A program made the position numbers and the translations under genes. The notes under the pieces were generated by a model. That model saw only the letters and a program-made list of their open reading frames with translations, did no database searches and was not told the DNA's origin. DNA of 32,000 nt from Tannockella kyphosi (GTDB lineage: Bacteria > Bacillota_I > Bacilli_A > Erysipelotrichales > Coprobacillaceae), in the NCBI RefSeq assembly GCF_021054785.1, contig NZ_CP088239.1, positions 900,001-932,000 on the forward strand, read 5' to 3'. Below, in pieces: positions 1 through 32,000 of the stretch (position 1 is its first letter; every line of letters begins with the position of its first letter).

Positions 1-461
1 AGCTCTGCAGTTAGTTGTATGTATAGTTTTGTCTTTTGTTTAGTAAGACGAACTCTTTCATCACAATATACACGTAAGTCAGAAACAAGAAAGTCTTGAC
101 CTTGTGAATTGTTGTACTGATAAGAAAGAAGTTGAGCAATGGACATAGCATCAATTTTATCCGTCTTAGCATTACGAACTGATAAACCACGAAACTGTTT
201 TGAAATGATGGGATTAATAAGCTCACAGTGGTATCCAAGAGTAGAAAGATAAGAATGTAAGTTTTGATGGTAATGAGCAGTAGATTCAAAACCAATTAGA
301 ATATCTTCTTTATCAATAGAAGATATTTTGGAAAGTAATAAATGAAACCCTTCTTTTGAATTATCAAAAGGAAAAGGTTGGTGAATCACCTCACCATGAG
401 TTGTGATAACACAAGCATAATGCGTTGTTTTGGCAATATCAATGCCTACGTAATAAGTCAT
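1..461 (-). CDS. IS110-family (DEDD) transposase, N-terminal part; the ORF runs off the left window edge
   Basis: My own minus-strand translation from ATG 461-459 gives MTYYVGIDIAKTTHYACVITTHGEVIHQPFPFDNSKEGFHLLLSKISSIDKEDILIGFESTAHYHQNLHSYLSTLGYHCELINPIISKQFRGLSVRNAKTDKIDAMSIAQLL... The YVGIDIAK..H and GFE.T motifs are the IS110 DEDD N-terminal signature. SD AAAGGTGG lies about 9 nt upstream. It is absent from the supplied ORF track because no stop lies in the window; track ORF 11..295 is a different frame. Confidence 0.85.
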   Translation of the reverse strand, partial: MTYYVGIDIAKTTHYACVITTHGEVIHQPFPFDNSKEGFHLLLSKISSIDKEDILIGFESTAHYHQNLHSYLSTLGYHCELINPIISKQFRGLSVRNAKTDKIDAMSIAQLLSYQYNNSQGQDFLVSDLRVYCDERVRLTKQKTKLYIQLTAE

Positions 462-650
462 AAAAATAGACCACCTTTCTAGAACCTTGTCTATCCATGG
501 CAGTCTATATCTATATCCTTGCGTGACATAAAAGCATTAACGCTTATCCAACTATAAATTAAAAATATAGAGCCATGGTATTAGTCTCCTTTAAATGGAC
601 GAAAGCCATAGTAAAAATCAAAACATAGGTTCTATATCCATTATAACAAA
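1..650 (-). mobile_element. IS110-family insertion sequence, partial (5' non-coding end plus start of transposase). The outer boundary is not determinable and lies somewhere between about 580 and 660.
   Basis: Transposase ORF plus about 190 nt of structured non-coding DNA upstream of it. The conserved host gene yqeH starts at 711. Confidence 0.6.
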
Positions 651-710
651 TATAAGAAAGGAGCGTATGAAATTAGTGAAACAAGGATCATTAATATCAT
701 ACAAGAATAT

Positions 711-1808
711 ATGACTCAAGAATTAAAATGTTTTGGATGTGGTGCAATCATTCAAAGTGAAAATGAAAATAAGATAGGATTTGTACCAAAAAACGCAACT
801 AACAATGAACATGTTTTATGTCGTCGTTGTTTTCGAATGAAAAACTATCATGAGCTTCAACAAACATCTTTAACTAGTGATGACTTTTTAAATATATTAC
901 AAACAATTGGTCAACAAGATTGTTTAGTTGTTTATTTAATTGATGTATTTGATTTTAATGGAAGTTTAATTCAAGGCTTAACACGACATGTTAATAATAA
1001 TGATATATTAGTTATTGGTAATAAAAGAGATATTCTACCTAAATCTTTAAAAGATAGAAAAATTGAACATTGGATTCGTCGTCAATTAAAAGAACATAAT
1101 GTTAAACCGGTAGATGTTTTATTAACAAGTGGTATAAAAAATTATAATTTAGATGCACTTATGGAAAGTATTCATACTTATCGTAAAAATAGGAATGTCT
1201 ATGTAGTAGGTGTCACAAATGTTGGAAAATCATCAATGATTAATGCACTATTAACACACTATACCAAAGATAATACACATTTAATTACAACTAGTGAATT
1301 CCCAGGGACAACCCTTGATTTAATTGAAATACCATTAGATGAAACAACTTCCTTATATGATTCACCGGGTATTATTAATGTTCATCAAATGGCTCATTTA
1401 GTAAAGCCAGAGCATTTGAAAACGATTGTTCCTAAAACAGAACTTAGACCAAAAGGGTTTCAGCTATCTAGTCAACAAACTTTATACTTTGGAGGACTTG
1501 CGAGAATGGACTTTGTAAAAGGAGATAAATCTTCATTTACTTGTTATTTTCCACGACATTTAAATATAAGTCGTTGTAAACTAGAAAATGCGGATAAATC
1601 ATATTTAACAAATCATATGTTAGAACCTAAAATTGAAGAAATTGAAACAACAGTTCAAATGGAAAGCCATGACTTCACATTAGGGAAACATAAATCTGAT
1701 ATTGTTATCTCTGGTTTAGGATTTATTAGTGTTGAATCAAATAATGCTAAAATAACAATTAAAGCTCCTAAAGGAGTAGGTGTATTCTTACGAGAAGCAC
1801 TAATATAG
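711..1808 (+). CDS. yqeH: Ribosome biogenesis GTPase YqeH (circularly permuted GTPase with N-terminal zinc finger)
   Basis: N-terminal CxGCG...CRRCF zinc-ribbon. Permuted G motifs NKRD before GVTNVGKSS. Leads the conserved yqeH-yhbY-nadD-yqeK-rsfS-yqeM gene order. Confidence 0.9.
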   Translation: MTQELKCFGCGAIIQSENENKIGFVPKNATNNEHVLCRRCFRMKNYHELQQTSLTSDDFLNILQTIGQQDCLVVYLIDVFDFNGSLIQGLTRHVNNNDILVIGNKRDILPKSLKDRKIEHWIRRQLKEHNVKPVDVLLTSGIKNYNLDALMESIHTYRKNRNVYVVGVTNVGKSSMINALLTHYTKDNTHLITTSEFPGTTLDLIEIPLDETTSLYDSPGIINVHQMAHLVKPEHLKTIVPKTELRPKGFQLSSQQTLYFGGLARMDFVKGDKSSFTCYFPRHLNISRCKLENADKSYLTNHMLEPKIEEIETTVQMESHDFTLGKHKSDIVISGLGFISVESNNAKITIKAPKGVGVFLREALI

Positions 1809-1819
1809 AAAGGATATAT

Positions 1820-2107
1820 ATGTTAACAGGAAAACAAAAAAGATATTTAAGAGCTCAAGCTCATAATTTAAATGCTATTTTCCAAATTGGAAAAGAAGGG
1901 GTGCATCAAAATCAAATCAAAGGAATTATGACAGCCCTAGAAAACAAAGAACTAATTAAAATTAAAATTTTAGAATCATGTGCACAGTCTAAAAATGAAG
2001 TAGCCTTAGAAATAAGTATGCAAACAAAAGCAGATGTAGTTCAAATTTTAGGAAGAACCATTGTTTTATACAAACCAAGTCCAGAGAAAATTATTAAATT
2101 ACCTTAA
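1820..2107 (+). CDS. yhbY: YhbY/CRS1-type RNA-binding protein (B. subtilis YqeI homolog)
   Basis: 95 aa. The N-terminus LTGKQKRYLRAQAHNLNAIFQIGKEGV is typical of the YhbY family. Position in the operon is conserved. Confidence 0.85.
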   Translation: MLTGKQKRYLRAQAHNLNAIFQIGKEGVHQNQIKGIMTALENKELIKIKILESCAQSKNEVALEISMQTKADVVQILGRTIVLYKPSPEKIIKLP

Positions 2108-3207
2108 TGAAAATTGGTATCTTAGGTGGATCATTTGATCCAATTCACTTAGGTCATATCGATTTAATTACATATGCAAAATCAGCGTTACAATTAGATC
2201 GAATATTACTTATTCCTACTGGCAATAACCCTTGGAAAGAGGGGAGTTATGCAACGGATGAACAACGTTTAACAATGCTTCATATTGCGACTCGGAAAGA
2301 TAGTGATATTATCATTGAAACAATGGAATTAGAAGATAATGAAACAAAGAATTATACTATAAACACATTAGAAAAATTACAAAATAAATACAAAGATGAT
2401 ACTCTTTATTTAATAATGGGTATGGATCATGTTGAAAAGTTTCACTTATGGAAAAAAGCATCAAAAATTAGTGAATTAGTAAATTTAGTAGCCTTCCATC
2501 GAGGGGGATATCAAACATATCATGAAAATCTTGATAAATATCATTTTATCTTATTAGATAAACCAGCTCTTGAAATCTCAAGTAGTGCTATTCGAAATGG
2601 TGACACTAACTCTTTAGATAAAAAAGTTCGTAGCTATATTTTTAATAATGGAATTTATTTGGATACCGTGATTGCTAGTAAAATGTCTAAAAAAAGATAT
2701 GAACATAGTGCATCAATGACAAATATAGCAGTGAAAATTGCTGAAAACAACAATGTTGATACAACAAAAACATATGTTGCAGCTATGTTTCATGATATTG
2801 CAAAAGAATTAGATAAAACAGAAGCAAAGAAATTAATGAAAAAGCATTATCCTGAATATCTAGAAAAAGCACCTGTTTTATACCATCAATGGTTAGGGGC
2901 TTATCTAGCAAAAAAACAGTATGGTATAAAGGATAAAGAAATTTTAGAAGCTATTTGTAGTCATACAACTGGTAGTACGACAATGTCTAAGTTAGCTAAA
3001 TGTATTTATGTAGCTGATAAATATGATCCTTATCGTGGTTATGACTCAAGCAAGGAAATAGCTTTATGTATTAGTGATATTGATGCAGGATTTAGACAAT
3101 GCTTGATTGATTTTTATGAATATTCTAAAAAAGAGAATAGACCAATTGATCAATCATTTTATGAAATATATAAAATATATGTAACTAAAGGAGAAGAGAA
3201 TGAATAA
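2107..3207 (+). CDS. nadD: Fusion protein: nicotinate-nucleotide adenylyltransferase NadD (N-terminal, about 190 aa) + YqeK HD-domain Ap4A hydrolase (C-terminal)
   Basis: GGSFDPIHLGH (HxGH) and ISSSAIR (ISSTxxR) NadD motifs. These are followed in the same frame by the YqeK-type HD domain (RYEHS...MFHDIAKE...SHTTG...VADKYD). Confidence 0.9.
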   Translation: MKIGILGGSFDPIHLGHIDLITYAKSALQLDRILLIPTGNNPWKEGSYATDEQRLTMLHIATRKDSDIIIETMELEDNETKNYTINTLEKLQNKYKDDTLYLIMGMDHVEKFHLWKKASKISELVNLVAFHRGGYQTYHENLDKYHFILLDKPALEISSSAIRNGDTNSLDKKVRSYIFNNGIYLDTVIASKMSKKRYEHSASMTNIAVKIAENNNVDTTKTYVAAMFHDIAKELDKTEAKKLMKKHYPEYLEKAPVLYHQWLGAYLAKKQYGIKDKEILEAICSHTTGSTTMSKLAKCIYVADKYDPYRGYDSSKEIALCISDIDAGFRQCLIDFYEYSKKENRPIDQSFYEIYKIYVTKGEENE

Positions 3208-3544
3208 AGTAGAATTAATAGTAAAAGCATTAGATGAAAAAATGGCAGATAATATTGAAGTATTGGATATGCAATTAGCTAGTCCTATCTTTGATACTTT
3301 TATTATATGTACAGCAAGTAATGAAAGATTAATGCAAGCAATACGTGATAACGTACAAGATAAATTAGAAGAGAATGGTATTTTTGTTAAGAAAATTGAA
3401 GGTATGAAAAACAGTAAATGGATTTTAATGGATTATGCTGATGTTATTGTACATATTTTTGAAACAGAAGAAAGAAAAGCTTATAATTTAGAAAAATTAT
3501 GGGCAGATATGCCTAGAGTAAATATTGAAGGAATGATTGACTAA
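3200..3544 (+). CDS. rsfS: Ribosome silencing factor RsfS (YqeL)
   Basis: 114 aa. The DYADVIVHIF and YNLEKLW motifs are typical of RsfS/iojap. Overlaps the upstream gene by 8 nt. Operon position is conserved. Confidence 0.9.
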   Translation: MNKVELIVKALDEKMADNIEVLDMQLASPIFDTFIICTASNERLMQAIRDNVQDKLEENGIFVKKIEGMKNSKWILMDYADVIVHIFETEERKAYNLEKLWADMPRVNIEGMID

Positions 3545-4259
3545 TATGGCTTATGAGAAATTTGCGTATTATTATGATAGCTTAATGGATGAATCTTTTT
3601 ATGATGATTATTATACATTTATAAAAGAAAATGCTAAATATAACTCTATTTTGGAACTTGCTTGTGGAACTGGAGAATTAGCGATCCGTTTTAGCAAGGA
3701 TAACAAAGAAATTTATGCAACGGATATTTCTAAAGATATTTTAGAAGTAGCAAGAATAAAAGCAAATCATGAAAACGTAAATCTCTTACTTGCTAGAATT
3801 GATATGGTTGATTTTAAAATCGACAGACCTGTTGATTTGGTTTTATGTTCGTGTGATTCCATTAATTATGTCCTAAATACAAAAGATGTTACTCAAGTTT
3901 TTAAAAATGCTTATCAATCATTAAAATATAATGGTCATTTTATTTTTGATGTAAATAGTATGCACAAAATGAATGTTACATTAAATAATTATGTGGAGCA
4001 TAATGAAGATGAAGATTTTGTTTTTGATTGGAAAGTATCTTCTATTGGAATAGGCAAAGTGAAACATGAAATTTATATTGAAGATAAGATTGAAAATGAG
4101 AAGGTTAGTGAAACTCATATTCAACAAAGTTATGATGTTGATAAGTATGTTAAGTTATTAAACAAGGCTGGGTTTAAGGATATTGAATTATTTAGTGATT
4201 TTGGAAAATATAAAGAGGAATGTCAAAGAGTGATCTTTGTATGTAAGAAAGGAAGATAA
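3537..4259 (+). CDS. Class I SAM-dependent methyltransferase (YqeM-like)
   Basis: Motif I ILELACGTGELA. The size and the position after rsfS match B. subtilis yqeM. The start could instead be ATG 3546 (MAYEKF...). Confidence 0.8.
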   Translation: MTNMAYEKFAYYYDSLMDESFYDDYYTFIKENAKYNSILELACGTGELAIRFSKDNKEIYATDISKDILEVARIKANHENVNLLLARIDMVDFKIDRPVDLVLCSCDSINYVLNTKDVTQVFKNAYQSLKYNGHFIFDVNSMHKMNVTLNNYVEHNEDEDFVFDWKVSSIGIGKVKHEIYIEDKIENEKVSETHIQQSYDVDKYVKLLNKAGFKDIELFSDFGKYKEECQRVIFVCKKGR

Positions 4260-4261
4260 TA

Positions 4262-4954
4262 ATGATTGCAATTATTGGAGCTATGAGTGAAGAAGTAGCA
4301 GCTATTAGAGAATATTTAAATGATAGTAAAGAAATAATGTTACAAAACAATCCAGCATGGATTGGGAATGTTGCTGGTAAAGAAGTAATTGTATTACAAG
4401 GTGGTATTGGAAAAGTTAATACTGCTATTGTATGTACTTCATTATTTATCGAATATCCTCAAATAAATATTGTCTTGAATATTGGTTCAGCAGGAGGATT
4501 ATATACTTCTCAAAAAGTAGGAGATGTTGTTATTTCTTCTAAAGTAGTACATCATGATGTTGATGTTAGAGGATTTGATTATCCATTAGGACAAGTACCT
4601 GGAAGCTCTTTGTATTTTGAGGCAGATAAAGCACTAGTAGGACTGGCACAATCAGTTTTAAACAAAGAAGAATTAAAGGCTTCTATTGGTATTATTGCAT
4701 CAGGAGACCAGTTTATTTTTGAAAAGCAACAAGTGGAAATGATACAATCTAATTTCCCTGAAGCACTATGTGCTGAAATGGAAGCTGCTACAGTAGGGCA
4801 TGTATGTAGTAATTTTAACAAGAGATTTATTATTGTACGTTCATTAAGTGATGTCTTTGGTGGTGAACCTTCAAATATTCAATTCAATGAATATTTAGAG
4901 ATTGCTAGTAAAAACTCAGCAAAATTGTGTGTTGCAATTATTCAACAATTATAA
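4262..4954 (+). CDS. mtnN: 5'-methylthioadenosine/S-adenosylhomocysteine nucleosidase
   Basis: MIAIIGAMSEE N-terminus, GIGKVNTA, and the SGDQF...AEMEAA motifs typical of Pfs/MtnN. Confidence 0.9.
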   Translation: MIAIIGAMSEEVAAIREYLNDSKEIMLQNNPAWIGNVAGKEVIVLQGGIGKVNTAIVCTSLFIEYPQINIVLNIGSAGGLYTSQKVGDVVISSKVVHHDVDVRGFDYPLGQVPGSSLYFEADKALVGLAQSVLNKEELKASIGIIASGDQFIFEKQQVEMIQSNFPEALCAEMEAATVGHVCSNFNKRFIIVRSLSDVFGGEPSNIQFNEYLEIASKNSAKLCVAIIQQL

Positions 4955-7221
4955 TGAAAAATATAGAATTATTAGCTCCAGCAGGTAGTTATGAAGCATT
5001 TATTGCAGCTATCCAAAATGGAGCTAATGCTGTTTATTTAGGTGGAAATGATTTTAGTGCCCGAGCATTTGCTACTAACTTTACAAATGAAGAAATTGTA
5101 GATGCTGTTCGATATGCCCATCTAAGAAATGCAAAAGTATTTGTAACAGTAAATACTTTATACCAAGATGATCAATTTTTAAAATTATATGAATATATTA
5201 CTTTTTTGTATAACAATCAAGTAGATGCCCTTATCATTCAAGATATTGGACTATTGCATATGGTAAAAGAATGTTTTCCTGATTTAGAGGTTCATATGTC
5301 AACCCAAGCAAGTATTTATAATAAAGAAACAGCCCAATATTATGAAAAGTTAGGTGTTGATCGAATTGTTTTGGCAAGAGAAAATACGATAGAAGAAATT
5401 AATGAAATATGTACTTCAACAAATTTAGATGTTGAGGTTTTTGTTCATGGTGCTCTTTGCATGGGGTACTCTGGACAATGTTTGTTTAGTAGCTTTTTAA
5501 CTGATCGAAGTGGTAATAAAGGATCATGTTCACAACCTTGTCGATTACCATATCGACTTACTCTAAATGATAAGGATATTAGTTTAAAAAATACATTTTT
5601 ATTATCTCCAAAAGATTTATGTACTATTGAACATGTAGATAAACTAATAGAGTCCGGAATTCATTCATTTAAAATAGAAGGAAGAATGAAAAGACCGGAA
5701 TATGTAGCAACAATTGTTAAACAATATCGTTTAGCTATCGATACTTATTTAAAAAGAAAATCACTTGATCAAACAGAAATGATGATACATAAAATGAAGA
5801 CAATGTTTAATCGTGGATTTACTAACGGACATATTTTTAGTGAGACCGATTTATTATCAGGACAATTTTCTGGTAATAAAGGTTTAGAAATAGGAAAAAT
5901 AACAGGCTATTCACATAAGAACAAACTTCTTTCTATTAAACTATCACAAGAAATACATCAAAATGATCGTATTCTTTTTCATAGTAAAGATCTCCCTAGG
6001 ACAATAACAAAGTTATATTATCAAGGTCGTTTAGTTAATAGTGGCAAACCAGATCAAATAGTTCAAATAGAAATGAATCAAAATATTCCAATCGATGAAG
6101 TTGTGTATCGTATTTATGATATTCATGAAATTAAACAAGCAAATCAATCGTATCAAATAGAAACTATTAAAATACCTATCACCATGAAATTCACTGTTGA
6201 AGATCAGTATCCTGTTTTATGTGCTGAATATAGTGGCATTGTTGTATCTTACACATCACAATCGAAAATAGAAAAAGCAATAAAAACGGAACTTTCTATA
6301 GACCGTATTGAATCACAATTAAAAAAATTAGGTAATACAATATATACTTTAAAAAATGTATTTATTGATTTCCCTACGGGTTACACTTTTTCTATTAAAG
6401 AATTAAATGAAATGAGAAGAATTATTATTGAAAAACTATCTCTAAAGAGATTAGAAGTATATCCTCGTAAGTCTAAAAATGATTTCATGATTGTCTCTAA
6501 ACAAAAATATCAAACTGATTTTCAGTATGTACTAAAAGTCACTTCTCTTAGTCAATTAAAAACAGTAGTTAATTATAGTGTAGAAGAAATCTATTGTTCA
6601 ATGGAAGAAGATATAAACCAAGCTTTTACATGTTTTGAAGAACATAATAAAAAGATATGTTTCTATACTGATTTTTTAACAACAAGCAAAACAATATTAA
6701 ATTTCATAAACAGTGGACACATCCATAAAGTCCACAAAGTAATGGTAAGTGATATAAGAGCATATCAACTTTTAAAAGAGCATGTGACATGTGTATTGGA
6801 CAGTAATCACAATATTTATAACTCTTATGCCTTAAAACACTTTAATCAAAATGATGTCGTTCTATCAAAAGAATGTAGTGATATACAAATTAAAAATTTG
6901 AACTATAGCCAATCAGTATATATGTATGTATATGGTTTTATGGAAGTAATGACATTAAAACACTGTGTTATTAGTAATCATTATTATCAAAAAAAGGTAG
7001 TCGGATGTAATGCTTGTTTGAAAGGTCAATATAGTATTAGTGATGGTAAAAAAACTTTTAAAATAAAAGTGGATTCATCATGTAATAATCATATCTATCA
7101 TTATCAACCAATATATAAAAAGAATATAAAAGAACTAGGTGTAAACTATGGTATCTTAGATTTTACTTTTGAAAGTGATGAAGAAATAATAAATGTATTA
7201 AATGAGTTTTCTATTTATTAG
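4954..7221 (+). CDS. Long-form peptidase-U32 family protein (Fe-S, probable O2-independent hydroxylase type) with C-terminal extension
   Basis: The start was moved to ATG 4954 (MKNIELLAPAGS, the canonical U32 N-terminus), which overlaps the mtnN stop as TAATG. The CX6CX15CX3C cysteine motif is at 5458-5541. Confidence 0.85.
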   Translation: MKNIELLAPAGSYEAFIAAIQNGANAVYLGGNDFSARAFATNFTNEEIVDAVRYAHLRNAKVFVTVNTLYQDDQFLKLYEYITFLYNNQVDALIIQDIGLLHMVKECFPDLEVHMSTQASIYNKETAQYYEKLGVDRIVLARENTIEEINEICTSTNLDVEVFVHGALCMGYSGQCLFSSFLTDRSGNKGSCSQPCRLPYRLTLNDKDISLKNTFLLSPKDLCTIEHVDKLIESGIHSFKIEGRMKRPEYVATIVKQYRLAIDTYLKRKSLDQTEMMIHKMKTMFNRGFTNGHIFSETDLLSGQFSGNKGLEIGKITGYSHKNKLLSIKLSQEIHQNDRILFHSKDLPRTITKLYYQGRLVNSGKPDQIVQIEMNQNIPIDEVVYRIYDIHEIKQANQSYQIETIKIPITMKFTVEDQYPVLCAEYSGIVVSYTSQSKIEKAIKTELSIDRIESQLKKLGNTIYTLKNVFIDFPTGYTFSIKELNEMRRIIIEKLSLKRLEVYPRKSKNDFMIVSKQKYQTDFQYVLKVTSLSQLKTVVNYSVEEIYCSMEEDINQAFTCFEEHNKKICFYTDFLTTSKTILNFINSGHIHKVHKVMVSDIRAYQLLKEHVTCVLDSNHNIYNSYALKHFNQNDVVLSKECSDIQIKNLNYSQSVYMYVYGFMEVMTLKHCVISNHYYQKKVVGCNACLKGQYSISDGKKTFKIKVDSSCNNHIYHYQPIYKKNIKELGVNYGILDFTFESDEEIINVLNEFSIY

Positions 7222-7225
7222 TGAC

Positions 7226-7270
7226 AAAACATAGAAAATTCCGATATTTTCTATGTTTTTCTTCTTTTTT
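7226..7270 (+). terminator. Rho-independent terminator of the yqeH...U32 operon
   Basis: AAAACATAGAAAAT (7226-7239) pairs perfectly with ATTTTCTATGTTTT (7246-7259). A T-rich tract follows. Confidence 0.8.
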
Positions 7271-7335
7271 ATGACAATATATTTATTAGGTAATTTCTAA
7301 AATAATAGACATATTTGCATTATTTCAAAAAAATA

Positions 7336-7364
7336 TTGTATTTTTCTTTTGAAAATGCTAAAAT
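7336..7364 (+). promoter_or_regulatory. Sigma-70-type promoter for the XRE regulator gene
   Basis: TTGTAT - 17 nt - TAAAAT, with a TGc extended -10. Lies 20 nt upstream of the SD/ATG at 7384. Confidence 0.45.
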
Positions 7365-7383
7365 TTTGATAGGAGGTAGATAT

Positions 7384-7722
7384 ATGGCAATAGATCTAGA
7401 ACTTGCAAAAAGATTAAAATCATATCGTAACTTTAAACATTTAACACAAAAAGAAGTGGCAACATATTTAAATGTTCCTCATTCAGCAATCTCAGATATT
7501 GAAAACGGAAAAAGAGATATTACTGTAGAAGAATTAAAAATATTCTCTCATTTATATGGTCGTAGTGTAGAAGAAATAATGAGTGGTAAAAAATATGATT
7601 ATTATAATATCGCTAATATTGCAAGATTACTAACGGAACTACCTGATTCAGACTTAAAAGAAGTTATGTTTATTATTGAATATAAACGTAAACGCAATGA
7701 AGAAAGACAAAAACAAAAATAG
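7384..7722 (+). CDS. XRE-family helix-turn-helix transcriptional regulator (112 aa)
   Basis: Start chosen at ATG 7384 behind SD AGGAGG. The LTQKEVATYLNVPHSAISDIENGKR HTH_3 motif is present. The 23-codon upstream extension in the ORF track lacks an SD. Confidence 0.8.
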   Translation: MAIDLELAKRLKSYRNFKHLTQKEVATYLNVPHSAISDIENGKRDITVEELKIFSHLYGRSVEEIMSGKKYDYYNIANIARLLTELPDSDLKEVMFIIEYKRKRNEERQKQK

Positions 7723-7747
7723 GTGATTCATCATCTATTTTTGTTTT
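7710..7747. terminator. Bidirectional hairpin spanning both convergent stop codons (XRE / phosphoesterase)
   Basis: AAAACAAAAATAG (7710-7722) is the perfect reverse complement of CTATTTTTGTTTT (7735-7747), with a 12-nt loop. The stem is AT-rich, so terminator strength is uncertain. Confidence 0.45.
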
Positions 7748-8283
7748 ATTAATAAATATTTTATTTTATTCATCGTATCTCGTCCATTTTTTAGCACTTT
7801 TTTGCTACACTCATCATGGGTTATGTGGTGATAAAATTGGACATCAATATTATTGTCAATGGTAACGATGGCATAGGTTCCAAATCCATAACTAGCACGA
7901 TTAATCATTAAACTTCCTGGATTGATAATTGTTATTGCATCATTTTTGTAATAACTAGGAATATGAGTATGGCCATGCAAACATAAATCAATATCATTTT
8001 TCAACATATAAGATTCAATCATTTGATAATCAGTATAAACATTATGTTTATGTCCATGTAAAATTAATATTTTTTTTCCACCTATTGAAATGATTTTTTC
8101 CAAAGGAAAATAATCATCATCATGATTACCTAAAACAACATGAAATTTTTTCAATAAAGGATCACTGGCTTTTAAAGAAGAATCCCCACAATGAATATAT
8201 GCATCCATAGCAGGATGTTTTTTTATCACATTTTCTAGAATTTCATTCTCTAAATGAGAATCACTTACAACTAATATTTTCAT
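7735..8283 (-). CDS. YfcE/MJ0936-family metallophosphoesterase
   Basis: The calcineurin-like motifs appear in order: SDSH, CGDS, GNHD, LHGH, GHTH. Confidence 0.85.
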   Translation of the reverse strand: MKILVVSDSHLENEILENVIKKHPAMDAYIHCGDSSLKASDPLLKKFHVVLGNHDDDYFPLEKIISIGGKKILILHGHKHNVYTDYQMIESYMLKNDIDLCLHGHTHIPSYYKNDAITIINPGSLMINRASYGFGTYAIVTIDNNIDVQFYHHITHDECSKKVLKNGRDTMNKIKYLLIKQK

Positions 8284-8358
8284 TTCTATACCTTCTTTTT
8301 TTTATTATAGCATATGCTTTTCACTTTTGCTAAAATTCTTTTTTTTCAAAAGAAAGTG

Positions 8359-8387
8359 TTTACAAAAGAAGGTTTTATTGTTAAAAT
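8359..8387 (+). promoter_or_regulatory. Sigma-70-type promoter for the PTS EIIB gene
   Basis: TTTACA - 17 nt - TAAAAT, with a TGt extended -10. Confidence 0.5.
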
Positions 8388-8410
8388 TAATTTATAGAAA
8401 AAAGGAGTGT

Positions 8411-8734
8411 ATGAAAATGAAAAATATTTTATTAGTTTGTTCGGCTGGTATGTCAACAAGTTTATTAGTAACAAAAATGGAAGGTGCAGCTAAAGAAGCT
8501 GGAATCGAATGTAAAATTTTTGCATTACCATTCTCAGATGCACCAAGAGTATTAGAAGAAGTAGACTGTATCTTATTAGGACCACAAGTTAGATTCCAAA
8601 AAGCTGCAATTGAAAAATTAGCTGAAGGACGTAAAGGTGGAGCAATTCCTGTTGATGTAATCGATATGAGAGATTATGGAACAATGAATGGTAAAGCTGT
8701 ATTTGAAGCTGCTTTAAAATTATTAGGAGAATAA
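8411..8734 (+). CDS. PTS lactose/cellobiose-family EIIB component (stand-alone)
   Basis: Start moved to ATG 8411 behind SD AAGGAG. The LLVCSAGMSTS active-site Cys loop of ChbB/LicB-type EIIB is present. 107 aa. Confidence 0.85.
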   Translation: MKMKNILLVCSAGMSTSLLVTKMEGAAKEAGIECKIFALPFSDAPRVLEEVDCILLGPQVRFQKAAIEKLAEGRKGGAIPVDVIDMRDYGTMNGKAVFEAALKLLGE

Positions 8735-8742
8735 TTCAACTA

Positions 8743-8775
8743 GAAAAGGGGAGGCATTTGCTTCCTTTTTTATTT
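8743..8775 (+). terminator. Rho-independent terminator after EIIB
   Basis: The GAAAAGGGGAGGC / GCTTCCTTTTTT stem contains G-U pairs and has an ATTT loop. A T-run follows. Confidence 0.6.
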
Positions 8776-8851
8776 TACAGATTGTATACAAAATATGTTT
8801 TTTTTTACTTCCTTGTATGATATAATATTAAAAATTTAGGAGGGATAAGAA

Positions 8852-9124
8852 ATGGAAAAAGGAATTATTACAGTTGTTGGTGCTGACCAAGTAGGTATTA
8901 TTGCCGGAGTTTGTACTTTCTTAGCAAAACATGAGGTTAATATTTTGGATATTTCTCAAACAATCATAGAGGGTTATTTTAATATGATGATGGTTGTGGA
9001 TATAAATAACATTAAGGATGATTTTGGAAGTGTTAGTAAAGAAATGGAAGAGTATGGAGATGAATTAGGGGTTATTATTAAATTACAACATGAAAATATC
9101 TTTCATCAGATGCATCGTGTGTAG
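8852..9124 (+). CDS. ACT-domain protein (UPF0237 family)
   Basis: 90 aa. ITVVGADQVGIIAGV is the typical ACT beta1-loop-alpha1. It sits immediately upstream of its usual UPF0210 partner. Confidence 0.8.
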   Translation: MEKGIITVVGADQVGIIAGVCTFLAKHEVNILDISQTIIEGYFNMMMVVDINNIKDDFGSVSKEMEEYGDELGVIIKLQHENIFHQMHRV

Positions 9125-9136
9125 GAGGGATTATTG

Positions 9137-10501
9137 ATGATTAATATTTTTGAGGTTAATGAAACAAATAAAATGATTGAACAAGAGAATTTAGATGTTC
9201 GTACAATTACGTTAGGAATTAGTTTGTTAAGCTGTATGGATGGTGATGTGGATGTAGTATGCCAAAACATTTACAATAAAATTACTACGTACGCTAAAGA
9301 TCTTGTTTCAACAGGGAATGATATTGAAAAGAAATATGGAATTCCTATTGTTAATAAAAGAATTTCAGTTACACCAATTGGTTTTGTGGGAGCAAGTTGT
9401 TGTAAAACAACAGATGATTTTGTTAAAATAGCAAAAGTGTTAGATCGTTGTGCAAAAGAAACCGGAGTTAATTTTATCGGTGGGTATAGTGCAATTGTAA
9501 GTAAAGGAATGACACCTGCTGAAGAGTTACTAATCCGTTCTATACCAGAAGCAATGAAAGTAACAAATAATGTATGTAGCTCAGTAAATGTTGGTTCTTC
9601 AAAAACAGGAATAAACATGGACGCTGTTAAGTTAATGGGAGAAATTATTAAACAAACAGCCCAATATACAAAAGATAATGATTCTATTGGTTGTGCTAAG
9701 TTGGTTGTTTTATGTAATGCACCTGATGATAATCCTTTTATGGCTGGAGCATTCCATGGTGTTAGTGAAGCTGATTGCATTATCAATGTTGGAGTTAGTG
9801 GTCCTGGGGTAGTAAAGAACGCTATTGCTACTGCAAAAGGAAAAGATTTTGGTGAGTTATGTGAAATTATTAAAAAAACAGCTTTTAAAATAACACGTGT
9901 TGGACAATTAGTTGCTTATGAAGCATCGAAAGCTTTAGATATTCCTTTTGGAATTATTGATTTATCTTTAGCACCTACACCTGCTGTTGGGGATAGTATT
10001 GCTGATTGTTTAGAAGGAATGGGATTAGAAAGCGTTGGTGCACCTGGAACAACTGCTGCTCTTGCGATTTTAAATGATCATGTTAAAAAAGGTGGCGTAA
10101 TGGCAAGTAGTCGTGTAGGGGGTCTTTCTGGGGCATTTATTCCTGTTAGTGAAGATCAAGGGATGATTGATGCTGTAAATAGAGGCGCTTTAACATTAGA
10201 AAAATTAGAGGCAATGACATGCGTGTGTTCTGTGGGATTAGATATGATTGCTATTCCTGGTAATACAAGCAATACAATTTTATCAGGGATTATCGCAGAT
10301 GAAATGGCAATTGGGATGATAAATCAAAAAACTACAGCAGTTCGTATTATTCCTGTTATCGGAAAAGATGTTGGTGAAATAGTGGAATTTGGTGGTTTAT
10401 TAGGTTATGCACCAATTATGCCAGTAAATAAATTTGAATGTGCTGAATTTATTAATCGTGGTGGTAGTATACCAGCACCAATTCATAGCTTTAAAAACTA
10501 A
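9137..10501 (+). CDS. UPF0210 / DUF711 family protein
   Basis: About 450 aa. The N-terminus [13 protein letters not shown] and the C-terminal [10 protein letters not shown] match the family as I remember it. ATG 9137 is preferred over TTG 9134 because it gives 7-nt spacing from AGGAGGG. Confidence 0.75.
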
Positions 10502-10525
10502 AAAAGACGGATAACGTCTTTTTTA
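10501..10525 (+). terminator. Short rho-independent terminator after UPF0210
   Basis: AAAAAGACG GATAA CGTCTTTTT. The SD of the next gene begins only about 10 nt downstream. Confidence 0.55.
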
Positions 10526-10545
10526 AATATTGGGAGGAATCATTT

Positions 10546-11742
10546 ATGGAATTATATATTTATCAATTAGATAATAATCATTTAGACATTAAGGAATGCT
10601 ATCAAAGTTATTTGGATGGGGATTTTAGCAAGGTTGCTATGTCATTAATTGAAATGGCCGATAAATACGACTTTTCACAGAACTTATGGCATAGTTATTT
10701 AACATATCTATTAGTACATAATGAAAATTGTTTTACACTAGCATTAGAGCGAAAAGAAGATATCTCTTTAAGTCTTGAACTAGTTGTGAAAAACGATCTT
10801 GCCTATTTTTATCAATTATTCCAATCTAACATTGAAATCGAAAACAAAGAAATGAACACGCTATTAAAAGACTTTAAAAACACCAAACATATTGTAAATA
10901 AAGAAATATTCTCAATTTTACTAGATTTACAAAATGATTTATCACAAGCCAATAATATTCATGATTTTTATAATATATTAAAAAATCATTATATTCATTA
11001 TGGTGTTGGAAAATATGGTTTAAATAAAGCATTTCGTTATTATGAAAACTCTATTCGTCCAATCATTCATATTGGTAATGAAAGCTTAGATGATTTAATT
11101 GGTTGTGTTCGTCAAAAACAAGCACTATGTAAAAATACAGAAGCCTTCTTATTAGGTAAAGAGGCTAATAATGTGTTATTATATGGTGACAATGGGACTG
11201 GTAAGTCTAGTAGTATTAAGGCTTTGTTGAATCGATATTATAAAGATGGTCTAAGAATGGTAGAAGTATATAAACATCAATTTATTCAACTACCATCTAT
11301 TATTCAAGAATTACAATCAAGAGATTATAAATTCATTATTTTTATGGATGATTTATCATTTGAAGAGTTTGAAGTAGAATATAAATATTTAAAAGCAGTG
11401 ATAGAAGGTGGGTTAGAGAAAAAACCTGAAAATATTCTTATCTATGCTACAAGTAATCGTCGTCATTTAATTAAACAAACATGGGGTGAAAGAAGTGATG
11501 ATGAAATTAATGTAAATGATGCAAAACAAGAAAAATTATCATTAAGTGCTCGTTTTGGAGAATCTATTTTATTTGCACATCCTGATCGTAAAGAGTATTT
11601 AGAAATTATCGATGCACTAGCAGTACGTTATAAACGAATGGAAGACAAAGAAAAATTACATGCTAGCGCTCTTACTTGGGCTATCCGCCATGGTGGATAT
11701 TCTGGAAGAATAGCAAAACAGTTTATTTTATCTTTAGATTAG
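10546..11742 (+). CDS. DUF815-type AAA-family ATPase
   Basis: Walker A LLYGDNGTGKSS and Walker B FIIFMDDLSF. TSNRRHL resembles the DUF815 (PF05673) family. The N-terminal 180 aa or so are unassigned. Confidence 0.7.
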   Translation: MELYIYQLDNNHLDIKECYQSYLDGDFSKVAMSLIEMADKYDFSQNLWHSYLTYLLVHNENCFTLALERKEDISLSLELVVKNDLAYFYQLFQSNIEIENKEMNTLLKDFKNTKHIVNKEIFSILLDLQNDLSQANNIHDFYNILKNHYIHYGVGKYGLNKAFRYYENSIRPIIHIGNESLDDLIGCVRQKQALCKNTEAFLLGKEANNVLLYGDNGTGKSSSIKALLNRYYKDGLRMVEVYKHQFIQLPSIIQELQSRDYKFIIFMDDLSFEEFEVEYKYLKAVIEGGLEKKPENILIYATSNRRHLIKQTWGERSDDEINVNDAKQEKLSLSARFGESILFAHPDRKEYLEIIDALAVRYKRMEDKEKLHASALTWAIRHGGYSGRIAKQFILSLD

Positions 11743-11749
11743 AGGAATT

Positions 11750-13450
11750 ATGAAAATATTAACTATTAATGATTTTGATACAGTACAACCATATATAGAA
11801 AAAGCAAATTATAAAGGTTATAATTCAAATTTTGTGACATTAATGATGTGGAATCACGAATATCATATTCAATATGATATAGTTGATGATATTTTAATGA
11901 TGCTTTTAGAATTTGATAATCATCAATTCTTTTCAATGCCTTTTTGCATAAAAGATAAAATACCTCAAGCAATAGAATGGATGAAAGTATATGCTCATGA
12001 TCATCATATTGAGTTTCGTATAGAATGCGTTACTAAAGATATTCGTGATTATATTCAATCATTATATAAAGATGATTTTTCTTATGTTCAACACTTAGGA
12101 TATAGTGATTATATTTATGATTTATCTACTTTAGTTTCATTAAAAGGCAAAAAAATGCAAAAAAGACGTAATCATTATAATTATTTTTTAAAACAATATA
12201 ATAATTTTGTATTTAAAGAAATAGAGGTTGATGATTTTTACAATATTTATCAATGTTTAGAACAATGGTCTACACTTCATCAAGATGATGAAATGGTCAA
12301 TAGTGAATTTATTGGTATTTCTTATCTATTAAATAATTTAGAAAAATTACCTGTAAAAACAGGATGTATTTATCTAGATGGAAAATTAGAAGCATTTACG
12401 ATTGGATCATTGTTACCTCATAGTACAGTTCAAATACATGTAGAAAAAGCTAACAAAGATATCCGTGGTTTATATGTTGCTATTAATAAATTGTTTTTAG
12501 AATATCATTATAGCGACTATTTGTATGTTAATAGAGAAGAAGATATGGGTATTGAATCTTTACGTAAAGCGAAACAATCGTTGCATCCTATTGATATGAT
12601 TGATAAATATCGTATTTTTTATAATCAATATATTATTGAAGAAAATGAGGATGCATATAAAGATCAATTGATTGAATTATGGAAAAACAATTTTGATGAT
12701 GAAGATGATGAATCAACAGAATATTTCTTTTCCTATCATTATCCTATCAATGATTGTTTTGTAATGACCTATCATCAACAAGTAATATCTTGTGTTTTTG
12801 TTCATCAATACAATACGGAAGCTGGGTTAGTTAACTATGTGGTGGGTGTTGCTACCAAAATAGAACATCAACATAATCATTGTATGAAACATCTTTTACA
12901 ACATGTTATGCAATTAGAAAAATTTAAAGATTATCCTTTTTATTTAATGACAGATAAACCATTTGTATATGAAAGCTTAGGATTTCAAGAGTTATATTAT
13001 AAAAACAAATTACTGATCAACACTTTTGATGATTCAGTTTGTACGTTAGACAATCATAAAGCATCATGTTATGAAATGTTGGATTTATATAATCAAGTAA
13101 TGACCAATTTTAGTGGCTATCGAATTAGAGATATTGATTATTATGAGTTATTTCTAATTAGAGCTGTTGCTTATAAACAAGTTGTTTTGTGTTATTATCA
13201 GGATGATAAATTGGTTGGATATCTGTTGTATTCTATTCAAAATGAAATTGTTATTGATGAAATTATATGCTTAAATTCTAATATTTTTAAACAAATGATA
13301 CAATCTTTTAAAGGTTTTAATAAATCAATTATCGTTTATTGTGATATTACTAATGATGTAAATTTTAATTATAAAAGAGTTTGTGTTATGTATTCTAATC
13401 TAAATATATTGAATTCAAAAAATCCTTTATTTATAAGTGAAATCATGTAA
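11750..13450 (+). CDS. Two-module protein: N-terminal DUF2156 (MprF C-terminal/LPG-synthase-like acyltransferase fold) + C-terminal Eis-like GNAT-type region
   Basis: The N-terminal roughly 295 aa resemble stand-alone DUF2156 proteins (NFVTLMMWNHEY..., KGKKMQKRRNHYNYF). The C-terminal half has GNAT-like VVGVATKIEHQH...YESLGFQE. Assigned from memory of the families, not from a search. Confidence 0.5.
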   Translation: MKILTINDFDTVQPYIEKANYKGYNSNFVTLMMWNHEYHIQYDIVDDILMMLLEFDNHQFFSMPFCIKDKIPQAIEWMKVYAHDHHIEFRIECVTKDIRDYIQSLYKDDFSYVQHLGYSDYIYDLSTLVSLKGKKMQKRRNHYNYFLKQYNNFVFKEIEVDDFYNIYQCLEQWSTLHQDDEMVNSEFIGISYLLNNLEKLPVKTGCIYLDGKLEAFTIGSLLPHSTVQIHVEKANKDIRGLYVAINKLFLEYHYSDYLYVNREEDMGIESLRKAKQSLHPIDMIDKYRIFYNQYIIEENEDAYKDQLIELWKNNFDDEDDESTEYFFSYHYPINDCFVMTYHQQVISCVFVHQYNTEAGLVNYVVGVATKIEHQHNHCMKHLLQHVMQLEKFKDYPFYLMTDKPFVYESLGFQELYYKNKLLINTFDDSVCTLDNHKASCYEMLDLYNQVMTNFSGYRIRDIDYYELFLIRAVAYKQVVLCYYQDDKLVGYLLYSIQNEIVIDEIICLNSNIFKQMIQSFKGFNKSIIVYCDITNDVNFNYKRVCVMYSNLNILNSKNPLFISEIM

Positions 13451-13473
13451 TTGTCGATTGTTGTCTAAAAACC

Positions 13474-13502
13474 TTGACTTATGTAGTACTCCTTATTAAA
13501 AT
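13474..13502 (+). promoter_or_regulatory. Sigma-70-type promoter for purF
   Basis: TTGACT (13474-13479) - 17 nt - TAAAAT (13497-13502). Confidence 0.55.
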
Positions 13503-13532
13503 GTTAATGAACATTTTGTAAGGAGGTTTTTT

Positions 13533-14924
13533 ATGGATAGAGAATTACATGAGGAATGTGGCGTATTTGCTATTTATGGTAGTAAAAATGCTGCTAGTAT
13601 GTGTTATTATGGATTACATAGTTTGCAACATCGTGGTCAAGAAGCTGCTGGTATTTTAGTAAAAGATGACTGCGAGTTTAATATACAAAAAGGGGAAGGA
13701 TTAGTTACTGAAGTTTTTGATACGTCTAGTCTTTTAAAATTAAAAGGGGATGTTGCTATTGGGCATGTCCGTTATTCTACTGCAGGTGGTGGTGGACTGG
13801 CAAATGTACAACCACTTTTATTCCGTACAATGCAAGGGTCATTAGGAATTGCTCATAATGGAAATATTGTCAATGCAAACGAACTAAAAAGAGAATTAGA
13901 GGCTCAAGGAAGTATCTTTTCATCTACTTCGGATACTGAAATTTTAGGCCATTTAATTAAAAGACAAGAAGGTCATATGATTGATAGAATCTGCCTTTCT
14001 TTAGAAAAGCTAGATGGAGCTTTTGCTTTTTTAATTCTAATTGAAAATGCATTATATGTAGCTAGAGATAAATATGGTTTAAGACCTTTATCTATTGGTA
14101 TCATGCCTGATGGAGCGTATGTTTTTTCTTCAGAAACTTGTGCTTTTGATATTGTTGGTGCTAAATATTTAAGGGATGTGGAACCAGGTGAAGTTGTTCG
14201 TGTAAAAAAAGATCAATTACTTACAAAAAAATATACACAAGCTGTTAGTGATACAATGTGTGCTATGGAATATATTTATTTTTCAAGACCAGATAGTGAT
14301 TTAGATGGGATTAATGTTCATACAACTAGAAAAGAAGCTGGGAAACAATTATTTAGAGAAGCACCAATTGATGTAGATGTTATTATTGGTGTTCCAGATT
14401 CTTCTATTTCTGCTGCTATTGGGTATTCTGAAGAAAGTGGTATTCCTTATGAAATGGGGCTAGTTAAAAATAAATATGTTGGTAGAACATTTATACAACC
14501 AACTCAAGAAATGAGAGAGCAAGGTGTTCGTATGAAGTTATCTGCTGTTTCATCTATTGTGCGTAATAAAAAAGTAGTGATGATTGATGATTCAATTGTG
14601 CGTGGAACTACTTCAAAACGAATCGTTCATTTATTAAAAGAGGCTGGTGCAAAAGAAGTACATGTACGTATTGCTTCTCCAGCGATTAAGTTCCCTTGTT
14701 TTTATGGAGTAGATACTTCTTCAATGGATGAACTAATATCAAATAAAATGGATATTGATAAATTATGTACTTATATCGAAGCTGATTCTTTGGCTTTTAT
14801 TAGTGAAGCAGGGATTAGTAGAGCAATTCATGGAAATAGTACGACTAGTAAATGTAGTTTATGCCTAGCTTGTTTTAATGGGGATTATGTAACAGAATTA
14901 TATGATTCATTTGAAAATAATTAG
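13533..14924 (+). CDS. purF: Amidophosphoribosyltransferase (Fe-S, propeptide type)
   Basis: MDRELHEECGVFAIYG (propeptide plus catalytic Cys). PRPP loop VVMIDDSIVRGTTS. C-terminal Cys ligands CFYGVD...CLACF. Confidence 0.95.
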   Translation: MDRELHEECGVFAIYGSKNAASMCYYGLHSLQHRGQEAAGILVKDDCEFNIQKGEGLVTEVFDTSSLLKLKGDVAIGHVRYSTAGGGGLANVQPLLFRTMQGSLGIAHNGNIVNANELKRELEAQGSIFSSTSDTEILGHLIKRQEGHMIDRICLSLEKLDGAFAFLILIENALYVARDKYGLRPLSIGIMPDGAYVFSSETCAFDIVGAKYLRDVEPGEVVRVKKDQLLTKKYTQAVSDTMCAMEYIYFSRPDSDLDGINVHTTRKEAGKQLFREAPIDVDVIIGVPDSSISAAIGYSEESGIPYEMGLVKNKYVGRTFIQPTQEMREQGVRMKLSAVSSIVRNKKVVMIDDSIVRGTTSKRIVHLLKEAGAKEVHVRIASPAIKFPCFYGVDTSSMDELISNKMDIDKLCTYIEADSLAFISEAGISRAIHGNSTTSKCSLCLACFNGDYVTELYDSFENN

Positions 14925-15157
14925 TAATATAAAAACCTCAATTCTATTAAGGCTATTGGGGTATAGTATTTACTTAGCTATCAGGTAACTTAGAGCTTTA
15001 TTGAAAGCCTAAGTTTATAGTGTATATGCAGCAATTTTAGTTGCCGATGCTCTAGGAAAATAATAATTAGTTCTAAGGTATCGACTAATTGGGTTTATTT
15101 AAACCTCAAAGTTTATGGGACTTAGAAAATTGTTTTATCACCTACATTTTTGAAAAT

Positions 15158-15187
15158 AACAAGATATTTTATATCTTGTTTTTTTTT
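15158..15187 (+). terminator. Rho-independent terminator 233 nt downstream of the purF stop
   Basis: AACAAGATAT (15158-15167) pairs perfectly with ATATCTTGTT (15171-15180). Seven or more T follow. Confidence 0.8.
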
Positions 15188-15261
15188 ATAGGTTAGGGAA
15201 TGGTGATATCACTTTCTAATACAAATAGTATATGGCTATTACAGACAACTAATAAGATATT

Positions 15262-15311
15262 GCCAAAATAAAAAGCTATTAGGAATGTAGAATACTATAA
15301 ACTAATAGCTT
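15262..15311 (-). terminator. Terminator of the IclR gene (hairpin usable on both strands)
   Basis: AAGCTATTAG (15273-15282) pairs perfectly with CTAATAGCTT (15302-15311), with a 19-nt loop. On the minus strand TTTTATTTTGG follows. Confidence 0.55.
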
Positions 15312-15342
15312 ATTTTTAGAAATATTGAATGATCGAGAAAAA

Positions 15343-16104
15343 TCAGTACCCAATATAGCCCATTTTTATCGATATAAGTTGAGCTGATTCTATTACTTGT
15401 TCAATAATTAATGGTAAATTACGATCATTAAAATCTTGTTTTTTTCCACTAACTGAAATACAAGCAACAGCATCACCTTGATAATCATAAATAGGAGCGC
15501 CTACACAACAATGTCCAAGCATATATTCCTCTTTATCCATCGACCATCCTTGTTTACGAACTTTCTTTAGATGTCTTTTGAATTTCTCTTTATCTGTTAT
15601 CGTATTTTTTGTATATTGTTTAAAAGTATGATTTTCTAATCTTCTTTCTAATTCGATTAAAGACATAGAAGACAATAGACACTTTCCAATAGAAGAGCAG
15701 TGAGCTGGTGAAGTATAACCAACATGAGTATATTTAATTGAATTATCAGTTGTATCCAGTTTTTCAATATATACTGTATTATCACCATCTAATATACCTA
15801 AGTGAACAGATAAATTTAATTTAGCTCCTAGGGCAGTTAAAACTGGTTTTGCTTCTACTTGAAGTTCTAGATTATTAATAGCATAACTTGCTAGTTCCGT
15901 AATCTTAGGCCCCCAACGATATTTCCCTTGTTCATTTTGAAATGCATAGCCATGATTTGTTAAAGTTTTTAAAATACGATAAACAGTACTTTTATTTAAG
16001 TCTAAAACATTTCCAATCTCAGTTGGACCCATTGGACTTTCAGATTTTGCTAATAATTCAATAATTAATAATGATTTAACTAGTAAATTTCCTTGATCTG
16101 ACAT
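15343..16104 (-). CDS. IclR-family transcriptional regulator
   Basis: 253 aa. N-terminal wHTH (PTEIGNVLDLNKSTVYRILKTL) plus a C-terminal IclR effector domain of the expected length. Confidence 0.85.
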   Translation of the reverse strand: MSDQGNLLVKSLLIIELLAKSESPMGPTEIGNVLDLNKSTVYRILKTLTNHGYAFQNEQGKYRWGPKITELASYAINNLELQVEAKPVLTALGAKLNLSVHLGILDGDNTVYIEKLDTTDNSIKYTHVGYTSPAHCSSIGKCLLSSMSLIELERRLENHTFKQYTKNTITDKEKFKRHLKKVRKQGWSMDKEEYMLGHCCVGAPIYDYQGDAVACISVSGKKQDFNDRNLPLIIEQVIESAQLISIKMGYIGY

Positions 16105-16139
16105 AATTACCTCCTATATCTATATGTATCCGCTTACAT

Positions 16140-16168
16140 ATATTAACTATGAATTATTTTTATGTAAA
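16140..16168 (-). promoter_or_regulatory. Sigma-70-type promoter for the IclR gene
   Basis: Minus strand: TTTACA - 17 nt - TAATAT. Confidence 0.4.
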
Positions 16169-16176
16169 TAGCAAGT

Positions 16177-16214
16177 GTTTCACCATGTAAAACAGACATT
16201 TTATCATATGAAAC
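16177..16214. promoter_or_regulatory. Candidate IclR operator between the divergent promoters
   Basis: GTTTCAC-CAT-GTAAAAC inverted repeat (16177-16193, 6/7 arm match). A third half-site, ATGAAAC, lies at 16208-16214. Confidence 0.35.
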
Positions 16215-16221
16215 ATCAAAT

Positions 16222-16249
16222 TTGCAATTAATCTATACTAGAATACAAT
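16222..16249 (+). promoter_or_regulatory. Sigma-70-type promoter for the FIST-ALDH operon
   Basis: TTGCAA - 16 nt - TACAAT. Lies 45 nt upstream of ATG 16295. Confidence 0.5.
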
Positions 16250-16294
16250 GAAGTTAACAAGGCGAACGTTACAAACAGAAAGGAAGGTATTCGT

Positions 16295-17455
16295 ATGTTA
16301 AAATCAAAAGTAGGGTATAGCAGTTTAGATGATGCAAAAGCAGCAGGGAAAGAAGCTGCATTAATGGCAAAAGGTAGTGAATCAGAAACAAAATTAGCTT
16401 ATGTATATTGTTCATGTGCATTCGATGTAAAAGAAGTATTACATGGTGTTGCAGAAGTATTACCAACATGTTCATTAGTAGGTAATACATCATTTACTGG
16501 TGTAGTAACACCAGGTGGATATATTGGTGGAGATACTCCATTTGTTGGAATAATGACAGTTGGTAGTGAAGAAATGAGCGTTGGAACAGCAATTGTGGAA
16601 GCTAGTGACTGTGCTTATAGTGCAGGTGTGAAATTAGCACATGATGCAATGAGTGCAGCTGGAAAAGATGTAGCTCCTAAATATTTCTATATGGTTGCTT
16701 CTCCTAAAGAAGAAGAAGATTATTTAAAAGGTATTAGTAGTGTTATTGGTAGAATTCCATTTTTTGGAGGATCTGCAGCAGATAATAGTATTGCAGGAGA
16801 ATGGTCACTATATGAAGGAGAAACAGTAATTTCAGATGGTTGTGCTGTTGCATTTGTTTATGATGCTCCTGATATGGATAATAAATTCTCTGATGCATAT
16901 AAAGAAACAGATGATTATGGAGTTATTACTAAAGTTGAAGGTAAACGTGTCTTAATGGAAATTGATGGAAAACCAGCATGTGAAAAATACATGGAATGGA
17001 CTGGATGTTCTAAGGAAGATGTTAGTGGTGGTAACTTATTAGTAACTACTATTACTTCACCTTTAGGAGTGAAAGATAGATTAGGGGACTTAACTGCAAT
17101 TAGACATCCAATGAATGGAAATGAAGATGGTTCAATGAATATTGGTAATAATTTAGCAGAAAAAACTTGTATTATTCGTATGGAAGCAACTATTGATGAA
17201 TTAATTAGTTCTGTTGAAACAACTTTACAAGAATTATTAGATGGATTAGATCATAAACCTAGTGCATTACACTTAGTTCATTGTGGTGGTAGACGTGCTG
17301 GTATCGGAGATAGAATTGGAGAAGTTGCTGATATCGTTGCTAAAGTAGCAGGAGATATTCCTTATATTATGGAATTTACATTCGGTGAATATGGATTTGT
17401 AAGTGATGAAAATAATACATGTGGTGGATTAATGTTGTCGTTTACAGCATTATAA
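16295..17455 (+). CDS. Stand-alone FIST-domain protein (FIST_N + FIST_C), function unknown
   Basis: 386 aa, Gly/Ala-rich, with FFGGSAADNS and a C-terminal HCGGR...EF.FGE pattern typical of FIST proteins. No output domain. SD AAAGGAAGG. Confidence 0.65.
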   Translation: MLKSKVGYSSLDDAKAAGKEAALMAKGSESETKLAYVYCSCAFDVKEVLHGVAEVLPTCSLVGNTSFTGVVTPGGYIGGDTPFVGIMTVGSEEMSVGTAIVEASDCAYSAGVKLAHDAMSAAGKDVAPKYFYMVASPKEEEDYLKGISSVIGRIPFFGGSAADNSIAGEWSLYEGETVISDGCAVAFVYDAPDMDNKFSDAYKETDDYGVITKVEGKRVLMEIDGKPACEKYMEWTGCSKEDVSGGNLLVTTITSPLGVKDRLGDLTAIRHPMNGNEDGSMNIGNNLAEKTCIIRMEATIDELISSVETTLQELLDGLDHKPSALHLVHCGGRRAGIGDRIGEVADIVAKVAGDIPYIMEFTFGEYGFVSDENNTCGGLMLSFTAL

Positions 17456-17477
17456 AATAATAGAAAGAGGATAAGAT

Positions 17478-18914
17478 ATGAAAATGATTATAAACGGACT
17501 TGCAGTAGAAGCAAGTGATGGAAAAACTATTGATGTAATTAACCCTGCAACTGGAACAGTTGTTGACACAGTGCCATCTGCAACTATTGATGATATCAAT
17601 AGTGCAGTAGCTTGTGCTAAAGAAGCTCAAAAAACTTGGGCAAAAGTGCCAGTACATGCACGAGTTGATATTATGATGAAGTTCTTAACATTCGTAGAAA
17701 GAGATAAAGAAGTATTAGCAAAAACATTATCAGATGAAACTGGTAAAACTATTACGGAAGCTCGTGGTGAAATCGGAAATATACCAATCGCTTTTAAAGC
17801 TTTTAGTGAAAAAGCAAAACATTTATATGGAGAAGTAGTAGGGCCTGGATTAGAAGCCGGACAAGAAACAAATATTTTATTTACACAACGTGAACCAATT
17901 GGTGTAGTTGCATGTGTTATTCCTTTCAACTTCCCTTGTGATTTATTTGACCAAAAAGTTGCACCAGCACTATTAAGTGGGAATGCAGCAATAGTAAAAC
18001 CAGCAACAGACAATCCATTGACTTTATGTATGTTAACAGCATTATTAGTAGAAGCAGGTGTAACTCCTGGTGCTATTGAAGTGGTTACAGGTAGAGGATC
18101 AGTAGTAGGTGGTGTCTTATGTTCTCATCCAGATGTTCATTTAGTAACATTAACAGGATCAACAGAAGTTGGTATTGAAACAGCTGTAAATTGTGCTAAA
18201 AACTTAACACATACAGCATTAGAATTAGGTGGAAATGATGCATTTATCGTATTAGAAGATGCTGATGTTGAATTAGCTGCTTCTGAAGTGATTTGGGGAC
18301 GTATGTATAATACAGGTCAAGTATGCTGTGCTTCAAAACGTTTCTTAGTGCATAGTTCTAGAGTAGAAGAATTTACAACAAAAGTGATTGAAAAAATATC
18401 TGCATTAAAATTAGGAGTTCCTAGTGATGAAACTTCACAACTTGGATGTCTAATTAGCGAAAAAGCAGCAATTGAAATAGAACAACAAGTAAATCTAACA
18501 GTAGAACAAGGTGGAACTATTCTATTAGGTGGAAAAAGATCAGGTGCTTTCTATACACCTACAGTAATAGGTAATGTTCCTAAAACTGCAGATGTAGCCA
18601 AAGATATGGAAATATTTGGACCAGTTGTACCAATTATTTCATTTGAAACTGTTGAAGAAGCAGTAGAAATAGCAAATGCATCAATTTTCGGATTATGTGG
18701 ATGCGTATTTTCTGAAAACTCTAAAACAGCTATGAAAGTAGCATATGCATTAGAATGTGGAGGCGCAGTAATTAATGGTGCAAGTTTCTTCCGTTCATTC
18801 GAAATGCCATTTGGAGGATATAAATTCTCTGGATTAGGTACAGAAGGTGTTATGAGTACATTTGATGAAATGACAAGAACTAAATCAGTAGTATTAAAAA
18901 ATATATTAGGATAA
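17478..18914 (+). CDS. NAD(P)-dependent aldehyde dehydrogenase
   Basis: ELGGND (catalytic Glu) and GQVCCASKR (catalytic Cys). The FNFP and GSTEVG motifs are present. 478 aa. Confidence 0.9.
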   Translation: MKMIINGLAVEASDGKTIDVINPATGTVVDTVPSATIDDINSAVACAKEAQKTWAKVPVHARVDIMMKFLTFVERDKEVLAKTLSDETGKTITEARGEIGNIPIAFKAFSEKAKHLYGEVVGPGLEAGQETNILFTQREPIGVVACVIPFNFPCDLFDQKVAPALLSGNAAIVKPATDNPLTLCMLTALLVEAGVTPGAIEVVTGRGSVVGGVLCSHPDVHLVTLTGSTEVGIETAVNCAKNLTHTALELGGNDAFIVLEDADVELAASEVIWGRMYNTGQVCCASKRFLVHSSRVEEFTTKVIEKISALKLGVPSDETSQLGCLISEKAAIEIEQQVNLTVEQGGTILLGGKRSGAFYTPTVIGNVPKTADVAKDMEIFGPVVPIISFETVEEAVEIANASIFGLCGCVFSENSKTAMKVAYALECGGAVINGASFFRSFEMPFGGYKFSGLGTEGVMSTFDEMTRTKSVVLKNILG

Positions 18915-18919
18915 TAACT

Positions 18920-18947
18920 AAAAATCACCCAATAGGGTGATTTTTTA
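18920..18947 (+). terminator. Rho-independent terminator of the FIST-ALDH operon
   Basis: AAAAATCACCC AATA GGGTGATTTTTT. Confidence 0.85.
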
Positions 18948-18990
18948 TGTTTATATGATTAAAAAACCTAAAAGGCTTTTATAAGACACA

Positions 18991-19018
18991 ACTTCGCATA
19001 ATGTATGTTATGTTATAA
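18991..19018 (+). other. dif: dif-like XerC/XerD chromosome dimer resolution site
   Basis: ACTTCGCATAA TGTATG TTATGTTATAA. By hand it is 22/28 identical to E. coli dif and 19/28 to B. subtilis dif (both recalled from memory). It lies in the convergent gap where gene orientation switches, 1.3 kb from xerD. Confidence 0.75.
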
Positions 19019-19101
19019 AATAGGCATTTTATGCGATAATAAAAGGCTTTTTATAATTAGGATGATCTATAAAAAAGAAAGATCATTACAATCTTTCCTT
19101 A

Positions 19102-20283
19102 TTATTTTAATAACTCTAATATAGATTCTCCTATATCAGGCATTTTAACTCCAAAATTCTCTGCAATAGTTGCTCCAATCACACCAAAGCATGTTATATC
19201 CTGTAAGTGTCTTGGTTTAATAAATGATTTTGAATACATCAACAATGGAACCATTTCACGAGTATGATCTGTTCCTTTGAACGTTGGATCATTACCATGG
19301 TCTGCTGTTAACATTAATAAATCAGTATCCTTTAGATATGCCATTAGTGTTTCTAATTGCGCATCAAAGTCAACGATAGCTTTTCCATATCCAATTGGAT
19401 CACGACGATGTCCATATACAGCATCAAAATCAACAAGATTTACAAAAGCCAATCCTTCAAAATCTTCTTTCGAAATTTCAATTGTTTTTTCCATACCATC
19501 ATGATTACTAATAGTTGGAACTTTTCTAGTAATACCATGATCACAGAAAATATCTGGTATTTTACCTACACCAATTACATCAAAATTGTTATCTTTTAAA
19601 GTATCTAAAACTGTTTCACTAGTTGGTGCTAACGCCCAGTCATGTCTTCTTGGTGTTCTTTTAAAAGCTCCGGCATGCTTTCCTATGTAAGGTCTTGCAA
19701 TAACACGACCAACTTTCCAACGTGGATCCATTGCAATTTCACGTGCTATTTCACATGCTTTATATAATTCTTCAATACTTATAATTTCTTCATTAGCAGC
19801 AATTTGAAAAACAGAGTCTGCAGAAGTGTATACAATCCAATCTCCTGTCTTGATTTGATGTTCCCCATATTTATCTAAAATTTCAGTACCACTAGCCGCA
19901 ATATTACCTATCGTTTTTCTACCAGTTTGTTGTTCAAACAAATCAATGAATTCTTGTGGGAATCCTGTTTCAGTGAATGTTACAAAAGGAACTTCTGTTT
20001 TCAAACCCATCATTTCATAATGACCAGTCATTGTATCTTTACCATTTGATATTTCTTCTAAACGAACAGTGTATCCTAATTGTTGGTTATGACGATAAAT
20101 ACCCGAAAAATGTCCTAAAGAACCTAAGCCTATACCTTCTAAATTCGGAACATTTAACCCGTTACATGATTTAGCAATACTTTCTAAGGTATTAGCACCC
20201 TCATCACCAAAGTCCTTTGCATCTTTTGAAGCACCTATTCCTAATGAATCTAATACAATAACAAAAATTCTTTTATATTTCAT
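19102..20283 (-). CDS. deoB: Phosphopentomutase
   Basis: The N-terminus RIFVIVLDSLGIG and the HGNDPT...DHTRE motifs are present. 393 aa. xerD-deoB adjacency matches B. subtilis (ripX-drm). Confidence 0.95.
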   Translation of the reverse strand: MKYKRIFVIVLDSLGIGASKDAKDFGDEGANTLESIAKSCNGLNVPNLEGIGLGSLGHFSGIYRHNQQLGYTVRLEEISNGKDTMTGHYEMMGLKTEVPFVTFTETGFPQEFIDLFEQQTGRKTIGNIAASGTEILDKYGEHQIKTGDWIVYTSADSVFQIAANEEIISIEELYKACEIAREIAMDPRWKVGRVIARPYIGKHAGAFKRTPRRHDWALAPTSETVLDTLKDNNFDVIGVGKIPDIFCDHGITRKVPTISNHDGMEKTIEISKEDFEGLAFVNLVDFDAVYGHRRDPIGYGKAIVDFDAQLETLMAYLKDTDLLMLTADHGNDPTFKGTDHTREMVPLLMYSKSFIKPRHLQDITCFGVIGATIAENFGVKMPDIGESILELLK

Positions 20284-20303
20284 AAATAAACCATCTCCTT
20301 ATA

Positions 20304-21200
20304 TTATTTTTTTGATCTTGGATGAAAATCTTGATATGCTGCTTTTAATGATTTATTAGAAACGTGTGTATATATTGTGGTTGTACTAATATCACTATGT
20401 CCAAGCATTTCTTGAATTGAACGTAAATCAGCATCATTTTCAAGTAAATGAGTAGCAAAACTATGTCTTAACGTATGTGGTGTACAGTGTTTATGAATAC
20501 CACTATTATCAACTATTTTAATCATTGTTTGATAAAAATCATTTCTAGTAATACAAACACCTTTATTTGATATAAACAAATAAGAAGTGGCAGAGTTTAT
20601 AAACTTTGGACGAACCTCATGAATATATCGTTGTAATAATTGACAAACATATTCACTAATAGGTATCATTCTTTCTTTGTTACCCTTCCCTATTACCTTC
20701 ATAAAACGCATATGTGTATTCACTTGTTGTATTTTTAATGATAGTAACTCAGAAACACGAATACCTGAAGCATAAAGTAACTCTAACATCACTTTATTAC
20801 GAAAAGATGAATCATCTTCCTGGTCAATACTATTTAATAATACGGTCACTTGTTCTACCGTTAATACATTTGGTAATTTTTTGCTTATCTTAGGAATTGC
20901 AACATTAGCCATACAATTCTTTTGAACATAACCATCCTTACATAAAAAAACATAAAAATTACGTAAAGAAACAATCCGATGTTTAATGGTTGTTGAGCTT
21001 AGTCTCCCATAACAATATTCTAAATATTTTTCAATCATCTCTTCATTTATAGAAGATATTTCATCAACATCATAAGTATCTAAAACATAATTTATAAAAT
21101 CATTTAGATCCCTTTTATATGACAATATCGTATTAGAACTTAATCCTTTTTCAACCAATAAATATTGGAAATATTCCTTTAAAACATCAATATTTTTCAT
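20304..21200 (-). CDS. xerD: Tyrosine recombinase XerD
   Basis: R...K...HxxR...H...Y catalytic pattern (GIRVSEL, GKGNKER, HTLRHSFATHL, LGHSDISTTTIYTHV). Start moved to ATG 21200 behind AGGTGA; the GTG at 21209 lies inside that SD. Confidence 0.85.
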   Translation of the reverse strand: MKNIDVLKEYFQYLLVEKGLSSNTILSYKRDLNDFINYVLDTYDVDEISSINEEMIEKYLEYCYGRLSSTTIKHRIVSLRNFYVFLCKDGYVQKNCMANVAIPKISKKLPNVLTVEQVTVLLNSIDQEDDSSFRNKVMLELLYASGIRVSELLSLKIQQVNTHMRFMKVIGKGNKERMIPISEYVCQLLQRYIHEVRPKFINSATSYLFISNKGVCITRNDFYQTMIKIVDNSGIHKHCTPHTLRHSFATHLLENDADLRSIQEMLGHSDISTTTIYTHVSNKSLKAAYQDFHPRSKK

Positions 21201-21239
21201 TTCTATCACCTAAAACATTATAACATAAATGCCTATAAA

Positions 21240-21800
21240 TTAAACAAGATATACTCTTGAAATGATAGATAGAATAAAAAGTAATAAGATAACAATAAAA
21301 TAATCTAAGAAATAATTAATAATGATACTACCTTTAAAGATATCATGACTAACAAATGAAACCTTAAACACATTCACTGATAAAGATAAACATAACATAG
21401 AAACAATCAATACAATTACTATTTCTAGTAGTATTTGTGGTAAAACACCTAAAATAAATAGTTCAAAAGATAAACCATTAATAAATAGATTGTAAATTGA
21501 AAAAGATACTTGAATTCCTTTTGAATAAATAATAAAAGAATTTAATAGTACTCCCATATAGCTAGTACTAGCTAAAAAAGATAAAAAATAATAAAAAAAA
21601 CTAATTAAAATATATGTATTTTGATTATCTATATACACTTCTCCACTGATATAAAATAGTTGTCCAAATAAATCAGGTAATAGATTATTGGATCTAGTAT
21701 AAAAATATACACCAAATAAAAATCCAAAAACAAACAATGTTAAACTATACACAAAAACAATATGATTTAATCCTTTTGATATAAATCTAATAATTTTCAT
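21240..21800 (-). CDS. spoIIM: SpoIIM-like polytopic membrane protein
   Basis: 186 aa, about 5 TM segments. Its position upstream of xerD-deoB matches B. subtilis spoIIM-(fur)-ripX-drm. The family call rests on synteny and topology only. Confidence 0.5.
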   Translation of the reverse strand: MKIIRFISKGLNHIVFVYSLTLFVFGFLFGVYFYTRSNNLLPDLFGQLFYISGEVYIDNQNTYILISFFYYFLSFLASTSYMGVLLNSFIIYSKGIQVSFSIYNLFINGLSFELFILGVLPQILLEIVIVLIVSMLCLSLSVNVFKVSFVSHDIFKGSIIINYFLDYFIVILLLFILSIISRVYLV

Positions 21801-21862
21801 ACCCTATCCTCATTTCTTTTTTATATTTATATGAATAAATATAAATAACATTACAGATAGTA

Positions 21863-21899
21863 TTATAAAAACCATATAAATCATGTGATTTATATGGTT
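21863..21899 (-). terminator. Rho-independent terminator of dinB
   Basis: The AACCATATAAAT / ATTTATATGGTT perfect stem (21870-21899) is followed on the minus strand by TTTTTAT. Confidence 0.7.
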
Positions 21900-21919
21900 A
21901 ATGGAACAATGATTGATAA

Positions 21920-23128
21920 TTATTCATCAAATTCTAAATATTTTTTTTGAATATCTGATTTAATTAAATCACTTGCTTTTATAAAAGAAGTGCTATTTTG
22001 TTTTTTATTTAAAGATTCTAACAATAGATCTGTTTTTGTTTTATCGTCCTTTTTATCTTGATAGGTAAATAAGGATAATTGTTCATGATGATTTTTTCGT
22101 TCTATTGTTTGTTGTAAACTGATGCCAAGCAAACGAACAGGTCTACCATTATAATGTTCATCAAATAATCTTTTTGCTGTTGCTACAATGACTTCGTATT
22201 CATTAGTATAGCCTGTTAATGTAACTTGTCTATTCAAGCTTTCAAAACGTGTATATTTTATTGTTATTGAAAGTGTATTACTAATTAAATCTCTTTTAAT
22301 AGCACGATTAGAAACCTGTCTTGCTAAAGAACTTAATATATCGTATAACTGTTCTTCATCACTCGTGTCTTTTGGTAAAGTAGTAGAATTTCCAACAGAC
22401 TTTAATTGATTACGTGAAGCATTGACTTTGCTTTGGTCAATTCCATTTGCTTTTCGATAAAGAATTAATGCATTTTTACCAGTTATTGATCTTAATAAAT
22501 CATAATTCTTCTTGTTAGCAATATCTTTGATAGTATAAAATCCTAATTGTTCTAATTTAGGATATGTTTTCTTTCCAATACCAAACATATCTTGAATCGA
22601 TAAAGGCCATAATTTTTCTTGATAATTACTCTTGGTAAGTACCGTTATTCCATTTGGTTTTTTCATATCACTTGCCATTTTTGCCAGAAATTTATTAGGA
22701 GCAATGCCTATTGAAACATTAATTTTTAATTGATTATAAATCGTCTCTTGTAGTTGCAAAGCTACATACTCAGGATCAACATTCTGACTTACAATATATT
22801 CTGTCATATCAACATAACATTCATCAATGCTTGCAACTTCTAAAACATCACTAAAAGTAGAAACAATCGAAAAGAATGATTGTGATAAATGTCGATATAG
22901 TGTAAAATCAGCTGGCTTTACTATTAAATCAGGGCATAATTTTAATGCTTGAAATAAAGGCATAGCAGAATGAATACCTAAAGCACGAGCTTCATAGGAT
23001 GCAGTAGTAATAATACTTCGCTTTGATTTACCACTTACTACTAGTGGTTTACCCATTAATGAAGGATCACGAGTAATCTCAGCACTTGCATAAAAAGCAT
23101 TAATATCAATATGAAATATAATTTGCAT
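21920..23128 (-). CDS. dinB: DNA polymerase IV (Y-family)
   Basis: IFHIDINAFYASAE and ASIDECYVD motifs. 402 aa. Confidence 0.95.
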   Translation of the reverse strand: MQIIFHIDINAFYASAEITRDPSLMGKPLVVSGKSKRSIITTASYEARALGIHSAMPLFQALKLCPDLIVKPADFTLYRHLSQSFFSIVSTFSDVLEVASIDECYVDMTEYIVSQNVDPEYVALQLQETIYNQLKINVSIGIAPNKFLAKMASDMKKPNGITVLTKSNYQEKLWPLSIQDMFGIGKKTYPKLEQLGFYTIKDIANKKNYDLLRSITGKNALILYRKANGIDQSKVNASRNQLKSVGNSTTLPKDTSDEEQLYDILSSLARQVSNRAIKRDLISNTLSITIKYTRFESLNRQVTLTGYTNEYEVIVATAKRLFDEHYNGRPVRLLGISLQQTIERKNHHEQLSLFTYQDKKDDKTKTDLLLESLNKKQNSTSFIKASDLIKSDIQKKYLEFDE

Positions 23129-23167
23129 AGTAATTTCTCCTTTGAAAAATTATAACACTATCAATTC

Positions 23168-23977
23168 TTAAAATAAATTATTTTTACGTGCATTTATTGT
23201 TTTGTGTTCTAAACGTAGCTTATCTGCAATCATTGCAATAAACTCTGAATTAGTAGGCTTCGATTTTGTAGCACTGACTGTATACCCAAATATTTCATCG
23301 ATTGCATCCGTATTTCCTCTATTCCATGCTACCTCGATAGCATGACGAATTGCTCTTTCCACTCTTGAAGAGGTTGTACTATAGTTTTTTGCAATATTAG
23401 GATATAAGACTTTTGTTACTTGTCCTAGCAGTTCAATATTGTAATAGGTTGATAATATCGCAGTTCTTAGATACATATAACCTTTTATATGAGCAGGAAT
23501 ACCTACTTCATGTAGAATTTCTGTTATTTCATTTTCAATTTTAACTTTTTGATACTTTGTTGACTCTTCTTGATTTTCTCTTGAAACATGTAATGTTTTT
23601 GAATTAGTAGTCATTACTTTTAAAGTCATTGTAACAAAACTTTGTAAGTCAAAAGGCATTTTAAAACAATAATCAACATTTAATTTTTCTAAAGAATCAC
23701 ACATGATTGGGTTTAAAAAATTTGTTATACATATTAATTTTCGATATGCATTAGGATTTACCTCTTTTAATTTGGTAATTACTGTAATTCCATCTATGTG
23801 CGTTAACATAAGGTTTGTAATAAATAAATCGATTTGATTTTTAGCTAAATCATTTAAACACATCGTTGAATTAGTACTACTCCCTACTACTGTAAAATGA
23901 CTATTTTCTAAGACTTCTTGCATTCTAACTAATAATTCTTTGTTTTCTTCTAAAATGTAAACTTTATATTTTTCCAT
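23168..23977 (-). CDS. spo0A: Spo0A-family sporulation master regulator with a degenerate receiver domain
   Basis: The C-terminal domain is near-identical to the Spo0A signature ([16 protein letters not shown]...[15 protein letters not shown]...[19 protein letters not shown]). Start at ATG 23977 (MEKYKV) behind GGAGGA. Confidence 0.9.
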
Positions 23978-24129
23978 AATCTTCCTCCGTTTTATCCTCA
24001 CCAACACGTTTATTATATAATTTACATATTCCTATTTTTAATACTTTTCATTGATTTGACATCTTTTTTGTTTAAAACGAATTATTAATTAATATAAACC
24101 TAAATATTCCAACAAATTATTTACTATAA

Positions 24130-24136
24130 TGTCGAA
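24130..24136 (+). promoter_or_regulatory. Consensus 0A box (TGTCGAA) upstream of spo0A
   Basis: Exact match to the 7-bp Spo0A binding consensus, 153 nt upstream of the spo0A start in the divergent intergenic region. Confidence 0.35.
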
Positions 24137-24203
24137 CTAAATTTAACAATGTAGTATTATAAGATGTAATATATGCTATAATTTTAAAAAAGGAGATACT
24201 ATT

Positions 24204-24689
24204 ATGACAGAACAATTACTGTATGATATGATTTTATATTTTGAAAATGATCCTAAAAGAATTCATCATTTAATAAAAGTTTATGAGTTTGGAAAGCTTA
24301 TTGCTAGAAATGAAAATTTAGATAAAAAAACAATTCAAACAATTGAATTGGCTTGTCTTATCCATGATTGTGGTATTAAAATAGCAGAACGGTTAGAACA
24401 TTCTAGTGCTGGTCCTTTACAGGAAAAATATGGACCTGAAATTGTTTACCAACTACTATCTAACTATCCTCTTGAAGATGATATTAAAAATCGTATTGCT
24501 TATCTTGTAGGCCATCATCATACTTATATCAATATAACTGGATTAGATTATCAAATATTAGTAGAAGCTGATTTTTTAGTTAATATATTGGAAGATAATA
24601 TGACTATTGACCAAATAAACCTTATTAAAAATAATATTTTTAAAACTAAAATGGGTATTTTTCTATTAGATACTTTATATTTAAAATAA
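24204..24689 (+). CDS. HD-domain phosphohydrolase family protein
   Basis: H...HD (CLIHDCG)...GHHHTY...EAD pattern. 161 aa. Confidence 0.75.
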   Translation: MTEQLLYDMILYFENDPKRIHHLIKVYEFGKLIARNENLDKKTIQTIELACLIHDCGIKIAERLEHSSAGPLQEKYGPEIVYQLLSNYPLEDDIKNRIAYLVGHHHTYINITGLDYQILVEADFLVNILEDNMTIDQINLIKNNIFKTKMGIFLLDTLYLK

Positions 24690-24713
24690 AAAGAAATGTT
24701 TTCACATTTCTTT
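24690..24713. terminator. Bidirectional terminator that exactly fills the gap between the convergent HD and marR genes
   Basis: AAAGAAATGT TTTC ACATTTCTTT, a perfect 10-bp stem. An A-run lies upstream and a T-run downstream. Confidence 0.75.
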
Positions 24714-25142
24714 TTATTCAATATTTAATTTATTTAATAATTTATAAAACTGTTCAATTTCATCTTTAGACATATTTTCAAACACAATACTTGCATGATT
24801 TTTGATTTTTCGATCTAATACAATAGCAATATTTTCACCTAGTTCTGTTAGTTCAATTAAATTCTCATTATTAATAACACCTGAATTTTTCTTTATTAAA
24901 GAATCTCTTACTAATTTTTTTAATGCTTCACTAACAGCCTGTGAAGATATATTTGAATATTTTGCAATGGTTCTTTGGTTTAAAGAACCATTTTTTAATA
25001 AGATGCGTAAAATATTTCTTCCAGTACTACTGATTTTATCGATATAGTTTGAAAAATCATCATCTTTATGAATATTCTTTTTTTGTTTTGTTATTAGTTC
25101 ATAGGTTGCAAAAAACTTTCCTAATACAATATCATTATCCAT
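24714..25142 (-). CDS. MarR-family transcriptional regulator
   Basis: 142 aa. wHTH LNQRTIAKYSNISSQAVSEALKKLVRDSLI. It is the last gene of the ABC exporter operon. Confidence 0.8.
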   Translation of the reverse strand: MDNDIVLGKFFATYELITKQKKNIHKDDDFSNYIDKISSTGRNILRILLKNGSLNQRTIAKYSNISSQAVSEALKKLVRDSLIKKNSGVINNENLIELTELGENIAIVLDRKIKNHASIVFENMSKDEIEQFYKLLNKLNIE

Positions 25143-25153
25143 TCTATTGTCCT

Positions 25154-26959
25154 CTAATCTAATTTATCTTTTCCAGTATATAAACTATAATATTTACCTT
25201 TTAATGCTAACAATTGTTCATGATCACCAGATTCAATAATTTGACCATGTTCTAAAACAAAAATTTGATCTGAATTTCTTACAGTTGATAAACGATGTGC
25301 AATAACAAATGTCGTACGATTCTCCATTAGACGATCTAAGGCTTGTTCTATATGTCTTTCCGTTCTTGTATCTACAGAACTAGTCGCTTCATCTAGCACT
25401 AAAATAGGTGCTTTTGAAATAGCAGCACGAGCAATATTTAATAATTGTCGTTGTCCTTGGCTTAAATTAGCTCCATCCCCTTCTAATAAAGTATCATACC
25501 CATTTTCTAATCTTCTAATAAAACGATCTGCATTTGCAGTTTTCGCTGCTTCAATAACTTCTTGATTCGTTGCATCTAATCGACCATAACGAATATTTTC
25601 CATTACTGTACCCGTAAATAAGTGTGTATCTTGTAATACCATTGCAATATTTTGACGTAACACATCCTTATTAAACTCTTTAATAGATACACCATCTATC
25701 ATTATATCACCATCTTCAATATCATAAAAACGATTAATTAAATTTGTAATAGTAGTTTTTCCAGCCCCAGTAGATCCTACAAAAGCTATCTTTTGAGTTA
25801 CATTTGCTTTTAATGAAATATCTTTTAATACTAATTTATCCTTATGATAACCAAAAGAAATATGATCAAACACAATTTGATTAACACTATCAATATTATT
25901 AATACAATTCTCCATGTTAGCAACCTCTGGTTCTTCATCCATTACTTCAAATACACGTTCTGCCCCTGCTAAAGCAGCAAAAACAGTATTTATTTGCATA
26001 AAGATATCATTAATAGGTCTACTAAAGCTTTTAGAATAAGCAACAAATATTGTATATCCACCAATATCAAAACCATTATAAATACAAAGCATTGCTCCAG
26101 CAAAAGCAGTAATCATATAACTACAAGAACTTAAAGAACCCATTATTGGTCCTAAAGTACCAGATAAAAATTGTGCTTTTAAAGATTTTTGAGTGTAATC
26201 CATATTAAACTCATCAAAAGTTTCAAGCATTTCTTCTTCATGATTAAAAACTTTTACTACCTTTTGACCAGTAATACTTTCTTCAATAAAACCATTTAAT
26301 CGCCCTAATACTTTTTGTTGACCACCATAATAATGCATGCTCTTTTTAGAAATAATAGTTGATAAATAACTAAATACAGGCAATATTAATAACGTTAAAA
26401 CCGTTAATAAAACATTCGTATAAAACATGATAATAACAGTTGTTGTTAATGTAATAACACCTGAAACGATTTGAACACAAGTTGTTGATAACATTTGACT
26501 AATGGCATCCACATCATTTGAGAAACGACTCATTAAGTCTCCATTATTATTAGAATCAAAATATCGTAAAGGTAATTTTTGTAACTTATTATACAAATCA
26601 CTACGTAATTGTTTTAATGATCCTTGAGCTACATATAGCATAATACGAGATTGCAAATAATAACAAATTACTGCAACAATATAAACACAAGCCATAATCA
26701 TTAAATCTTCCATTAAAGCACTTAATCCTTCTTCTAAAACAACTCCATTAATAATTGGTCGTAATAAATAAGTAGCAATAATAGTAAAACTACTATTAAT
26801 AATAATACATATAAAAGCAAGAACTAATAACATTTTTTTCTCACTCAAATACTTCCACAAACGTTTTAAAGCTTTTTTGTGATCTTTTACTTCCGCTTTT
26901 ACTTGCATTCCTCTTGGACCACCAGCTTGTGTTATAGGAACAGGTCTATTATTAGCCAT
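25154..26959 (-). CDS. ABC exporter, fused permease/ATPase (heterodimer subunit B)
   Basis: Six-TM N-terminal half, then Walker A GSTGAGKTT, signature LSQGQRQ and Walker B ILVLDEATS. Overlaps the upstream partner by 8 nt. Confidence 0.9.
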   Translation of the reverse strand: MANNRPVPITQAGGPRGMQVKAEVKDHKKALKRLWKYLSEKKMLLVLAFICIIINSSFTIIATYLLRPIINGVVLEEGLSALMEDLMIMACVYIVAVICYYLQSRIMLYVAQGSLKQLRSDLYNKLQKLPLRYFDSNNNGDLMSRFSNDVDAISQMLSTTCVQIVSGVITLTTTVIIMFYTNVLLTVLTLLILPVFSYLSTIISKKSMHYYGGQQKVLGRLNGFIEESITGQKVVKVFNHEEEMLETFDEFNMDYTQKSLKAQFLSGTLGPIMGSLSSCSYMITAFAGAMLCIYNGFDIGGYTIFVAYSKSFSRPINDIFMQINTVFAALAGAERVFEVMDEEPEVANMENCINNIDSVNQIVFDHISFGYHKDKLVLKDISLKANVTQKIAFVGSTGAGKTTITNLINRFYDIEDGDIMIDGVSIKEFNKDVLRQNIAMVLQDTHLFTGTVMENIRYGRLDATNQEVIEAAKTANADRFIRRLENGYDTLLEGDGANLSQGQRQLLNIARAAISKAPILVLDEATSSVDTRTERHIEQALDRLMENRTTFVIAHRLSTVRNSDQIFVLEHGQIIESGDHEQLLALKGKYYSLYTGKDKLD

Positions 26960-28694
26960 TTGACACTACCTCCTCACTTCCAACTTGAGAGTGGAATATT
27001 TCTTGATAAGTAAGACATGTATTAATTAAATCATCATGTTTACCAATTGCTTCAATCTTACCATCATTCATAACAATGATATTATCAGCATGAACAATCG
27101 AACTAACACGTTGTGCAATAATCAATTTTGTAGAATTTTTCAATTCATTATTCAAATGATGATTAATAACAGCCTCTGTAGCAGTATCTACAGCACTAGT
27201 AGAATCATCAAAAATAAATATCTTTGGATTCTTTAACATTGCTCTAGCTATGCATAGACGTTGTTTTTGACCACCAGATAAGTTAACCCCACCTTGTTCA
27301 ATAAAAGTATCATATCCAAACTGACTATTATCAATAAAATCAGTAGCACTAGCCCACGATGCAACTTGTTGCAATTGTTCCATTGAAGCTTCTTTATCAC
27401 CCCAACGTAAATTTTCAGCAATACTACCAGTAAACAATCGATTACTTTGTAAAATTACAGCAACACCATCTCTTAAATTTTTAAGAGAATAATCTTTAAC
27501 ATTAATATCATCAATATAAACAGCACCACTATCCACATCATAAAGACGAGGAATTAAATTAACAAGACTTGTTTTACCACATCCTGTCGATCCAATGATC
27601 CCAATTGTTTGTCCTGCTTCAATTGTAAAAGATACATTTTCTAACACATCTTCACTATTGTTCTTATAGTATTTAAAACTAACATTCTCAAAACAAATCT
27701 TCCCATTCATCACGGTTTGACTTGATAAATCATTTTCATAATCAATGATATCAATATCTGTATCTAATACTTCAGAAACACGTTTTGCACTAACTAATGC
27801 TCTAGAACACTGTAAAAACATCATTGCTATCATATTTACTGAAATTAAAATTTGAGCCAAATAAGTAACTAATGCACTTAAATCACCAATTAATAATGTA
27901 TCAGATTGCACTAAAACACAACCAAACCATAATAAAGCAATACTTGCCATATTAATAAAGAATGTCATTAATGGCATTTGTAAAATAGTAATTAAATAAG
28001 CTGAAATACCAGCTTTTTCTAATTCTTCATTCACTGACTGAAAACGATCATTTTCATAAGTTTCTCTAGTTAATGCTTTAATAACACGAATATTAATTAA
28101 AGTTTCTTGTACTTTTGTATTTAAGCCATCCACCTTTTCTTGTAATGCATCAAATTTTTTATAAGAAAATGCAATTGTTAAAATGATAACACCTGATAAT
28201 AAAGGAACAATAATAATAAAAATAAACGCTAATTTAACATTAATTTGAAAAGCCATTATAATAGATCCAATCAACATCCCAGGTGATCGAAACATCATTC
28301 TAAGACAATAAACTACTAATTGTTGTAACTGTGTAATATCATTCGTTAAACGAGTAATAAGTGACCCTGTTGTAAAATCATCGATATTTGCAAAAGAAAA
28401 CTGTTGAATCTTTTGAAACAAATCACGACGAACATCATTCGCAAAATACACAGAAGCTCTAGTAGCACAATAAGATGCACCAACCCCTCCACATACTGCA
28501 AAAACAATATGCACGGCAATAAGACCTGTCAATGCAAAAACCTGTTGAGAATCATTTAATAATATCCCTTCATTGATGATTCTAGCTGCTAGTAAAGGTA
28601 TTTGAATATCACAATACACTTCAATAATCATCAATAAAGGAGATAAAACAAAGAATATCCAGTAAGGCTTAATATATTTAAAATATTTTTTCAT
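26952..28694 (-). CDS. ABC exporter, fused permease/ATPase (heterodimer subunit A)
   Basis: Walker A GSTGCGKTS, signature LSGGQKQR, Walker B IFIFDDSTS. Start moved to ATG 28694 (MKKYFKYIKPYW) behind GGGGGA. Confidence 0.9.
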   Translation of the reverse strand: MKKYFKYIKPYWIFFVLSPLLMIIEVYCDIQIPLLAARIINEGILLNDSQQVFALTGLIAVHIVFAVCGGVGASYCATRASVYFANDVRRDLFQKIQQFSFANIDDFTTGSLITRLTNDITQLQQLVVYCLRMMFRSPGMLIGSIIMAFQINVKLAFIFIIIVPLLSGVIILTIAFSYKKFDALQEKVDGLNTKVQETLINIRVIKALTRETYENDRFQSVNEELEKAGISAYLITILQMPLMTFFINMASIALLWFGCVLVQSDTLLIGDLSALVTYLAQILISVNMIAMMFLQCSRALVSAKRVSEVLDTDIDIIDYENDLSSQTVMNGKICFENVSFKYYKNNSEDVLENVSFTIEAGQTIGIIGSTGCGKTSLVNLIPRLYDVDSGAVYIDDINVKDYSLKNLRDGVAVILQSNRLFTGSIAENLRWGDKEASMEQLQQVASWASATDFIDNSQFGYDTFIEQGGVNLSGGQKQRLCIARAMLKNPKIFIFDDSTSAVDTATEAVINHHLNNELKNSTKLIIAQRVSSIVHADNIIVMNDGKIEAIGKHDDLINTCLTYQEIFHSQVGSEEVVSNG

Positions 28695-28705
28695 ACTTCC
28701 CCCTT

Positions 28706-28729
28706 TTGGTATCAACACATTGATACCAA
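28706..28729. promoter_or_regulatory. Perfect 10-4-10 inverted repeat, candidate MarR operator over the transcription start
   Basis: TTGGTATCAA caca TTGATACCAA lies between the predicted -10 (28733-28738) and the SD of the first ABC gene. Confidence 0.5.
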
Positions 28730-28732
28730 ACC

Positions 28733-28761
28733 ATAATAACACTCTTTATTACAAAAGTCAA
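28733..28761 (-). promoter_or_regulatory. Sigma-70-type promoter of the ABC-ABC-marR operon
   Basis: Minus strand: TTGACT - 17 nt - TATTAT, with a TGt extended -10. Confidence 0.55.
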
Positions 28762-28786
28762 AAAAAACCTTTCATTAGAAAGGTCA
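28759..28786 (-). terminator. Rho-independent terminator of the C92-like membrane protein gene
   Basis: The minus strand reads ACCTTTC TAAT GAAAGGT followed by TTTTTTTT. Confidence 0.75.
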
Positions 28787-28846
28787 CTTTTTAATCCACT
28801 ATATAACTTTTAGAAACACTACTATATTAATTCTATCTTCAACAAT

Positions 28847-30025
28847 TTATGAAATATGAACAATATAGGATATAATATAAATAGCAGCAACAAATATAGA
28901 ATAAATCATTAAAGTATGTAGTTTTTTTCTTTTTATTTTAATAGGCTTATTTTCACAAGTATAATCATACAATTCAGACAATTGAATTGTTTCTACAAAT
29001 TCAAGTTTACGATCATAATCTAATTCTATTAAATCAGTTGGTTTCACCAAAGTTTCGCATTTTTCAAAATAATTTAAACCAACACTAGCAAGTAAATTAT
29101 AAACAAATTGACTACAAAACATAATATTTGCCTTATATGTTTTATTCAAAGCCAAACCAACAAGATTATAAGCACTACCCTCTTGATTTATTTGTTTTAT
29201 TTTATTAATCATCTCTTGTTTTTGTTGTTTCGATGTAGGTAAACGGTAAACACGAATAGAAGCATCATCTTTTTTACAGAAATACTTGATAATCTCAGGA
29301 TTCAATCCTGGTGGCGTTACTTTCTGTCCACCATTATAACTAATCAACGTTTTTAAATCTTTATCAAAAGCAATCGATGCATGATTATATGGTTTATTAG
29401 TAAAAACTCCAATAACATCAGAAGTAATACTACCTGTATCAGATAAAACAATATATACATAATCATCATCCAAAGATTTATCTAAATTACTCGTGTATTC
29501 ATCACTTAAAGAATCAAAATTTAAATACTTATTAATACTATTTCTAGGAATTTCATCCTTCAATTCATAGAAAACTTCTCTATTAATTACTCTTCCTGCT
29601 TTTTCTAAAGAACTAGCTTTTTCTCGAACTAACTGAGACAAAATACGAGCATCTTCAAATGATAAACATGTATCATCAATTGTATGAAAAATATACTCTT
29701 TATTTTCTTCATTAATTATATAATATTCACAGGTAAAAGAAAGTAATAACAGTAAAATTGAAACTATTGTATTCAGTGTATTCCATTCGAAAAAGAAAAT
29801 AAAAAACACTTGTATAACTAAAATAGTCGTTTGAGCAAATACACCAATAACTATTTGGGATCTTTTAGAATACGTATTAAATACATTAAACACTAAAATA
29901 CACGCTATAAAAACATATAAGATAGTATGTAAAGACATATTAATATAACGATCTTGGACAGCTACAATAAATATAATAGCAAATAGTAATAAAAAAGACT
30001 CAAAAAACTTTTTGAAAGAAATCAT
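28847..30025 (-). CDS. Membrane-anchored protein with a permuted papain-like (YiiX/YaeF, peptidase C92-like) domain
   Basis: About 4 N-terminal TM segments and 1 C-terminal TM. The soluble domain has His before Cys: TNKPYNHASIAF ... YKANIMFCSQFVYNLL, as in the permuted NlpC/P60-type C92 family. Start moved to ATG 30025 behind AAAGGAG. Confidence 0.55.
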   Translation of the reverse strand: MISFKKFFESFLLLFAIIFIVAVQDRYINMSLHTILYVFIACILVFNVFNTYSKRSQIVIGVFAQTTILVIQVFFIFFFEWNTLNTIVSILLLLLSFTCEYYIINEENKEYIFHTIDDTCLSFEDARILSQLVREKASSLEKAGRVINREVFYELKDEIPRNSINKYLNFDSLSDEYTSNLDKSLDDDYVYIVLSDTGSITSDVIGVFTNKPYNHASIAFDKDLKTLISYNGGQKVTPPGLNPEIIKYFCKKDDASIRVYRLPTSKQQKQEMINKIKQINQEGSAYNLVGLALNKTYKANIMFCSQFVYNLLASVGLNYFEKCETLVKPTDLIELDYDRKLEFVETIQLSELYDYTCENKPIKIKRKKLHTLMIYSIFVAAIYIISYIVHIS

Positions 30026-30059
30026 AGTTGGTCTCCTTTCTTTTATAAACTGCTTTATC

Positions 30060-30088
30060 ATTATAACTCACTGTTGTATAGATGTAAA
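30060..30088 (-). promoter_or_regulatory. Near-consensus sigma-70 promoter of the C92-like gene
   Basis: Minus strand: TTTACA - 17 nt - TATAAT. Confidence 0.6.
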
Positions 30089-30120
30089 GAAGACAAAAAC
30101 CTCTTTATCAAAAGAGGTTT
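30084..30120 (-). terminator. Rho-independent terminator of the BceAB-like operon, overlapping its stop codon
   Basis: AACCTCTTT ATCA AAAGAGGTT (30098-30119). On the minus strand TTTTGTCTTCTTT follows. Confidence 0.7.
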
Positions 30121-30889
30121 AATTATCGAATAAATCTTGTGTTTCACTAGAAGTTAACTGGATTATTTCATAAAAATATTCTTTTTGTGTTTTATTCCCT
30201 CTTTCCAATTGAGCTGCAATTTTCCCATCTTTTATAAACAATAACTTAGATGAATAAGAAGCAATTTGAGCATCATGACTAACCATTACAATCGCTAGAT
30301 TATTTTCATTATTCATTGTCTTTAACATAGACAGAAGATCGTGAGAATTTTTGCTATCTAAATTACCTGTTGGTTCATCTGCGATAATAATTTTAGGATT
30401 GGTAACTAAAGATCTACAAATGGCTGCTCTTTGTTTTTGACCACCAGAACATTCATTAGGGAATTTATGAAGCAAATCACTAATCATTAATTTATCCGTA
30501 TATTCTTTTACTAATGTTTCAATATTATTGATTGATTTCTTTTGTAATGATAAAGGAGTAGCAATATTTTCGTAAATAGTTAATGACTCAATTAAATTAT
30601 AATTTTGAAATATAAAACCTAATTTCTCATATCTAAACTTCCCTATTTCTCTTTCACTCATTAACTTTATTTCTTTACCATCAATCTTTAAAATACCTTT
30701 ACTAGGTTCATCAATCGTAGAAATATTATTTAATAAAGTAGATTTACCAGAACCAGAAGGACCCATAATACATAAAAAATCACCCTCATATACAATCAAA
30801 CTAACATCACTAAGTGCTTCTAAAGCATGATCTGTATTTTCATTATATATTTTTGTAATATTCTTAGCATCAATTAATATTTTATTCAT
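30119..30889 (-). CDS. ABC transporter ATP-binding protein (MacB/BceA type)
   Basis: Walker A GPSGSGKST, signature SGGQKQR, Walker B IIIADEPTGNLD. Overlaps the upstream permease gene by 8 nt. Confidence 0.9.
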   Translation of the reverse strand: MNKILIDAKNITKIYNENTDHALEALSDVSLIVYEGDFLCIMGPSGSGKSTLLNNISTIDEPSKGILKIDGKEIKLMSEREIGKFRYEKLGFIFQNYNLIESLTIYENIATPLSLQKKSINNIETLVKEYTDKLMISDLLHKFPNECSGGQKQRAAICRSLVTNPKIIIADEPTGNLDSKNSHDLLSMLKTMNNENNLAIVMVSHDAQIASYSSKLLFIKDGKIAAQLERGNKTQKEYFYEIIQLTSSETQDLFDN

Positions 30890-32000
30890 AAACTTCTCCT
30901 TTTACTTTGATATTAACAGTTCGATTATATAAGTACATTGTAACAATCATGGATAAAAGTGATGGAAATACATAAAATAGGATTAAAGAAAATAACATCT
31001 TTGTACTTAATCCACCTGCTATCACAAATTTTAAACCTATTATTAAAATATAAGGTAATGGCATTACTAAAATAGTTCCATAAAATATCATAACTTCTTT
31101 TATAATCATATTTTTACGCTCTTGATAAATATAACCAATCTTTGCCATCGCAATAAACTCACCTTTTCGTAAAACAACAAGATCACAAAACTTACATACA
31201 AGCCCAACAATAATAAGAATAACAATGGATATGTAACTTAAAATAGCAGTGAAGTATTCATTTGATGAAGGATCTTGACCTATTAAAATAGGTACTAATA
31301 AAGTAATCAAACAAAGCATTAACATACTCATAATAATAGTCCCTTGCATTGAAACACAATAATTACTAAAAGGGATAAAAGAAAATGGTTTTTCAAGAAG
31401 TTTCTTCAAATTTAACTGACGAACCACCTTAGGAATAACTTGTTTAATAATCCCATACATTGCAAAAGAACCAAGAAAAGTAGGAACAACATATGCTACA
31501 GCATAATGTTCTTGGAAAACAATACTAATCAAAGCTGCAAAGTATATAAAAATATAAACTGGTGTTTTTATTTTAGTATCTTTTATTATTGTACCACTTG
31601 CTTTTTCTGTTCTTCCTAACAATACTTGAATTGTGTTTCGATGTGAAAACCCGGCAATTGATATCATAATAGTCATTATAATAGGAATAATAGTGAAACT
31701 ACATCCAAAATAAGTAGAAAAAGGAACATGATAGACAATATTAATATTAAGATATTGATACATAATGGTATATAACTGATTTAATGCGATAGTTCCTAAT
31801 AAAAAGGATAAAGGTATTGTAATAATTAAGATAACAGTAATTTGACAAGCTACATATAAAACAACATCAATAAAAGTCCCCCCACTAATATAGATTAGTG
31901 CAAACTCTTTGACTTTTTTATTCAAATAATAATCACTAGCATATAATATCATCACCCAACAAATACAAATAATTAAAAAAGGTAAACCAATTGACAATGG
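30882..32000 (-). CDS. FtsX-like ABC transporter permease (BceB type), C-terminal part; the ORF is still open at the right window edge
   Basis: Polytopic membrane protein directly upstream of, and translationally coupled to, the BceA-like ATPase. The M at 31997 in the ORF track is a TTG, and the frame stays open to position 32000. Confidence 0.75.
   Translation of the reverse strand, partial: PLSIGLPFLIICICWVMILYASDYYLNKKVKEFALIYISGGTFIDVVLYVACQITVILIITIPLSFLLGTIALNQLYTIMYQYLNINIVYHVPFSTYFGCSFTIIPIIMTIMISIAGFSHRNTIQVLLGRTEKASGTIIKDTKIKTPVYIFIYFAALISIVFQEHYAVAYVVPTFLGSFAMYGIIKQVIPKVVRQLNLKKLLEKPFSFIPFSNYCVSMQGTIIMSMLMLCLITLLVPILIGQDPSSNEYFTAILSYISIVILIIVGLVCKFCDLVVLRKGEFIAMAKIGYIYQERKNMIIKEVMIFYGTILVMPLPYILIIGLKFVIAGGLSTKMLFSLILFYVFPSLLSMIVTMYLYNRTVNIKVKGEVYE

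Follow-up and report, generated by a model that had tools for sequence, protein, structure and literature searches.

A Spo0A orthologue with asparagine at the phospho-acceptor position is maintained by selection in Tannockella kyphosi and its relatives and probably switches without the classical phosphorylation signal

We analysed a 32-kb stretch of the chromosome of Tannockella kyphosi, a fish-gut bacterium; "the window" below means this whole stretch. The gene which occupies positions 23168..23977 of the window (minus strand) encodes a true orthologue of Spo0A in which the phospho-acceptor aspartate is replaced by an asparagine, and this acceptor asparagine is present not only in T. kyphosi but in a whole clade of uncultured relatives. 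Since the acceptor is an asparagine and the gene is nevertheless clearly kept by selection, the spo0A switch probably works in these bacteria without the classical phosphorylation signal. Phosphorylated Spo0A is the textbook case of a phosphorelay gating a developmental decision. To our knowledge, every Spo0A studied so far is phosphorylated on an aspartate, and all the models known to us for how Bacilli and Clostridia enter sporulation begin with the phosphorylation of this single residue.

The coding sequence specifies a protein of 269 amino acids, 100% identical to WP_249030377.1 (Tannockella kyphosi). Its start is the ATG at 23977: a GGAGG is found 8 nt upstream of this codon and the N-terminus MEKYK is shared by all the homologues, which shows that this is the real start and rules out the GTG at 24007. 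The receiver (REC) domain (23609..23977, minus strand; residues 1-123) is aspartate-less and has the (beta-alpha)5 fold according to Pfam, AlphaFold 2 and Foldseek; it scores 38 bits with Pfam Response_reg (PF00072) over residues 6-115, for a gathering threshold of 30.2. The Spo0A_C DNA-binding/transactivation domain (23216..23527, minus strand; residues 151-254) scores 147 bits with PF08769, covers the whole of this 104-position model, shares about 70% identity with the Bacillus domains of known structure and matches 1lq1 and 1fc3 with E = 3.6e-53. As for the protein as a whole, it reaches 260.4 bits with NCBIfam TIGR02875 (cutoff 200) and covers model positions 2-260 of 262. A preliminary description of this DNA, made from the letters of the sequence, had called the gene a Spo0A orthologue, and both the Spo0A_C score and the TIGR02875 score, which lies over its cutoff, bear this out.

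The phospho-acceptor position is occupied by Asn55, the last residue of beta3, encoded by the codon AAC (23813..23815, minus strand; GTT on the plus strand). When the protein is aligned with HMMER to Spo0A receivers of known structure (9phz, 1dz3/1qmp and 5wq0), there are no gaps around the acceptor site, and N55 falls opposite the acceptor aspartate (Asp56 in B. subtilis) and E10/E11 opposite D10/D11. AlphaFold models the receiver, with a pLDDT of 90-96, as five strands and five helices, the strands being residues 4-9, 28-34, 49-55, 78-85 and 103-106. As beta3 spans residues 49-55, N55 ends beta3 in this model. Foldseek superposes the receiver on Spo0A receivers (5wq0, 1qmp) with TM scores of 0.86-0.90 and an rmsd of 1.5-2.1 Å. 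The model and the alignments led us to reject an alternative aspartate ending beta3, since the nearby ones are limited to D50, with which beta3 nearly begins, and D62, which belongs to the universal DG motif. Codon, alignments and model thus agree with the replacement of the acceptor aspartate by asparagine that the preliminary description had proposed. This means that canonical phospho-Asp control is impossible for the protein as encoded, in line with the earlier claim that such a residue cannot accept a phosphoryl group.

The earlier view that the asparagine is no sequencing error was also right. Three records (the NCBI protein, an independent Logan contig and UniRef) have the same Asn55, and 13 further distinct homologues from independent assemblies, making 14 in all, have Asn at the acceptor position. 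Where the DNA of the other Asn-type loci is available, the acceptor codon is AAC or AAT in 9 cases out of 9; it is GAT in the locus L024. Hence, a sequencing error was excluded as the source of Asn55.

The 14 Asn-type homologues have receiver identities of 36-87% and all of them conserve E10, E11, N12, D50, D62, G63, T/S85, Y103, K106 and P108. Comparison with close relatives shows that Asn is fixed across the clade: in a tree built jointly from dinB, xerD and drm, which flank spo0A, the Asn-type loci group into a single clade (81% bootstrap), and L024, with its Asp, is nested among them with 100% support. A second Asp is found very close to an Asn in the 90%-identity cluster which contains both P0069 (Asn) and P0554 (Asp). 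Altogether, Asp and Asn have been interchanged at least three times, and in L024 and in the pair P0069/P0554 this occurred without any other visible consequence. About 16% of the Spo0A cluster representatives have no acceptor Asp; the residues which replace it in the Asp-less sequence clusters are Asn, Glu, Ser, Gly or Tyr.

Purifying selection acts on both domains. Between T. kyphosi and its closest relative (L022), omega is 0.16 for the receiver and 0.025 for the C-terminal domain; over the Asn-Asn pairs, it ranges from 0.11 to 0.21 and from 0.01 to 0.04 respectively, on a par with the neighbouring housekeeping genes dinB, xerD and drm. All omega values given here are approximate because dS (0.65-1.5) is near saturation. 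When the dN of the receiver is divided by the dN of the flanking genes, the ratio is 0.59-0.94 for the Asn-type pairs and 0.83-0.98 for Asp-type pairs of equal divergence. As it is no higher for the Asn-type receivers, there is no relaxation, and we rejected the hypothesis of relaxed selection on the receiver. The preliminary description had offered a non-functional regulator as one of its options. This option is contradicted by the purifying selection on both domains and by the fixation of Asn in a clade which keeps constrained spoIVB and spoIIIAH genes.

The region upstream of the gene is conserved as well. A perfect 0A box (TGTCGAA / TTCGACA) lies at 24130..24136 (plus strand), 153-159 nt upstream of the spo0A start; it is the sole match in the 32-kb window, over the whole of which 1.95 are expected. 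The same box recurs in relatives, its position being -159 in L022 and -147 in L023, L024 and L025. Closer to the gene, a promoter-proximal block (23984..24017, minus strand), made of TATAAT (24012-24017), the 5' leader and the GGAGG ribosome-binding site (23984-23988), is near-invariant across seven aligned loci.

On balance, we lean towards a functional aspartate-less-receiver (ALR) Spo0A orthologue, independent of phospho-Asp. The receiver would have become an ALR through a single G-to-A change turning Asp into Asn. The C-terminal domain would bind 0A boxes as it does in Bacillus, while the receiver would persist as a folded module for regulation and dimerisation that phospho-Asp no longer switches. 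The activity could then depend on the amount of Spo0A, the gene being autoregulated by way of the 0A box that precedes it, on an input to the receiver other than a phosphoryl group (a ligand or a partner protein, for instance), or on both, and sporulation would presumably still be the output. Like other ALRs, the receiver is recognised by PF00072 and has no Asp at the phosphorylation position; activity independent of phosphorylation would be a third feature of this class. Functional ALRs that carry Asn are already known as a class, RitR with its Asn53 being one of them, and Asn, found in 16% of ALRs, is their second commonest substitution (PMC4395418). Moreover, Turicibacter, a spore former placed in Erysipelotrichia, has no orthologues of Spo0F, Spo0B and KinA-E (PMC13492147).

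The genes next to spo0A in Asn-type relatives also speak for this reading. Four Asn-type loci (L023, L025, L026 and L027) retain the arrangement efp-spoIIIAH-...-recN-spoIVB-spo0A, and a fifth one (L002) keeps recN-spoIVB about 4 kb upstream. The SpoIVB of these loci is intact, has kept its GMSGSP motif and shows an omega of 0.15-0.32; omega is 0.09-0.35 for SpoIIIAH and 0.21-0.41 for recN. In the window, the downstream block spo0A-dinB-spoIIM-xerD-drm is conserved. Its putative spoIIM (21240..21800, minus strand) is a divergent gene whose assignment is weak, as judged from its sequence: 31.5 bits with Pfam PF01944, for a gathering threshold of 26.9, but 20 bits with NCBIfam TIGR02831, for a cutoff of 100. 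It is the only other gene of a sporulation family seen in the window. A 21-kb metagenome contig, reached through the ABC ATPase of the window, has GGDEF, EAL and FIST genes and no sporulation genes. We also noted a dif-like site in the window, which is missing from the other loci; the dif consensus of B. subtilis has no match in the window.

It is conceivable, though unlikely, that T. kyphosi has lost sporulation and that its Spo0A is an Asp-less transcription factor which was repurposed, as in many non-spore-formers encoding Spo0A. The molecular mechanism would then be the one that we favour, with a different output. The recN-spoIVB-spo0A linkage is indeed lost in the window, as it is in the closest relative L022, and the upstream side of the window is rearranged. 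However, a loss of linkage is not a loss of genes: most of the Thomasclavelia loci fetched have neither recN nor spoIVB upstream of spo0A, and yet Thomasclavelia SpoIVB proteins exist. A search with the SpoIVB of L023 gave no T. kyphosi entry among the best 120 matches, although the list ends at 47% identity, roughly where one would fall. The control search with RecN never reached T. kyphosi either, the matches listed being full of Thomasclavelia variants at 57% identity, which means that the SpoIVB list is too crowded to prove absence. The chromosome of T. kyphosi, at 2.26 Mb, is at the low end for spore formers, and the species is reportedly described as non-spore-forming. The SpoIIM-like gene evolves faster on the T. 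kyphosi branch (omega of 0.29 against L022, to be compared with 0.14-0.22), but it is intact and still constrained, and the 0A box and the leader of spo0A are conserved.

The other residues of the active site can be compared with those of a canonical phosphorylatable receiver, which are five in number: DD, D, T and K (PMC12632262). The acidic metal-binding pair of the beta1-alpha1 loop, DD in Bacillus, is here Glu10-Glu11 (codons GAA GAA, 23945..23950, minus strand). Set against the canonical requirement for two acidic residues after beta1, these residues are acidic though not Asp. The preliminary description was correct about the substitution itself, as E10/E11 are aligned to D10/D11, but it put too much weight on it: EE or more degenerate pairs (VE, ID, ME) are found across Erysipelotrichales homologues, including Asp-type ones, and Thomasclavelia spiroformis, cocleata and saccharogumia combine EE with the acceptor Asp. 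One of these three, T. spiroformis, is a spore former described as characterised in the literature. EE is thus a trait of the larger clade and lies outside the change of this lineage. We therefore ruled out a lineage-specific loss of phosphorylation through the EE pocket, which is common to Asp-type spore formers. The conserved Thr/Ser of receivers is Thr85 (codon ACA, 23723..23725, minus strand), at the end of beta4 (residues 78-85); it is T or S in 14 of the 14 Asn-type homologues, and it was rightly reported as retained. The statement that the conserved Lys is retained holds for its presence and fails for its place, which in a canonical receiver is the end of beta5, immediately ahead of the cis-Pro. 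Within Lys106-Met107-Pro108 (23654..23662, minus strand), the clade-invariant Lys106 stands one residue ahead of the canonical K-P position, and it is Met107 that is aligned with the K-P lysine of the solved Spo0A receivers; the K-x-P pattern is clade-wide.

It must be noted that the perfect conservation of EE, T85 and K106 in the Asn-type proteins also fits a continued phosphoryl chemistry, a point which runs counter to the ALR reading. The receiver might still be switched covalently, by phosphorylation of Thr54 or by post-translational deamidation of Asn55 to an Asp that would then be used normally. We consider this quite unlikely. EE, T/S85, Y103 and K106 are unvarying in all 14 Asn-type proteins, and Thr54 (codon ACA, 23816..23818, minus strand), immediately before the acceptor position, arose together with Asn55: it is present in 11 of the 14 Asn-type homologues against 2 of the 105 Asp-type ones, both of which nest inside the Asn clade. 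Activation of CheY D57N through phosphorylation at the adjacent Ser56 has reportedly been observed. However, Thr54 is missing in independent Asn-type lineages, where it is replaced by Cys (P0018), Ile (P0069) or Leu (P0110), and the residue at -1 is hydrophobic in all eight other Asn-type Spo0A representatives, which weakens Thr54 as a general alternative acceptor. As to deamidation, Asn55 is followed by Leu, and Asn-Leu is a slow context for this reaction; the canonical Lys position, moreover, is held by a residue other than Lys (Met107). A review of ALRs (PMC4395418) nevertheless reports a receiver whose Asn is deamidated, which restores an Asp that can be phosphorylated.

One could also imagine a second, canonical Asp-type Spo0A elsewhere in these genomes, of which the Asn-type protein would be a non-phosphorylatable partner or antagonist, competing for 0A boxes or forming heterodimers, since our Spo0A protein search covered the best 120 of 8000 matches. 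This is very improbable, as the Asn-type gene holds the ancestral position of spo0A (recN-spoIVB-spo0A-dinB) in four loci and the matches listed contain one Spo0A cluster named after T. kyphosi. Finally, the idea of a decaying relic, killed by the loss of its acceptor Asp and with an ORF merely undisrupted so far, could invoke the B. subtilis Spo0A D56N mutant, said to be non-phosphorylatable and Spo-minus, but is hardly credible, being already contradicted by the selection data (omega equal to that of dinB, xerD and drm for both domains), by an ORF intact in 14 lineages and by the conserved promoter, leader and 0A box.

We thus return to the functional ALR orthologue. A natural Spo0A which is non-phosphorylatable at its acceptor, is normally selected and has its relatives' copies beside constrained spoIVB and spoIIIAH genes suggests another way of switching on. 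More tentatively, and with less confidence than in the ALR reading itself, we propose that in this gut clade of Coprobacillaceae Spo0A could start endospore formation without any aspartyl phosphorylation, and that the same might by extension be true of the Spo0A sequence clusters, about one sixth of the total, in which another residue replaces the acceptor Asp. If so, the input from kinases and the phosphorelay, which is regarded as universal for entry into sporulation, would have been repeatedly replaced by other means of activating the receiver. Given the degenerate pocket and the shifted Lys, even the Asp-type Spo0A of Erysipelotrichales may no longer depend on this input. The question lends itself to direct tests, since T. 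kyphosi has been isolated in culture and its genome is complete. The answer also bears on a routine practice, in which gut metagenomes are searched for spo0A and sporulation ability is predicted from it.

When compared to Spo0A of Bacillus subtilis and Geobacillus stearothermophilus (TIGR02875; 1qmp, 1dz3, 9phz, 1fc3, 1lq1), the T. kyphosi protein has the same two-domain architecture, a C-terminal domain which is about 70% identical in the fold-search alignment and nearly identical in the region of the recognition helix, and a receiver whose fold superposes at 1.5-2.1 Å. N12, E14, T85 and the aromatic switch residue are retained, and an 0A box likewise stands upstream of the gene itself. The recN-spoIVB-spo0A synteny is kept by relatives of T. 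kyphosi, while the window has no adjacent spoIVB and recN. The differences in the protein are Asp56 to Asn55, DD to EE and the displacement of the active-site Lys by one residue (K-x-P). The laboratory acceptor mutants Spo0A D56N of B. subtilis, CheY D57N and NtrC D54N have the same substitution at the same structural position; these are engineered and show loss of function or weak activity, whereas that of T. kyphosi is natural, fixed in a clade and under normal purifying selection.

The Asp-type Spo0A of Thomasclavelia (formerly Clostridium ramosum, spiroforme, cocleatum and saccharogumia) and of other Coprobacillaceae is closer, with 67-70% overall identity and the same EE pocket, K-x-P pattern and leader sequence; it has the acceptor Asp preceded by Ile, Leu or Val where T. 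kyphosi has Asn preceded by Thr. Both T. ramosa and T. spiroformis figure in the literature as spore formers. In the literature searched, we found no description of an ALR Spo0A. RitR of Streptococcus pneumoniae and other ALRs or pseudo-receivers (ChxR, HP1043), as defined in PMC12632262, resemble T. kyphosi Spo0A in being receivers recognisable by PF00072 without a phospho-Asp. RitR has Asn at the acceptor site and Glu at the first acidic position, and works without phosphorylation (PMC4395418). Its output domain is of the OmpR type, and that of the T. kyphosi protein is Spo0A_C. In RitR, the Thr and the second of the acidic residues are gone as well, whereas T. kyphosi Spo0A keeps both EE and T85.

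The gene at 23168-23977 on the minus strand (269 codons) encodes a protein 100% identical to WP_249030377.1, the Spo0A of Tannockella kyphosi (Erysipelotrichales, family Coprobacillaceae), located on a 2.26-Mb contig. The preliminary description, which had recognised Spo0A by its C-terminal DNA-binding domain, was right: Spo0A_C is matched at 147 bits and Response_reg at 38 bits for a gathering threshold of 30.2 (Pfam), and the NCBIfam Spo0A equivalog is passed with 260 bits for a cutoff of 200. As GGAGG lies 8 nt upstream of the ATG at 23977 and every homologue begins with MEKYK, we took this ATG, and not the GTG at 24007, as the true start. When the receiver, the N-terminal domain, is aligned with HMMER to the solved Spo0A receivers of B. 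subtilis, G. stearothermophilus and Paenisporosarcina, Asn55 (codon AAC, 23815-23813, minus strand, read from the sequence) stands opposite the phosphorylated Asp, and Glu10 and Glu11 opposite Asp10 and Asp11, with no gaps around the acceptor site. In an AlphaFold model computed from 64 homologues (receiver pLDDT 90-96), the receiver strands span residues 4-9, 28-34, 49-55, 78-85 and 103-106. This means that Asn55 is the last residue of beta3, while Thr85 ends beta4 and Lys106 ends beta5. The receiver superposes on Spo0A receivers with TM 0.86-0.90 and rmsd 1.5-2.1 A, and neither the model nor the alignments place another Asp at the end of beta3. Hence the replacement of D56 by Asn holds, and so does the retention of the conserved Thr, at residue 85.

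Two other claims on the active site stand only in part. The Lys said to be retained is indeed invariant in the clade, but it lies one residue before the canonical K-P position (K-x-P, 23654-23662), and in every alignment it is Met107 which faces the K-P lysine of the solved receivers; this displacement is found in the whole Erysipelotrichales Spo0A family, including spore formers which have the acceptor Asp (Asp-type). The change of DD to EE is present but not peculiar to this gene: EE occurs together with an acceptor Asp in Thomasclavelia cocleata, saccharogumia and spiroformis (T. spiroformis, like T. ramosa, is cited as a characterised spore former), and the lineage-specific change is therefore a single Asp-to-Asn transition, together with Thr54. 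Across the full set of Erysipelotrichales sequences, the first acidic position varies between Val, Ile, Glu, Met, Asp and Ser (Val, Ile or Met being frequent), the second only between Glu and Asp. The Spo0A receiver active site of this order looks, from its sequences, non-canonical as a whole.

Among the best 120 homologues, the acceptor column holds Asn in 14 distinct sequences and Asp in 105. The Asn of T. kyphosi recurs in UniRef and on an independent metagenome contig, which, with these 14 sequences, rules out a sequencing error; Asn is present in 9/9 members of one related cluster, and at the DNA level the codon is AAT or AAC in 9/9 other loci of this Asn-type. In a tree built on three flanking genes (dinB, xerD and drm), all Asn-type loci fall into a single clade (81% support), where the window and its closest relative, L022, are sisters (100%). 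Inside this clade, the related locus L024 encodes an Asp-type Spo0A (P0011, 2002-2811 of L024), with an acceptor codon GAT instead of AAT and with Leu56 changed to Val; it groups with the Asn-type L023 (100%), within further Asn-type loci (98%). Most simply, its Asp is a reversal from Asn. Two homologues, P0069 (Asn) and P0554 (Asp), share one 90%-identity cluster; in the Spo0A tree, P0110 is a separate Asn-type lineage and the Asp-type P0021 stands, with weaker support, beside Asn-type proteins. Judging from these placements, the switching between Asp and Asn is more than one event, and the acceptor residue toggles over short time scales.

We searched 1.84 billion cluster representatives exhaustively with HMMER. 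About 109 full-length Spo0A representatives aligned well; at the acceptor position they have 8 Asn (P0377, P0397, P0398, P0432, P0433, P0462, P0491, P0498), 6 Glu (P0395, P0441, P0443, P0459, P0470, P0477) and, once each, Gly, Ser and Tyr (among P0410, P0429 and P0451), so that about 16% of the full-length representatives (50% identity clusters, orthologues and any paralogues taken together) are without the acceptor Asp. The named Asp-less representatives, several of them present on many contigs, belong to MAGs of unrelated lineages, Erysipelotrichaceae and Lachnospiraceae. Hence, we concluded that Asp-less Spo0A is recurrent in uncultured Bacillota. Our literature search found no description of one; in a survey of aspartate-less receivers (ALR), Spo0A appears only as an Asp-to-Glu laboratory example (PMC4395418).

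The preliminary description had proposed a Spo0A either independent of the phosphorelay or non-functional. Independence from phospho-Asp is likely, and we lean towards a functional Spo0A: its receiver would still serve in regulation and dimerisation, and the amount of protein expressed, or an input other than a phosphoryl group, would set the activity of Spo0A. The sole perfect 0A box of the window (TGTCGAA / TTCGACA, 24130-24136; 1 observed for 1.95 expected in the whole 32 kb) lies 153 nt upstream of the spo0A start. L022 has the same heptamer at -159, within sequence that has otherwise diverged, and L023, L024 and L025 have it at -147; the -10 region, the leader and the ribosome-binding site are nearly invariant across loci. 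This conservation is what one would expect if Spo0A, as we presume, still binds DNA and regulates its own gene.

Four Asn-type loci (L023, L025, L026, L027) keep the Bacillus-like gene order efp-spoIIIAH-asp23-nusB-xseAB-ispA-dxs-rrmJ-recN-spoIVB-spo0A-dinB-(SpoIIM-like)-xerD-drm, and L002 has recN-spoIVB about 4 kb upstream of spo0A. The SpoIVB genes of these loci are intact (334-341 aa, GMSGSP motif present); omega is 0.15-0.32 for spoIVB and 0.09-0.35 for spoIIIAH, for 0.21-0.41 in the housekeeping recN of the same loci. This means that sporulation-specific genes are maintained alongside an Asp-less Spo0A. L028, the locus of the Asn-type P0019, has genes for the spore protein Cse60 and for a DUF1540 protein (4206-4565) 5.5 kb upstream of spo0A, which is further evidence of sporulation-associated genes persisting in Asn-type genomes.

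Both the window and L022 have undergone rearrangement upstream of spo0A, where an HD protein, MarR and transporters are now encoded, and a divergent SpoIIM-family gene (above the Pfam threshold, far below the NCBIfam cutoff; omega 0.29) is the only sporulation-family gene left near spo0A. A T. kyphosi which no longer sporulates, and whose Spo0A is a repurposed regulator with the same molecular mechanism and a different output, is the strongest rival, though an improbable one. Genes that are no longer linked need not be lost: most Thomasclavelia loci fetched lack both recN and spoIVB upstream of spo0A, and Thomasclavelia SpoIVB proteins nevertheless exist. No T. kyphosi was among the matches listed for SpoIVB, but the search with the housekeeping RecN likewise reached none; the sequence added beyond the window via flanking proteins held nothing relevant.

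Slightly less probable still is a covalent activation of the receiver at Thr54, or after deamidation. The perfect conservation of the pocket (E10, E11, N12, D50, D62, G63, T/S85, Y103, K106 and P108 are kept in 14/14 Asn-type proteins) and the appearance of Thr54 together with Asn55 speak for it; however, Thr54 is absent in independent Asn-type lineages, and Ser or Thr at -1 occurs in none of the 8 other Asn-type representatives.

The pairwise Nei-Gojobori estimates for spo0A and its neighbours are approximate, as their dS (0.65-1.5) is near saturation. Receiver omega is 0.11-0.21 among Asn-Asn pairs (0.16 for the window and L022), for 0.01-0.04 in the C-terminal domain and 0.06-0.19 in the neighbours dinB, xerD and drm. 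Normalised by the mean dN of these neighbours, receiver dN is 0.59-0.94 in Asn-type pairs versus 0.83-0.98 in Asp-type pairs of equal flank divergence; the constraint is therefore no weaker after the loss of Asp. With this purifying selection and the residues kept in 14/14, we rejected a decaying relic and the non-functional option; an inactive protein is very hard to believe. That this protein is a partner, itself not phosphorylatable, of another and canonical Spo0A is just as implausible.

Elsewhere in the window, convergent genes are separated by 187 nt that contain a dif-like site (ACTTCGCATAATGTATGTTATGTTATAA, 18991-19018). Precisely at this site the GC skew switches from +0.21 to -0.18 and the genes turn from the plus to the minus strand; the xerD-like recombinase gene is 1.3 kb away, and spo0A 4 kb. 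This region is probably the replication terminus. The site resembles the E. coli dif (GGTGCGCATAATGTATATTATGTTAAAT); it is absent from the related loci, and the B. subtilis dif consensus has zero matches in the window. In the cluster yqeH ... rsfS - methyltransferase, a single 366-aa ORF (2107-3207, plus strand) with a NadD-type cytidylyltransferase-like domain and an HD domain looks like a putative fusion of nadD and yqeK, which are adjacent in Bacillus. Two large ORFs on the minus strand (28847-30061, 404 aa, and 30882-31997, 371 aa), on either side of an ABC ATPase gene, have neither Pfam nor NCBIfam match and are possibly novel permease components. A stand-alone FIST-domain protein adjoins an aldehyde dehydrogenase and an IclR regulator (16295-18914, plus strand), and just past the right end of the window a FIST-EAL protein lies beside a GGDEF protein (3492-6008 of the related locus L029).

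Finally, by published definitions (PMC4395418, PMC12632262), the T. kyphosi Spo0A is, as its sequence reads, an atypical response regulator with an aspartate-less receiver. The sporulation master regulator can thus be added to the proteins with such a receiver, and a cultured organism is at hand for testing a Spo0A independent of phospho-Asp. In the spore former Turicibacter, orthologues of Spo0F, Spo0B and KinA-E were not found (PMC13492147), a context which fits a reading without phospho-Asp. Among ALR substitutions, Asn ranks second in frequency; RitR, which is active without phosphorylation (PMC4395418), has Asn53 and Glu9 much as the Spo0A of T. kyphosi has Asn55 and Glu10.
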